64,000 nt of DNA, taken from positions 101,348 through 165,347 of the forward strand of contig CAVSGV010000005.1 of NCBI GenBank assembly GCA_963727815.1. Reading direction: 5' to 3'. Below, one piece after another: positions 1-64,000 of this stretch. A program made the position numbers and the translations under genes. The stretch's first letter is position 1; each line of letters opens with the position of its first letter. The notes beneath the pieces are model-generated. The model did no database searches. It worked only from the letters and a program-made list of their open reading frames with translations, and was not told the origin of the DNA. This DNA is from an uncultured bacterium (GTDB lineage Bacteria; Margulisbacteria; WOR-1; CAVSGV01).

Positions 1-563
1 ACGGCGTAAGCATTGTCGGCGGCGATATCGTTTCATCGCCGAAGGCGCTGATCTTCACTCTCGCTCTTTACGGGACAGCGGGAAAAGTGGTGACTCGCGG
101 CGGCGCAAGAGTCGGCGATCAAGTTGCCGTTATCGGAAAAGTCGGAATGTCCGCTCTCGGATTGCAGGAACTAAAGAGCAAAGGCAGGCGCGGGAAGAAT
201 GTAAAAGCGCACTTGATGCCGCAACCGATGATGAGAGAGGGAATGAACGCGGCAAAGTACGCGACATCCATGATCGACAACAGCGACGGTCTTGCAAGAT
301 GTTTGATCGAGATCTGCAAGTCGAGCGGGGTCGGAGCGAAGATCGATATTGCGAGGATCCCGCTGGCAAAAGGGGCGACCCTTCATCAGGGCCTGGACGG
401 AGGAGAAGATTACAACCTGGTCTTGACCGCGCCGAAAGATCGGATCGGGAAGATCAAGGGCGCGAAGGTCATAGGCGAGATAATCCGGGAGAAGGACATC
501 GTGATGATCGGCGGAAACGGCAGAGCGAAATTATTGCAAGACAAAGGATTTGAACACTTTTGA
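1..563 (+). CDS. thiL: Thiamine-monophosphate kinase, 5' truncated by window edge
   Basis: Frame open from the window start (GVSIVGGDIV...). Contains AIRS-family ThiL motifs TRGGA.VGD, MIDNSDGL, GGEDYNLV. Confidence 0.9.
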   Translation, partial: GVSIVGGDIVSSPKALIFTLALYGTAGKVVTRGGARVGDQVAVIGKVGMSALGLQELKSKGRRGKNVKAHLMPQPMMREGMNAAKYATSMIDNSDGLARCLIEICKSSGVGAKIDIARIPLAKGATLHQGLDGGEDYNLVLTAPKDRIGKIKGAKVIGEIIREKDIVMIGGNGRAKLLQDKGFEHF

Positions 564-570
564 TGCAAAC

Positions 571-641
571 CAGGAAGCCTGAGACTAAACGTCTCGGCTT
601 CCTGATAAATAGGAAACCGCGAAGTTTATTCGCAGGTTTCC
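571..641. repeat. Two-hairpin palindromic element, copy 1
   Basis: caggaagcc-t-gagac-taaac-gtctc-ggcttcctg (571-604), then ggaaacc-gcgaa-gttta-ttcgc-a-ggtttcc (612-641). Second copy at 45088-45166. Confidence 0.9.
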
Positions 642-653
642 GTGGAGAAATAA

Positions 654-1784
654 ATGATAAATAAGCGGCGATTACTTCAAACTTTTATCAAATACGTAAA
701 GGTCAGCAGCCCTTCAAAGAAGGAATCGGGATTTCTAAGGCTGCTCAAAAAGGAATTGTCATCGCTCGGGCTGAAAACCATCGAAGACAACGCCGGCAAA
801 CACATCGGCGGCGACAGCGGCAATATCTATTCTTTTTTGAAAGGTAACGTCAAGGGAGCGCCGCGGATACTTCTTAATGCGCACATCGATACCGTTACGC
901 ATCAGGGAAATATAAAACCCAGAGTAAGGAATGGCATCGTGTACAGCGACGGGACCACGATACTCGGGGCTGACAACAAGGCGGGCGTCGCGGTCATCAT
1001 CGAAGTATTGAGATCGATAAGGTCGGACAAACTGCCTCACGGGGACATCGACATAATTTTCACTGTTGCGGAAGAGATAGGATTGTGCGGCTCGAAATTC
1101 ATCGAGAAAAAATTCCTGAGATCTGATTACGGATTTGTTCTCGACGGCGGCGACGTGGACGAGATCATTTATAAAGCGCCGTCGCAGGATTCGGTCGAAG
1201 CGAAGATCGTCGGAAGGGCCGCTCACGCCGGAGTCCATCCCGAAGACGGGATAAACGCCATCAAGGTGGCATCGGCCGCGATCGCAAAGATGAAACTGGG
1301 CAGGATCGATTTTGAAACGACGGCGAACATCGGTCTGATCGAAGGTGGTGTAGCGACCAACATCGTTCCCGAGACCGTAATTTTAAAAGGCGAGGCCAGG
1401 AGCCACGACCGCGACAAACTGAGGCGGCAGATAGTCCACATGGGACACGTCCTTTACGCGGCCTGCAGGAAATACGAGGCCAAACTTTTCTTCAACGTGA
1501 AACCCGCCTATCGATCTTTCGAAATACCGCAGCGTCACAAAGCTCTCGCAATCGCCAGGAAAGCCGCTCTGGATTCCGGACTGAAACCCAAGATAAAAGC
1601 CACCGGCGGAGGCAGCGACGCGAATTTCTTCGCGGCTTTCGGAATGCCGTGCCTCATTCTCGGCGTGGGCGCCGACAAGGTCCACACGAACAAGGAGAAC
1701 GTTTCTGTCAATGAAATGGCAAAGGGCGCGGAGCTCGTCATCAACATCATAAAGGAGAGCGTGAAATGCGCGAACGAACGGTAA
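654..1784 (+). CDS. M20 family peptidase (peptidase T-like/YqjE-like)
   Basis: AHIDTV, GADNKAG, EEIG, GGGSDAN, HT.KE metal-binding motifs. Confidence 0.9.
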   Translation: MINKRRLLQTFIKYVKVSSPSKKESGFLRLLKKELSSLGLKTIEDNAGKHIGGDSGNIYSFLKGNVKGAPRILLNAHIDTVTHQGNIKPRVRNGIVYSDGTTILGADNKAGVAVIIEVLRSIRSDKLPHGDIDIIFTVAEEIGLCGSKFIEKKFLRSDYGFVLDGGDVDEIIYKAPSQDSVEAKIVGRAAHAGVHPEDGINAIKVASAAIAKMKLGRIDFETTANIGLIEGGVATNIVPETVILKGEARSHDRDKLRRQIVHMGHVLYAACRKYEAKLFFNVKPAYRSFEIPQRHKALAIARKAALDSGLKPKIKATGGGSDANFFAAFGMPCLILGVGADKVHTNKENVSVNEMAKGAELVINIIKESVKCANER

Positions 1785-2296
1785 GATCGAAAATAATGCA
1801 CAAGGGCAGGATGCTGACGCTGAAGGACGTGACGGTAAAACTTTCGAACGGCGTGATATCAAAAAGGGAGATAGTTGAGCATCCCGGCGCAGTGGCTGTC
1901 ATCGCGGTGACCAAAGACAAAAAGATGATATTGATAAAACAATTCCGTAAATCCGCCGAAAAGGTGATGATCGAAATACCCGCCGGCCTAGTTCATAAAG
2001 GCGAGCGTGACATCGACGGGGCGAGGCGGGAGCTCATCGAAGAAACGGGATACACAGCCGGAAAGATCAAAAAAATATTCTGGGGATTCTCATCTCCCGG
2101 TTACAGCACGGAGATCCTCAAGTTCTTCCTGGCGACCGGACTGAAAAGATCTAACAAGCACGCCGCCGATTTCGACGAGATGATCACCACGGATTTCTAT
2201 CCGATCAGGAAATGTCTCCGGATGCTCAAGCAAGGAAAGATAAAGGATAACAAGACAGCGATCGGCATCCTTCTGGCGAATTTATGGATACATTAA
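1766..2296 (+). CDS. nudF: NUDIX hydrolase, ADP-ribose pyrophosphatase-like
   Basis: REIVEHPGAVAV, QFR, EIPAGL..GE....GARRELIEETG Nudix box. Confidence 0.85.
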   Translation: MRERTVRSKIMHKGRMLTLKDVTVKLSNGVISKREIVEHPGAVAVIAVTKDKKMILIKQFRKSAEKVMIEIPAGLVHKGERDIDGARRELIEETGYTAGKIKKIFWGFSSPGYSTEILKFFLATGLKRSNKHAADFDEMITTDFYPIRKCLRMLKQGKIKDNKTAIGILLANLWIH

Positions 2297-3144
2297 TAGA
2301 AGAGTTCCTTAATTTCCTGAAGTTCGAGCGCGGATACAGCGAGAATACTATCTCCGCGTACAAAAGGGACCTTCTTCATTTCCACGACCATCTCAAGAAG
2401 ATGAGGATCAGCTCCATCGAAACCGTTACAAGGACCATCGTCAGTTCTTTTGTCACGTCGCTGGTCGCGATGGGGCTTGAGGCGTCCAGCGTGGAGAGGC
2501 ACGTTGCCGCGGTGAAATCGTTCTTTGCATATCTGATAAGGGAGGGGAAGATAAAAGCCAACCCGACCTCCGACATCCGCCTGCCAAAAAAAAGCAAGAA
2601 ACTTCCCAAGGCGCTTTCAATGAACGAGGCCAAGATACTGGTCGAGACCCCGAAATCATCGCGCGACAAAGCCATCATGGAATTATTGTATGCGACAGGT
2701 CTCAGAGCGTCGGAGCTTATAGCTCTTTCTTTGAACGACGTGAACATGGACGTGGGTTTTGTCAAATGTTTCGGCAAGGGCGGGAAGGAAAGGATAGTTC
2801 CGGTTGGCGCTGCAGCAGTGGCCGCGCTCAAGGATTACATCGGCAAGGACAGGCCGAAGATCGAAGCTGATGTTCTTTTCCTCGACAACCACGGCAAACA
2901 TCTTACCAGACAGGGATTATGGTTTATCGTGAAAAAATATGTTAAATTGTCCGGAGTAAGAGGCAGCGCGACGACGCACACTCTGAGGCATTCGTTCGCG
3001 ACGCACCTGCTTGAGAAAGGCGCCGACCTGCGTTCCGTCCAGGAAATGCTGGGCCACAGCGACATTTCCACGACCCAGATATACACCAGCGTCAGCAGGG
3101 AGAGGCTGAAGAAAATATATCATTCGGCCCATCCGAGGGGATAA
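2284..3144 (+). CDS. xerD: Site-specific tyrosine recombinase XerD
   Basis: SENTISAYKRDL, LYATGLRASEL, GKGGKERIVP, HTLRHSFATHLL..GADLRSVQEMLGHSDISTTQIYT. Typical nudF-xerD context. Confidence 0.9.
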   Translation: MDTLIEEFLNFLKFERGYSENTISAYKRDLLHFHDHLKKMRISSIETVTRTIVSSFVTSLVAMGLEASSVERHVAAVKSFFAYLIREGKIKANPTSDIRLPKKSKKLPKALSMNEAKILVETPKSSRDKAIMELLYATGLRASELIALSLNDVNMDVGFVKCFGKGGKERIVPVGAAAVAALKDYIGKDRPKIEADVLFLDNHGKHLTRQGLWFIVKKYVKLSGVRGSATTHTLRHSFATHLLEKGADLRSVQEMLGHSDISTTQIYTSVSRERLKKIYHSAHPRG

Positions 3145-3145
3145 T

Positions 3146-3739
3146 ATGAGCTTAATGGGTTTTATATCGTTGCTTGTTCTTGTCGCGATAATCCTTGTCG
3201 TGATAACGGTGCATGAGTTCTCTCACGCGCTGGTGGCGGTCATGCTTGGCGACCCGACGCCCAGACTTGCGGGCCGACTGACGCTGAATCCGATAAAGCA
3301 CATCGATCCCATCGGCTTCCTCTGCCTGCTTCTGATAAGGTTCGGCTGGGCAAAGCCCGTGCCCATCAACCCGTATAATTTCAGCAATCCCGCGAGAGGA
3401 GAGATGCTGGTCTCATTTGCCGGGCCGCTCTCAAATTTTCTTCTGGCCTGGATAGCGGCGGTCGCTCTGAGATTCCTGCCGCCTCAGCTCGTCTTGAACG
3501 GCTACATGGTCTTCATTATGTCAAATTTCATATATATCAATCTGGCGCTGGCCGTTTTCAATCTTTTACCGATACCGCCGCTTGACGGGTCGCACATACT
3601 TGAGCCGTTCCTGCCGTACGAGGTGCGGAGGGTCTTTGAGCAGTATGGTTTCTTCATTTTGATATTCATATTGATATTTCCCCCGACATCCTATTTCCTG
3701 ATGGACTTCATCAGTTTCCTGTTCAAGCTGATCACATAA
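3146..3739 (+). CDS. Site-2 protease (M50 family)
   Basis: HEFSH, AGPLSN, FNLLPIPPLDG; multiple TM segments. Confidence 0.92.
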   Translation: MSLMGFISLLVLVAIILVVITVHEFSHALVAVMLGDPTPRLAGRLTLNPIKHIDPIGFLCLLLIRFGWAKPVPINPYNFSNPARGEMLVSFAGPLSNFLLAWIAAVALRFLPPQLVLNGYMVFIMSNFIYINLALAVFNLLPIPPLDGSHILEPFLPYEVRRVFEQYGFFILIFILIFPPTSYFLMDFISFLFKLIT

Positions 3740-4915
3740 ATGAAATACGCGAGCGCCATCAAATATCTTGAGAGCTTCCAGAAGCGGGGCATGAGGCTCG
3801 GTCTTGAAAGGACCGAGAACATTCTCTTTCAACTGGGTGATCCGCAGGACCGGTTTATTTCCGTCCACGTTGCCGGCACGAACGGGAAAGGCTCTGTAGC
3901 GGCGATGTTATCAGCGATCCTCACAAAAGCCGGATACAAAACAGGCCTCTACACTTCGCCTCATCTCGTCGATTACACCGAAAGGATAAGAGTTAACGAA
4001 AAGGACGTTTCCAGAGCGAAATTCGCGGGAGCGGTCAAAGAAGTAAAAAAAGCGATCGACAAACTTTCCCACAACGATCTGACCGAATTTGAAGTCCTGA
4101 CGGCGGCGGCATTCCTTCTGATGGCGAACGAAAAAGTTGATATCGCCATTATCGAGGTCGGGCTTGGCGGACGGCTTGATGCGACGAACGTCATCACGCC
4201 GATATTATCGGTCATCACCAACATCGATTACGACCACATGGACGTCCTGGGCAATTCGATATCCTCGATAGCAAAAGAAAAAGCCGGAATAATCAAGAGC
4301 GGCGTTCCGGTGGTCGTCGGCCCGACGAAAGGTCTCGATGTCATCAGGAAGATCGCAAAAGAAAAGAGATCGAAATTTATATCTGCCAAAACAGGAAGAT
4401 CGATCAAATCTCCACTCGAGGGGAAACATCAGATAATAAATACATCGATAGCATTGGCGGCGATCGATGAACTCCGTAAGAACGGATATGATATTAATCA
4501 TCGAGCTGTTGTTAATGGATTGGATTCGGTCCGATGGCCGGGACGATTACAAGTTGTCAGCCGTAAGCCGTTGATCATTCTCGACGGCGCCCACAACCCC
4601 GCCGGAGCAAAGGCTCTGGTATCATATCTTTCAAGTTATCATAAAAAGTTCACTTTCATCATCGGGATGCAGCGGAATAAGGATATCAAGGGATATATCA
4701 AGGTCATCAAGAATATCGCGGAGCGATTCTATGTTGTGAGGTCGACCAATCCCGGAGCTGTCGAAAAAGAAGAATTGGCAAAATTGATAGGACCAAAAGC
4801 TGTAATTGAAAAGGACATCAGGTCTGCTTTGAAAGCTGCTAAAGCTCAAAAGTCTCCGATATGTATCACCGGCTCGTTGTACCTTGTGGGGGATTATCTT
4901 AGCTCACGCATCTGA
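3740..4915 (+). CDS. folC: Folylpolyglutamate synthase/dihydrofolate synthase
   Basis: HVAGTNGKGS, YTSPHL...ERI, EVGLGGRLDATN, DGAHNP, ITGSLYLVG. Confidence 0.95.
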   Translation: MKYASAIKYLESFQKRGMRLGLERTENILFQLGDPQDRFISVHVAGTNGKGSVAAMLSAILTKAGYKTGLYTSPHLVDYTERIRVNEKDVSRAKFAGAVKEVKKAIDKLSHNDLTEFEVLTAAAFLLMANEKVDIAIIEVGLGGRLDATNVITPILSVITNIDYDHMDVLGNSISSIAKEKAGIIKSGVPVVVGPTKGLDVIRKIAKEKRSKFISAKTGRSIKSPLEGKHQIINTSIALAAIDELRKNGYDINHRAVVNGLDSVRWPGRLQVVSRKPLIILDGAHNPAGAKALVSYLSSYHKKFTFIIGMQRNKDIKGYIKVIKNIAERFYVVRSTNPGAVEKEELAKLIGPKAVIEKDIRSALKAAKAQKSPICITGSLYLVGDYLSSRI

Positions 4916-5018
4916 ATCCTGGCCCTCCTTTCCAAATTCCGGAAAAACTGAAATTCCCCAGTAGATGTGACGATAATCTAATGTTGCGTTGAACGGAGAT
5001 TATGAGGAGGAACGAAAA

Positions 5019-5624
5019 ATGATTGAAGCTAGCAAAGGGATATTAATGGTAAGCGCTGACGGCATGGCGATGGGCGGCATAGGGGAGAGCCGGATATGTT
5101 CTTTGCTGCAAGCCCTGGATAAACTGACGATAAAGACCTACCATTCGGGGATCTTTGATAACAGACTTCTTGCCGAAATGGACCTGCCGATGAGCGACGG
5201 CTCTTACAGAAAACATGCGGCTTTTCTTTTCAATTTTGTACTGGAGCGACAAACTTTGAATGACCATGGTTCGGTGCTGGTCCTTGGCGCCCAGCTGCAT
5301 TTGCAGCCCGGCAAGGGACATAATAGGATGACTGGAGCCGCTGATGCACTCCTGGTCCGAAAGGCGATATTTAATGGGGACAATGGATTTATCGCGAGGC
5401 TTGCTAAAGAGGTTCCCGGGCTTGTTTTTGGCGTCAGCAGGACAGTGCAGATAGAAAATAACTCTTCCGAATATTTGCTGAAATACGACGTGAGTCTTGG
5501 CGAAGATGCGCATGAACAGGTAAAAAAACCCACTGGCGGCAAACGTCTGCTGTTGTATAAGTTCACGCAGGAACACGACCTGGATTTCGCGTGCATCATC
5601 AAACCCAGGAAAGCATATAATTAA
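5019..5624 (+). CDS. Hypothetical soluble protein (ORFan-like)
   Basis: Open frame with SD gaggagg before ATG 5019; no recognisable motif. Confidence 0.65.
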   Translation: MIEASKGILMVSADGMAMGGIGESRICSLLQALDKLTIKTYHSGIFDNRLLAEMDLPMSDGSYRKHAAFLFNFVLERQTLNDHGSVLVLGAQLHLQPGKGHNRMTGAADALLVRKAIFNGDNGFIARLAKEVPGLVFGVSRTVQIENNSSEYLLKYDVSLGEDAHEQVKKPTGGKRLLLYKFTQEHDLDFACIIKPRKAYN

Positions 5625-5677
5625 AAAACAGGATCGTTTCACATAGGATCAAATGGTACAGTGCCTGTTTTTATATC

Positions 5678-5706
5678 TTGACGTAAACCCCGTTTTTCCG
5701 TATAAT
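5678..5706 (+). promoter_or_regulatory. Sigma70-type promoter for SPOR gene / mre operon
   Basis: TTGACG-17 nt-TATAAT; ATG only 10 nt after the -10. Confidence 0.85.
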
Positions 5707-5716
5707 TCCCCTTGAA

Positions 5717-6442
5717 ATGGGTGAAAGAAAAGATCTAAGGGACTTGCTCAGGGATACCGACTTCGCGCAAAAACGGATAATCGACGACCTGGCCAATTCA
5801 GACAACGAACCTTCTTATAATGAAAGGGGCGTTGCCGGCGATATCCGCAAATCCGAAGGAGGAGATTTCGTGAAGAACATTTTTGTGGGACTTCTCCTTG
5901 TCGCGATAGTTGTCGGAAGTTTCTGGATCTCTTTCCTCATCGGCAAAAAAGTGCTGGTCCCGCCGGTGAAGAACCTCCCAACGGCCGAGATGCCACTGCA
6001 GGCGCCCAGGCCCATATCCACTGCCGAACTTGAGAAAGCGACGCCCGTGAATGAAGAACCCCTTAACGAAGAGCCGGTCATCGCCCCGAAAGCAAAAGAG
6101 ATAAAGGCCATTGAAAAAAAGAACGGACTTCCCAGGCCGGTGGCCGCAAAGAAAGTGGCGGCAGCCAAAAAGCTCAAGAGCATCCGCAAATCACCCGTGA
6201 TAAAGACCGCAGGGTCAAAGGGCGCAAGATTCTACAAGATCATAGTCGGCAATTACAGGACGCCTACCGAAGCAAGCCAGCTTGTCTCCCAGCTTAAGAA
6301 AAGCGGGTTCGCTTCCTACGTAAGGAAGATAGGTTCAGATTATAGGGTGCAGGCCGGGGCATTCGCTTCTCAGGCGCAGGCTTCGCCAATTGTTTTAAAA
6401 TTGAAGAATAAGGGTTTTACCTCTGAAGTGATAGTAGAGTAA
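5717..6442 (+). CDS. SPOR-domain membrane-anchored protein
   Basis: Single TM, Pro/Lys-rich linker, C-terminal SPOR-like repeats (YKIIVGNY...EA...V.QLKKSGF; YRVQAGAF). Confidence 0.85.
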   Translation: MGERKDLRDLLRDTDFAQKRIIDDLANSDNEPSYNERGVAGDIRKSEGGDFVKNIFVGLLLVAIVVGSFWISFLIGKKVLVPPVKNLPTAEMPLQAPRPISTAELEKATPVNEEPLNEEPVIAPKAKEIKAIEKKNGLPRPVAAKKVAAAKKLKSIRKSPVIKTAGSKGARFYKIIVGNYRTPTEASQLVSQLKKSGFASYVRKIGSDYRVQAGAFASQAQASPIVLKLKNKGFTSEVIVE

Positions 6443-6469
6443 CTCCCTCAGAATATTCATTTCCCATAA

Positions 6470-7536
<1,067 letters not shown>

Positions 7537-7551
7537 CGCTGATAGGAAACC

Positions 7552-8373
7552 ATGTATTATCATGACGATGGAAGAAGGAAAAGCATTTATTTTTGGATAG
7601 TTGTCTTTTTCATCGTCATAGTCGCCCTTAATACTCCGGCCGCAAAAAAGTTCAGGCTTCTCCATGCGGCAAAGATCATTGCCAACGACGTCATTTTTCC
7701 TTTCAAGTATGCCGGCAACGCGGTATACAGCGGGACCACTTCGGGCGTTTACAATTTTTTCCGCCTGAAAGGCATCCAGAAGGAGAACGATATCCTGAAA
7801 GCCGAGATAGCTGAATACAGGGCGAAAGAAGTGCTTGTTGAGGATACCGCCCGGGAGAACGAAAGACTGAGGGACGCGCTTAATTTCCGGTCGAGAAGCT
7901 ACATTCCCGGACTCATCGCCGCAGAAATAATCGGGCGCAGCAGCAACAACTGGTTCGAGATGGTGGAGATAAACCGGGGTTCCGCGGATCATGTCTCCGC
8001 CGACAGCGCGGTCATAAATTCAGAAGGTCTGGTGGGGCGGGTCTTCGAGGTCTCACAGTTCTCATCAAAGGTCCTTCTGATAACGGACCCCACTTCCGCG
8101 ATATCGGTCATCGATTCTGAAACGGGGGACATGGGGATAGCGTCCGGAAATTCCATCGGTCCGGTGAAGATCAAATACATGTCGGCGACCGCGGCGCTGA
8201 AGATAGGCGACAAGATAATAACGTCGGGCATGAGCGACATATTCCCGAAAGGCATCCTGGTGGGTTACGTGCAGTCCGTCAACAAAAAGGATTACGACAT
8301 ATTCCAGAAAGTGGATGTCGGTCCGTCGGTAAACTTCTCCAGGCTCGACAAGATCTTCGTAGTAGCCAGGTAA
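7552..8373 (+). CDS. mreC: Rod shape-determining protein MreC
   Basis: N-terminal TM, coiled coil, GLVGRV, GDKIITSG..IFPKGI.VG; synteny. Confidence 0.93.
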   Translation: MYYHDDGRRKSIYFWIVVFFIVIVALNTPAAKKFRLLHAAKIIANDVIFPFKYAGNAVYSGTTSGVYNFFRLKGIQKENDILKAEIAEYRAKEVLVEDTARENERLRDALNFRSRSYIPGLIAAEIIGRSSNNWFEMVEINRGSADHVSADSAVINSEGLVGRVFEVSQFSSKVLLITDPTSAISVIDSETGDMGIASGNSIGPVKIKYMSATAALKIGDKIITSGMSDIFPKGILVGYVQSVNKKDYDIFQKVDVGPSVNFSRLDKIFVVAR

Positions 8374-8374
8374 T

Positions 8375-8860
8375 ATGAAAGCGCTAAAACTCATTCTAAT
8401 GCTGATCGGGGTATATCTTCTGCAGGTGATAGTCATATCCAGATTCACCGTTTTCGGCGTCAGGGCCGACCTGCCGCTCATCGTCACTACGCTTTTCGCC
8501 GTGACTTACGGGGCGGAACAGGGTTTCACGGCCGGATTCCTTTTCGGTTTCATCCAGGACATACTCGGCGGAGTTCTCTATATCAGCACGTTTTCCAGAG
8601 CGATCCTCGGGTTCCTTGTGGGGACTTTCAAGGAGAGCGTGCTCGGGACGGAAGAGACCATTGCCGTCTCCGCTGTCTTCGTCGCAACCGTCACGAACTT
8701 CCTTCTTGAGCTTGTCATACTTTTCTTCTTTTTTGGAAAGCCGCTTGCATCGCCGTTCGTTCTTATCGTCACGCTCATAATATCCTGCGTCTTCAACAGC
8801 GTGCTTGCTCCTCTGCTTTTCCCGGTCGTCAGAGCCGCCTCAAGAGCGGTGACAGACTAA
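8375..8860 (+). CDS. mreD: Rod shape-determining protein MreD
   Basis: Hydrophobic 161 aa, GFLFGFIQDIL; between mreC and pbp2. Confidence 0.88.
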   Translation: MKALKLILMLIGVYLLQVIVISRFTVFGVRADLPLIVTTLFAVTYGAEQGFTAGFLFGFIQDILGGVLYISTFSRAILGFLVGTFKESVLGTEETIAVSAVFVATVTNFLLELVILFFFFGKPLASPFVLIVTLIISCVFNSVLAPLLFPVVRAASRAVTD

Positions 8861-8861
8861 C

Positions 8862-10628
8862 ATGGACAGGGAAAAGCAGTCGCGTCTTTTTATTGCGGCG
8901 CTGTTCGTCGTCTTTGTTGTCCTTTTCGGCAGGCTGTGGCAGCTTCAAATACTCGAACATTCCACCTACTCGACGCTTTCAAAAGAGAATACTACCAGGA
9001 CCATCCCCATGCTCGCGCCCAGAGGGATAATATACGACAGGAACGGCAGGGTCATCGTGGCTAACAGGGCCATCTTTTCCGTTTATTTTTTCCCCAGCAG
9101 CGTCGATGATCCGGAAAAGCTTGATAACGTGCTTTCCATCGTCTCAAGGATAGTGGACATACCGAGCAGCCAGATAATGAAAAAGATCCAGGACAACCGC
9201 TCCAGGCCGTTCGAGCCCATCCTCGTTAAAGACGATCTCTCCATAAGGACCGTTACCGCGCTGGAAGAGCGCCAGCACAGTCTTACCGGCGTTGTCATCA
9301 ACGTAAGGCCGGTAAGATATTATCCTTACAAGAACCTCGCGGCCCAGGTTTTGGGCTACGTCGGCGAAATAACAAAAGAAGAGTTGAACGACCTGAGGGA
9401 CCAGGGATACAACCTTAAGGACATGATCGGCAAGGAAGGCGTGGAGGATACATACGATAAATACCTGCGCGGGACCGATGGAGGCCAGCAGCTTGAGATA
9501 GATGTCAACGGCAGGCCCGTCAGGACCGTGGGAGCGCAGGACCCGATCCCCGGAGCGGACATGAAATTGACCATCGACCTCGACCTGCAAAAACTTGTCG
9601 AAAAGAATTTGGAAGGAAAGAACGGCGCCGTCATCGTTATGGACCCGCGCAACGGGAATATCCTCGCGATGGCCAGCCACCCGAGCTACGACCCGAACAT
9701 TTTTGCCGCGCCTATGGACAACCGCGAATGGGCGCGCATGGACAAGGAAGGCCATCCTTTCCTTAACAGGGCGCTTTCAACTTATCCGCCGGGTTCAACT
9801 TTCAAGGCGATAAATCTTTCCGCCACTCTTCAGGAGGGCACCGCCACGCTTGACGACATCTTCGACTGCAAAGGTTATTTCATCCTCGGCAACAGGAGAG
9901 CGGATTGCTGGAAAAAGACGGGTCACGGCAAGCTCAATATACTCGAAGGCCTTGTCCAGTCGTGCGATGTGGTGTTCTACAATCTTGGGCTTTTGAACGG
10001 GCCGGCCATCCTGTCGAAGTATTCATGCGATTACGGGCTTGGCCAGCGTACCGGCATCGACCTTCCCGGAGAACTTGCAGGCCTTGTCCCCACGGAGGAA
10101 TGGAAGAAAAGGGTCTATCACGATGTCTGGGTCAAGGGAGATTCAATAAACTTCGGGATAGGGCAGGGCTTTCTTATGGTCACACCCATCCAGATGGCCA
10201 ACGTGTACGGCACCATCGCGACATCAAAACGTTTTGTCCCGCACGTTGTTTCGGAAATTGATTCGAGGGACGGCAGGGAGCTGTTCAAATATAAAATAAA
10301 GGAAATAGGCGAGATACCGATATCGCAGAAGAACGCGGAGCTATTGAGGAACACGCTGAGGGAAGTGGTAAGGCGCGGGACGGGCATAGCCGCTGAAGTG
10401 AAAGATATGCCTGCCGCCGGAAAGACCGGCACCGCTGAGAATCCCGGCAATCCGCACGCTTGGTTCATGTGCTTCGCGCCGAACACGGATCCCCAGATAG
10501 TCATAATATCGTTTGTCGAGCACGGCGAGCACGGCGACAGGGTAACAGCTTACATCGCCAGGGAAATATTGAAATGGTACAGGGACAACGTGTATCTGGT
10601 GAAAGGGAAAAAGGTAATTAGTGGTTGA
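8862..10628 (+). CDS. mrdA: Penicillin-binding protein 2
   Basis: APRGIIYDRNG, YPPGSTFK (SxxK), SCD (SxN-like), GKTGTAE. Confidence 0.95.
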   Translation: MDREKQSRLFIAALFVVFVVLFGRLWQLQILEHSTYSTLSKENTTRTIPMLAPRGIIYDRNGRVIVANRAIFSVYFFPSSVDDPEKLDNVLSIVSRIVDIPSSQIMKKIQDNRSRPFEPILVKDDLSIRTVTALEERQHSLTGVVINVRPVRYYPYKNLAAQVLGYVGEITKEELNDLRDQGYNLKDMIGKEGVEDTYDKYLRGTDGGQQLEIDVNGRPVRTVGAQDPIPGADMKLTIDLDLQKLVEKNLEGKNGAVIVMDPRNGNILAMASHPSYDPNIFAAPMDNREWARMDKEGHPFLNRALSTYPPGSTFKAINLSATLQEGTATLDDIFDCKGYFILGNRRADCWKKTGHGKLNILEGLVQSCDVVFYNLGLLNGPAILSKYSCDYGLGQRTGIDLPGELAGLVPTEEWKKRVYHDVWVKGDSINFGIGQGFLMVTPIQMANVYGTIATSKRFVPHVVSEIDSRDGRELFKYKIKEIGEIPISQKNAELLRNTLREVVRRGTGIAAEVKDMPAAGKTGTAENPGNPHAWFMCFAPNTDPQIVIISFVEHGEHGDRVTAYIAREILKWYRDNVYLVKGKKVISG

Positions 10629-10653
10629 GTGTTTCTTCCCCGTATGATATACT
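10625..10653 (+). promoter_or_regulatory. Sigma70-type promoter for rplY
   Basis: TTGAGT-17 nt-TATACT with extended -10 TG. Confidence 0.75.
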
Positions 10654-10679
10654 TTTGACTTGTGTTTTGAGGTAACGCA

Positions 10680-11480
10680 ATGGAAAAGATAGAACTAGAA
10701 GCTAAAAAAAGAGAAAAGTCCGGAACGGCGCGTTCAAGGAATTCGCGCCTTGCCGGTTTGATCCCCGCCATCGTTTACGGCCAGGGAATGGAATCCCTTT
10801 CCGTTGAAGTTGACGCAAAGAAGTTCGCCAAGGCCATAAGCTCAAAAGCGGGCCATAACGTCATCATCAACCTGAAGGTATCGAATGACGGCAAATCGGA
10901 GATCATTCCCGTGCTGACCCACGACATCATGAGAGATTACATCCACGATTCCATTCTCCACGTGGATTTCTACAAGATCAATATGACGGCAGAGATAAAA
11001 GTGAAAGTGCCTGTTATCCTGCACGGAGAATCCACCGGCGTGAAAATGGACGGTGGCATACTTGTCCACGGAGTTAGGGAAGTGGAGATAAAATGCCTGC
11101 CTGACATCATACCGGACAAATTCGAAGCTGACGTTTCTCCGCTCAAGATCGGCCAGGGACTTCATGTGTCCGACCTGAAAGTTCCTAAAGGCGTTACGTT
11201 CGTTACCTTACCGACGGAGATAATCGTGAACATATCGGCGCCGAGCAAGGAAGAAGTTGAAGTGGCTCCGATAGTCGCTCCGGAAGTAACGGGCCAGGCT
11301 GTTCCACCTGAAGGCGGCGCGGCGGCTCCAGGCGCTGCGGCTCCCGCAGGCAAGGAAGCGGCATCCGCGAAGGGCGCTGCGGCTCCGGCCGCAAAAGGCG
11401 CTCCGGCTCCAGCTGGAAAAGGCGCAGCTCCTGCGGCAGCACCGGCAAAAGGCGCGGCTCCGGAAGCAAAGAAGAAGTAA
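10680..11480 (+). CDS. rplY: 50S ribosomal protein L25/Ctc with Ala/Pro/Lys-rich tail
   Basis: G.IPAIVYG, ILHVDFYKI, VKVPVILHGE..GVK.DGG, IGQGLHVSDL. Confidence 0.95.
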   Translation: MEKIELEAKKREKSGTARSRNSRLAGLIPAIVYGQGMESLSVEVDAKKFAKAISSKAGHNVIINLKVSNDGKSEIIPVLTHDIMRDYIHDSILHVDFYKINMTAEIKVKVPVILHGESTGVKMDGGILVHGVREVEIKCLPDIIPDKFEADVSPLKIGQGLHVSDLKVPKGVTFVTLPTEIIVNISAPSKEEVEVAPIVAPEVTGQAVPPEGGAAAPGAAAPAGKEAASAKGAAAPAAKGAPAPAGKGAAPAAAPAKGAAPEAKKK

Positions 11481-11532
11481 CAGGACATCGTATATATCCA
11501 ATAGCCATCTGCTTTATCCATAAAGGATCACT

Positions 11533-12231
11533 ATGGAAGAAGAGCAAAAAATATTAGGCTCCGAAGAAAAGCAGGAACTCCTCGCGATCTACAAGATAAC
11601 CGAAGAACGCCGCAGGCATTATGACACTCTCGCGTGGGCGGTAGGCGCGGTCGTCATCCCGCTCTCCATATATATGTTCAGGCTCGCGCTCGTGGAATTA
11701 AGGACTAGGCCTGAATATATCATTCCGGTCGGCATCATGGGGATCATCCTCTTTTTGTTCTGGCACGCGGGCTTTGACAGGCTGGGAAAGCATTCACAGA
11801 CCGCGACAGAGAGCATTTACGAAATAGAGAACCGTTTGAAGCTCACCGTAAAGCCCGGCCACCATCACGGCAGGAAAAAAGATCTGATGAATAAGATCGA
11901 TGAGTTCAGAGGGTTCGGGGATTATTTCTCTCTGTGGTCGCTTAGATGGCTTCTCTTTTCGGTCTACTCCTTCATCTGGATCATCATATGGCTGATAAAA
12001 CTGAAAGGGATGGAATTTGGCATCTGGGCTCTTTTATATCTCCTGATACCGGTTGTCGTGCTTATTTACCTTAATATCACCTCACTCTTGAAAAAGACAT
12101 TATTAAAATTGAATCCGAGATTCATTTCGGTGATCTTTACTGCCATTTGGTTCGCGATCGGGCTTGTTTATTTATTGATCGACGCGCTCCGGTCGATACC
12201 ATCATTATTCGCGCTTTTGATAACGCGGTAG
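11533..12231 (+). CDS. Hypothetical multi-TM membrane protein, N-terminal half RipA/SLATT-like
   Basis: Helix (YKITEERRRHYD), two TMs, W...IYEIENRL, then further TMs; stands alone. Confidence 0.6.
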   Translation: MEEEQKILGSEEKQELLAIYKITEERRRHYDTLAWAVGAVVIPLSIYMFRLALVELRTRPEYIIPVGIMGIILFLFWHAGFDRLGKHSQTATESIYEIENRLKLTVKPGHHHGRKKDLMNKIDEFRGFGDYFSLWSLRWLLFSVYSFIWIIIWLIKLKGMEFGIWALLYLLIPVVVLIYLNITSLLKKTLLKLNPRFISVIFTAIWFAIGLVYLLIDALRSIPSLFALLITR

Positions 12232-12267
12232 TTTTTCCTCTCTTGAAATATTCTTAAGGCATAAAGT

Positions 12268-12600
12268 ATTTTCCACTTTCTTTTGCCAGACCTGCCTGCC
12301 GGCAGGCAGGAAAGAAGTGGAGCAAAGAAAGCTGGCGTAAGGGGGGGATTCCCTTACGTATCCCCCTTTCAGCGCACAAGACTCGTGCCCTCATCAGGCT
12401 TCGGGCCTCGTTTGCGCGCAAGGAAAGAAAAAAACACAATCCGGAATGAGATAACCATGGTTACCAACAGTCATGGCGAGCCAGATCTGAAAGTGACTCC
12501 GGCAAACCAGTCAGCCAATCTGGGCGCCTTGATTTTTCTTTGCCTGCCCGCCTCTGGAGGGTCACTTTCTTTGTATCAAGACAAAGAAAGTGAGAGAAGA
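12268..12600. mobile_element. MITE-like composite element bounded by related hairpins in inverted orientation
   Basis: Left ccactttcttttgcc..aaagaagtggagcaaagaaa; right tttctttgc..tcactttctttgt-atcaag-acaaagaaagtga (perfect 13-bp stem, 12562-12593). Perfect 20-bp palindrome cctgcctgccggcaggcagg at 12291-12310. No transposase. Confidence 0.6.
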
Positions 12601-12738
12601 AAGGTCTTTTTTGATAAAAATTTTGCAATCGGTAAGTGCCGGTGACAGGGGTAGCGAGCGTAATCGAGACGGGGTGAGGTGAGCCATGCAAGTTTTCTCG
12701 TCCTGCTCACGATAAGTAGATTGGGAAGAAAAGCCGCG

Positions 12739-12767
12739 TTGACTTTTGCTCTCCCGAAGTATATTAT
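12739..12767 (+). promoter_or_regulatory. Sigma70-type promoter for fliK-like operon
   Basis: TTGACT-17 nt-TATTAT followed by SD gaggagga and ATG 12785. Confidence 0.75.
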
Positions 12768-12784
12768 TTTTTGAGGAGGATATC

Positions 12785-14035
12785 ATGGCTGATGACATGA
12801 CAACGTCGGGCGGAAGCCTGCATCCGGGAAGGCCTGTAATATGGCCTACCGGAAAACCTACCTCCACGTCACAAACACAACAGACATCGGCGCAAACACA
12901 GACCCAGGCCGCTCAACAGGCCGCGAAGGCGGCTCAATCACCGCAGGAAGTCGCGCAGATAAAAGCTGCGGCCCAGGCCATTGAAAGAGGGCAGCAGTCC
13001 AGACAGTATACGCAGGCCGACATAGCTGAACTTCTGGTCTCGCAGAACATAGCCGACACCGAAACGAACAGGAACATGGCGACGCTGATGCTGCGCTACG
13101 GGGTCGAGATATCCAGTTCCAATTTCTCCATGCTTTCTTCCATGGTTGGCGGCGACACGAGCCAGACAATGCTGGAAGCCGGAGTTCTTCTTCTCATGAA
13201 AGGCGTCGACTTTCCTGCCGCAGCCAAGACTCTGGGCAAGTTCCTGGCGGAGAATCCGCAGCTTGCTTCGCAGATCATTTCCCTGAAAGGCAACGTCACC
13301 GATCTTCTTGCGGCATTGTCCATGGGACAGAACATCATGAGCCCGCAGCTGATATCACAGCTTGCCGGCGTGCTTGCGCAGTTCAACGAGGAAATGGACG
13401 GCCTGCCGAGCAAATATAAATTTTCCGGCAAAGGTTCGGCGGGAAGAGCGGACCTCTCCAGCAATGTCAGGGCGCTAAAGGCGCTGCTGGACGGCATTCC
13501 CGAGAAAAAGAACCTGCCCGACAGCGCGGAAGGACAGATAATCGAATCCACTCTCAACGCGACATCGAACAGGCTGGACCAGGTGGAGCAGAATCTTGTC
13601 GCGCAGGCCATGCTGTCAAAACAATCATCGCGGCCCGACGTGAATTATTCCTACTATCAGATCCCGAACGCCCAGGTCAAGCCGCCCACTACAGTGGACA
13701 TGATAATCAAGAGGAGCGAAAAGGAAGGCGGAAAGAAGATCGACCCGAACGATACCACCATCATCATGTCGTTCGAGACGCTTAACATGGGACGGATAGC
13801 GGTAAAGATGACGGTAAAGGACAAGAACATCGAATTCCTTTTCAACACCAACAACGATGAGATCAAATCTCTTGTGGCATCCAACTCGAAGGACCTTGCG
13901 AAGGCGCTGTCCGATAAAGATTTCAACGCTTCAAAGATGCAGGTCACGGTCAACCCGTCCATGTGCGCGATCAAACCGTTCCTCATCCCGTTCCTCGGCA
14001 TAGAGGACCTGATGAAGATAGACGTGGACGCATGA
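12785..14035 (+). CDS. FliK-like hook/needle length-control protein
   Basis: Gln/Thr-rich N-terminus; C-terminal T3S4-like domain (IIMSFETLNMGRIAVKMTVKDKNIEFLF...LAKAL); coupled to a FlhB-C-like gene. Confidence 0.7.
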   Translation: MADDMTTSGGSLHPGRPVIWPTGKPTSTSQTQQTSAQTQTQAAQQAAKAAQSPQEVAQIKAAAQAIERGQQSRQYTQADIAELLVSQNIADTETNRNMATLMLRYGVEISSSNFSMLSSMVGGDTSQTMLEAGVLLLMKGVDFPAAAKTLGKFLAENPQLASQIISLKGNVTDLLAALSMGQNIMSPQLISQLAGVLAQFNEEMDGLPSKYKFSGKGSAGRADLSSNVRALKALLDGIPEKKNLPDSAEGQIIESTLNATSNRLDQVEQNLVAQAMLSKQSSRPDVNYSYYQIPNAQVKPPTTVDMIIKRSEKEGGKKIDPNDTTIIMSFETLNMGRIAVKMTVKDKNIEFLFNTNNDEIKSLVASNSKDLAKALSDKDFNASKMQVTVNPSMCAIKPFLIPFLGIEDLMKIDVDA

Positions 14036-14358
14036 TGGCAGAAAAAGAAAAACAACCTCAACCACGGAGGACCGCTGTCGCAGTGCGGTACGACGTGGAG
14101 ATGGACAAAGCCCCACTCATTTTGGCTTCCGGACGCGGAGCGATCGCCGACGAAATACTCCGTGTCGCGGAGGAGAACAAGATACCTCTTTACGAGAACA
14201 GAGACCTTGCCACGATGCTGGCAAAACTTGAGATCGACACGGAGATCCCCGCGCAGCTTTACGTTCTTGTCGCCGAAGTCCTCTTCTTTGTTTACAAGCT
14301 GGACAAGATGGCGGAGAAGCGCGAAAAGCTGATGAAAAGAGCTCGAGAAGAACGATAA
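14032..14358 (+). CDS. Stand-alone FlhB C-terminal-like (EscU/YscU/YlqH-type) protein
   Basis: AVAVRYD....AP.ILASGRG.IADEI...AEENKIPLYEN..LA..L.KLEID.EIP..LY..VAEVL. Confidence 0.9.
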   Translation: MMAEKEKQPQPRRTAVAVRYDVEMDKAPLILASGRGAIADEILRVAEENKIPLYENRDLATMLAKLEIDTEIPAQLYVLVAEVLFFVYKLDKMAEKREKLMKRAREER

Positions 14359-14404
14359 CACTTAACCACGATCATGTCTTTACCTTAACGATAGGATGTT
14401 TTCT

Positions 14405-14600
14405 CGCGAATAATTATTCGTATGCTTTAGTGGTTTCGCGAATTACGCGAATATCAAGAACTCGAATCCGCCAATCTGCGCGAATTTACACGAATGAACA
14501 CGAATTGATCTGAGATCGCGAAGATCAGCGTAAATTTGAGAATATTCGAGCGATCAGGGAACTGGTAATTCGAGTTATTCGAGAAGTATCAATTCGAGAG
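14405..14600. repeat. Array of short cgaat repeats facing an array of attcg repeats
   Basis: About six (c/a)(g/a)cgaat units on the left and four attcgag units on the right; palindrome cgaataattattcg at 14407-14420. Confidence 0.75.
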
Positions 14601-14611
14601 GTTAAAACCTC

Positions 14612-14640
14612 TTGATTTTTCCCGTAATTTTGCCTATAAT
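14612..14640 (+). promoter_or_regulatory. Sigma70-type promoter for flgF operon
   Basis: TTGATT-17 nt-TATAAT upstream of SD aggag and ATG 14676. Confidence 0.8.
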
Positions 14641-14675
14641 CCTTATAAAAGGTCTGTCGATTAGGAGCTGATAAA

Positions 14676-15410
14676 ATGGTTGATAAGATCCTCGAAGTCG
14701 GAGGTGCGGGGATTGAAGGAGCGGACGCAAAAGTCAAGGCTCTTATGAACAACGTTGTTAACTCCGAGACGCCTGGATACAGGAAATCAGATGTTGTCAT
14801 TAAAGCCTTTCCTACCTATTTGGAACAAGCACAGGTCAGATCCAGCACATCGGTACCCCAGATCGAAGGCGTACACTACGATCAAACTCCGGGAACTCTT
14901 CTAAGGACGGGAAACAATCTTGACGTTGCCATAGGCGGCGAAGGATTTTTTGCCGTTCAAACGCCGCAGGGCGAAAGATACACAAGGGACGGCCGATTTG
15001 TGCTGGACCAGAACGGCAGGCTCCTTTCTGTGGCGGGCGATTATCCTGTCATGGGACTTGGCGGACCGATAATGGTCCAGCCGGGAGACAAGATAGAATT
15101 CACGAACGAGGGGAAGGTTATGGTCAACGGCCAGGAAATGAACACTCTCAAGGTGGTCAATTTTAATGACACATCATCTCTTCTGCCAGTTACCGGCGCT
15201 CTTTTCAAAGCGGATGACAATGCGCAGATCGCCATCAATGACGCGCCGAGGATCGTGAGCGGATACGTGGAGGCTTCGAATTCCAACGTTATCGAAGAAA
15301 CGATGAACCTTATTTATCTTAACAGGCTGTACCAGACCAACGCAAAGGTAGTAACCAGCAGGGAAACAATGTTCACGCGCGCGCTCGACATGGGCCGGAC
15401 GGCGCAATAA
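14676..15410 (+). CDS. flgF: Flagellar rod protein FlgF
   Basis: NNVVNSETPGYRK, TGNNLDVAIGGEGFFAV, RYTRDGRF, GYVEASNSN; precedes flgG. Confidence 0.88.
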   Translation: MVDKILEVGGAGIEGADAKVKALMNNVVNSETPGYRKSDVVIKAFPTYLEQAQVRSSTSVPQIEGVHYDQTPGTLLRTGNNLDVAIGGEGFFAVQTPQGERYTRDGRFVLDQNGRLLSVAGDYPVMGLGGPIMVQPGDKIEFTNEGKVMVNGQEMNTLKVVNFNDTSSLLPVTGALFKADDNAQIAINDAPRIVSGYVEASNSNVIEETMNLIYLNRLYQTNAKVVTSRETMFTRALDMGRTAQ

Positions 15411-15426
15411 TAAAGGAGGAGTAATC

Positions 15427-16230
15427 ATGTTCGAACCGCTTTATGTAGCAGCTTCAGGACTGAACGTGCTTCAGGACGAGATGGTGGACATCACGAACAA
15501 CCTTGCCAATGCGAAAACGGTGGCTTTCAAGAAAGGCCGCACCGAAAAGGAGAGCCTCTTTACGATCGAGAAAACATTCTCTTCGGAACTGAGGGACCAG
15601 ATGGCCGCTCAGGGCGTAACGCCGCCATTCGGCGCGAATGAATACGGAACAGGCGTGCGCATAGCCGCGACCCCGAAAGATTTCTCTCAGGGGACAATGG
15701 AAATAACCAACAATCCGCTCGACCTCGCGATAGAGGGCGACGGATTTTTCCAGTTCAAGATGCCGGACGAGAGCTTTGCTTACAGCAGAGCTGGCAATCT
15801 GCACATCGACAATGAAGGCGCTCTGGTTGATCCGAACGGCAACAGGCTCGATCCCGCAATAACCATTCCGCAGGGAGCTACAAAGGTATTGATAAAACAG
15901 GACGGCACGGTCTCGGTCACTCTGAATAACAGCAGCGAAATGCAGGACGTGGGACAGATCCCAATTATCAGGTTCAATAATACGGAAGGACTGCGGAGCC
16001 TGGGCCAGAACATGTACAAGGATACTCCGTCTTCGGGCGACCCGATATACGGAACGGCCAACACGGAAGGCTTCGGGTCGATAAACCAGTACTCCCTTGA
16101 AAGCTCGAACGTGGACGTGATCTCGGAAATGATGCGCATGGTAATGGTCCAGCGTATATTCGACACGGTATCAAAAGCGGTGCAGAGCTACGATGGCATG
16201 CTCTCTTCCGTGAACAGCATGAAGCAATAG
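15427..16230 (+). CDS. flgG: Flagellar distal rod protein FlgG
   Basis: NNLANAKTVAFKK, G.GVR, TNNPLDLAIEGDGFFQ, YSRAG, LESSNVDVISEM. Confidence 0.92.
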   Translation: MFEPLYVAASGLNVLQDEMVDITNNLANAKTVAFKKGRTEKESLFTIEKTFSSELRDQMAAQGVTPPFGANEYGTGVRIAATPKDFSQGTMEITNNPLDLAIEGDGFFQFKMPDESFAYSRAGNLHIDNEGALVDPNGNRLDPAITIPQGATKVLIKQDGTVSVTLNNSSEMQDVGQIPIIRFNNTEGLRSLGQNMYKDTPSSGDPIYGTANTEGFGSINQYSLESSNVDVISEMMRMVMVQRIFDTVSKAVQSYDGMLSSVNSMKQ

Positions 16231-16253
16231 AAAGAACAGCGGAAGGATGAACG

Positions 16254-16982
16254 ATGAAGCTTAATAAACTTATAATATCCTTGATGGTGCTGGCGGCGGT
16301 CTTTTCTTCCTCCGCTTATGCCGTTACCGTCAAGAATGACATCTCCAGCAGGATAACGAGCGCGATAATCCGATATCTTGTAAGCAAGGATGCTTCTTAT
16401 GAGGGCAAGAGGATCGAAGTAGAATACAAATACGCGGACAAGACATTCAATTCCCTGAAGGGCAGGAGCGGTACCGTGACCTTCGTGGTCGCGGAGTTGT
16501 ATCCGGATTTCAAACCGATAGGCAACATAATAATCCCCATACAGGTAGTGGTGGACGGCGAACCGAAAGAAAAATTGTTCATCAGGACAAAGGTGTCGGT
16601 ATATGACAATATCGTCATAGCTACAAAGCGCCTGAAGAGAGGCGACATAATAGGCACTACGGAAGCGGCCGTGCAGGTAAGGGACATTGCCACCTTGAAT
16701 TCGCAGGCCATAAAGGACATAAATATCGTTCTCGGGAAAGAAGCAAAGACTTTCATACCGATGGACAATCCGATTTACGAATACATGATCAAGGAAAAAC
16801 CCCTGATAAAGAAGAACGATGCGGTCACCATAAAGGCTTTCAATGATGACATCTCGGTGGAGGCCGACGGCATTGCGCTGGAGGACGGCCTGATGGGAGC
16901 GCAAATAAGAGTGAGGAATTCCCGCTCGGGGAAAGAGGTCATCGCGGTCATAACGGGCACGGGCGAGGTGACGGTAAAATGA
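16254..16982 (+). CDS. flgA: P-ring formation chaperone FlgA
   Basis: Signal peptide, SAF-like domain, G.ALEDG.MG.QIRVRNS.SGK.V.A. Confidence 0.88.
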
Positions 16983-17320
16983 TGAGGACAATGCTGAAGT
17001 CGAAACTTCACCGGCTGACGGTCACCGATACGAACGTGGACTACGCCGGCAGCATAACCATAGACAGGGCGCTTATCAAGGCGGCGGACATCCTGCCTGG
17101 CGAAAAGGTCCAGGTGGTGGACGTCAATAACGGCGCCAGGTTCGAGACATATGTGATAGAAGGCCGCGGAGGGGAAGTTTGCGTGAACGGCGCCGCGGCA
17201 AGACTGGCGAACAAGGGCGACAAGGTCATCGTGATAGCTTATGCGTTAGTCGACGACAAAGAAGCAAAAAAGCTGAAACCGAAGATCGTTCTCGTCAACG
17301 AAAGGAACAAGAAAAGATGA
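16979..17320 (+). CDS. panD: Aspartate 1-decarboxylase
   Basis: [38 protein letters not shown]...GDKVIV. Confidence 0.95.
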
Positions 17321-17950
17321 AGGCAAAATGTAAAATGAAAAGTGCAAATATGTTGTGCGCTACACGCGTCATAATAATGTTCCTCCTTATTTTTTCATTT
17401 TTCATTTTAAATTTTTCATTTGCTTTTGCGGATTCCATCTGGACCAGACTCAAGCACGTCGCCTTATTCGGTAAGCAAGTCTTTCAAAGTGGGGGATGTC
17501 GTTACGGTCCTGATAAATGAATCCACTTCAGCTGTGACGAAAGGCGAGACGGACACGAACGCGAACGATTCACTGGGGCTTGCTTTCAGTTCAAGCCTGG
17601 CTTCTTTTTATCATCCCAGCAAGAACGTTACCGGATCTGGCGGAAGCACTTATAAAGGCTCTGGCTCCACGACCAGGAGCAACAGCGTTACGGCAAAGGT
17701 TGCGTCCGTCGTCATAAAGGTGATGGCCAACGGGAATCTTTACATCGAGGGCGATCACAAAGTGGAAGTTAACGGCGAAACTCAGACGATATCGATATCC
17801 GGCATCATAAGACCGAAGGACGTAAGCCTTCAGAACACGATATTCTCTTATCAGGTGGCTGACGCGCAGGTTTCGGTGAAGGGGAAGGGAGTGGTCGGGG
17901 ACGCGGAAAATCCGGGATGGTTCACCCGCTTCTTCAACTGGATATTCTAA
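17317..17950 (+). CDS. flgH: Flagellar L-ring protein FlgH (frameshift near 17446; SPase I-type signal, no lipobox)
   Basis: AFA-DSIW then [57 protein letters not shown]. Confidence 0.9.
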
Positions 17951-18990
17951 TGGGAAATTTTAAATTTAAAATGAAAAGTGCAAAGTTGATGAGCGCTTCG
18001 CGCGTCATTATAATGTCTTTCCTTATTTTTTCATTTTTCCTTTTTAACTTTGCATTTGCCGCATCGCCGGCAGTAAGGCTTAAGGACATAGCGCACGTTC
18101 TGGAAGCCAGGGACAACCAGCTTATGGGATTCGGGCTCGTGGTGGGACTTAAGAACACGGGCGACACCATCCAGACCGGATTCACCAGGCAGGCGTTGAC
18201 AAATCTTCTCTCCAGAATGGGCATCGCTCCGCAGGACCAGGAATTCAAATCCCGCAACGTCGCGGCCGTAATGGTCACCGCGAAACTGCCTCCTTATGTT
18301 AGGGCAGGACAGAAGATCGATGTTACTGTATCTTCTCTCGGCGACGCGACATCGCTGATGGGAGGAACTCTCCTCATGACGCCGCTTCAGGGACCCGATG
18401 ACAACGTTTACGCTGTTGCGCAGGGGCCGGTCGCGCTGGGTATTTCGACAAGCGACATGGACGTTTCCGTCGTGGTGGAGAAAAGACAGACCGACGTCGG
18501 CCGCATAACAGGCGGCGGCATAGTTGAAAAAGACGTTCCTGTTTCCGTCGGCGACAATTTTATTTCCATAGTGCTGGATAATCCCGATTACACGACCGCA
18601 ACAAGGATCGTGAGCGCGATGAACGATGCCGGGATCTCCGCGAGGGCGAGGGACGCGGCAACCATCGTCGCGTCCATGGATTCTTCGGGAGACCAGGTGG
18701 CTTTCATTGCACGGGTCGAGAACCTCAGCATTGTTCCGGATACTGTGGCGAAGATCGTTATAAACGAACAGACAGGGGTCATCGTGATGGGAGAGAACGT
18801 GAGGATAGCCCCCGTGGCAGTTTCTCTTAGCGGCACAAATGTCACCGTCTCCACAATTGCGGGGGGCGCGACAATGTCTGATCTGGTCTCTTCGCTTAAC
18901 GCGATAGGCGTAAAGCCAGCCGACCTTGTGGCGATAATCCAGGCAATAAAATCTTCGGGCGCAATATCGGCAGACATAGAGGTGATGTGA
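17950..18990 (+). CDS. flgI: Flagellar P-ring protein FlgI
   Basis: RLKDIA...RDNQL.GFGLVVGL..TGD, NVAAVMVTA.LP, VSSLGDATSL.GG.LLMTPL.GPD..VYA.AQG. Confidence 0.93.
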   Translation: MGNFKFKMKSAKLMSASRVIIMSFLIFSFFLFNFAFAASPAVRLKDIAHVLEARDNQLMGFGLVVGLKNTGDTIQTGFTRQALTNLLSRMGIAPQDQEFKSRNVAAVMVTAKLPPYVRAGQKIDVTVSSLGDATSLMGGTLLMTPLQGPDDNVYAVAQGPVALGISTSDMDVSVVVEKRQTDVGRITGGGIVEKDVPVSVGDNFISIVLDNPDYTTATRIVSAMNDAGISARARDAATIVASMDSSGDQVAFIARVENLSIVPDTVAKIVINEQTGVIVMGENVRIAPVAVSLSGTNVTVSTIAGGATMSDLVSSLNAIGVKPADLVAIIQAIKSSGAISADIEVM

Positions 18991-19271
18991 TGGAACAGAT
19001 AACAGGAATAGATCCGCTTTACGCTATCGGCTCCAACATAAGCGTCAACAATAATGTGCGCACAAAGGCTGACGCGCAAAAGGAATTCGCGTCGGTTTTC
19101 GTGGCCCAGATATTGAAAGAGGTCTACAAGGGGCAGAGCGAGATGTTCGGCGAGGAAGGAAGCCTGGGGCTTTTTTCCGACAACCTTTATAACGATATCA
19201 TGATGTCCAAGATATCCAGCGAGATAGCTGGCGACAAATCGTTCGGATTTGAGAAATTGTTGATGCAATGA
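18987..19271 (+). CDS. Small FlgJ N-terminal (rod-binding)-like protein
   Basis: KEFASVFVAQILKEV..LFSDNLYND..SKISSE, GFEKLL; directly after flgI; no muramidase domain. Confidence 0.7.
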   Translation: MMEQITGIDPLYAIGSNISVNNNVRTKADAQKEFASVFVAQILKEVYKGQSEMFGEEGSLGLFSDNLYNDIMMSKISSEIAGDKSFGFEKLLMQ

Positions 19272-20013
19272 TGGCATTAAAGAAAAAAACAATGAAACCG
19301 ATAAAGACCGAAGAGGACATGCCGATAAAGATGGCGGAAATGTACATGCCCCTGGTGCATTCCATCGCGTCCATCGTTTCCAGCAAGGGTCTTCCTCCCA
19401 GCATAGATTACAACGACCTAGTGGCCGACGGCACCGTGGGGCTGATGAAGGCGTGGAAAAGTTTTGATAAGAACAGAGGAGTGAAGTTCGAGACGTACGC
19501 TTCTTACAGGATAAGGGGGGAGATACTCGACGGCCTGAAGAATTACAACCCGGTCCCTTACAGGGTCCAGGTAATGATAAGGGATGTTGCCAAGAACGGC
19601 TATTCCGCTCTCACAAAAAAAGGAGCAAAGGGAAAGGAAGAAGAGAGAAGTCATACGAAAAGAAAGAGATATCCGAAGAAGATTTCAAGAAAGCCGTAAC
19701 AAAGATAAGGAAGATAGTCTCCGCCTCCGCGCTCATGTATCTCATGTCGCTTGAATCCGCGCAGGATTCCGGCATGGAAATAAACGTGTCCGCCGAAAAA
19801 ACTCCCGCCGAAGAATTGGAATTCTCGGAACTGAGGTCCAGGCTCAAGAAGTCGCTGTCCGATCTTCCCGATACGGACCAGAGGGTCATAAGCCTTTTCT
19901 TTGACCAGGACCTTAGCCAGAAGGAGATCGCGTCCAAGCTGAAACTTTCCAGGAGCAAGGTCAACAGGATAATCGGCAAGACGGTGGTGTTCTTAAGGGA
20001 GAAGCTGAAGTAG
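19268..20013 (+). CDS. fliA: FliA/WhiG-like sigma factor (frameshift near 19650)
   Basis: Region 2 DLVADGTVGL.KAW..FD..RGVKFETYASYRIRGEILD; region 4 L..L....QRVISLFF..DLSQKEIA.KL.LSRSKV. Frames join as ...EEKKSYEKKEISEEDFKKAV... Confidence 0.8.
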
Positions 20014-20015
20014 CC

Positions 20016-20330
20016 ATGAGCGAACAACAGGTGCAAAGGGTCCAGCTTTTCGACGACACGTTCAATCATCTGAACGACGCGCTGGACCAGTCGACAAAGA
20101 TACAGGCCGTCATCGCGCAGAACATCGCGAACGCGAAAACGCCAGGGTATGAAGCGCTTGAATTCGACAAGGTCCTGAACAAAGCGGTGAAGAGGGCGAA
20201 CAAGAACGTCGTGTTCGAAGAAGAAATGGACTCGCTTTCAAGGAACGCCATAGAGCATGCCGCATACGTGAAGCTGATAGCGGAGAAGATAGCGGTCATA
20301 AGGACAGTAGTGACGCAGGGAAGGAAGTGA
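20016..20330 (+). CDS. flgB: Flagellar proximal rod protein FlgB (short)
   Basis: IAQNIANAKTPGY, EEEM..L..NAI; first gene of the flgB-flgC-fliE block. Confidence 0.85.
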   Translation: MSEQQVQRVQLFDDTFNHLNDALDQSTKIQAVIAQNIANAKTPGYEALEFDKVLNKAVKRANKNVVFEEEMDSLSRNAIEHAAYVKLIAEKIAVIRTVVTQGRK

Positions 20331-20335
20331 TCTGA

Positions 20336-20761
20336 ATGGGACTTAACGACGCATTGGACATAAGCGTTGACGGGATCAACGCGAACCGGATATTCATGGA
20401 GGTCATCGCCAGCAATCTTGCGAACATAAACACGACCAGGACCGTTCAGGGAGGCCCGTACCGCAGGAAGATACCAGTACTTGCGGAAAAACCGATGGAA
20501 TTTTCGGAGGTGCTGAGCAACGCGCAGAAGTCGGCGGGCGGCGTCCAGGTCGCGGAGATAAAGGACGACGACTCTCCGTTCCAGATGGTGTTCAATCCCG
20601 GACATCCTGACGCGGACAAGAACGGCTATGTTAAGCTGCCGAACGTGTCGATGGCCAAGGAAATGGTGGACATGGTCGAAGTGTCCAAACTGTACGAAGC
20701 GAACATCGTTGCCTATAACGCCACAAGAAAAATGGCGCAGGACGTGCTTACGATCCAGTAG
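20336..20761 (+). CDS. flgC: Flagellar proximal rod protein FlgC
   Basis: IASNLANINTTR...GGPYRRK, PGHPDAD.NGYV.LPNV, YEAN. Confidence 0.95.
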   Translation: MGLNDALDISVDGINANRIFMEVIASNLANINTTRTVQGGPYRRKIPVLAEKPMEFSEVLSNAQKSAGGVQVAEIKDDDSPFQMVFNPGHPDADKNGYVKLPNVSMAKEMVDMVEVSKLYEANIVAYNATRKMAQDVLTIQ

Positions 20762-20796
20762 GAAGTTCCAAAAATGATCAGGGAGGGAAATGAACA

Positions 20797-21123
20797 ATGG
20801 TGAATCCGCCGATCCAGCCGATATTACTATCAGCGGTGGAAGATGTTGCCGCGCCGAAAGCAGCTCCGGCTCCCGTTTCAACCACGGACCCGTCGGGGAA
20901 CGTTTTTGATCAGGTGCTGGGCAAAGCGATCGACGCGCTTAACGGGGTCTCACAAACGGAATTCACGGCTGACAAGCTGATGGATGATTACATCGCGGGC
21001 AAAGCTGAACTCTCTGACGTCATGATCGCGACATCAAAAATGACCATCGCGGTCAACCTGGCCGTATCAACGATAACTTCGGCCGTAAGCTCGTTCAAAG
21101 AAATTACGTCAATGTCAATATAG
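20797..21123 (+). CDS. fliE: Hook-basal body protein FliE
   Basis: F..VLGKAID.LN.V, G...LSDVMIA.SK; synteny. Confidence 0.8.
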   Translation: MVNPPIQPILLSAVEDVAAPKAAPAPVSTTDPSGNVFDQVLGKAIDALNGVSQTEFTADKLMDDYIAGKAELSDVMIATSKMTIAVNLAVSTITSAVSSFKEITSMSI

Positions 21124-21147
21124 GCGCTCTAGAAGGAAAGGAATAAA

Positions 21148-22528
21148 GTGGCAGAACCAACACCACAGCCCCAGGGAAGACAAATAGCGATTATAGCGAC
21201 CGTTGCCATGGTCATTTTTTTCACTTTATTCCTTGTCGGGCTCAGATCATGTTCATCTTCTTCCGATAAAGGTCCGACAGGCGAGAAGCTTCCGGCCGAT
21301 GTCGCCATATATTCCAACCTGGATCTGAAGGATTCCGCGATGGTTATCACCCGCCTAAAGGAACTGAAGATCCCTTATCAGATAAAGGACGAGGGCCGCA
21401 CGGTAGCGGTGCCGAGGGGAAGGGCCGACGAAGCGCGGCTGGGGCTCGCGGAAAAGAACCTTCCGGCGGGCGGGACCGTTGGCTGGGAGATATTCGACCA
21501 GTCAAAACTGGGAGCGACAGATTTTGACAGAAGGATCCAGTTCATCCGCGCCATTTCCGGCGAGCTTTCAAGGACCATAGACAGGATAAGCTCGGTGGAA
21601 GACGCGCGCGTACAGATAGTCATTCCCGAAACCCAGCTTTTCCAGGCGACCACCGCTCCGGTGACGGCATCAGTGCTCCTCAAGCTGAAAACCGGGGAGA
21701 CGCTGTCTCAGGGCCAGGTGAACGGCATAGTCTATCTGGTCGCGAACAGCGTTGAGAACCTGAAGCCGGCGAACGTGACCATCATCGACACGAACGGCAC
21801 GATTCTTACGGGAGCGGAAACCCCGCAAAAAGAGATCGTCCAGGCGCCGCCCGAGAACCGGCTCGTAGAACAACCTGAAGAACAGGTGGTCGTGAAACCG
21901 GAAGAAAAATCTGTCCTGGAAGTCCAGACAAAACTGGAGCTGGAGGACAAACTCACAAATAAAGTACAGTCGCTTCTCAATAAGCTCTATCCTCCGAACA
22001 TAACTATCGCTAGGGTCAACGTCGAACTCGCTGAACGGCAAAAAGATAACCGTCGTTATCCTGCTTGATAACAACTTCAGGCTGACCAACGCGCTCAAGA
22101 GGTCCACTTTCGATACGGTATCCGCCGCCATAGGATACGACAAGGACAGAGGGGATAAGATAATATTAAAGAGCGTCAAGTTCCGCTCCGCGGGAACCGC
22201 GCAGACCTATGCGAAGACTGGGATGGCGCAGAGCATATTCACGATCCAGAATCTCAAGATAATTTACAGGAAAATGGGCAGACATTCCGCATATGTCATC
22301 GCGGCGATAGTTGTCATCTTCTTCTTCATGCTCATTTCAATGTTCAGGGGAGGCAGGAAGGAAACTCCATTGGAGGCAGCCGGCGAGCCCGAAACGCCTG
22401 AAGAGGTGATGGAGACCAGCACAGGAGAAGTACCGATCGTCTCTGAAATGAAGACCCTTGCGGCGCAAAACCCGCAGCAGGTGGCGAACCTCATAAAGGA
22501 CTGGGTCGAAGAAGGAGGGGGCTCTTGA
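21148..22528 (+). CDS. fliF: MS-ring protein FliF, collarless form (frameshift near 22030)
   Basis: TM1; RBM1-2 (GWEIFDQSKLGATDF, ALSGELSRTI-like, ARV.IVIP..LF, ASV.LKL); compact RBM3 (..VSAAIGYDKDRGDKI); TM2; C-terminal NPQQVANLIKDWV. Confidence 0.88.
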
Positions 22529-23025
22529 ACGGGATAGAAAAATCGGCGGCCATCCTCTCTCTGCTCGGTGACGAGCTGTCGCACAAGATACTCGGCTACC
22601 TTCCGGAATCCGACGCTATCTCCATAATAAACGCTTCGGAGAACCTGAAGACGCCCACAAGGGAAACTCTTCTTGAGATCGTGTCGGAGTTCAACAATTA
22701 CATGTCCAATCCCGAGAACATGCCGTCCGAAGCAGCGACTTCCGGCGAGGGCGAAGAAGCATCCGCTCTGCCAGCGAACACGCCTCTGGAGATGATCACA
22801 GCGGCTTCACCGGAGAACCTGACAAAAGCTCTTCAGGAGGAGAGGCCGGAGATCGCCGCTTACGTTCTGTCCCATCTTCCCGTGGAAAAAATATATGAAG
22901 TGCTGCAGATGCTCGGCGACATGAGGGGCGCCGTAGAATCCAGGCTGATATCCATAAAAGACGTGCCAATGGCGAAGGAGCTTGAGGAAAAAGTGCTCAA
23001 CACGATATCCGCGAGGCTTTCCTGA
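22525..23025 (+). CDS. fliG: Truncated FliG (N and middle domains only)
   Basis: EKSAAILSLLG.E, EIVSEF, L.EERPEIAAYVLSHLP, RL..I..V. Stop overlaps the fliH start (TGATG). Confidence 0.82.
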   Translation: MNGIEKSAAILSLLGDELSHKILGYLPESDAISIINASENLKTPTRETLLEIVSEFNNYMSNPENMPSEAATSGEGEEASALPANTPLEMITAASPENLTKALQEERPEIAAYVLSHLPVEKIYEVLQMLGDMRGAVESRLISIKDVPMAKELEEKVLNTISARLS

Positions 23026-23759
23026 TGGGATTGATCAAAAAAGGAAGTTTCATCGACAAAGGCATACTTCTTCTCAAAGAAGAAGCCCGGGCCGTCGAGA
23101 TAAAGCCGGAAGTCATCGAAGAACCCGCCAAAGAAGACATAATACCCGAGGAGTTCCTGGAAGCGCACGCCGGTGAAGGCAAGGAAGAGCTCGTAGGGTA
23201 CGCGAAGAACGAGGCTGAGGACATAATCCGCAAGGCGATGAATGAAGCGAACTCAATAAGAGAGCAGGCAAAAGAATCCGGACTTGAGGAAGCCCGCGCG
23301 TTCGCGGAGGAGAACGCCTCCGACAAAGTAAAGGAAGCGCTGCAGACGCTCAACGAGGCGGTCATTGAGAGGAAAAAGATCATCAAGGACGCGGAAGCCG
23401 AAATATTGAGGCTCTCGCTGAAGGTCGCGGAACAGGTCATAAAATCCGAGGTCTCTCTTCACAGGGACGTAACGCTCAACATAGTTTCGGACGCCATAAG
23501 CCGCGTAAGCGACCGCGAACAGGTCATAATACGCGTCAACAGGGATGACGTCGACAACGTTAAGAAATACAAGGACAGGATAGGCAGCGTTGTTGACGGC
23601 ATCAAGAGCCTCTCCATCGTCGAGGATGCCAGCGTCGAACCCGGCGGCTGCGTCATAGAGACGAACCTCGGATACGTTGACGCGAGGATCTCCACCAAGC
23701 TGACCGCCATTGAAGAAGCCTTCCGAAAGGTCACCGCCGGCGGCGGCGCGAGCAAGTAA
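23025..23759 (+). CDS. fliH: FliH/SctL-type ATPase stator
   Basis: GLIKK N-terminus, A...G repeats, IRVN..D, VEPGGCVIETNLGYVDARI.T.L. Confidence 0.9.
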   Translation: MGLIKKGSFIDKGILLLKEEARAVEIKPEVIEEPAKEDIIPEEFLEAHAGEGKEELVGYAKNEAEDIIRKAMNEANSIREQAKESGLEEARAFAEENASDKVKEALQTLNEAVIERKKIIKDAEAEILRLSLKVAEQVIKSEVSLHRDVTLNIVSDAISRVSDREQVIIRVNRDDVDNVKKYKDRIGSVVDGIKSLSIVEDASVEPGGCVIETNLGYVDARISTKLTAIEEAFRKVTAGGGASK

Positions 23760-25073
23760 ATGTCCGAGCTCGATCTTGAAAAATACAGCCGCGCTATAGA
23801 GCATGTCGACCTGGTCAAGGTCATCGGCAAGGTCATACAGGTAGTGGGGCTCATCATAGAAGCCCAGGTCCAGGGGGTAAGCATAGGCGATCTCTGCTCC
23901 ATAAGACTGGGAAAAGAGGAGCACGAAACATTTGCGGAGGTCGTGGGTTTCCGCGAAGGAAGGGTGCTTCTCATGCCTCTCGGAACTACTTCTGGAATTT
24001 CTCCGGGCAGCCAGGTGACAGCGGCGGGACATCCTTTAAAAGTAAAAGTGGGTCCCAGGCTTTTGGGACGCGTCCTTGGCGGTCTCGGCGAGCCCATAGA
24101 TGACAAAGGCCCGATAATATTCGACACCGAAAATTCTCTTGATGCTGACCCGCCCGATCCCGTGAAAAGACCCAGGGTCACCGAAGTTCTGCGCGTCGGG
24201 ATACGCGCCATCGACGGGCTTCTTACCTGCGGCAGGGGACAGCGCATCGGTATATTTGCCGGGTCCGGCGTGGGCAAGAGCACCCTCATGGGTATGATCG
24301 CGAGGAACGCGGAAGCGGATGTTAACGTTATATCGCTGATAGGTGAGCGCGGAAGGGAAGTGCGCGACTTCATCGAGGAATCTCTCGGCGATGAGGGACT
24401 GAAAAAATCCGTCGTAGTCGTCGCCACCAGCGACCAGCCGCCGCTCATACGTCTCAAAGGCGCTTTCGTCGGCACGTCAATCGCCGAATATTTCAGGAAC
24501 AAGGGTCTGAAGGTGATATTGATGATGGATTCAGTTACGAGGTTCGCCATGGCGCAGAGAGAGATCGGGCTTGCCACCGGAGAGCCGCCTACCACTAGAG
24601 GCTACACGCCGTCGGTCTTTGCTCTGCTTCCCAAACTGATGGAAAGATCGGGAACTGCTGAAGTGGGTTCGATCACCGCTTTTTATACGATCCTTGTCGA
24701 AGGCGACGACTTCAACGAGCCGATAGCCGACCAATCACGGTCAATTCTTGACGGGCACATAATACTTTCCAGGGACCTCGCGGCAAAGAACCATTATCCA
24801 GCCATAAATGTTCCGCAGAGCGTAAGCAGGTTGATGACCAACTTGGTTTCCGACGAGCACAAGGAAGCTGCGGCGAAACTCAGAGAAGTTTTAGCCAGAT
24901 ATTCGGAAGCTGAAGATCTCATCAATATCGGCGCTTACGTCAAGGGCAGCAACCCGAAGATCGATTACGCCATAAGCAAGATAGATGAAGTGAATGAATT
25001 CCTGAAACAGGGAACGTTCGAGCAGACCGATTACGAGGAAACGGTCGAGCGTCTTCTAAGTATATTTTATTAA
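23760..25073 (+). CDS. fliI: Type III export ATPase FliI
   Basis: GQRIGIFAGSGVGKS, IGERGREV, MDSVTRFAMAQREIGL, SILDGHIILSR. Confidence 0.96.
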   Translation: MSELDLEKYSRAIEHVDLVKVIGKVIQVVGLIIEAQVQGVSIGDLCSIRLGKEEHETFAEVVGFREGRVLLMPLGTTSGISPGSQVTAAGHPLKVKVGPRLLGRVLGGLGEPIDDKGPIIFDTENSLDADPPDPVKRPRVTEVLRVGIRAIDGLLTCGRGQRIGIFAGSGVGKSTLMGMIARNAEADVNVISLIGERGREVRDFIEESLGDEGLKKSVVVVATSDQPPLIRLKGAFVGTSIAEYFRNKGLKVILMMDSVTRFAMAQREIGLATGEPPTTRGYTPSVFALLPKLMERSGTAEVGSITAFYTILVEGDDFNEPIADQSRSILDGHIILSRDLAAKNHYPAINVPQSVSRLMTNLVSDEHKEAAAKLREVLARYSEAEDLINIGAYVKGSNPKIDYAISKIDEVNEFLKQGTFEQTDYEETVERLLSIFY

Positions 25074-25089
25074 AAGGAGTTAAGCGAGA

Positions 25090-25557
25090 ATGCCAAGAGA
25101 ACAGAAACCGGGAAAATTCCAGTATCCTCTTGAGGCGGTCCTGAAGGTGAGGGCTATAAAAGAAAAAAAGGAGAGGGAGAGGTTCGCCGACAAGCAGAAA
25201 GCCTACATGACCGAGAAGGAAAAAGAAGAACAGATGGAAGAGGACAAAAGAGAAAAGGAAGGCGAGCTAAAGAGCATCATCAAGAAGGGCCCCATAACTC
25301 AGTTCGAAAAAGTTCTTAGGCGCCACGCGCATCTTGGCGTCCTCAAAAAAGACATCGACAATCAGATAGAAAAGGTAATAGACGCGTCAAAAAAACTCGA
25401 GGACCAGAGGGCGAAACTTGTGGAGTCCATGAAGGACCGCAAGATAATCGAAAAGAACAAGGAACACAAGCTGGATGAATACGATAAAATGATGAAAGAT
25501 CTTGAGATAAAATTCCTTGACGAGATCGCCACGGAGAGATTTAAGCGGGGGCTTTAG
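25090..25557 (+). CDS. fliJ: FliJ-type export chaperone/stalk
   Basis: [12 protein letters not shown], coiled coil, LDEIA; follows fliI. Confidence 0.8.
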
Positions 25558-25753
25558 CTATCTTTACGGGGGCTTTAGTGATCTTCCCCGCCTTCAGACA
25601 TTTTGTGCAGACGTACACCCTCATTACTTTACCCGCAACAAGGACCCTTACGCGCTGAAGGTTCGGCAGCCATCTCCTTTTTGATTTCCTGTTGGAGTGA
25701 CTTACCTTATTTCCTGTCGATGGTTTCTTTCCGCAAACTGAACACTGTCTCAT
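25541..25753 (-). CDS. rpmB: 50S ribosomal protein L28 (Zn-binding type)
   Basis: [36 protein letters not shown]. Confidence 0.96.
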
Positions 25754-25762
25754 GATCTGAAG

Positions 25763-25791
25763 AGTATATCACAGAGCGAGAATAAGCGCAA
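25763..25791 (-). promoter_or_regulatory. Sigma70-type promoter for rpmB
   Basis: Minus strand TTGCGC-17 nt-TATACT; ATG 9 nt downstream. Confidence 0.7.
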
Positions 25792-25867
25792 TAGGGCTTA
25801 ATACGGCTTTAAAAGCGCAAGAAGGCTTAATAAGAAGAAAAAGAGGAATAAGTGCAATAAGTGGGAA

Positions 25868-25917
25868 AAGCTGTTCACTCTTTCGCCATAAATGAAAGGC
25901 GAATGAGTGAACAGCTT
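25868..25917. repeat. Long imperfect inverted repeat between divergent promoters
   Basis: aagctgttcactc-t-ttcgcc ... ggcgaa-t-gagtgaacagctt. Confidence 0.85.
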
Positions 25918-25950
25918 ATCCGCCTTTTTGTTTTTATTGACCCATCGTCA

Positions 25951-25959
25951 TGCTAAAAT
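25951..25959 (+). promoter_or_regulatory. Extended -10 promoter, probably leaderless recG
   Basis: TGcTAAAAT; ATG 6 nt downstream; no SD. Confidence 0.55.
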
Positions 25960-25965
25960 GTTCCC

Positions 25966-27978
25966 ATGCCATCCCCAGAGATCCGTTACCAGAAAGGCGT
26001 CGGGCCTAAAATAGCCTCGATACTCGCTAATCTCGGCATCGAAACGGTCGACGACCTCATCCATTATTTTCCGAGGGAATATCAGGACAGGAGCGCGCCG
26101 ATACCTGTCGCCAATCTTACGCCCGGAATGGATGCACTCATCAAAGTCGAGATCGTCAAAGTATCAGCTTCCCGCACGAAAAGGAATTTCTCGATAGTAA
26201 AGACGAAGGTCAAGGATGACTCCGGTGCAATCAATATCATCTGGTTCAACCAGCCGTTCCTGATCAGAGTTTTCAAGCCGGGGATAAAGCTTTTCGTTTC
26301 CGGCAAGTTCGACCGCGATCAATATTCTGGCGAAATGTCATTCACGCCCCGTGATTACGATATTATCAGCGAATCGAATCTTAAGGACCTCATTGTTCCG
26401 ATCTATCCTCTTACCGAAGGAATGACACAGAAAATGCTCAGAAGGATAATCAAACCAGTCCTTGCTCAGAAGCTTGATGCGATCGAGGATCCGATGCCTG
26501 ATTTCCTGAAAGAAATATTCAAGCTCGCCGATCTTAAAACTTCGATAATGAACCTGCATTTTCCATCTGATATGAGCGTTATCATGGACGCGAGACATCG
26601 ATTAGCCTTCGATGAACTCCTCAGCTTCCAGCTTGGGCTCATGTATAACCGCAAAAGGATCGACGAAAGCTCCGGGATAGCCTTCAATATCGATGGTGGA
26701 CTGATCGAACGATTCAAGGCATCACTTCCATTCAAATTCACCGGAGCTCAATCGAAAGTGCTCGACGAAATACTTTCGGATATGAAGTCGAGGAAAGTTA
26801 TGAATCGGCTGCTTCAGGGAGATGTCGGCTGCGGAAAGACGATAGTCGCTCTTTACGCGATGGTCGTTGCCGTTCAGAACGGATATCAGGCGTCGATAAT
26901 GGCGCCGACAGAAATATTGGCCAACCAGCATTACAAGAAAATATCGGATCTTGTCAGCGGACTTGGCATCGACGTCCATATTCTGACAGGGAACGCGAAG
27001 AAGAACAGGAAAGAACTCATCGATAAACTTGCGAATGGAGATCCGCTAATCATCATCGGCACCCACGCTTTGATAGAAGGGGACGTCAAATTCGGGAAGC
27101 TCGGCCTGGTGGTCATCGATGAACAGCACCGGTTCGGCGTCGAGCAGAGACTTAAACTGAGAAAGAAGGGCGCGAACATCGACCTTCTGGTGATGACCGC
27201 CACGCCTATACCCAGAACGCTGGCCCTTACATTATATGGTGATCTTGACAGGTCGGTCATCGACGAAATGCCTCCCGGAAGGACGAAGATAATAACAAGA
27301 TATGTAAGGGAATCCGACCGGTCCCAGCTTTATTCTTTCATCAGAGCGCAGATAGCCGCGGGACGTCAGGCGTACATCGTATGCCCGCTCGTCGAGGAAT
27401 CGGAAAAGCTCGATCTCAAAGCCGCTCAGGAAGAGGTCAAGCTGATCGAAGGCGTTTTCCCCGAATTCAAAGTGGGGCTTATACACGGAAGGATGAGATC
27501 GGACCTGAAGGATAAGACGATGTCCGATTTCCTTGCGGGAAAGATCAACATCCTGGTATCGACAACGGTCATCGAAGTTGGCATCGACGTCCCTAACTCC
27601 ACGATTATGATCATCGAACATGCCCAGAGGTTCGGGCTTTCCCAGCTCCATCAGTTAAGAGGCAGGATAGGAAGGGGGCAGGAACAATCATACTGTTTCC
27701 TGATGGGGCAGGCAGCCGGGGGGACCGCCAAAGCAAGGATCGATGCGATGCTTAAGACCACGGATGGGTTCAAAATTGCCGAAGCCGACCTCAAATTACG
27801 CGGTCCCGGCGAGTTCTTCGGCACCGTCCAGTGGGGTTTGCCAAACTTTCGCGTGGCTGATATAATCAGGGACGAAGAGATCATTCGGGAAGCAAGGGAA
27901 GCGGCCGATCTGCTTCTTCAAAAAGGATATGATCTTAAGAATTTCAATATAAGATTCTGGGGGAGTAAGCTCGAGTGA
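25966..27978 (+). CDS. recG: ATP-dependent DNA helicase RecG
   Basis: RLLQGDVGCGKT, DEQHRFGV.QR, MTATPIPRTL, QLHQLRGRIGRG, DLKLRGPGE. Confidence 0.97.
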   Translation: MPSPEIRYQKGVGPKIASILANLGIETVDDLIHYFPREYQDRSAPIPVANLTPGMDALIKVEIVKVSASRTKRNFSIVKTKVKDDSGAINIIWFNQPFLIRVFKPGIKLFVSGKFDRDQYSGEMSFTPRDYDIISESNLKDLIVPIYPLTEGMTQKMLRRIIKPVLAQKLDAIEDPMPDFLKEIFKLADLKTSIMNLHFPSDMSVIMDARHRLAFDELLSFQLGLMYNRKRIDESSGIAFNIDGGLIERFKASLPFKFTGAQSKVLDEILSDMKSRKVMNRLLQGDVGCGKTIVALYAMVVAVQNGYQASIMAPTEILANQHYKKISDLVSGLGIDVHILTGNAKKNRKELIDKLANGDPLIIIGTHALIEGDVKFGKLGLVVIDEQHRFGVEQRLKLRKKGANIDLLVMTATPIPRTLALTLYGDLDRSVIDEMPPGRTKIITRYVRESDRSQLYSFIRAQIAAGRQAYIVCPLVEESEKLDLKAAQEEVKLIEGVFPEFKVGLIHGRMRSDLKDKTMSDFLAGKINILVSTTVIEVGIDVPNSTIMIIEHAQRFGLSQLHQLRGRIGRGQEQSYCFLMGQAAGGTAKARIDAMLKTTDGFKIAEADLKLRGPGEFFGTVQWGLPNFRVADIIRDEEIIREAREAADLLLQKGYDLKNFNIRFWGSKLE

Positions 27979-28538
27979 AAGTCATCGCGGGCACGGCAAA
28001 AGGAAGGGAATTGAAGTATCCCAAGCTTCCTGAAAGCAAGAGACTGCGCCCGCTTACCGGACAGGCGAAGGAAGCTCTTTTCAACATCCTGGTACGGGAA
28101 AATCCAGAAGCGAGGTTCCTTGACCTGTTCGCCGGCACCGGCTCCGTCGGCATAGAAGCGTTATCACGCGGGGCAAAGCTGGCGATATTCGTCGAACACG
28201 ACAGGAAGATAGTCGAGACACTGCGTGAGAACCTGGAGCTTACCGGTTTTACGGATCGTTCAGAGGTCTATTGCCTTGACGTGATAAAGGCGCTGAAGGT
28301 CCTTGACCGGGAAAAGTGCAGGTTCGACATAGTTTTTATCGGGGCGCCGTACGGCAGCCCGTTGCTTGAAGAGGCGCTCAAGGAAATATCGGAAATCGAT
28401 ATACTGGACAAGGGCGGCGTCATCGTCGCGGAACACAGCACGAGGGACAAAGTATCGGATTCATACGGGAAATTCGTGAAGTCCAGGGATGCAAAGTACG
28501 GAGATACGGTCCTTTCTTTTTATTTGATCGGAGGATAA
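27975..28538 (+). CDS. rsmD: 16S rRNA m2G966 methyltransferase
   Basis: MKVIAG..KGR, LRP, KEALFNIL, LDLFAGTGSVGIEALSRGA. Confidence 0.93.
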   Translation: MKVIAGTAKGRELKYPKLPESKRLRPLTGQAKEALFNILVRENPEARFLDLFAGTGSVGIEALSRGAKLAIFVEHDRKIVETLRENLELTGFTDRSEVYCLDVIKALKVLDREKCRFDIVFIGAPYGSPLLEEALKEISEIDILDKGGVIVAEHSTRDKVSDSYGKFVKSRDAKYGDTVLSFYLIGG

Positions 28539-29039
28539 ATGAAGATCGCGGTATACCCCGGCAGTTTTGACCCTGTCACCAACGGGCACGTGGACATCGT
28601 GGAGAGGGCAGCAAAGATATTCGACCTCGTGTACGTTGCCATCATCGTGAACCCTGAGAAGATACCTTATTTTGATCTTAAAGAACGCGAAGATATGCTC
28701 AAGTCGGCGGTCAAACACGTCAAAAAAGCCCGAGTGGAAAGTTTTCACGGGCTTCTTGTGGATTACGCCAGGGCAAAAAAAGCCCACGCGATAGTGAGAG
28801 GATTGAGAGCCGTCTCCGATTTTGATTTCGAGTTCCAGATGGCGCTGACCAACCTGCGCATGTGCCCGGAGATCGAAACTGTCTTTATAATGACCGATTA
28901 CAAATATTCGTATCTAAGCTCGAGCCTTGTTAAACAGATCGCTTCCCTCGGGGGAAAGATAACCGGCCTCGTCCCCAAGATAGTGGAAACCAAACTCAAG
29001 AAAAGGAGGACATCCCATGGAAATTCTCGGACTGCTTGA
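28539..29039 (+). CDS. coaD: Phosphopantetheine adenylyltransferase
   Basis: YPGSFDPVTNGH, RGLRAVSDF.FE, SSS.VK. Confidence 0.97.
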   Translation: MKIAVYPGSFDPVTNGHVDIVERAAKIFDLVYVAIIVNPEKIPYFDLKEREDMLKSAVKHVKKARVESFHGLLVDYARAKKAHAIVRGLRAVSDFDFEFQMALTNLRMCPEIETVFIMTDYKYSYLSSSLVKQIASLGGKITGLVPKIVETKLKKRRTSHGNSRTA

Positions 29040-29490
29040 TACTCTGGAGTCCATGATACTGGAAGGGTTCAGGATCCCTTTATCCAAGAAGACCATCATC
29101 AACGAAGAAAAAGTCCTCCAGGTGTTGGACAAGATAAGGCTGGTGTCGCAGGGCGGCGGCGATCTCGTGAAAAAAGCCCTAGACAAGCGCACCCCCGCGG
29201 TAAAACAGGAGACCATTGAGTTCGCCGAGGCCAGGAAAGAGCTTGAAAAGGTGAAAGAGAACATGCACGCCATGTCCGGCGGCGATGAAAAAGCCACGGA
29301 GATCATAGAGAACGCGTACAAAATATCAAAAGAGGTGCGTATGGGGGCGGATAAATACGCCGATGAGGTGCTTTCCAGCCTTGAAGCTTCCGCCAGCCGC
29401 ATATTGAGAGCTGTAAAAGCGGGCAGGGCAAGGCTGGGCAGATACGTTTCTGGGGTGACAACGCAGGAATCCAAGCCGGACAGGCTGTAA
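29017..29490 (+). CDS. Conserved coiled-coil protein typically following coaD (DivIVA/ATPase-subunit-like)
   Basis: [31 protein letters not shown]. Confidence 0.75.
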
Positions 29491-29494
29491 AGGT

Positions 29495-30232
29495 ATGGTG
29501 ACGAATAAGGTGACGAATAGGATAGACGGCCGAAAGGCTGATGAATTAAGGAAAGTAACGATAACCAGGAATTACCTGAAATATCCCGACGGTTCGGTGC
29601 TTATCGAGTGCGGCGATACCAAGGTGATATGTACAGCTATAATTGAAGATGGCGTTCCCAACCACAGGAAGGGTTCCGGAGCCGGATGGATATCCGCTGA
29701 ATACTCCATGATACCCGGATCCACAGCCGAGAGGGCCCAGAGGGAAGCTTACCACGGCAGGCCGAAGGGCAGGTCGCTTGAGATACAGCGTCTCGTGGGC
29801 AGGTCGCTAAGGACGATCGTCGATATGGAAGCCATGGGCGAGAGGACGGTGCTTATCGACGCGGACGTGATCCAGGCTGACGGCGGGACAAGGACGGCCT
29901 CGATAACCGGTTCTTTTGTCGCTCTTTATGACGCTTTCACAAAGCTTAAGAAAGAGGGAAAGATCGAAAAGCTCCCGATAAAGGAATTCCTTGCCGCGAC
30001 TTCCGTGGGCGTCCTGGGAGACGCAAAACTGCTGGACATCAAATACGAGGAAGATTCGCAGGCGGACGTTGACATGAACGTGGTAATGACGGAGTCCGGA
30101 AAACTTGTGGAAGTGCAGGGGACCGCGGAACAAGAGCCTTTCTCAAAAAAGACCCTGGACGAGCTGCTCGACCTGGGCGCGAAAGGCATAAGAGAGCTGA
30201 TAGTGCTGCAGCATAAAGTGTTAGGGGTGTAA
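29495..30232 (+). CDS. rph: Ribonuclease PH
   Basis: R.DGR...[46 protein letters not shown]. Confidence 0.96.
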
Positions 30233-30236
30233 TAAA

Positions 30237-31547
30237 ATGAAAATATGCGTAATAGGGACAGGATACGTTGGACTGGTGACGGGAGCTTGCCTGTCGAACC
30301 TGGGCAACGAAGTTGTCTGCGTAGACAAGGACGTAACAAGGATATCCAGCCTTAAAAAATCGGTGATCCCTTTTTACGAGCCGGGATTGAAGGAGATGGT
30401 CCTTAAGAATTTCAGGTCCGGAAGGCTTTCTTTCACGACCAGCATACTTGAAGGCGTGAAAAAAGGCGAAGTGATATTCATTGCCGTTGGGACGCCGCCC
30501 ATGGAAAGCGGACAAGCCGACATTTCGGCGGTCATTAACGTCGCGAAACAGATAGCAGGGGCTCTAAAGTCTGACGGCAAAATGGACAAGAAATTCAAGG
30601 TTATAGTCAACAAGAGCACCGTCCCGGTGGGAATGGGCGACATAGTGACCAAGATACTTATCGAGAGAGGCGTTCCCGAAAAAAGCTTCGCTGTGGTTTC
30701 GAACCCGGAATTCCTTAGAGAGGGGACCGCCGTTGGCGATTTCATGTCGCCGGACAGGATCGTCATCGGCGCGCCGAACAGCAAGGCGTTCAACGTCATA
30801 ACGGAACTTTACAGGCCGCTCAACGCTCACATCATTTTTACGACCGTGAAAAGCGCTGAACTCATCAAATACGCTTCCAACTCTTTCCTCGCGACGAAAA
30901 TATCCTTCATAAACGAGATCGCCAACATCTGCGAAAGGGTAGGAAGCGACGTCGTCGAAGTGGCTTACGCGATGGGCCTGGACAAGAGGATCGGCAGGGA
31001 ATTCCTAAATGCAGGGATCGGATACGGAGGATCATGCCTGCCGAAGGACGTCTCCGCGCTCATCCATCTTGCGAAATCGGGCGGATACGATCCGCAGATA
31101 CTGAGGGCGGTCAACGACACGAACGACGAACAGAGAGCCAGAATTGTGGAAAAGATCGAAAGCATCCTCAAGGCATTGAAGGGTAAAACCATCGGCGTGC
31201 TTGGGCTTTCGTTCAAGCCCGAGACCGACGACCTCCGTGACGCGCCGTCCATCGACATTGCGAAGGAGCTCATGAAAAGGGGAGCGAAAGTTAAAGCGTA
31301 CGATCCGGTAGCGCAGGAAAAGGCAAAGAAAATATTGAAAGGCGTTGTGTTCTGCAAGACTGCCTACGAATCGCTCAAAAGCGTGGACGCGGCGGTGGTA
31401 ATGGCGGAATGGGGCGAATTCAGGGAGCTGGACATGGAGAAGGTGCGCAAGCTGATGAAGAAGCCGGTGATATTCGACGGGCGCAACATCTACAACCCGA
31501 AGAGAATGAAGGAACTGGGCTTCAAATATTTTGGAGTGGGGAGATAA
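30237..31547 (+). CDS. ugd: UDP-glucose 6-dehydrogenase
   Basis: GTGYVG, NKSTVP, SNPEFLREG, GYGGSCLPKD. Confidence 0.93.
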   Translation: MKICVIGTGYVGLVTGACLSNLGNEVVCVDKDVTRISSLKKSVIPFYEPGLKEMVLKNFRSGRLSFTTSILEGVKKGEVIFIAVGTPPMESGQADISAVINVAKQIAGALKSDGKMDKKFKVIVNKSTVPVGMGDIVTKILIERGVPEKSFAVVSNPEFLREGTAVGDFMSPDRIVIGAPNSKAFNVITELYRPLNAHIIFTTVKSAELIKYASNSFLATKISFINEIANICERVGSDVVEVAYAMGLDKRIGREFLNAGIGYGGSCLPKDVSALIHLAKSGGYDPQILRAVNDTNDEQRARIVEKIESILKALKGKTIGVLGLSFKPETDDLRDAPSIDIAKELMKRGAKVKAYDPVAQEKAKKILKGVVFCKTAYESLKSVDAAVVMAEWGEFRELDMEKVRKLMKKPVIFDGRNIYNPKRMKELGFKYFGVGR

Positions 31548-32471
31548 TTGAAAATACTCGTGACCGGCGGGGCCGGTTTCATAGGCTCTCACTTATGCGA
31601 CCTCCTTCTGGAGAAGGGCCATTTCGTGGTTTGCGTGGACAACCTTCTCACCGGCGACATCAAGAACATCCGTCATAATCTCCAGAACAAGAGATTCACT
31701 TTCATAAAGCACGACATCGTTAAGCCGCTCAAGATAGCCGGGCGGATAGATCAGATACTCAACTTCGCTTCTCCGGCAAGCCCGGTCGACTACATGAACT
31801 ATCCGCTTGAGACTCTCGACGTGGGCTCGACGGGGACGAAGAACCTGCTCGAGCTGGCGAAAAAGAAAAAAGCCAAATTCCTTCTTGCTTCGACGTCGGA
31901 AGTTTACGGCGACCCGAAAATATCCCCGCAGAAAGAAGATTATTTCGGCAACGTGAATTCCGTGGGTCCGCGGTCGGTCTATGATGAAGCGAAGAGGTTC
32001 GCGGAAGCAGTCACGACGGCCTACTCCCGCGAAAAGCTGGCTGACACGAAAATAATCAGGATATTCAACACATACGGACCCAGGATGGGGCTTGATGACG
32101 GACGGATAGTGCCGAACTTCGTCAAGCAGGCGCTTACAGGACAGGCGCTCACCGTTTACGGCGACGGATCCCAGACACGGAGTTTCTGTTACGTTTCGGA
32201 CCTCATCGACGGCGTCTACAAAATGATGTACGCGAAGGTCGACGGCCCGGTGAACCTGGGAAATCCGAACGAGATGAAGGTCATCGATTTTGCCGGCAAG
32301 ATAATCCGGCTGACCGGCAGCCGTTCGAAGATAGTCCACAAGCCTCTCCCGCAGGACGACCCGAAGCAAAGGTGTCCCGACATCTCAAAGGCGAAAAAAG
32401 AACTCGGGTGGGCGCCGAAAGTGGACCTGGATGAGGGGCTGAAAAAGACAATCGAATGGTTCTCTTCCTGA
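31548..32471 (+). CDS. UDP-glucuronate decarboxylase (UDP-xylose synthase)-like SDR
   Basis: [57 protein letters not shown]. Confidence 0.88.
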
Positions 32472-32481
32472 CGCGGATATA

Positions 32482-33642
32482 ATGAACAATCTACTTCAAA
32501 AATTAAAAAGCAAGATATCGCGAAGGACAAGTCTTGTTCTTCTCCCTATCATTGCCGCGATCAAATATCACAACGACAAAAATTATGATCTTGCGCTTGT
32601 CGACAAGGGCTTTGCCAGCAGGATGAAATCTGCGGACGCGGAAGAACATAAGATCGTCGAACGGATAATCAGGGCCTATAATAAAGCGAAAGCAGCGCAG
32701 AAAAACCTAAGCGAAATATTCCAGGTTAGCAACGAGTGGCTTCCCATTTATAATCGATACATGGGAAATATCATTGACGCGCTGACAAAAGAGAACGCCG
32801 CGAAAGTGTCGGAGATATACGGGAATTTCATGCGGGACGACTGCAGCACGGGGCTGCAAGGCCTTCCGCTGGACATGAAGAAATGTTTTTTCAGCGGAAA
32901 GATAAGCCGCATGCACAAGATGCTTTTTCTCGCTGACGTACTTCACAGGCATGACTTATGGAAGAAGTTTCTCGGCGGGAAATATACCGACGATGCTCTC
33001 TCTTCTTCCGACATCGGCAATCCCTATGGCTACTATATCGACGGAAAATTCATCCGGACAGGCGCGGAGACCTTTCATTATTTTGCCGCGCGCATCAGCG
33101 GCCTTCTGAAAGACGTTCGTGGCAGGAAGATGGTTGCGGAGATCGGCGGCGGATACGGCGGGATGGCTTATTTCCTTCTCCGGGATAACGCGGACGTCAC
33201 ATACGCAGATTTCGATCTTCCCGAGAACATGGCTCTTACCTCCTATTATCTGCTTAACTCGTTCCCGAAAAAAAAGGCCCTGCTTTACGGCGAGGGGAAG
33301 CTGGACGCGCGGTCGCTGGCGGAGAACGAAATCATCATAATGCCGAATTTCGAGTTCGCGGAACTTCCGTCCGGCGCAGCGGACCTGGTCTACAATTCAT
33401 ATTCCCTGGCGGAGATGTCGCGCGGGACCATTGATCACTATGTTAGCGAAACGGCTAGGATATCCAAAAGATATTTCCTTCACGTGAACCATACAAGGCA
33501 CAGCGCCGTGGTGGCCGATGACTTCGGGGTCGACAGGAATAGTTTCGACCTGGCAAGCAAACAACCCGCCCGATGGAGCGACATGATAAGCCTTTACACG
33601 GAGTACTACGAATATTTATATAAGAAAAAAGATATTCCATGA
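32482..33642 (+). CDS. Putative sugar O-methyltransferase
   Basis: EIGGGYGG, DFDLPE, NSYSLAEM....HY; glycan-locus context. Confidence 0.75.
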   Translation: MNNLLQKLKSKISRRTSLVLLPIIAAIKYHNDKNYDLALVDKGFASRMKSADAEEHKIVERIIRAYNKAKAAQKNLSEIFQVSNEWLPIYNRYMGNIIDALTKENAAKVSEIYGNFMRDDCSTGLQGLPLDMKKCFFSGKISRMHKMLFLADVLHRHDLWKKFLGGKYTDDALSSSDIGNPYGYYIDGKFIRTGAETFHYFAARISGLLKDVRGRKMVAEIGGGYGGMAYFLLRDNADVTYADFDLPENMALTSYYLLNSFPKKKALLYGEGKLDARSLAENEIIIMPNFEFAELPSGAADLVYNSYSLAEMSRGTIDHYVSETARISKRYFLHVNHTRHSAVVADDFGVDRNSFDLASKQPARWSDMISLYTEYYEYLYKKKDIP

Positions 33643-35294
33643 AAAAAATGCGCCTGTTAATAGTTATTCCGAGATTTTATAAAGATGGGGTCAATTTCAT
33701 CTATTCTTTCCCGCTGGGAATACCGTACATCTCGGCGGTCCTGAAGCAGGCCGGGCATACCGTAGATTGCCTCAACATGAACCATTGTGAGGGGACCGCG
33801 CGCGAACTTATAGACAAATACCTGCGATCGGATAATAAATACGACTTTGTCCTTTCCGGCGGGATATCAAACGACTACAACAGGATAAAAGAGCTTGTGG
33901 ATGCCGTGCACGCATCCGATCCCGCATGCGGCGTCATAATGGGGGGCGCGATAATATCGAGCGAGCCGGAACTGATGTTCAACGCGCTGAACCTGGATTA
34001 CGCGGTAATAGGGGAGGGCGAGGAAACGATACGGGAACTTATGGAATGCCTGAAAAACCACGGGGATGTAAGCGAGGTGGACGGGATAGCGTACCGCGAC
34101 GCGCAGGGGAAATTCGCCGCCACAAAAGCGCGCGAGAACATAAAGGACATCGACAGCATTCCTCTTCCCGACCTGGAAAGCTTTGAATACGGGAAGGTTT
34201 TAGATCACCTTCACCCCAGCGACGACTATGTCTACGATCTGTTCGACCATCCCAGGCCGTACCCCGTCATCTGCAGCCGTTCATGCCCGTTCAAGTGCAC
34301 TTTTTGCTTCCACCCTCTGGGCAACAGATACAGGCAGAGGTCGGTCGACTTCGTCATTCAGGAGCTTTCCGTAATGGTCAAACGCTACAGGATAAACATC
34401 ATCACGATCTATGACGATCTTTTCACCAACGACCGCGAATGGCTCGCTGAATTCTGCAGCCGCATCAAAACTCTTTTTAAGGAGCTTCCCTGGGAATGCA
34501 AATGGGGCTGTCAGATGCGGGTCATTGACGTGGATGACGGAATATTAAATACCATGAAAGACGCCGGCTGCTTCATGGTGAGCTACGGTCTTGAGAGCTA
34601 CAGCCCCGCCGTTCTGAAAAGCATGAAAAAACACATAACTCCCGCTCAGATAGATAACGCGGTCCAGACCACCTTGAAGCACAATTTGAGCGTCCAGGGC
34701 AACTTCATTTTCGGTGACGTGGCTGAAACCCCGCGAACGGTAAAAGAGACCCTGGATTATTACAGGAAGAACGCGGCGTCAGGCATCAACCTGGGGCTGA
34801 TAATACCCTATCCGGGCTCCGAGATATATGACAGCTGCGTTGAACGGGGGTTGATAAAAGACCGGATGGCGTTCATAGCCGGCGGGATCCATGAGAACAC
34901 GTTCAACATGACGGAAAAAATGACGGCAAAAGAATACAGGAACATGTGGTTCGATATTTTCAAGGCCAGGTCGCTGTACAGGGCCAGAACAAGGAAATGG
35001 TCGCTGAAGAAAATGCCGGATGGAACGTTCAATGTCCGCGTCAAATGTCCGCATTGCGGGAAGGAGAGCGAGTACGGGAATTACCTGCTTCCTTCGCGTT
35101 ATATTTTCAATAAAATGATGTACTGCCGTTCGTGCCGGTACCGGTTCCATCTTGTTTCCGGCATTTATAATTTCCTGGAAAGGACTTTGGTGATAATGGG
35201 CATCGTCCTGCCTGGGAGCGTATATTTCCTCAGGATGACGGTGCTTCCGTCCGCGAAAGCGCTCATCCGAAAATTGAAACGGGTAAAAAAATGA
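33639..35294 (+). CDS. B12-binding radical SAM enzyme with C-terminal Zn-ribbon
   Basis: N-terminal cobalamin domain (PLGIPYISAVLKQAGH), SRSCPFKCTFC, YGLES, CPHC..CRSC. Confidence 0.9.
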   Translation: MKKMRLLIVIPRFYKDGVNFIYSFPLGIPYISAVLKQAGHTVDCLNMNHCEGTARELIDKYLRSDNKYDFVLSGGISNDYNRIKELVDAVHASDPACGVIMGGAIISSEPELMFNALNLDYAVIGEGEETIRELMECLKNHGDVSEVDGIAYRDAQGKFAATKARENIKDIDSIPLPDLESFEYGKVLDHLHPSDDYVYDLFDHPRPYPVICSRSCPFKCTFCFHPLGNRYRQRSVDFVIQELSVMVKRYRINIITIYDDLFTNDREWLAEFCSRIKTLFKELPWECKWGCQMRVIDVDDGILNTMKDAGCFMVSYGLESYSPAVLKSMKKHITPAQIDNAVQTTLKHNLSVQGNFIFGDVAETPRTVKETLDYYRKNAASGINLGLIIPYPGSEIYDSCVERGLIKDRMAFIAGGIHENTFNMTEKMTAKEYRNMWFDIFKARSLYRARTRKWSLKKMPDGTFNVRVKCPHCGKESEYGNYLLPSRYIFNKMMYCRSCRYRFHLVSGIYNFLERTLVIMGIVLPGSVYFLRMTVLPSAKALIRKLKRVKK

Positions 35295-36700
35295 ATGCTT
35301 TTATTAAGAAAATATCGATAACAAAACTTATCGGGTCGGCACTGAGAATGCAGTGGCTTTCGCAGGACCTGGTCTTCACGGGGTTGAACCAGCTGTGGAG
35401 AATAGTGTCCGGACCGACCACTTTGCTGCTTATTCCGCTTTTTCTTTCGCCGCAGGTCCAGGGATACTGGTTCACAATAATCGGTCTTTCCTTCCTTATG
35501 ATCTTCGCGGACCTCGGTTTTTCGAACATCACGCTGCAGTTCGCCGCGCATGAATTTGCTTACCTGCGTTTTGGCCGGGACAGGCGCATCGGCGGCGACA
35601 AAGAACATCTGACAAAACTTTCATCGTTCTTCGTTTTTTCGCTGAAATGGGCTGTCTTTGTCGTCGTTGTAGCCGTTCCCGTCATTTCGGGGATCAGTTT
35701 CCTGCTCCTGACGAGAAGGTCGACCGATATCCGCTGGTTCCTTCCCTGGCTCATTTACCTCATCGCTTCGGTCGTCGTTTTCTTCAACAACGTGGTGATG
35801 TACTTTTTTGAAGGATGCGATTCGGTCGCCCTGGCGCAGAGGATAAGGCTGGCGATAGCCGTGGTGCTTTCGCTGATCATGTGGGCGGGGCTGGTGCGGG
35901 GCGCGGGACTGTACGCTCTTGCTTTTTCTCTCCTGGCCAGCGCGATAGCCGGAAGCGCGCTGATATTTTTTGTTTTCAGGGAGACGATCGCGGGGCTTAT
36001 GGATAACGCTAAGGCCTCTTCATATGCCTGGGGAGGCGAGTTCTTCCCTCTGCTTTGGCGTTACGCGATAAGCTGGGCGAGCGGCTATTTCATATTCCAG
36101 ATATATACTCCGCTAATGTTCTACTATCACGGCGCAGTGGAGGCGGGAAGGATAGGTATAACCATTGCCCTGTGGACTGCGATAATCAACATCTCGCTGG
36201 TATGGATATCTTCCGTGACGCCGCGGATAAACATACACGTATCGCGGAAGGAATGGCACCAGCTTGATAAGCTGTTCTTTAAAAGGATGGCGCTGACAAT
36301 GCTGACGTTCGTGCTGGGCGCGGGCGCGTTCTTCGCGCTTTATTTCACTCTGAGACTGAAGCTTAACATTTTGAACAGGTTCTCCGACCTGAACACCCTC
36401 ATTTTACTGGCGTTCGTATGGTTCCTGCAGACGATAATCAATTCGCTTGCCGTGTATCTCCGGTCGCATAAACAAGAACCGCTCGTTCTTCCTTCTTTTG
36501 TTGCCGCAGTCTATATTACCGTAACTACGTTATTGTGCGCCAAATATCTTCCTGCCGATTATTTTTTCTTGGGGTTCTTCTCGTCATATTTCTGGACGCT
36601 GCCGTGGGTCATCATCATCTATTTCAGGAAGAGAAAGGAACTGGAATTGAAGCACGAAGTATCGGAAGGAGGGGCAGATGAATTCATTAAATATGTTTAG
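35291..36700 (+). CDS. Wzx-like polysaccharide flippase
   Basis: Many TM segments; QGYWFT...L.IFADLGF; Y.RSHK.EP. Confidence 0.75.
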   Translation: MNAFIKKISITKLIGSALRMQWLSQDLVFTGLNQLWRIVSGPTTLLLIPLFLSPQVQGYWFTIIGLSFLMIFADLGFSNITLQFAAHEFAYLRFGRDRRIGGDKEHLTKLSSFFVFSLKWAVFVVVVAVPVISGISFLLLTRRSTDIRWFLPWLIYLIASVVVFFNNVVMYFFEGCDSVALAQRIRLAIAVVLSLIMWAGLVRGAGLYALAFSLLASAIAGSALIFFVFRETIAGLMDNAKASSYAWGGEFFPLLWRYAISWASGYFIFQIYTPLMFYYHGAVEAGRIGITIALWTAIINISLVWISSVTPRINIHVSRKEWHQLDKLFFKRMALTMLTFVLGAGAFFALYFTLRLKLNILNRFSDLNTLILLAFVWFLQTIINSLAVYLRSHKQEPLVLPSFVAAVYITVTTLLCAKYLPADYFFLGFFSSYFWTLPWVIIIYFRKRKELELKHEVSEGGADEFIKYV

Positions 36701-37334
36701 GGAGGATGGGGTTTTCATTTTTGCCGTGGAGGTTTGCCGCAAACTGCATCGGAAGCTCTACAATTTTTTCCTTTCGCTCAAACTGAAGAACGGCGGCGGG
36801 CTTGATATTGCGCCGTCATCTTTCATTCGAGGCGTTTCTCATATCCTAGTCGGAAAGAATTTCCGCTCGCGGGAGCATTTAAGGCTGGAGGCGGTGACAG
36901 CGCATAAAGGCATAAGCTACGATCCGCGCATCGTCATAAAGGACAACGTTGAGGTGAACGACTATGTCCACATCGGCGCGGCGGAAAAAGTTGAGATCGG
37001 CAATAATGTCCTCATCGCCAGCAAGGTCTATATTTCCGACCACAACCACGGCGGCTATTCCGGAAGTGTTCATACCGATCCTTCCATCGCTCCGATAGAC
37101 CGTCCTCTTACAAAAGGCAAAGGAGTTATCATTGGCGACAACGTCTGGATAGGCGAATCGGTCTCCGTCCTTCCCGGCGTAAAGATAGGAGAGGGAAGCG
37201 TCATCGGCGCGAACTCGGTGGTAAACCGCGACATTCCGCCTTTCTCGATCGCGGTCGGCTCGCCGGCGGTTGTTATAAAGAAGTTCGATAAAGCTTCGAA
37301 GAAATGGATATCCTTTAACGAGGGCGGCAGATAA
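36678..37334 (+). CDS. Hexapeptide-repeat O-acetyltransferase
   Basis: IGNNVLIAS.VYISDHNHG, IGDNVWIGE, IGANSVV, G.PA.VIK. Confidence 0.9.
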   Translation: MNSLNMFREDGVFIFAVEVCRKLHRKLYNFFLSLKLKNGGGLDIAPSSFIRGVSHILVGKNFRSREHLRLEAVTAHKGISYDPRIVIKDNVEVNDYVHIGAAEKVEIGNNVLIASKVYISDHNHGGYSGSVHTDPSIAPIDRPLTKGKGVIIGDNVWIGESVSVLPGVKIGEGSVIGANSVVNRDIPPFSIAVGSPAVVIKKFDKASKKWISFNEGGR

Positions 37335-38386
37335 TGGCTCCGATCCTTACTATCGCGATCCCCACTTATAACAGGAGCAAACTCCTGGAGGTCTGCCTTT
37401 CGCAGATTTTCCGTCAGGCCTTTCCGGGACTGGATGAGATCGAGGTCATCGTATCTGACAACCACTCGATGGATGGAACGCAGAGCGTCGTTCAAAAGTT
37501 CATCTCCGAAGGGCATAAGATCAATTACCTGCGCAACGACGAGAACATCGGCTCCGACAGGAACATTTATCAATGTTTCAAAGCCGCCTCCGGTAAATAC
37601 GTCCTCATATTCGGCGATGACGACGTCCTCATTGACGGCTCCATCGAAAAGCTCCTGAAGATATTGAGGTCGGGGGAATACGGCGTCGTGAACCTGGCAA
37701 GCTACAGCTACAAGGAAGATTTCCGCTCTGAGATGCCGAAGAGGAAGACATTTTTCAGGCTTGTAGAATACCGCGATGCTGGATCGTTCTTGGAAAGGGT
37801 CAACTGCATGATCACTTTCATTTCCGGCAACGTCATCAACAAGTCGCTCGTCTCAAAGGACATCGACTTTGACAGCTTCCTGAAATGCCAGCTGATGCAG
37901 ACCATCTGGGCGCTCTCGGCACTTTTCAATTCATCGAAGAACCTTGTCGTGGACGAACTGATGGTGGCCGCGAAAGAAGCGAACACCGGAGGTTATGCTC
38001 TGGCAAATATCTTTGCCGTCAATCAGAAAATGGTTTTTGATCTTTTTGTCTCAAGAGGGATATCACCCAAAGTATTCAGGCGGTACAATTCAAAAGTGCT
38101 CATCGGATTTTTCCCATATTTCATCTACCTCCTCAGAAAGACCGGCGACAAGAGCACTTTCATAAAGGAGGATTTTTTCGCGGTCATGCGGCCGCTCTAT
38201 TCGTCATATCCGAACTTCTGGATGTTCACGGTCCCGATAATAAAATTGCCCCTGAAGCTTGCTTATGTTTGGCTCCAGGCGGCGACGCTCATCAGCAGGG
38301 GACTTAAGGTCCTGGGGAAGGCGTGGATCATAGCTGTGAATTTTCTGCGCGGCAATATTTCGGGGACGCTGACGGTCGGAAGATGA
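37334..38386 (+). CDS. GT2 glycosyltransferase
   Basis: IAIPTYNRS, SDNHS.DGT, N.G.DRN, FGDDD. Confidence 0.9.
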   Translation: MAPILTIAIPTYNRSKLLEVCLSQIFRQAFPGLDEIEVIVSDNHSMDGTQSVVQKFISEGHKINYLRNDENIGSDRNIYQCFKAASGKYVLIFGDDDVLIDGSIEKLLKILRSGEYGVVNLASYSYKEDFRSEMPKRKTFFRLVEYRDAGSFLERVNCMITFISGNVINKSLVSKDIDFDSFLKCQLMQTIWALSALFNSSKNLVVDELMVAAKEANTGGYALANIFAVNQKMVFDLFVSRGISPKVFRRYNSKVLIGFFPYFIYLLRKTGDKSTFIKEDFFAVMRPLYSSYPNFWMFTVPIIKLPLKLAYVWLQAATLISRGLKVLGKAWIIAVNFLRGNISGTLTVGR

Positions 38387-39375
38387 ACAAGACCCTTTCC
38401 ATTTGCATACCGACATATAACCGGGTGCAGCTTCTTAGCGGATGCCTTGATCACCTTATTCCCCAGGCAAGAAAACACGGGATCGCCATTTACGTTTCCG
38501 ACAACGCTTCGACGGATGCAACATCAAAGGTCGTCTCGGCGGCGAAGAAAAAGTACCGCAACATCTTTTATCGCAGGAATGTCCGCAACATCGGTCCCGA
38601 TCTCAACGAAATGTCCGTCCTAAAGATGTCAAAAAGCCGTTATGCCTGGCTGCTGGGCGATAAATACAGAATATCACATGGCCGTATCGATGACGTCCTT
38701 GCGATACTGGAGGAAAATAGACCAGACCTTTTGATCGTGAACACCGGCGACAAGGCAAGAGACAAGAACGAACTCGTCAATGCGCGGGTCAAAGACATCG
38801 ATGGCGACAGGATCTACAGGAACAGGAACGAGCTTCTGGAGGATCTGGGCTGGCACATGACCTTGATATCAAGTCTCATCTTCGGACGGGACATCATCAG
38901 AAAAGGAAGGTTCTCAAAATACGCCGGCACGAATTTTATCCACGTCGGCGTGATCTTCGACTATCTGGCCCGCAGGGATTTCACAGCATACTGGTATTCA
39001 AGGCCTTCTGTTTTCAGCGCGGGGTGGTTCGATTGGGCGGACAGGATATTCGAGATATGCGCTGAGAAATGGCCCCGTCTCATTTTTTCGCTTCCCGATG
39101 CGTACAGTGCGGAGGCAAAAGCAAAGTGCATCAAGGACCACGGCATCAAGAGCACAGTCTTCACGTTCAGTGTGCTTGTTAAGCTGAGGGGGCTGGGCTT
39201 TTTCGACCTTGAGAAATTCAGACGGTATAAGAAATGTTTTCCCGCCGTCACTAACGTGCCCGTTATCATCATGTATCTGATATCCATAACGCCGGTACCG
39301 CGGCCAATGATCGATCTTCTGAGGAGGATCAAGGCGAGGATGGATGAGAGAGAATATCTTGATGCGAAAAGATAA
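38383..39375 (+). CDS. GT2 glycosyltransferase
   Basis: ICIPTYNR, SDNASTD, NIGPD.N; paralog-like to the upstream GT2. Confidence 0.88.
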   Translation: MNKTLSICIPTYNRVQLLSGCLDHLIPQARKHGIAIYVSDNASTDATSKVVSAAKKKYRNIFYRRNVRNIGPDLNEMSVLKMSKSRYAWLLGDKYRISHGRIDDVLAILEENRPDLLIVNTGDKARDKNELVNARVKDIDGDRIYRNRNELLEDLGWHMTLISSLIFGRDIIRKGRFSKYAGTNFIHVGVIFDYLARRDFTAYWYSRPSVFSAGWFDWADRIFEICAEKWPRLIFSLPDAYSAEAKAKCIKDHGIKSTVFTFSVLVKLRGLGFFDLEKFRRYKKCFPAVTNVPVIIMYLISITPVPRPMIDLLRRIKARMDEREYLDAKR

Positions 39376-40786
39376 CATCCTCATCGCATTGGTTGCCGCA
39401 GCAGCCTTCGCTCTGGCCGTTTTAATATTCATGGCTGGAGGGATGAGCGTTCTTATTGCAGCCGCAGCGATAGTTCTCGCGATATCGCTGCTAAAGAACG
39501 AATACCTGCTTATGCTTCTTCTGTTCTTTATTCCTCTTTTTCCAAAGATCAATCTTGTAAGCATACCCGGGACGATAACCGCCATAAGGGTGGAAGATTT
39601 CTTTCTCGCGCTGGTAATATTTTTCGTCATTTTAAAGAGCCTGAACAAAAAAGAGGGGATAAAATTCGATCGCTTCACGGCGGCACTGGCTCTTTTCGTC
39701 GGCATATCTTTCGTTTCCCTCTTGATGGGGCTCTTCCAGGGAACGATCGAAGCGAATTCAATGTCTCTTCTTTATTTCGTAAGACGCATCGAATATGTCA
39801 TGCTTTTCTTCGTAGGTTTTTCAATAGCTGACAGCGTAAGCATCGGTACTGTGAAAAAAGCGTTCGTGCCGGTCTTCCTCATTGTCGCGGCTTTCGGGCT
39901 GCTGCAGGCGGCTCAAATAACTGGAGGTTTTTTCCTCGGGCAGTATATTGAGGGCGCGGGGGGAAGGATATTTTCCACGTTCGGCGTGCCGGGAGAACTG
40001 GCCGCTTTCATTGCCATAATATTCACGTTATCCGTCATGGGAATGCAGGATAGCAAAGGCTTGACGCGGTTTTTTTGGACGCTGCTCGGCGCCCTTCAGA
40101 TATTCATTCTTTTTCTCTCGCTTTCAAGGATCGAACTGCTCTCGATCCCTCTCGGCCTTGTTGCTTACGGGATACTGAAAGGCAAAGGAAGACAGATATT
40201 GGTCTTGACCGTCCTGCTTGTCATTCTTGCAGGAGCGCTTGCGCCTTCAGAGGTAAAGGACCGCTTCACGCTTCTTTTCAGCGGGAAGACCATCGAGACC
40301 ATCAGTGACATAGTATCTGGCGCGAAGGATGTGGACATTAAAAAGGCGAGGCAGACGGAGACCTATCAGAATTTGGGATATGACCTGAGTACAGTAGAGA
40401 GGCTGTATCAATGGATATCGGCTTACAACGCGTTCACGGTATATCCCGTTTTCGGGGCCGGACAATCGGCGTTCGGAGAGTTCGTCGACAATAATTATCT
40501 TAGGCTCCTTGGAGAGAACGGCATAGTCGGGTTGGCGGTATTCCTTTTTATCATCTATCATATTTGGAAGAGCTGCCTTAAAGTGTATAATGACAGCAGG
40601 ATGCCCAAAGATGTCAGGGATTACGCGGTGTTCATGATCGTCATGCTCGTGAACATGCTCGTGATAGCGCTGATGGTGGACGCTTTCGAGATGTCCAAGA
40701 TAGCGTTCCTTTTCTGGCTCCTGACCGGCGTGTTCTTCAAGATAAAAGCGATCCGTGAAAAAGAGGCGGCGGCCTTAACATCATGA
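39344..40786 (+). CDS. O-antigen ligase/polymerase (Wzy_C) family
   Basis: About 12 TMs; R..STFG.PGELA, SRI, R..QW..A, DNNYLRLLGENGIVGL. Confidence 0.8.
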   Translation: MRENILMRKDNILIALVAAAAFALAVLIFMAGGMSVLIAAAAIVLAISLLKNEYLLMLLLFFIPLFPKINLVSIPGTITAIRVEDFFLALVIFFVILKSLNKKEGIKFDRFTAALALFVGISFVSLLMGLFQGTIEANSMSLLYFVRRIEYVMLFFVGFSIADSVSIGTVKKAFVPVFLIVAAFGLLQAAQITGGFFLGQYIEGAGGRIFSTFGVPGELAAFIAIIFTLSVMGMQDSKGLTRFFWTLLGALQIFILFLSLSRIELLSIPLGLVAYGILKGKGRQILVLTVLLVILAGALAPSEVKDRFTLLFSGKTIETISDIVSGAKDVDIKKARQTETYQNLGYDLSTVERLYQWISAYNAFTVYPVFGAGQSAFGEFVDNNYLRLLGENGIVGLAVFLFIIYHIWKSCLKVYNDSRMPKDVRDYAVFMIVMLVNMLVIALMVDAFEMSKIAFLFWLLTGVFFKIKAIREKEAAALTS

Positions 40787-41751
40787 GCAATAAGATGGAT
40801 GTTACAATATCAATAGTTTCCGATGAACAGGTGCATGTCCTGGACAGGTGCCTCGGCCTCATTTATTCCGGGACGGAGCATAACATCACTTTCGAAATAT
40901 TCGTGGTGAACAACGACTGCGGGCTGGAAACCTCAAACATGCTCAGGAAAAAATATCCGCAGGTGAAGATCATCGAGAACACCTCTCGAAAAGGTTTCTC
41001 CGAGAACCACAACCAGGTCATCAAAAAAAGTTCGGGCGAATTCATCCTCGTAATGAACCCCGATATCTACGTGAAAAAAGATTTCATCACCCGCCTTCTT
41101 GCTGTCATGAGGTCCGATAATAAGATCGGCGTTTGCATGGGCAAGCTTCTGCGGTACCAGCCGGATAACGTCATAGACTCGACCGGCCACATCATATTCA
41201 GGGACAGGCGGACGCTGGACCGCGGACAGGGAGAGATAGACTCCGGCCAATATGACAGGCAGGAAGAGATATTCAGCGCGAGCGGCGCCGCGATGATGTG
41301 CCGCAGGGAAATGCTTGAAGACGTGAAGCTGCGCGGAGAATATTTCGACGGGTCGTTCAAGCTGTACAAGGAAGAGCTGGACCTGTGCTGGAGAGCGAGG
41401 CTGCGCGGCTGGAAGATCGTCTACTCGCCGGATGCCGTCGCGAACCATCTGAGAGGGTGGGGGACGGATAAACAAAGAAAAAATATTCCCGTCTGGATAA
41501 GACGTGAATCCTACAAGAACCGGTATCTGGTCCTCATCAAGGACGACCATTTCGTCAACTTCGCGAAGGACCTGCCGTTCATACTCTTCAACGAGGCTAA
41601 AGTTTTTCTCTACGTAATATTCAGAGAGCCCCGTCTCATCGCGGCCTGGTTCCAGATATTGTGGCTGCTCCCGACAACGCTCATCAAGAGACGCGAGATA
41701 ATGAAAAAAGCGCTGGTCGGTCCCGGGGAGATAAGAAAATGGTTCAAGTAA
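40783..41751 (+). CDS. GT2 glycosyltransferase
   Basis: GFSENHNQ, MNPD, ASGAAMM.RR, YKEELDLCWRA. Confidence 0.9.
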   Translation: MSNKMDVTISIVSDEQVHVLDRCLGLIYSGTEHNITFEIFVVNNDCGLETSNMLRKKYPQVKIIENTSRKGFSENHNQVIKKSSGEFILVMNPDIYVKKDFITRLLAVMRSDNKIGVCMGKLLRYQPDNVIDSTGHIIFRDRRTLDRGQGEIDSGQYDRQEEIFSASGAAMMCRREMLEDVKLRGEYFDGSFKLYKEELDLCWRARLRGWKIVYSPDAVANHLRGWGTDKQRKNIPVWIRRESYKNRYLVLIKDDHFVNFAKDLPFILFNEAKVFLYVIFREPRLIAAWFQILWLLPTTLIKRREIMKKALVGPGEIRKWFK

Positions 41752-43264
41752 AGAACAGATATGTCATCGTGGTTTTGCTGGTCCTCCTGGCTTCCGCCAT
41801 CAGGTTCTATAATCCCGTTTTCCGGAGCATCTGGGGAGATGAATCTTTCAGCGTTTATTCCGCCATGGAATTCCCGAAACACGACCTGATAACGTCATCA
41901 ATGGCCCTCGCGGGAGCCTCGCACATGCCCGTTTACTTCATCCTCCTTTCGAAATGGATCCAGATGGTCGGCCCCGGCGAATATTTCTTGCGGCTCTTTT
42001 CCATCATCTTCGGGATACTGGGGGTCATCGCTTTTTATTTTTTCGCGCTGGAATTCTTCGAAGAAGGCGCCGCGCTCTTAAGCACCTTTCTGCTGGCCAT
42101 TTCTCCCATGGCGGTCATGTATTCGCAGGAGATCCGGATGTACTCGATCATGTTCCTGCTCTCCGTGCTTTCAACGCAATTTTTGTGGAGGCTGTTGTCC
42201 AAAAAAGCGGACATCCTGAACTGCTTAAGCTATTTTGTTTTTACCGCGCTGCTCCTTTTCACCCACATATACGCGATATTGTTCGTCGCCGCGCAGGGGC
42301 TTGTCACATTATATTTTCTGTGGCGCGAGAGGAACATCAGGCTTTCGATCCTCACTTTGATACTGCAGGCGTTCGCGCTGGCGGCGGCGGCGCCGATATA
42401 TCTGTATATTTTCCGTAACGCGCTTTCCTCCCTTGCATCTGGCCCGCAGGACATACCTTTCGCGGCCTTCCCCGCTTACATAAAACCTTTCTTTTTCTTT
42501 TTTGCCCTGTCGCTGGGTGAGGCCGTGGCGCCGTGGAACTTTCTTATCGTCGTCCCCATCGGTATCCTTTTCGCTTATCTTTTTCTCAGCGTCCTGAAGC
42601 GCATATCGGACAATAGGATAGTTTTTCTTTTGATCCTGATCCTTTTCCCGACGCTGGCCGGCGCTTTCTCTCTCCCACTGTGCCGAAATATCTCATCACA
42701 TGCCTTCCTGCGTTCCTGTTACTTATCGGATATTCGCTGTCACTTCCGGAAAAGACCGACTTCCGGCCTGCCATTTTGATAGTCATCCTGGTTTGCCAGT
42801 CTCTGGCGCTGTCCAATTACTTCCTGCTGAAGGAATATCACAATTCGAACCGCATGGAGCCGTGGAGGAAAGTGACCACGATCATCGAGAGCAAGCACGA
42901 GAACGGCGATGAGATAATGACCAGCAGCTATTTCATAGCCGGCAGGATCATGAATTATTACCTGAACATTTCCGACAAAAAAGGATACCGCGTCGATTCG
43001 CTCGAAAAATTGAAAGGCGGCCAGGCCGACCCCTCGAAGATCTCCGCGAAAAGGGTCTGGCTTATCACGCAAATGCTGGACGACAGGGTCTTTCCCGCCG
43101 ACTACATAGACCGGGTCAGGAAAAAACTTAACGCGAGATATTCCATGGTGTTCGACGAATCTTTTGTCCCGTATTCGCAGACGCTCGTGTCTCAGCTTCC
43201 CATAAACAGGCACCAGAAAGGAACGGTAAGGCTGCGGCTGAGCCTATACGTGAAAAGAAAATGA
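41739..43264 (+). CDS. GT39/PMT-like GT-C membrane glycosyltransferase (frameshift near 42675)
   Basis: SIWGDESFS, H.PVYF.LL, LR..S.IFG, YSQEIRMYS. Frames join if one C is restored in ctccc(c)actgtg. Confidence 0.8.
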
Positions 43265-43282
43265 AAACCTCGCAGCGTCCCG

Positions 43283-43311
43283 TTGATTTTTGGCTACACA
43301 AGAGATAGAAT
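43283..43311 (+). promoter_or_regulatory. Sigma70-type promoter, near-leaderless rfbD
   Basis: TTGATT-17 nt-TAGAAT; ATG 8 nt downstream; no SD. Confidence 0.7.
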
Positions 43312-43319
43312 CGCTGAAC

Positions 43320-44186
43320 ATGAAAATTCTTCTTATCGGCGCGGACGGACAGCTGGGCACCGACATCCAAAAGGTAAAAAATAAAGCGGAACTTATTCCC
43401 CTGACGATCAAAGACATTGACGTCACTGACAGGGCCGGGACGGAAAAGGTCGTATCAAAACATTCTCCGGACGTTGTGATAAACACTTCCGCATTTCACA
43501 GGGTTGATGATTGCGAGGACCGCGATGACCTTGCTCTTGCGGTCAATGCGACAGGGGTCAAGAACCTTTGTCTTGCATGCGCGAAGACCGGCTCAGTCCT
43601 TGTCCACATAAGCACCGATTACGTTTTTGACGGCAAGAAACGGACGCCGTACGTGGAAGACGACTGTCCCAGGCCCGGAACGGCGTACGGCATCTCCAAG
43701 CTTGCCGGTGAATATTACGTTTGCTACATGCTCAAGAAATATTTCCTGATAAGGACCTGCGGGCTTTATGGCGTGGCCGGATGCCTGGGAAAAGGAGGCG
43801 GGAACTTCGTGGAGAACATTCTGGACGCTTCCAGGAAGAACGGCGTCCTGAAAGTGGTGGACGATCAGGTCGTCAGCCCCACGTATTCGCTGGACCTGGC
43901 GGGAAAGATAATGCAGCTCATCTCCACGGAGCATTACGGGCTTTATCACATAGCCAATAAGGAGAAATGCAGCTGGTACGAATTCGCGGCCAAGATATTT
44001 GAACTTACCGGAACAAAGGTGAAACTTGAAAAGTCGTCAACTTCCGACTATAAGGCCAAGGCGACCCGTCCGGCGTATTCGGTCCTTGATAATCAAAACC
44101 TCAGAAAGCTGGGATTGGACGACCTGCGGACCTGGGATAAGGCACTGAAAGCTTACCTCGAAGAAAAAAAACAGATCGATGCCTGA
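43320..44186 (+). CDS. rfbD: dTDP-4-dehydrorhamnose reductase
   Basis: GADGQLG, HISTDYVFDG, YGISKLAGE, VVDDQ..SPT, RPAYSVL. Confidence 0.92.
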   Translation: MKILLIGADGQLGTDIQKVKNKAELIPLTIKDIDVTDRAGTEKVVSKHSPDVVINTSAFHRVDDCEDRDDLALAVNATGVKNLCLACAKTGSVLVHISTDYVFDGKKRTPYVEDDCPRPGTAYGISKLAGEYYVCYMLKKYFLIRTCGLYGVAGCLGKGGGNFVENILDASRKNGVLKVVDDQVVSPTYSLDLAGKIMQLISTEHYGLYHIANKEKCSWYEFAAKIFELTGTKVKLEKSSTSDYKAKATRPAYSVLDNQNLRKLGLDDLRTWDKALKAYLEEKKQIDA

Positions 44187-45075
44187 CATATCGGTCGTCG
44201 TCACATCTTATGACTTCAGGGATCTAGTCGACGGATGCTTGAGCTCCATCATTCAAGGAACGAAAGACCGATCATATGAGATCATAGTTGTGGATGACGC
44301 GTCAACCGACGGGACGCCCGACATGATCCGAAAAAAATATCCTTCCGTTAAGCTTCTGATCAATCCCCAAAATCTCGGATATGTCAGATCGAACAACATT
44401 GGCGTTAGGGAATCTCTCGGGAAATACGTGTTTTCGCTGAACAACGATACCGTCGTTGCCGCAGATGCGATCAGTAAGCTTGCTAAGTTCCTCGATGAAC
44501 ATCCGGACGCGGGGGCGGTGGGTCCCAGGCTTGTGAACGGCGACGGATCCCTTCAGATGCAGTGCCGCCGCTCTTTTCCTTCCCCGCTCAATGCGATCGC
44601 GTATTTTTCCGGATTGTCAGCGCTGTTCCCGAAGAACAAGCTGCTCGGTGCATATCTTCTCACCTACCTGGACGATTCCAATCCCGAAGAAGTCGATTGT
44701 TTGTGCGGCGCTTCGATGATGGTCCGCAGGGAAGCGATAGATGAAGTGGGGCTCATGGACGAGGATTATTATATGTATGGGGATGACGTGGACTGGTGTT
44801 TCAGGATGAAAGAGTCCGGCTGGAAGATATTCTACCTTCCCTCTGCAGAGATATTGCATTTTGGCGGGATGGGTGGCAGCAGGAAGCGGAGTTTCAGGAA
44901 CATTTTTGAATTTCACAGGGCCATGGCGGTGTTTTACGGTAAGCATTATGCCGACGGTACTTTTTTCCTTCTGAACTGGCTTGTCTATCTGGGAATATGG
45001 CTCAAGTGCATCATATCTCTGGGCCTGAACCTTTTCAGAAAAGACAAGTATGTAGGGACGAAAAAGCCGTATTGA
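44179..45075 (+). CDS. GT2 glycosyltransferase (WbbL-like)
   Basis: DDASTDGT, N.GY..SNN.G, LNND, GASMMVRR, YMYGDDVDWC. Confidence 0.88.
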   Translation: MPDISVVVTSYDFRDLVDGCLSSIIQGTKDRSYEIIVVDDASTDGTPDMIRKKYPSVKLLINPQNLGYVRSNNIGVRESLGKYVFSLNNDTVVAADAISKLAKFLDEHPDAGAVGPRLVNGDGSLQMQCRRSFPSPLNAIAYFSGLSALFPKNKLLGAYLLTYLDDSNPEEVDCLCGASMMVRREAIDEVGLMDEDYYMYGDDVDWCFRMKESGWKIFYLPSAEILHFGGMGGSRKRSFRNIFEFHRAMAVFYGKHYADGTFFLLNWLVYLGIWLKCIISLGLNLFRKDKYVGTKKPY

Positions 45076-45087
45076 TGATATAATAAA

Positions 45088-45166
45088 TGGAAGCCAGCGA
45101 CTAAACGTCGCGGCTTCCAATCAAATCAATATCGGAAACCGCGAAGTTCATTCGCAGGTTTCCGAT
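45088..45166. repeat. Two-hairpin palindromic element, copy 2
   Basis: tggaagcc-a-gcgac-taaac-gtcgc-ggcttcca, then atcggaaacc-gcgaa-gttca-ttcgc-a-ggtttccgat. Confidence 0.9.
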
Positions 45167-45186
45167 GGTTTAAAACAGGAGGCCAT

Positions 45187-45906
45187 ATGAAAGGCATAAT
45201 ACTCGCGGGCGGGACCGGTTCCAGGCTTTATCCGCTGACAAAGGTCACGAACAAACATCTTCTTCGCGTCGGAAAAAAACCGATGATCTATTACCCCATC
45301 GAAAAGCTCATGGAGGCAGGAATTGATGAGATACTGATAGTCACAGGCGTTGAACACATGGGCGACGTCGTGACGCTTCTCGGTAGCGGAAAAGACCTCG
45401 GTTGCCGTTTTACTTACAAAGTTCAGGACGAGGCGGGAGGCATCGCCCAGGCGCTGGGACTTGCCGAGTATTTTTGCGGCGGCGGGAAAATGATCGCGAT
45501 ACTCGGGGACAACATCTTCGAAGATAAGCTTTCTAAACTAAAGGGAGACTTCAAAGAAAAAGGATCAGGAGCGAAGCTTATCCTTAAAGAAGTCAAGGAC
45601 CCGAACCGTTTTGGCGTTGCGGAAATTAGAGCGGGCAAGCTGGTCGGCATCGAAGAGAAGCCAAAGGACCCTAAGAGCAAACTCGCGGTCACAGGCATCT
45701 ATATGTACGATCCCAGCGTGTTCGACATCATAAGGACTCTCAAGCCGTCCAAGAGGGGAGAACTTGAGATAACCGACGTGAACAACGAATATATCAGGCG
45801 CGGCCAGGCATCTTACGAGATCATGAACGGGTGGTGGACCGATGCCGGGACCTTTGAAACCCTTGAACTCGCCTCTCTGCTGGTGGAAGGAAAAGCAAAA
45901 GCGTGA
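45187..45906 (+). CDS. rfbA: Glucose-1-phosphate thymidylyltransferase (short form)
   Basis: GIILAGGTGSRLYPLT...NKHLL, ILGDN, EEKP..PKS, RGELEITD, WTDAGT. Confidence 0.88.
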   Translation: MKGIILAGGTGSRLYPLTKVTNKHLLRVGKKPMIYYPIEKLMEAGIDEILIVTGVEHMGDVVTLLGSGKDLGCRFTYKVQDEAGGIAQALGLAEYFCGGGKMIAILGDNIFEDKLSKLKGDFKEKGSGAKLILKEVKDPNRFGVAEIRAGKLVGIEEKPKDPKSKLAVTGIYMYDPSVFDIIRTLKPSKRGELEITDVNNEYIRRGQASYEIMNGWWTDAGTFETLELASLLVEGKAKA

Positions 45907-46937
45907 AGAAGATACTCGTCACGGGAGGCTGCGGATTCATCGGCAGCAATTTTATCCGGTGCATCATCGACAAGGGATATTTCATCTGCAACCTGGACAA
46001 CCTTACTTATGCCGGCAATCTTGATAACCTGAGGGGCATCTATAAAAGGAAGAACTACAGTTTCATCAAGGGAGACATCTGCGATCCTGCCGTAGTGAAG
46101 AACGCTCTCTCAAAATTTGATATCGATACGATCGTCAATTTCGCGGCGGAATCGCACGTGGACCGCTCCATTCTCGGCCCGGAAATATTCACGAGAACGA
46201 ACATCCTCGGCACACAGGTGCTTCTGGACGTCGCGAGGAACGCCTGGTCCAAAGGATCGTTCAAGGGAAAAACTTTCCTGCAAATATCAACTGATGAGGT
46301 TTACGGCTCTCTGGGAAAGACCGGAAAATTCACCGAAAGAACTCCGCTGTCGCCGAACAGCCCATATTCCGCAAGCAAGGCATCCGCCGACCTCATAGTC
46401 AAAGCCTATCACGAGACCTACGGCTTCCCGTCGATGATCTCGCGTTGCTCCAACAACTACGGTCCGTATCAATTCCCAGAGAAACTGATACCTTTGATGA
46501 TCATTAACGCGATGCACGATAAAAAGCTGCCAGTCTACGGCGACGGGCTGAACGTGCGGGACTGGCTTTACGTGGAGGACCACTGCAGTGCGATCGAAGC
46601 AATTCTGAAAAAAGGAAAACCCGGCGAGACATACAACATCGGCGGGAACAACGAGTGGAAGAACATCGACGTCGTTAAAAAAGTCCTCTGGTATCTCGGC
46701 AAGCCCGCGTCGCTCATTTCACACGTCCGGGACAGGCTGGGCCACGACAGGAGATACGCGATCGACGCGTCAAAGATAAAACGCGAGCTCGGCTGGAAAC
46801 TCGAACACAGGTTCGAGGATGCGATAGGAGCCACGATCGACTGGTACATGGAGAACCGGGGCTGGTGGGAAAAGATAATAAGCGGAGAATACAAAGAGTA
46901 TTACAAGACACAGTACAAGGGAGGGCGGCGAAAATGA
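45903..46937 (+). CDS. rfbB: dTDP-glucose 4,6-dehydratase
   Basis: GFIGSNF, LTYAGN, FAAESHVDRSI, STDEVYG, YSASKA, DR.GHDRRYA. Confidence 0.95.
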   Translation: MKKILVTGGCGFIGSNFIRCIIDKGYFICNLDNLTYAGNLDNLRGIYKRKNYSFIKGDICDPAVVKNALSKFDIDTIVNFAAESHVDRSILGPEIFTRTNILGTQVLLDVARNAWSKGSFKGKTFLQISTDEVYGSLGKTGKFTERTPLSPNSPYSASKASADLIVKAYHETYGFPSMISRCSNNYGPYQFPEKLIPLMIINAMHDKKLPVYGDGLNVRDWLYVEDHCSAIEAILKKGKPGETYNIGGNNEWKNIDVVKKVLWYLGKPASLISHVRDRLGHDRRYAIDASKIKRELGWKLEHRFEDAIGATIDWYMENRGWWEKIISGEYKEYYKTQYKGGRRK

Positions 46938-47887
46938 AAACTCTGATAACCGGCGTCACGGGATTCGTTGGAAGCCATCTTGCCGAGTTCCTCTTGAGCA
47001 AGGGCGAGCAGGTTTCGGGGACCATCCGCTGGAGAAGCCGGATGGACAACATTGAGGGAATAAAAGACAAACTCTCTCTTCACGAGTGCGACATAAAGGA
47101 TGCCGTCGCTATAAGGGAGCTGATCGAGAAAATAAAACCGGATCACATCTATCACCTTGCGGCCCAGAGCTACGTCAAAGCTTCATGGTCGGCTCCCGCC
47201 GAAACTTTCATGACAAATGTAATAGGCGCGCTGAACCTTTTCGAGGCTATTAGGGCGGCGAAAATATCACCCAGAGTTTTGCTGGTGGGAAGCAGCGAGG
47301 AATACGGACTTGTGAAAAAGGACGAGCTGCCCATAAAGGAAACCAACCCGCTCAGGCCGCTCAGCCCGTACGCGGTCAGCAAGATATCGCAGGACATGCT
47401 GGGTTATCAATACTTCAAGAGCTACGGCATCCAGATAATCCGCACGCGTGCTTTCAACCTTACGGGGCCGAGGCGCGGGGATGTTTTTGTTGATTCGAAT
47501 TTCGCGAGACAGATAGTCATGATCGAAAAGGGCCAGAGAAAGCCTGTCATTGAAGTGGGCGATCTGAACACGTTCAGGGATTTCACGGATGTCCGGGATG
47601 TTGTCAGAGCGTACTGGCTGGCGATGAACAAGTGCGAACCGGGTGAGGTTTATAACATCTCTTCGGGAAAGACCATAAGCATAAAGGACGTGCTGAATGA
47701 CCTTATAAAGATATCCGGCGCGAAGGTGGAGGTAAAACAGGATCCGCAGAGGATGAGGCCGTCCGACGAGCCCATCATCCAGGGGGACAATTCCAAGTTC
47801 AGGGAAAAGACGGGATGGAGCCCCGAGATACCTCTCGAGAAGTCACTGAAAGACCTGCTGGATTATTGGAGAGAGACCGTTAAATGA
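46934..47887 (+). CDS. GDP-mannose 4,6-dehydratase / Rmd-like SDR
   Basis: GVTGFVGSHL, HLAAQSYV..SW, SSEEYG, SPYAVSK, RDFTDVRD. Confidence 0.8.
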   Translation: MKTLITGVTGFVGSHLAEFLLSKGEQVSGTIRWRSRMDNIEGIKDKLSLHECDIKDAVAIRELIEKIKPDHIYHLAAQSYVKASWSAPAETFMTNVIGALNLFEAIRAAKISPRVLLVGSSEEYGLVKKDELPIKETNPLRPLSPYAVSKISQDMLGYQYFKSYGIQIIRTRAFNLTGPRRGDVFVDSNFARQIVMIEKGQRKPVIEVGDLNTFRDFTDVRDVVRAYWLAMNKCEPGEVYNISSGKTISIKDVLNDLIKISGAKVEVKQDPQRMRPSDEPIIQGDNSKFREKTGWSPEIPLEKSLKDLLDYWRETVK

Positions 47888-48992
47888 AGGTCGCCCTGGC
47901 GCACGATTATCTGAACCAGTTCGGGGGAGCGGAAAGGGTCGTTGAGGTCCTGCACGAAATATTCCCGGATGCGCCGATATTCACTTCCATCTACCTTCCG
48001 GACAGCATGCCGGACAGTTTCAGGAAAATGGACATCCGCACCTCTTTCATGCAGAAGCTCCCTTTCCTCAAGAAGCATTTCAAGAAATATCTGCTTTTAT
48101 ATCCCGCGGCCTTTGCCAGTTTCGATCTCTCCGGCTACGACATGATAATAAGCAGCAGCAGCGCCTTTGCCAAGGGCGTGAAGAAAAAAGAAAATGCCTG
48201 CCACATTTGTTACTGCTATTCTCCGGCGCGTTTCATCTGGAGGTACGGCGATTACATCGAGAAGGAAGACCTCAGCGCCGTCGTAAAAGCGGTCCTGCCG
48301 TTCTTTATAAGGCGGCTGCGGTCCTGGGACCTCAAGACCAACGAAGGGATCGATCATTTTGTCGCTATATCGGATTATATTGCCAAGAGGATAGAAAGAA
48401 CATATAATAGAGCGTCCGAGGTGATATATCCGCCGGTCAGCGTGTCCAGTTTCAAGCCGGCGGCCCGGTTTCCGATTATTTCCTGATAGTGTCCAGGCTG
48501 AACGCATATAAGAAGATCGACGTCGCCGTAAAGGCGTTCAACAAGCTCGGTCTTCCGCTGAAAGTGATAGGCGACGGACCTTACAGGAAAAAACTGGAAA
48601 GTATCGCCGGGAACACGGTTGAATTTTTGGGCAGAGTTCCCGACAGCGAACTCCCGGGATATTACGCGAAATGCCGCGCTTTTATTTTTCCCGGCGAAGA
48701 GGATTTTGGGATAGTTCCCGTTGAAGCGCAGGCGGCGGGACGGCCCGTCATAGCGTACGGGTCCGGCGGCGCGCTGGAAACGGTCGTCGACGGCAGAACG
48801 GGAGTGTTCTTCCGCGAGCAGAGCGAAGATTCGCTTGTTGACGCGGTGGAGCGGTTCCGCGGCATAAGTTTCGACACGGGCACGATAAGAGAGAATGCGA
48901 TGAGGTTCGACAAGGCAGTGTTCAAGAAAAAGATGATCGAATGCGTAGAAAGAAAATACAGGGAGAGCGTTGATGCCAAAAGAAATAAATAA
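47884..48992 (+). CDS. GT4 glycosyltransferase (frameshift near 48468)
   Basis: HDYLNQFGGAERV, SSSAFAKG, SRL.AYK..D, EEDFGIVPVEAQA.G.PV. Confidence 0.88.
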
Positions 48993-51360
48993 AGAATCAG
49001 TTTTCGATATCGCGATAGAGATGCTTTTCCTCGCTTTGATCTTCCTGATCGGCGTCTTTTTCGACCGGAGGATCGGGATCGTGTTTTCGCTCTCAAAAGT
49101 GACCATCATGAGGGTCGCGGTCATTGTTATCCTCACTATCTGGTCCATAAAACTCATGCTGAAGCAGGAACACCGTTTCATCCGCACGCCAATGGATTAT
49201 CCGGTGCTCGCGTATCTCTTCTCGAGCACGATAGCCATGCTGACCTCGGTCCACGTGCTCATCAGCTTCGCAGGGTTCTACGGAAGATATGAAGGGCTCT
49301 CAACGCTCTATCTTTACGGGCTTCTGTTCTGGATAACCGTCAATTTCATCAAGACCAAAGAACAAATGAAAAGGGTCATCTACACTGTCATTGCTTCCGG
49401 CGTGTGCATGTCGATCTACAGCATCCTGCAGAGAATGAGGCTCGATCCTTTCGCATGGGGAGGCGTCATCACCTGGGCAAGGGTCATAGGCACCATTGGC
49501 CAGCCGAATTTCCTGGCCGCATACGTTGACATGGCGTTCATACTCGGGCTTGCTCTGTACCTGAACGCAAGCGAGCTGAGGTGGCCGGCAAAATGGGACC
49601 TTGATGTGATGTGCGATCTCGGATCAAGACTTACGCTCTTCATCAGCCTGATATTGATCTACATTTGCATCAACTTCACTCAGAGCCGGGGCGGGTACAT
49701 GGGACTCCTCGTCGGCCTGTCGCTTTTCTTCACTACGGCGAACCGGAAGCTTGTTATCAGCAAATGGAAGGAAATATTCGCCTTGTTCCTTGTTATAGGG
49801 TGCATCACTTTTATTTCTTCCCTTAAACCTGAATACTCGCCTTTTGGGCGGGCCGCTACCGAAACTGAAAGAGTGGAGGTAGAGAAGGAATCGGCGACCA
49901 GCGAAACGGCCATCATGCAGTACAGCGCCGCGCTTTCCCGGCTTGAGACGTGGAAAAGCGGCTACAGGATAATCGTCGACAATCCTCTGTTCGGGATCGG
50001 CGAAGAAGTGCTTAAAATGGTCTTCCCGAGATATGAGACGAACAAATTCAGGTTCTATGAAGCGTTCCACGTCAAGCAGGACAGGTGTCACAACGAGGTT
50101 TGCGACATGGGAGTGACGAGGGGCGTTATCACTCTTGTTTTGTATATCTGGCTTCTGGCCACTTTCTTTTATATCGGGACAAAATGCGTCAGGGGAGATT
50201 ACGACGGAGATCATAAATTGCTTGCTGCTTCCTTTATGGGCGCGGCGTCGGCGTATTTCGTCCAAAATCAGTTCAGCTTCGGCGTGGTGGCCATAACGAG
50301 CGTTCTCTGGATCATAATGGGCATGACCGCGTCCATATTCGTCAGGGCGGAATCAAATTCTCCGGCGGTAAAGAAAGCGGACATCTCGAACATGCCGTGG
50401 CTTGTTCTCGCTATCGTTATCATCGCCGCGGCATACCTGTCGTTCATATCGGCGATACAGTATCGCGCTGACCTGCATTTCAAGAGCGGGCAGAACCTTG
50501 TGGATGTAAGGCAGATGGAGCCGGGAATGCGGGAGCTGGAAACATCCATAAAGATATTCCCTTATGAAGGCGGGACGTGGACGCACCTTGCCATCGCTTC
50601 CCTGAACGTTTCACAGATCACGAACAACAAGGATATGGTCGACAAGGCGATAGATCAATTCGCGGTGACGTACAAGCTGGATCCTTACAACGCCGACAAT
50701 TTCTATATAGCGGGCAGAGCTTACCTTATCCTTTCGCTTTCCGACAAGAACCCGCAGCTTCTTACCAACGTCGTTACAATGGAAGAAGCGGCCATAAAGA
50801 TCGATCCGTATTACGCGGAAGCTTTCCAGGCGTTGGGGTCGGTGGATGAAAGGAACGGGAACCTTAAGCACGCCGCTCAAATGTATGAAAGGACCGTGGA
50901 AATAAATCCAACGCTGGCTGATGCTATCGCAAGCCTTTCGAGCATTTACATGAGACTGGGAGATTCGAACAAGGTGATAGATATATTCAACGACTTCCTC
51001 AAGAAATACCCGAACAATCTGGTGTTCGAGGAGAACCTCGCCGGGATATATGTGGGCAAGGGGGACATAAAAAAAGCGATAAGCATTTATGAGGACATGC
51101 TCCAGACGGACCCGCAGAACGTTATCGCTCTGGTGAACCTGGGCTTCATGTCGGCCAGGATCGGCGACGTTCCCAAGGCCAAGGATTGTTTCGAGCGCGT
51201 CTTCCTTATCGATCCAAAGAACGTCAATGCTCACAACGGGCTCGGACTGGTCTATTTGCAGATGGGGCAGAAGGACAGGGCAAAGGAAGAATTCAATCTC
51301 AGCCTTCAGATGGATCCGAACAATCAATACGCCAAACAGATGCTCGGAGGGATCAAATAA
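48970..51360 (+). CDS. O-antigen ligase family protein with C-terminal TPRs
   Basis: GFYGRYEG, T.GQPNFLAAY, SRGGY.G, SRLETW..G, CHNE, followed by multiple TPRs. Confidence 0.85.
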   Translation: MMPKEINKESVFDIAIEMLFLALIFLIGVFFDRRIGIVFSLSKVTIMRVAVIVILTIWSIKLMLKQEHRFIRTPMDYPVLAYLFSSTIAMLTSVHVLISFAGFYGRYEGLSTLYLYGLLFWITVNFIKTKEQMKRVIYTVIASGVCMSIYSILQRMRLDPFAWGGVITWARVIGTIGQPNFLAAYVDMAFILGLALYLNASELRWPAKWDLDVMCDLGSRLTLFISLILIYICINFTQSRGGYMGLLVGLSLFFTTANRKLVISKWKEIFALFLVIGCITFISSLKPEYSPFGRAATETERVEVEKESATSETAIMQYSAALSRLETWKSGYRIIVDNPLFGIGEEVLKMVFPRYETNKFRFYEAFHVKQDRCHNEVCDMGVTRGVITLVLYIWLLATFFYIGTKCVRGDYDGDHKLLAASFMGAASAYFVQNQFSFGVVAITSVLWIIMGMTASIFVRAESNSPAVKKADISNMPWLVLAIVIIAAAYLSFISAIQYRADLHFKSGQNLVDVRQMEPGMRELETSIKIFPYEGGTWTHLAIASLNVSQITNNKDMVDKAIDQFAVTYKLDPYNADNFYIAGRAYLILSLSDKNPQLLTNVVTMEEAAIKIDPYYAEAFQALGSVDERNGNLKHAAQMYERTVEINPTLADAIASLSSIYMRLGDSNKVIDIFNDFLKKYPNNLVFEENLAGIYVGKGDIKKAISIYEDMLQTDPQNVIALVNLGFMSARIGDVPKAKDCFERVFLIDPKNVNAHNGLGLVYLQMGQKDRAKEEFNLSLQMDPNNQYAKQMLGGIK

Positions 51361-52782
51361 TTGCTTAAGAGGACCGCGAAATTTCCCCAGATCCTGCTTC
51401 TTCTGATCGATGCTCTCATAATCAGCATTTCTTTCGTGCTCGCGTATTACCTTAGGTTCGAATGGTTCCTGGGAAAGGCGCCAGCGCTCATCCCCCAGCT
51501 GAGCAAATTCTACGGCACCTTGGTATTCGTAACTTTTCTCTGGCTTGCTCTCTTCAAGCTGCTCGGTCTCTATGACAAGGTCGATATAACATCGACTTCC
51601 GACGAGGCTTCATCCATTTTCGGGGCGACCATAGTCGGGACGCTGACGCTCCTGGCGCTTCTTTTCCTTTACAGGGGATTCTGGTTCTCAAGGGGGCTCC
51701 TGCTTTATTCAATGCTCATGTGCTCCGCGCTGATGATATTCTCCAGGTATCTTCTCAATGCTTTTCAGAGAGAAATGTACAGGAGAGGCATGGGCGTCAG
51801 GCGGACGCTGATAGTGGGCGCGGGGGAACTGGGTCAGGGGCTTGCCTACAAGATGTTCTCGGAAAAGGAAGTGGGATACAAGGCAATAGGCTTCCTGGAT
51901 GACGATCCGGAAAAACTGCACAAAGATTTCCACGGCGTGCCGGTCATCGGCTCAACGATCAACTTAAAAAATAAGATAAGGGAAATGAACATCGACGAAG
52001 TGATCCTGGCGACGGGAAGGCTTCATCAGCAGAAGGTCCTGGACATCATAATGGAGTGCGAATCCGAAGGCGTGGCTTTCAAACTGGTCCCGGGGATATT
52101 GGAGCTTATCGCATCGCGCATTTCTACGGACGAGATCGGCGGCATTCCGCTGCTGACAGTGAAGGAGATAAGGCTCCAGGGGATGAACGCTTTCCTGAAA
52201 AGGTTCGTTGATATCGTGATAAGCCTGACTGTCATTGTCGTCCTTTCTCCTTTGATGCTGCTCATTGCGGCCGCGATCAAGCTCGAATCCAGAGGTCCCG
52301 TGTTCTTTACGCAGAAAAGAGTGGGCAAGGACGGGCGGACCTTCGATCTTTATAAGTTCAGGTCCATGATCGTGAACGCGGAATCCATGTTCGAGACGAT
52401 CGTTGCTCAGAAAGGCGGGGACATAATGCGGTTCAAGGCAAAGGATGACCCGCGCGTGACCAGGATCGGCAGGATAATAAGGAAACTGAGCATTGATGAG
52501 CTTCCCCAACTTTTCAACGTTCTTATAGGCGACATGAGCCTGGTCGGGCCCAGGCCGCCAATTCCTATCGAGGTGGAAAAATATTCGTCTTGGCACATGA
52601 AGCGTCTCAGGATACGTCCGGGCATAACCGGTTTATGGCAGGTGTCGGGAAGGAGCGAGCTTCCTTTCGAGGATATGGTAAGACTGGACATATATTACAT
52701 AGAGAACTGGTCCCTCTGGATGGATTTCAGGATAATTCTCAGAACGGTGCCCACCGTACTGTTCGGCTCCGGGGCATATTAA
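51361..52782 (+). CDS. Undecaprenyl-phosphate glycosylphosphotransferase (WcaJ-like priming enzyme)
   Basis: LKRFVDI, KFRSM, DPRVTRIG..IRK.SIDELPQLFNVL.GDMSLVGPRP, PGITGLWQV.GR. Confidence 0.93.
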   Translation: MLKRTAKFPQILLLLIDALIISISFVLAYYLRFEWFLGKAPALIPQLSKFYGTLVFVTFLWLALFKLLGLYDKVDITSTSDEASSIFGATIVGTLTLLALLFLYRGFWFSRGLLLYSMLMCSALMIFSRYLLNAFQREMYRRGMGVRRTLIVGAGELGQGLAYKMFSEKEVGYKAIGFLDDDPEKLHKDFHGVPVIGSTINLKNKIREMNIDEVILATGRLHQQKVLDIIMECESEGVAFKLVPGILELIASRISTDEIGGIPLLTVKEIRLQGMNAFLKRFVDIVISLTVIVVLSPLMLLIAAAIKLESRGPVFFTQKRVGKDGRTFDLYKFRSMIVNAESMFETIVAQKGGDIMRFKAKDDPRVTRIGRIIRKLSIDELPQLFNVLIGDMSLVGPRPPIPIEVEKYSSWHMKRLRIRPGITGLWQVSGRSELPFEDMVRLDIYYIENWSLWMDFRIILRTVPTVLFGSGAY

Positions 52783-52789
52783 CGCTCCC

Positions 52790-53599
52790 ATGCTCACAAG
52801 CCCTCACGACCCGAAAGCAAAATATTTTGTTTCGCTTAAGACAAGGAAAAGCAGGAAGCCCGACGGGAAATTCATTGTGGAAGGCATCCATCTTGCGGAC
52901 GAAGCCCACAAGGCGGGACTTCTCGACAAGGTCATTTACAGCGATCGCGTATTAAGGACGGAAGAAGGAAGGGACCTTGTAGGCAGGCTGATCGCATCCG
53001 ATATCCAGATAGAACAGGCCAGTGATAAAATAATCAATTTTTTGTCCGATGTGGAGACGCCGCAGGGTATCATCGCTTCCGCAAGACCGAAGACCGCCGA
53101 CATCGGAGCACTTTTTGAAGTGAACGATCCGCTCATAGTGGTCGCATGCGGTATACAGGACCCCGGGAACCTGGGGACGATCATCCGCACGGCGGACGCC
53201 GCCGGATGCGCGGGTGTAGTCGTTTCAAAAGGAAGCGTGGATCCTTATAACGACAAGGTCGTTCGATCGTCGGCCGGTTCGATATTCCATTTAAACATAG
53301 TAAAATATGATGATATAATCGAACTTGTTTCCGCTCTAAAAAGAAGAGGCATCCGTGTCATATCAAGCGTCGTCGGGGCGGAGCGGTCCCATTACGAGGC
53401 GGATTTCAGGAAAGCGTCGGCGATACTCATTGGCAGCGAATCACAGGGGCTTCCCGCCGATGTGAGGGATGTCTCTGACGAGTCCATCTCCATTCCGATG
53501 CCGGGAGCTGCCGAATCCCTGAACGCGGCGGTATCTTGCGCCGTGATACTGTACGAAGCGTTGCGACAAAGGAGATCCGATGCAGGAAAAACTGGTTAA
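52790..53599 (+). CDS. TrmH/SpoU family RNA methyltransferase
   Basis: IQDPGNLGTIIRTA, IGSESQG, IPM.G.AESLN.AV. Confidence 0.92.
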   Translation: MLTSPHDPKAKYFVSLKTRKSRKPDGKFIVEGIHLADEAHKAGLLDKVIYSDRVLRTEEGRDLVGRLIASDIQIEQASDKIINFLSDVETPQGIIASARPKTADIGALFEVNDPLIVVACGIQDPGNLGTIIRTADAAGCAGVVVSKGSVDPYNDKVVRSSAGSIFHLNIVKYDDIIELVSALKRRGIRVISSVVGAERSHYEADFRKASAILIGSESQGLPADVRDVSDESISIPMPGAAESLNAAVSCAVILYEALRQRRSDAGKTG

Positions 53600-54614
53600 A
53601 CTTGAGGAGGAAGCGAAAGCGGCGCTTGGCTGCGCGTCTTCCCTGAAAGAGCTCGAGGACCTGAAGATAAAATATCTCGGCAGGAAAGGCGAACTGCAGG
53701 AGATATTGAAACTTCTTCCCAGCCTTCCGCAGGACGAACGGCCGCTTACCGGCAAGCTCGCCAATGAGATAAAGAACAATCTTACGTCGCTTATCGACCA
53801 GAGGATATCCGAGATATCAAGAAGAGAGTCGGACATAAAGCTGAAAAAAGACGCCATCGACACATCCCTTCCAGGCACCGGCATCGTCAGGGGAAGGCTT
53901 CATCCCATCACCAAAACGTTCGAAGAGCTGAAGAGCATATTCACCAGGATCGGTTATTCGATAGCTGAGGGCCCTGATATCGAGACGAACTGGAACAATT
54001 TCGAAGCGCTGAATTTTCCGGCGGAACATCCCGCGATGGACATGCAGGCCACTTTCTTTGTCGAAGCCCCGCCGGTGGCGGGGCAGGGCGTCCTGCTTCG
54101 GACCCACACTTCGCCGGTGCAGATAAGGGTCATGGAAAAAACTCCTCCGCCGGTTTCCATCATAATGCCCGGAAGGGTTTACCGATGCGACGCGGACGTG
54201 ACGCACTCGCCGGTCTTCCATCAGCTTGAAGGGCTCACTGTCGATACGGACATAACTTTCGCCGACCTCAAAGGCACTCTCACTTATTTCGCCCACGAGA
54301 TGTTCGGGAAAGAAAGAAAGGTAAGGTTCAGGCCTTCGTTCTTCCCGTTCACGGAGCCGTCCGCGGAGATGGACGTGGAATGCATTATCTGCAACGGCGT
54401 CGGCTGCAGATTGTGCAAGAACACCGGCTGGATCGAGATACTCGGCGCCGGAATGGTGGACCCGAACGTTTTCAAGAACGTGGGATACGATCCCGAAAAA
54501 GTGAGCGGGTTCGCTTTCGGCATGGGAATAGAGCGGATCGCGATGCTAAAATATGGAATTTCGGACATCAGATTGTTCTATGAGAACGATATAAGATTTT
54601 TGAGGCAGTTCTGA
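53580..54614 (+). CDS. pheS: Phenylalanine-tRNA ligase alpha subunit
   Basis: HPA.DMQ.TF, LRTHTSPVQ, THSPVFHQ.EG, FFPFTEPS, GFAFGMG.ER. Confidence 0.97.
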   Translation: MQEKLVKLEEEAKAALGCASSLKELEDLKIKYLGRKGELQEILKLLPSLPQDERPLTGKLANEIKNNLTSLIDQRISEISRRESDIKLKKDAIDTSLPGTGIVRGRLHPITKTFEELKSIFTRIGYSIAEGPDIETNWNNFEALNFPAEHPAMDMQATFFVEAPPVAGQGVLLRTHTSPVQIRVMEKTPPPVSIIMPGRVYRCDADVTHSPVFHQLEGLTVDTDITFADLKGTLTYFAHEMFGKERKVRFRPSFFPFTEPSAEMDVECIICNGVGCRLCKNTGWIEILGAGMVDPNVFKNVGYDPEKVSGFAFGMGIERIAMLKYGISDIRLFYENDIRFLRQF

Positions 54615-54637
54615 TTTATGGTGAACGGAGCTGAACC

Positions 54638-57003
54638 ATGAAGATACCTCTGCAGTGGCTCAAGGATTACATAAAGATAGACATGCCGCCGGAAAAACTG
54701 GCGGACAGGCTCACCATGTCCGGACTGGAAGTCGGAGCTATCGAATATCACGGCAAGAACATTTCCGACGTGATAGTCGGAAAAATAAAAAATATCGAAA
54801 GACACGCGACCAGATCGGACGTCCTCATCTGCCAGGTGGACACCGGCATAAAGATACTCCAGATAGTGACGAAAGCGCAGAACCTGAAAGTTGGCGACAA
54901 GGTCCCGGTGGCGCTTCACGGCGCGACGCTTCCATCAGGAATAAAGATACAGAACAGGGAGCTTCATGGCGTCGAATCTTTCGGAATGCTTTGTTCCCAG
55001 ATCGAGCTGGGGTTGGCCGATGAGGCAGAAGGCATTTACATACTTGATAAGGATACCGCGGTCGGGGAGGACATAAGGAAAGTGCTCGGCATAGGCGGGC
55101 CCGTGCTTGACATAGACATCCTTCCGAACAGGATCGACGTTCTCTCCGTGATAGGCGTCGCCAGGGAATTCGGCGCGATACTGAACAGGAAGATCAAGCT
55201 GCCCATCGTTAAGATCAAGGCGTCTTCTACAAGATCTTCCGGCGAGGTCAAAATATCCGTGAAGGATAAATCACTGTGTCCCCGATACACCGCGCGCGTC
55301 ATAAAGAACGTCAAGATCAAACCTTCTCCCGAATGGATGCAGGAAAGACTTCTCGCGTGCGGAATGAGGCCCATCAACAACATCGTGGACATCACCAACT
55401 ACGTTCTGCTTGAGATGGGCCAGCCGCTCCATGCTTTCGATCTTAACCAGCTTTCCGAGAAGACCATCATCGTAAGGAAAGCGGAAAAGGGCGAAAAGAT
55501 AATTACGATAGACGGCGAAAAAAGAGAAACACCCGGATGCCTTGTTATTGCAGATGCGAAAAGGCCTGTTGCCATTGCCGGAGTGATGGGCGGTCTTGAT
55601 ACCGAGGTAACCGGCTCGACAAAAGATATTCTCCTGGAATCGGCGTATTTCGATCCGAAGTCGATCCACAGGACGGAGAAAGAGCTGAAACTGAGGACCG
55701 AAGCATCCATGCGTTTCGACAGGGGAGTTGATTGGGGCTGCATCGTGACGGCGCTGGACCGGGCTGCTTCGCTCATGGCGGAGTTTGCCGGCGGCGAAAT
55801 TTTGTCAGGGATCATCGACGTCAAAGAAAAAGAAAGAAAACCGAGAACGGTGAAGCTCAGGCTGGCCAGGGTCAACAAGATACTCGGGACAAAACTCAAA
55901 CTTCCCGAAGTGAAAGCGATCCTTGGAAGGCTTGGGTTCACGCTCAAGGGATCGACGGTCGCCGTTCCGCTTTTCAGGGCGGGGGACATCGAGCGCGAGA
56001 TCGATATTATAGAAGAGATAGCCAGGATATACGGCTACGATAGGATACCCAGCACGTTGCCCGCATCGAAAATAGTCAGCGTGACGGGACAGTCCGACAG
56101 GCAGATATTCCGTATCAAACAGATGCTCATCGACGAAGGGCTTAACGAAGCCGTCACATATTCAATGATGCCAACAGAGCAGAAGATCCGCATCGGCAAT
56201 GAGCCGGGTTCGCAGATAAGGATATTGAACCCGATATCCGAGGACCTTTCGGTCATGAGAGCGAACCTCCTTCCCAGTCTGGCGAACGTCCTTACGCACA
56301 ACATCAACCGCCAGATCGAGGACGTGAACGTATTCGAGATAGGCAAGATATTTTTCAGGGACGATAAAAAGCATAACGTAGAGCGACTGGAGCTGGCCGG
56401 GCTGCTTTTCGGCCGCAGGTCATACGGATACACGGGGAAAAGGGATGCCGCGGACTTCTTCCAGGTGAAAAAGCTTGTGAAAGACGTCCTGGATTACCTC
56501 GGCGCATCTTATGAATTGAAGGAAGCCGGCGGTCCCGGCTTTCATCCGGGCAGGTCCGCCGCCGTCCATAAGGGAGATAAATTCATTGGAGCGTTCGGCG
56601 AAGTTCATCCGGATGTCAGCTTGAAGATGGGCACCGACAAGCCGGTCCTTGCTTTCTATCTGGACCTGGATGACCTGCTCGACATCAAGAAACTTCCTCC
56701 CAAATACAAGGATATACCACAGTATCCCGCCGTAAAACGCGACATCGCCATGATAGTGCCTAACGGGGTAAGGAACGAGTTCTAATGAAAGAGATCAGGG
56801 CCGTGGGCGGTTCTATTATCGAGGATGTCGTTCTTTTCGATAAATATGAAGGTGGGCAGATAGAAAAAGGCTATTACAGCCTCGCTTATTCCATTACATA
56901 CAGGGATCCCGCAAAAACCCTTACTGATGCGGAAGTGAACGCGAAGCATTCGGAAATTTCCGACAATCTGGCGAATAAACTGGGCGTCAAGGTAAGAAAA
57001 TAG
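54638..57003 (+). CDS. pheT: Phenylalanine-tRNA ligase beta subunit (frameshift near 56780)
   Basis: tRNA-binding domain, NNIVDITNYVLLE.GQPLHAFD, DIIEEIARIYGY, YPAVKRDIA. The B8 domain continues in 56785-57003 (LFDKYEG..SLAYSITY..TLTD.EV). Confidence 0.95.
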
Positions 57004-57006
57004 GAG

Positions 57007-57073
57007 GCCTGCCCGCCGAAGCGTGCCGTCGCCAAAGGGCTATGTCACGTCGGAGACTTTCGGCGAAGGCGGG
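57007..57073. repeat. Nested REP-like palindrome between pheT and mutS
   Basis: cgccgaa/ttcggcg and cccgcc/ggcggg outer arms; inner cgtgccgtcgcc-aaag-ggctatgtcacg imperfect stem. Shares gcctgcccgcc with 12542-12552. Confidence 0.7.
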
Positions 57074-57088
57074 GTGACGATTAAGGTT

Positions 57089-59578
57089 ATGAATAATTCT
57101 GAAGCCATAACGCCCATGGTCAAACAGTACCTGGACATAAAATCCCAATACAAAGACGCGATCCTGATGTTCCGCCTCGGCGATTTCTACGAAATGTTCA
57201 ATGACGACGCAAAGACTGCTTCCCGCGAGCTTGACCTTACCCTGACGGGCAGGGGATCGGGCGACGGACGCATGCCCATGTGCGGCGTTCCATATCACGC
57301 GGTTGATAATTACATCGCAAAACTCATCGACAGGGGATACAAGGTGGCAATATGCGACCAGGTTGAGGACCCGAAGCTTGCCAAGGGCGTGGTGAAGAGG
57401 GAAGTGGTCAAGCTCATCACCCCCGGGACCGTGCAGGAGACCAAGATGCTTGATGAAAAGTCCAGCAATTATCTTGCGGCGCTTTGTTTCCAGAAAAATG
57501 AATTCGGCATCGCTTATATCGATGCCTCGACGGGGGAGTTCAGGATCACAAAAATGGATACCGCAAAAGGGATCGAAGGTCTTGTTGAAGAGATCAACCG
57601 TATCCATCCGTCAGAGATACTCATGCCGGACATCATCCCGGAAAATATCACGGATATTTCCGATAAGTTAAAGTCTTCTGGATATCCATTAACGACGTTC
57701 AAGGACACGTACGACCCTGACATCGCCCGGAAAAAGCTGAAAGAGCAGTTCCAGGTTGTTTCCCTGGACAGTTTCGGCCTGGCGGGATTTGAAGCCGCGT
57801 TCGGGGCGGCGGCGGCGATACTCGATTACCTGACGCAGACGCAGAAGGGCGGCCTCCAGTACATCAACCGCATCCAGCCGTACCGGCCCGGCGATTTCAT
57901 GTTCCTGGACCACTCGACGCGCAGGAACCTGGAGATACTGGATACGGCGAGGGACAGGTCGTCGAAAGGCAGTCTTCTCTGGGTGATCGATTCAACTTCA
58001 ACGCCGATGGGCGGAAGGCTCCTGAAAAAATGGCTTGTCCAGCCGCTGATGAACATGAAAGAGATCGGACTGCGGCATGATGCCGTGGAAGAACTTTCTA
58101 AAGAGCTGATATTAAGGCAGGACCTTTCGCAGGCGCTCCGCTCGATATCAGATATCGAACGGTTGATAGGGAAGATCGCCTCTGGAGCGTGCAACGGCCG
58201 CGACATGATCGCGCTCAGGGATTCCCTTGCGAACATCCCGTCGATAAAACATGTATTGAAAGGAAGATCGTCCGCAAAGATCAAGAGCGTCCTGGAGATG
58301 GATGAAGCGAAAAACGCATCGGATATAATCGCAAAAGCTATCACGGATGACCCGCCGCACACCATCAAGGAGGGCGGGCTCATCAGGAAAGGATTCAACG
58401 AAGAGCTGGACAAGATAAAGAATATGACGCAGGGGAACAAGGAATGGATAACCCAGCTTGAGATAAAGGAGAGGCAGAGATCGGGCATCAAATCCCTGAA
58501 GGTCGGCTACACGTCGGTCTTCGGTTATTACATCGAGGTTTCAAAGTCGAACCTCGCGTCCATCCCGCAGGATTACATCCGCAAGCAGACGCTGGTCAAC
58601 TGCGAGAGGTTCATCACACCGGAGCTGAAGGACCGTGAAGCGCTGATATTGAACGCCGAGGAGAAGATGTGCGCGATGGAATATGAGATATTCCAGGAAG
58701 TTCGCGGCAAGCTCGCGGCTTATACGAAAAATATCCAGGAAATATCGGACCGGCTGGCGGAACTGGACGTTCTTCTTTCTTTCGCGTCCACCGCGGCGGA
58801 GCGGAAATATTGCCGGCCGAAATTCAACGACGGAAGAGGGATACACATAAAGAACGGCAGGCATCCCGTTGTGGAGGCAACCATCGGCGAAAATGTTTTT
58901 GTTCCGAACGATACCGACATGCACGCCAAAGAGAGCCGCTTCCTTCTCATCACAGGGCCGAACATGGCCGGCAAATCCACTTTCATGCGCCAGACGGCGG
59001 ACATCTGCATTCTCGCGCAGACAGGATCGTTCGTTCCCGCTTCATCGGCAGAACTGCCGATCATCGACCGCATCTTCACAAGGATAGGCGCGATGGACGA
59101 CATTTACGCCGGACAATCCACCTTCATGGTGGAAATGACCGAGACCGCGAACATAATGAACAACGCCACTTCAAAAAGCCTCGTTATACTGGACGAGATA
59201 GGCCGGGGAACTTCCACTTTTGATGGAATGTCTATCGCGGCGGCGGTGTCGGAGTACATCCACGAAAAAATAAAAGCGTTCACCCTTTTTGCGACACACT
59301 ATCACGAAATAACGAAGCTCGCGGAAAAACACCCGGGAATGAAGAACTACAATACTCTTGTGAAGAAAGAAGGGGACAGGGTCGTGTTCCTTCACAAGAT
59401 AGTCGAAGGAGCGGCAGATCAATCGTACGGCATCGAAGTCGCGAAGCTTGCGGGACTTCCAGAAGCTGTTATCATTAGAGCGAAAGAGGTATATAATACT
59501 CTGGCAATGGTGGAGAATGTCGTGGCGTCGGACAAGAAAAAACGCGCCGGCTCGCGCGACCAGACCAGTCTTTTTTAG
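57089..59578 (+). CDS. mutS: DNA mismatch repair protein MutS
   Basis: TPMVKQY, FRLGDFYEMF, MCGVPYH, TGPNMAGKST, STFMVEM, DEIGRGTST. Confidence 0.97.
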   Translation: MNNSEAITPMVKQYLDIKSQYKDAILMFRLGDFYEMFNDDAKTASRELDLTLTGRGSGDGRMPMCGVPYHAVDNYIAKLIDRGYKVAICDQVEDPKLAKGVVKREVVKLITPGTVQETKMLDEKSSNYLAALCFQKNEFGIAYIDASTGEFRITKMDTAKGIEGLVEEINRIHPSEILMPDIIPENITDISDKLKSSGYPLTTFKDTYDPDIARKKLKEQFQVVSLDSFGLAGFEAAFGAAAAILDYLTQTQKGGLQYINRIQPYRPGDFMFLDHSTRRNLEILDTARDRSSKGSLLWVIDSTSTPMGGRLLKKWLVQPLMNMKEIGLRHDAVEELSKELILRQDLSQALRSISDIERLIGKIASGACNGRDMIALRDSLANIPSIKHVLKGRSSAKIKSVLEMDEAKNASDIIAKAITDDPPHTIKEGGLIRKGFNEELDKIKNMTQGNKEWITQLEIKERQRSGIKSLKVGYTSVFGYYIEVSKSNLASIPQDYIRKQTLVNCERFITPELKDREALILNAEEKMCAMEYEIFQEVRGKLAAYTKNIQEISDRLAELDVLLSFASTAAERKYCRPKFNDGRGIHIKNGRHPVVEATIGENVFVPNDTDMHAKESRFLLITGPNMAGKSTFMRQTADICILAQTGSFVPASSAELPIIDRIFTRIGAMDDIYAGQSTFMVEMTETANIMNNATSKSLVILDEIGRGTSTFDGMSIAAAVSEYIHEKIKAFTLFATHYHEITKLAEKHPGMKNYNTLVKKEGDRVVFLHKIVEGAADQSYGIEVAKLAGLPEAVIIRAKEVYNTLAMVENVVASDKKKRAGSRDQTSLF

Positions 59579-59590
59579 GGGAACATCAAA

Positions 59591-60781
59591 ATGAGAGAAA
59601 CAAAAGGCAATCTTCTGATAACGTTCATCCTGCTGATAGCTCTTGCAGCCGCTGTCATCGCGTTCATTTCTTTTGTAACGGTACAGATAACCGAGACCGG
59701 TTCAAAGATAACGACAGAGAACGCGTTCTATTACGCAGATGCGGGATTGAACAAGGCGGTTTGGCTCCTTGCCAATCTTCCCGCGTCCGGAGGGGTTGGT
59801 TCCACATACAGGGTCCAGGGCAGCATGGAATCCATCGGAAAGGGAGATTACCGTTATTCCATTATTAACACGACAGATTCATACGAGGTCCTGGTGGTGT
59901 CGACCGGCGAGATATCCGGCATAAAAAAAACGATCCAGCAAATGGTAAATATCGGCGGTTATCCGACAGCTTTCAAGTACGCGCTATACACGGGTATCAG
60001 CGCGACAATGAACGGCGCTGTTAATGTCGTCGGAGATACATATATCAACGGCAATACGACCATGACCGGCGCCGCTGTTCTTACCGGCAAACTATATCAT
60101 CCGGCGGGAACCACGATCAATCCAGGTTCTCAAGCGACATATACCGATGGCGGTCCGGTTAGCCCTCCGCCTGCGGACCCGATATTGGACACAACGTATT
60201 ATGATTCTTACATAGCCACTGCCAAGACCAAAACGGCGGGTGGAGTTGATTATAACTCTCCCGGAACGGTGAATTTGAACGGAGGCATAATATACGTCAA
60301 CGGCGATATCCATGTCAATGATGTGACCACGTTCAATGGCCCCGGAAAAGTGGTGGCTTCGGGGGCTATCGTATTCAATAAGACAACTACATGCAACGGC
60401 GCGCTTGAATTCATTTCTTCCACCAGCATGTACCTCAACGATATGGTAACAGCGACAAAGACCAATTTTTATTCGAACGGCGATATCACGATAAACGCCA
60501 ATACGAGATTGGATATCGGATCGTTCATCTCCGACGGGAACGTCACGTTCACGAACTCTGCTACAGTGACCGGGCTTGTCTACGCCAACAAGTCCATTCT
60601 TCTTCAGGGGAACCCCCTGATAACCGGGGTTGTGGTAGCGACCAATGCGTCGGGAGGGGCGAACAATTTCAACGGACCGGTCAAGATAGTGTACGACCAA
60701 AAAGAACTTCCGACCGACACGCCGCATGGAATTACGGGCCTGACCGTTCAAAAGGTACCCGGGACATGGATATCGTTCTGA
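59591..60781 (+). CDS. PilX-like minor pilin/pseudopilin with beta-rich body, paralog A
   Basis: KG|NLLITFILL hydrophobic helix, AFYYADAGLNKA (PilX-N motif), Gly/Asn/Thr-rich repeats. Confidence 0.75.
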   Translation: MRETKGNLLITFILLIALAAAVIAFISFVTVQITETGSKITTENAFYYADAGLNKAVWLLANLPASGGVGSTYRVQGSMESIGKGDYRYSIINTTDSYEVLVVSTGEISGIKKTIQQMVNIGGYPTAFKYALYTGISATMNGAVNVVGDTYINGNTTMTGAAVLTGKLYHPAGTTINPGSQATYTDGGPVSPPPADPILDTTYYDSYIATAKTKTAGGVDYNSPGTVNLNGGIIYVNGDIHVNDVTTFNGPGKVVASGAIVFNKTTTCNGALEFISSTSMYLNDMVTATKTNFYSNGDITINANTRLDIGSFISDGNVTFTNSATVTGLVYANKSILLQGNPLITGVVVATNASGGANNFNGPVKIVYDQKELPTDTPHGITGLTVQKVPGTWISF

Positions 60782-60813
60782 TGGATCCGATCGTTCAAAT
60801 GGAGGGGGAGTCA

Positions 60814-62004
60814 ATGAAGGCCTCAAAAGGCAATATTCTGATAACGTTCATTTTGCTGATGGCGCTTGCCGCAGCCGTTGTCGTTTTGCTCTCTTTTGTT
60901 GCCACAAAAATATCCGAGACCGGTTCCAAAATTTGGGGTCAGAACGCTTTCTATTACGCCGACGCTGGATTGAACAAGGCGGTTTGGCTACTTGCCACTC
61001 TTCCCGCTTCCGGAGGGAAGGGTTCCACATACAGGGTACAGGGCAGCATGGAATCCATTGGAAAAGGCGATTACCGTTTTTCCATATTGAACACGACGGA
61101 TTCTTACGAAGTCCTTGTTGTATCAACGGGCGAGATATACAGCCTAAAAAAAACGGTCCAGCAGATGGTCAATATCGGCGGTTATCCGGCAGCTTTCAAA
61201 TACGCTCTGTATACGGGGATAGGAGCTACAGTGAACGGCGCTGTTGATGTTGTTGGAGACTGATATATAAATGGAGATATGACCATGACCGGCGCCGCTG
61301 TGTTTTCCGGCAAGATATATCATCCGACTGGGACCGGCATTTATCCGGGTTCTCAGGCGGTATATACCGATGGCGGTGCAGTTGCTCCTGCTCCAGCAGA
61401 TCCGGGACTGGATACATCGTATTATAACTATTACATAGCTGCGGCCAAGACGCAAATTCCCGGTGAAGTGGACTATAACTCACCTCAAACGATCAATTTG
61501 GACGGCGGCATCATATATATCAATGGCGATCTGCACATCAACAGCGTTACCACGTTCAACGGTCCCGGAAAGGTGGTTGCTTCCGGCGCGATCGTATTCA
61601 ATCAGACCACGACCTGCAGCGGCGCGATCGAATTCATATCCAACACGCAGATGTCCTTCAACAATACGCTTACGGCGACCGATACGAATTTTTATTCGAA
61701 CGGCGACATCACGGTCAATGCCAATACTCGATTGGCTATCGGATCATTCATTTCTGACGGGAACATAACGTTCACGAACGCGGCGACTGTGACCGGGCTC
61801 GTATACGCGAATAAATCCGTTCTTCTTCAGAACAACCCCCAGATAACAGGCGTTGTGGTAGCCACGAACGCTTTGGGAGGAACGAACACTATCAACGGTC
61901 CGGCCAAAATAGTGTACGATGAAAAAGACCTTCCTACCGATACGCCGCACGGCATTACAGGCCTGACCGTTCAAAAGGTGCCCGGGACATGGATATCGTT
62001 CTGA
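60814..62004 (+). pseudogene. PilX-like paralog B, interrupted by one in-frame TGA (61261-61263)
   Basis: Same 1191-bp length as paralog A. ORFs 60766-61263 and 61279-62004 are in the same frame; GD*YINGD aligns to GDTYINGN in A. Confidence 0.65.
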
Positions 62005-62035
62005 TGGATACGAATATGCAACTGGAGGGAAGCCG

Positions 62036-63215
62036 ATGAAAAGTTCAAAAAGCAATCTGCTGGTAACGTTCATTTTGCTTATAGGATTGAGCGTAGCTGT
62101 CGTCGCCTTCCTTTCTTTCGTGGCCGTAAAGATAGCTGAAACGGGCATAAAATATTCTGACGAGAACGCTTTCTATTACGCCGACGCTGGGATGAACAAG
62201 GCATACTGGCTGCTTGCCACCACCGTCGGGAACGGAGGCCGGGGCACAAATTATAGGATTACCGGCAGCTACGAAGCCATCGGCAAGGGTGACTACCGCT
62301 ATTCCATCATTACCGTTTCTTCATACGAGGTCAAGATCGTCTGTACCGGTGAAACAGGCGTCTCTAAGAAAATGATCTCGCAGCACGTCAGCATCGGAGG
62401 ATACCCGCAGGCGTTCAAGTACGCTCTGTACGGCGGAGCCAATACCACATTAGTGAACAACGTTGCAGTCACAGGGAACGTTTACATAAACGGGAACCTG
62501 ACCAACGGGACCGGAGCGCTGCAGAACGTCTATCATCCTGCAGGCACGACGATATCAGGCGGCGGATCTTGGATCGAACTTAGGGGAAGCGAGTCCTGTC
62601 CCCGCCGATCCAATATTTGACAACACATATTATCAGAACCTTATCAACACGGCCGCGTCATCAGGAGGATCGGATCCGAAATACTCCGGGACGTATAACC
62701 TGAACGGACAGACAATATACGTACTAGGGGATTGTAATATAAGCGGCAACACTACCTTCACCGGTTCGGGCAGAATAGTTGCTTCCGGCGCGATACTTAT
62801 GAATAGCAACACCGTCACGGCCGCCGGCACCGTGGAGTTCATATCGAACAGTTCTACGTCCATCAACGCGCTTTTCGACTGCGGGCTTTCCACTTTTTAT
62901 AGTAACGACTGCATCACGACCAACTATTCGGGAAGGATCGACATCGGAGCCTTCATCGCGAACCATGATCTGACTTTAAGCGGTCCAAGCGGGTGTTCAA
63001 TATACGGCCTTTGCTATAGTAACAGGACCTTGACCTTCAACGGCAACCAGGCCATAGACGGCGTGGTCGTGTGCACGGACGTCGCGGCGTCAAGCAACAC
63101 TTTGAACGGTCCCGCGACCATTACTTACGATCCGAAGGAATTGCCCGCCAAATGTCCGCTTGGAGTGACCGGTCTTGTTTGCAGCAAGATACCGGGTACC
63201 TGGGAGGAGTATTAA
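62036..63215 (+). CDS. PilX-like paralog C (frameshift near 62582)
   Basis: Same N-terminal motif. Shifted frame gives SPVPADPIFDNTYY aligning to A/B; ends KIPGTWEEY. Confidence 0.7.
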
Positions 63216-63219
63216 TAGA

Positions 63220-64000
63220 TTGTCCAGCCAGCCACTTTATGTAGCTTTCGTCTGGCACATGCATCAGCCTTTCTACAAGGACCTTGTGACAGGCGAGTAC
63301 GTTCTTCCGTGGGTCCGGCTCCACGCGATAAAGGATTATTATGACATGGCCGCCATCCTCGACGATTTTCCGGACATCAAGCAGACGTTCAATCTTGTTC
63401 CCTCTCTGCTGGAACAGATAGAGGATTACGTAAAGGGAGGCGCGGCGGACAAGCACCTTTTGCTATCAAAAAAAGACCCGTCGGACCTTTCATTTGAGGA
63501 CAAGGTGTTCATGCTCCAGAATTTCTTCATGGCCAACTGGGACACGATGGTGAACCCGTACAAGAGATACCTGGAACTGCTCCTAAAAAGGGGAAGGTTC
63601 GTCTCTCTTGATGACCTGAAGAGCGTGGCGAAACGGTTTTCCGACCAGGAGCTGATGGACCTCCAGGTATGGTTCACTCTTACCTGGTTCGGCCATATTT
63701 ACAAGACAAAAGACGCGGTGATAAAAGATCTCATCGCAAAAGGCAGGGATTTCTCTCCGGAAGACAAAGCGGCCCTGTTCGCCAAACAGAACGAACTTAT
63801 GGCGAACGTCATTCCCAAGTACAAGGAACTCCAGCAAAAAAAACAGATCGAGCTTTCCGTCACGCCGTATTACCATCCCATACTTCCTCTTGTCATCGAC
63901 ACCAACACCGCCAAGGAGGCTTTGCCGGGCATCGCTCTGCCGCAGCAGAGGTTCCGTCATCCCGAAGATGCCCAGTTCCAGGTCCGCGAAGCGGTCAAAT
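63220..64000 (+). CDS. Glycoside hydrolase family 57 protein, 3' truncated
   Basis: TTG start after SD ggagg; WHMHQPFY, LPWVRLHA.KDY, FNLVPSLLEQI, PYYHPILPL. Confidence 0.9.
   Translation, partial: MSSQPLYVAFVWHMHQPFYKDLVTGEYVLPWVRLHAIKDYYDMAAILDDFPDIKQTFNLVPSLLEQIEDYVKGGAADKHLLLSKKDPSDLSFEDKVFMLQNFFMANWDTMVNPYKRYLELLLKRGRFVSLDDLKSVAKRFSDQELMDLQVWFTLTWFGHIYKTKDAVIKDLIAKGRDFSPEDKAALFAKQNELMANVIPKYKELQQKKQIELSVTPYYHPILPLVIDTNTAKEALPGIALPQQRFRHPEDAQFQVREAVK

Follow-up and report, generated by a model that had tools for sequence, protein, structure and literature searches.

In reduced flagella of the Buchnera type, flagellin and motility genes are gone but the basal body and the export apparatus are kept. 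In Buchnera this flagellar set is the organism's only one, and it is in reductive decay in an endosymbiont. In Salmonella FliF the β-collar comprises residues 271-381 (PMC11739650). It is viewed as a housing by which the rotor holds the proximal rod (PMC11739650; 10.1101/2020.12.05.413195). Residues 58-82 of Salmonella FlgB pack against the FliF collar, and the His72-Asn365 pair co-varies (10.1101/2020.12.05.413195). The sporulation channel protein SpoIIIAG has its RBM insertion at the FliF collar site, between strands 1 and 2 (PMC4768692). The nearest precedent for an unsplit third domain is the Chlamydiaceae FliF (∼330 aa), for which prediction gives a canonical, insertion-free RBM as the third periplasmic domain, in organisms with no motile flagellum (PMC4768692). 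The FliF examined here is very probably a genuine FliF that lacks the collar, with a gene that is interrupted by an indel error and that belongs to a conserved second flagellum-like system, apparently a non-rotating one. All genomes compared were metagenome assemblies.

In the window, which is the whole stretch of 64,000 nucleotides that was analysed, fliF lies on the + strand as two frames. Frame A (21148-22068) encodes 306 aa and has the C-terminal end ...ARVNVELAERQKDNRRYPA followed by its stop codon, while frame B (+1, 22004-22528) contains ...SNSLNGKKITVVILLD...VSAAIGYDKDRGDKI.... When the two are joined, the first frame (21148..22027) supplies TM1 (21184-21243), RBM1-RBM2 (21295-21810), a linker rich in Pro/Glu, RBM3 helix 1 (21916-21987) and RBM3 strand 1 (ITIARVNV(D/E), 22000-22027). 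The basic six-residue link SLNGKK (22028..22045) stands where the β-collar would be. The second frame (22046..22528) supplies RBM3 strand 2 (ITVVILLD, 22046-22069), helix 2 (22088-22135) and strand 3 (22157-22183), then TM2 (22289-22345) and a C-terminal helix (22430-22513), all on the + strand.

The Pfam profile PF01514 (YscJ/FliF, RBM1 and RBM2) matched residues 50-221 of the joined protein from profile position 5 (E=2.1e-59), and the best solved relative was Salmonella FliF (6scn, E=2.5e-37). RBM1 and RBM2 were 37% identical to canonical Salmonella/E. coli FliF over residues 44-230. Two hydrophobic stretches, residues 13-32 and 381-399, surround a large periplasmic region. PF08345 (FliF C-terminal) was matched only at its last 67 positions (81-147), with 22.7 bits, below the cut-off of 23.8. 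The C-terminal helix, ...NPQQVANLIKDW, is predicted to bind FliG; its motif ...NPxxVAxLIKxW is conserved and was aligned with ...NDPRVVALVIRQW of E. coli, the Trp being invariant. The neighbourhood is flagellar, with fliE upstream of fliF and fliG, fliH and fliI downstream. The protein is a genuine FliF by every defining feature but the collar, and it was filed as a collar-less variant.

RBM3 strands 1 and 2 are separated by six residues in the window FliF and by 106 in E. coli. The E. coli strands were anchored by motif for this comparison, since the MAFFT global alignment misaligned E. coli there. An AlphaFold2 (AF2) model was made of P0003, the closest intact relative (72% identical), from a 92-sequence alignment and as a monomer, not as a ring. 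Its RBM3 consisted of helix 255-283, strands 289-297 and 302-310, helix 317-331 and strand 340-346, with pLDDT 92-97. The six-residue link corresponds to a four-residue β-turn between strands 289-297 and 302-310, with pLDDT above 90. Both TM stretches were long helices in the model, which overall resembles the solved FliF rings. The model points to an unsplit alpha-beta-beta-alpha-beta ring-building motif in the window FliF, with the insertion site closed. For P0119, a relative from the same class with a 19-residue insert, AF2 predicted a lower-confidence loop at the insert and not a long hairpin.

Taking any one base out of the overlap of the two frames gives a product of 459 aa, the length of P0003 and the approximate length given in the preliminary description of this locus. 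To place the extra base, each possible single-base removal in the overlap was scored at the protein level against 33 intact relatives. The top-scoring repair dropped one base in GAAC (22024..22027, + strand) and gave ...ARVNVD-SLNGKK-ITVVILLD with a score of 99.2. Repair at 22029-30, which gives the ...NVEL-LNG-KK of the preliminary description, scored 90.1, and repair in the A-run at 22040-45 scored 87.0 against the same relatives. The turn begins with a Ser that does not vary across the clade, which places the frame switch 5' of 22028. Given this Ser and the junction of P0003, NVD-SLKGRK-VTV, the NG of the turn in the window FliF is real. The preliminary description was right that a single extra base is present and that a short turn with NG joins the strands. 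It had put the base near 22030, and the best score moves it to 22024-27; the link reads SLNGKK and is preceded by NVD, not NVEL, the 'L' set before NG being probably Ser-Leu.

The extra base is probably an assembly indel of an error-rich assembly and not biology, as judged from a gene-by-gene comparison of the window's genome with 72% of the complete same-family genome G004. 62/590 orthologues (10.5%) were frameshifted in the window's genome, with 76 events. Three contigs had enough orthologues to be judged, C3, C5 and C6, and each showed 1.2-1.5 events per 10 kb of coding sequence; at the genome-wide rate, the chance of a hit in fliF is about one in six. The frameshifted genes included the essential genes for MreB (94.8% identical to its orthologue), ribosomal protein S2 (twice) and DnaK, and some genes had 3-4 events. 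CheckM completeness, which is based on marker genes, was 70.5% for the six-contig assembly of the window's genome and 95% for G004, as would match a frameshift-rich assembly. The window has five of the events, with short runs nearby; besides fliF, its frameshift sites include 6661-6694, 19627-19666 and 56776. Genome-wide, homopolymers were not enriched at frameshift sites (34% vs 37% in controls), so we name no error process or sequencing platform; this is not the classic nanopore signature. An exact-word scan of metagenome contigs found no match for a 43-mer across the suspected error or for a 45-mer just downstream. Programmed frameshifting was rejected, as relatives have no frameshift at this site. 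The in-frame stops in the orthologue alignments involved all three stop codons, stood opposite many residues and were mostly clustered after frameshifts or in spurious antisense ORFs, and the alignments gave no evidence of a recoded stop (alternative genetic code).

Alternatively, the frameshift could be real and fliF a true pseudogene in a decaying flagellum-like cluster. The frameshift is present in the assembly, frameshift sites show no homopolymer bias, and fliF is not the only interrupted gene of the two flagellar clusters: those for the FliA-like sigma factor, FlhB, a FliK-like protein and FlhA are split too, the last into three pieces. We regard decay as improbable, however, since the events are spread evenly over the three contigs and strike housekeeping genes such as those named above as well. 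The window FliF is not unusually divergent either, being 72% identical to P0003, compared with 50-66% for other relatives, and its frame is otherwise clean across 459 codons. The contig of P0003 encodes FlgB of 104, FlgC of 141, FliE of 108, FliF of 459 and FliG of 165 aa, and the lengths in the window are identical except for FliG, at 166 aa.

The genes around fliF form a flagellar cluster on the + strand. Its upstream half (12746..18990) contains a FliK-like gene (12746-14035), a FlhB-C-like gene (13963-14358), flgF (14676-15410), flgG (15427-16230), flgA (16254-16982), panD (16979-17320), which is embedded among the flagellar genes, flgH (17420-17950) and flgI (17917-18990). There follow the gene for the FliA-like sigma factor (19268..20013), split by a frameshift near 19627-19666 and intact (245 aa) in G004, then flgB (20016..20330), flgC (20336-20761) and fliE (20797-21123). 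Downstream of fliF are a short fliG (22525..23025), fliH (23025-23759), the ATPase gene fliI (23760-25073) and fliJ (25090-25557). The order of the upstream half, including panD, is repeated in G004 and in the second system of G077, another genome of the phylum. A second cluster (C3:364.8-375 kb) encodes a FliK-like protein, a FlgE/G-like protein of 280 aa, a FliM+FliN-C protein, FliO/P/Q/R, FlhB and FlhA. Between them, the window cluster and the C3 cluster hold the export apparatus, rod and P/L ring set (FlhA, FlhB, FliPQR, FliHIJ, FliE, FlgBCFG, FlgH, FlgI). Three cluster ORFs had no family match (12283-12645, 18999-19262 and C3:365685-366179).

When 1.84 billion representative proteins were searched by profile and the spacer between the two halves of RBM3 was measured in the matches, FliFs fell into two groups. 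The canonical FliFs of other phyla had spacers of mostly 70-117 residues, and FliFs with spacers of 12-17 came from other Margulisiibacteriota. Four families of this phylum (f34-f37) have a true FliG of 335-343 aa. Two FliFs were found in 12/12 of their genomes, and flagellins plus two FlhAs in 8/8 of those checked. One of the two FliFs is canonical in sequence, adjoins the true FliG and has a collar of 74-87 residues, while the second has a 13-residue spacer. In G077 the first fliF is accompanied by a full FliG and cheB/cheR. The second lies in a cluster that is syntenic with that of the window, including panD and a FliG of 174 aa. A FliF tree was built without the insert columns, and its root is uncertain owing to the long E. 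coli branch. In it one group (SH-aLRT 100, stem 0.66) united the second copies with every single-copy FliF of the phylum, the class FliFs and the window clade, and the collar-bearing copies of f34-f37 sat among the FliFs of other phyla. The window FliF belongs to a separate, phylum-wide flagellum-like system without FliG-C and not to an ordinary motility flagellum. This second system may have arisen by duplication, or the phylum may have modified its own flagellum into it and acquired the canonical one afterwards. The literature searched contained no description of such a system in Saganbacteria, Margulisbacteria or Termititenax, nor of a collar-less FliF with a full rod. Relatives of the class bear the names Saganbacteria, WOR-1 and Margulisiibacteriota, and some are genomes from groundwater metagenomes. 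To our knowledge, the Margulisiibacteriota have no cultured representatives.

The partner of the collar is altered as well. FlgB of the second system is 98-104 aa long (104 aa in the window) and lacks an insertion of about 40 residues, equivalent to E. coli residues 57-96 and including His72. In G077, residues 57-96 are present in the FlgB of the canonical system. Loss of both the FliF collar and the collar-binding loop of FlgB is not easily put down to error and speaks for one coherent change in evolution.

The FliG beside FliF was 154-195 aa in every class locus readable in full. That of the window (166 aa) comprises FliG_N and part of FliG_M with no FliG_C, and its stop overlaps the fliH start. 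Torque and stator genes were sought with profiles that a very divergent replacement would escape. PF01706 (FliG_C) was absent from the window's genome and from 37/41 class genomes and present in 4. PF01618 (MotA_ExbB) was absent from the window's genome and from 36/41 class genomes and present in 5. PF00669 (Flagellin_N) was absent from 40/41 class genomes and present in 1. Searching the window's genome by tblastn with E. coli MotA, MotB, FliC, FliD, FlgK, FlgL, CheA and CheW returned no orthologue, CheA giving weak kinase-domain matches only. The window's genome thus appears to lack FliG-C, MotA/MotB, and a flagellin with its hook-filament junction and cap. Genomes with only the second system likewise appear to have no stator, flagellin or chemotaxis genes. 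Four class genomes encode a FliG_C-containing protein of ∼500 aa next to a MotA-like gene.

We infer a machine that does not rotate and consists of a type III export apparatus and a rod. The second system has its own export gate (FlhA/B, FliPQR), FliH/I/J, a C-ring-like FliM/N protein, a full rod (FliE, FlgB, C, F, G), P/L rings and FliK-like proteins. Its short FliG is predicted to bind FliF and FliM but lacks the torque-generating C domain. The FliF ring would then be a static housing for the type III export gate and for a rod that crosses the envelope. With no torque passed from ring to rod, the FliF collar clamp and the FlgB collar-binding loop would be dispensable and could be lost together.

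It is also conceivable that the machine rotates and that unrecognised proteins, for instance those of the conserved unannotated cluster ORFs or a divergent stator, provide the clamp and the torque domain in trans. The rod, the P ring and the L ring, which serve a rotary shaft as its bushing, have all been kept, the three ORFs without family match could encode such proteins, and the FliG_C/MotA-like module of four class genomes shows one possible source. But this module occurs in only 4/41 class genomes, and 36/41 are without any MotA/ExbB-family gene. FliG ends at 154-195 aa with a stop that overlaps fliH, and the joint loss of the FlgB loop and the collar fits relaxed coupling rather than replacement. 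Rotation is, in our judgement, improbable.

A search of 5.8 billion proteins recovered 35 clusters related to the window FliF (52-72% identity) from many samples and sources. All 35 had exactly six residues at the junction, and complete members were 442-496 aa long. As in the window FliF, none had an insertion between RBM3 strands 1 and 2. In four same-family genomes fliF is in a single frame and encodes 460-477 aa (one runs off a contig end), 61-72% identical to the window FliF. Their junctions read ARVNVDSIKTRKTTVLILVD. The uninterrupted ORFs include those of G001, G002 and G004, with the G004 protein at 477 aa. The missing collar reported in the preliminary description is therefore borne out. 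The same description had worried about misassembly and proposed looking in relatives for about 300 extra bp at the junction; they have none, and from the identical six-residue junction in 35 clusters and four genomes it follows that no ∼300 bp are missing from the window fliF. That misassembly dropped a collar-coding segment at the point of the frame change has next to no chance of being correct: the frameshift does lie only a few bases from the junction, but independent samples and assemblers and the four same-family genomes share that junction in unbroken ORFs, the window read-through matches P0003 in length, and a rate of ∼1.3 events per 10 kb would strike ∼16% of 1.4-kb genes, the exact position of the hit being a post-hoc coincidence.

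The absence of the collar has instead evolved. FliFs with the six-residue state formed a monophyletic clade (SH-aLRT 99), and inserts across the wider FliF lineage of the window gene ranged from 5 to 49 residues. Two other small reductions of the insert were seen elsewhere in the tree. The lineage as a whole already has a loop of only 5-49 residues there, which the window clade trimmed to a tight turn. The evolved loss that the preliminary description had favoured agrees with this, although it was not a single deletion of ∼100 residues in the lineage of the window.

There is about an even chance that the second apparatus of the Margulisiibacteriota is ancient, that it descends from a flagellum and shed FliG-C, stators, filament, collar and the FlgB loop, and that selection maintains it whether or not a working flagellum is present as well. 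If so, a flagellum would here have been converted independently into a static device, for secretion or at the surface, in an event of the same kind as the origin of the injectisome. The case would further show, as an experiment done by nature, that the FliF collar is there to couple the ring mechanically to the rod and not for ring assembly or export. The lineage appears to build ring, export gate, rod and outer rings without a collar, which provides an evolutionary test of the collar's role (coupling under torque as against assembly or secretion), and the collar-less FliF could serve structural work as a minimal S-ring. As predicted from metagenome assemblies, this would be an undescribed and widely conserved flagellum-derived machine that bears on how flagella become other devices.

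Compared with the canonical FliF of Salmonella/E. coli (PDB 6scn, 7bk0, 8t8p), the window FliF has the same two TM helices, RBM1, RBM2, RBM3 core and C-terminal FliG-binding helix, with fliE 5' and fliG 3'. It differs in lacking the collar, and its partners differ in that FlgB is without the collar-binding loop and FliG without the C domain. The Chlamydiaceae FliF is without RBM1, is fused to a FliG-M-like domain and is found with few flagellar genes beside an injectisome. The window system, in contrast, has RBM1-3, a separate FliG of 166 aa, a full rod, P/L rings and the export set. Classification as a Chlamydia-type FliF-FliG fusion was rejected because RBM1 is present and FliG is a separate gene.

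Injectisome SctJ (EscJ/PrgK) shares the RBM1-RBM2 fold and is a static housing of the type III export gate in a non-rotating machine. Unlike the window FliF it is a lipoprotein with no RBM3/S-ring domain, and the injectisome has neither the FlgB/C/F/G rod nor the FlgH/FlgI rings, which the window has. Classification as SctJ was rejected on the presence of RBM3 and a second TM helix and on the neighbouring flagellar rod and ring genes. SpoIIIAG keeps its β insertion, whereas in the window FliF the same site is closed by a tight turn. The system of the window differs from the reduced flagella of Buchnera in its phylum-wide conservation, in its co-adapted deletions (collar, FlgB loop and FliG-C), and in its coexistence with a full flagellum in some lineages.

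The fliG gene (window 22525-23025) encodes a protein of 166 aa that comprises FliG_N and a portion of FliG_M; the C-terminal torque domain is absent. Its stop codon overlaps the start of fliH. In all loci of the class in which FliG is fully readable, the FliF-adjacent FliG has 154-195 aa, and it has 174 aa in system 2, the flagellum-like cluster that the distant flagellated genome G077 carries along with a canonical flagellum. In four genomes of the class a FliG_C-domain protein of ∼500 aa immediately adjoins a MotA-like gene, while the flagellar cluster lies elsewhere (G014:C24:4206-5190, G026:C20:16535-17519, G017:C24:13194-14193 and G038:C4:4853-5827). The pair may form a separate FliG-C/stator-like module. 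Comparable FliG_C proteins of 480-500 aa occur in many further genomes of the phylum.

The aspartate decarboxylase gene panD (window 16979-17320) is flanked by flgA and flgH, an arrangement kept in G004, a complete genome of the same family, as well as in G077, within its second flagellar cluster. The other half of the apparatus was located on another contig of the same genome (C3:364875-375052). This region encodes a FliK-like protein (gene frameshifted), a FlgE/G-like protein of 280 aa, a 393 aa protein combining FliM and FliN-C, FliO/P/Q/R, FlhB and FlhA (each fragmented), and a second sigma factor. The flgD position is occupied by a 164 aa ORF, for which no family match was found.

Frameshifts also interrupt the window's genes for MreB (6661-6694, at CCCCGGG), the FliA-like sigma factor (19627-19666) and a 787 aa protein (56776). 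Genome-wide, 76 events affect 62/590 orthologues; with frameshifts so numerous, any one broken gene of this genome should be interpreted with caution. At the window's end, a protein of ∼390 aa is present as three tandem paralogues (59591-63215), which are 42–43% identical to a single G004 gene. The second is broken near 61264-61278, whilst the third carries a frameshift at 62583-62611 (near 62600).

A FliF with 39% identity to that of the window was found on a contig titled 'Candidatus Omnitrophota bacterium' (DATJPS010000025.1), retrieved together with Margulisiibacteriota FliFs in one search. It may reflect transfer or a wrongly labelled bin.

The flgB gene (window 20016-20330) encodes 104 aa and is without the central insertion of ∼40 residues (E. 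coli residues 57–96), which is retained in FlgB of the canonical G077 system. In Salmonella, this insertion contacts the FliF collar, the segment that is absent from the window's FliF.
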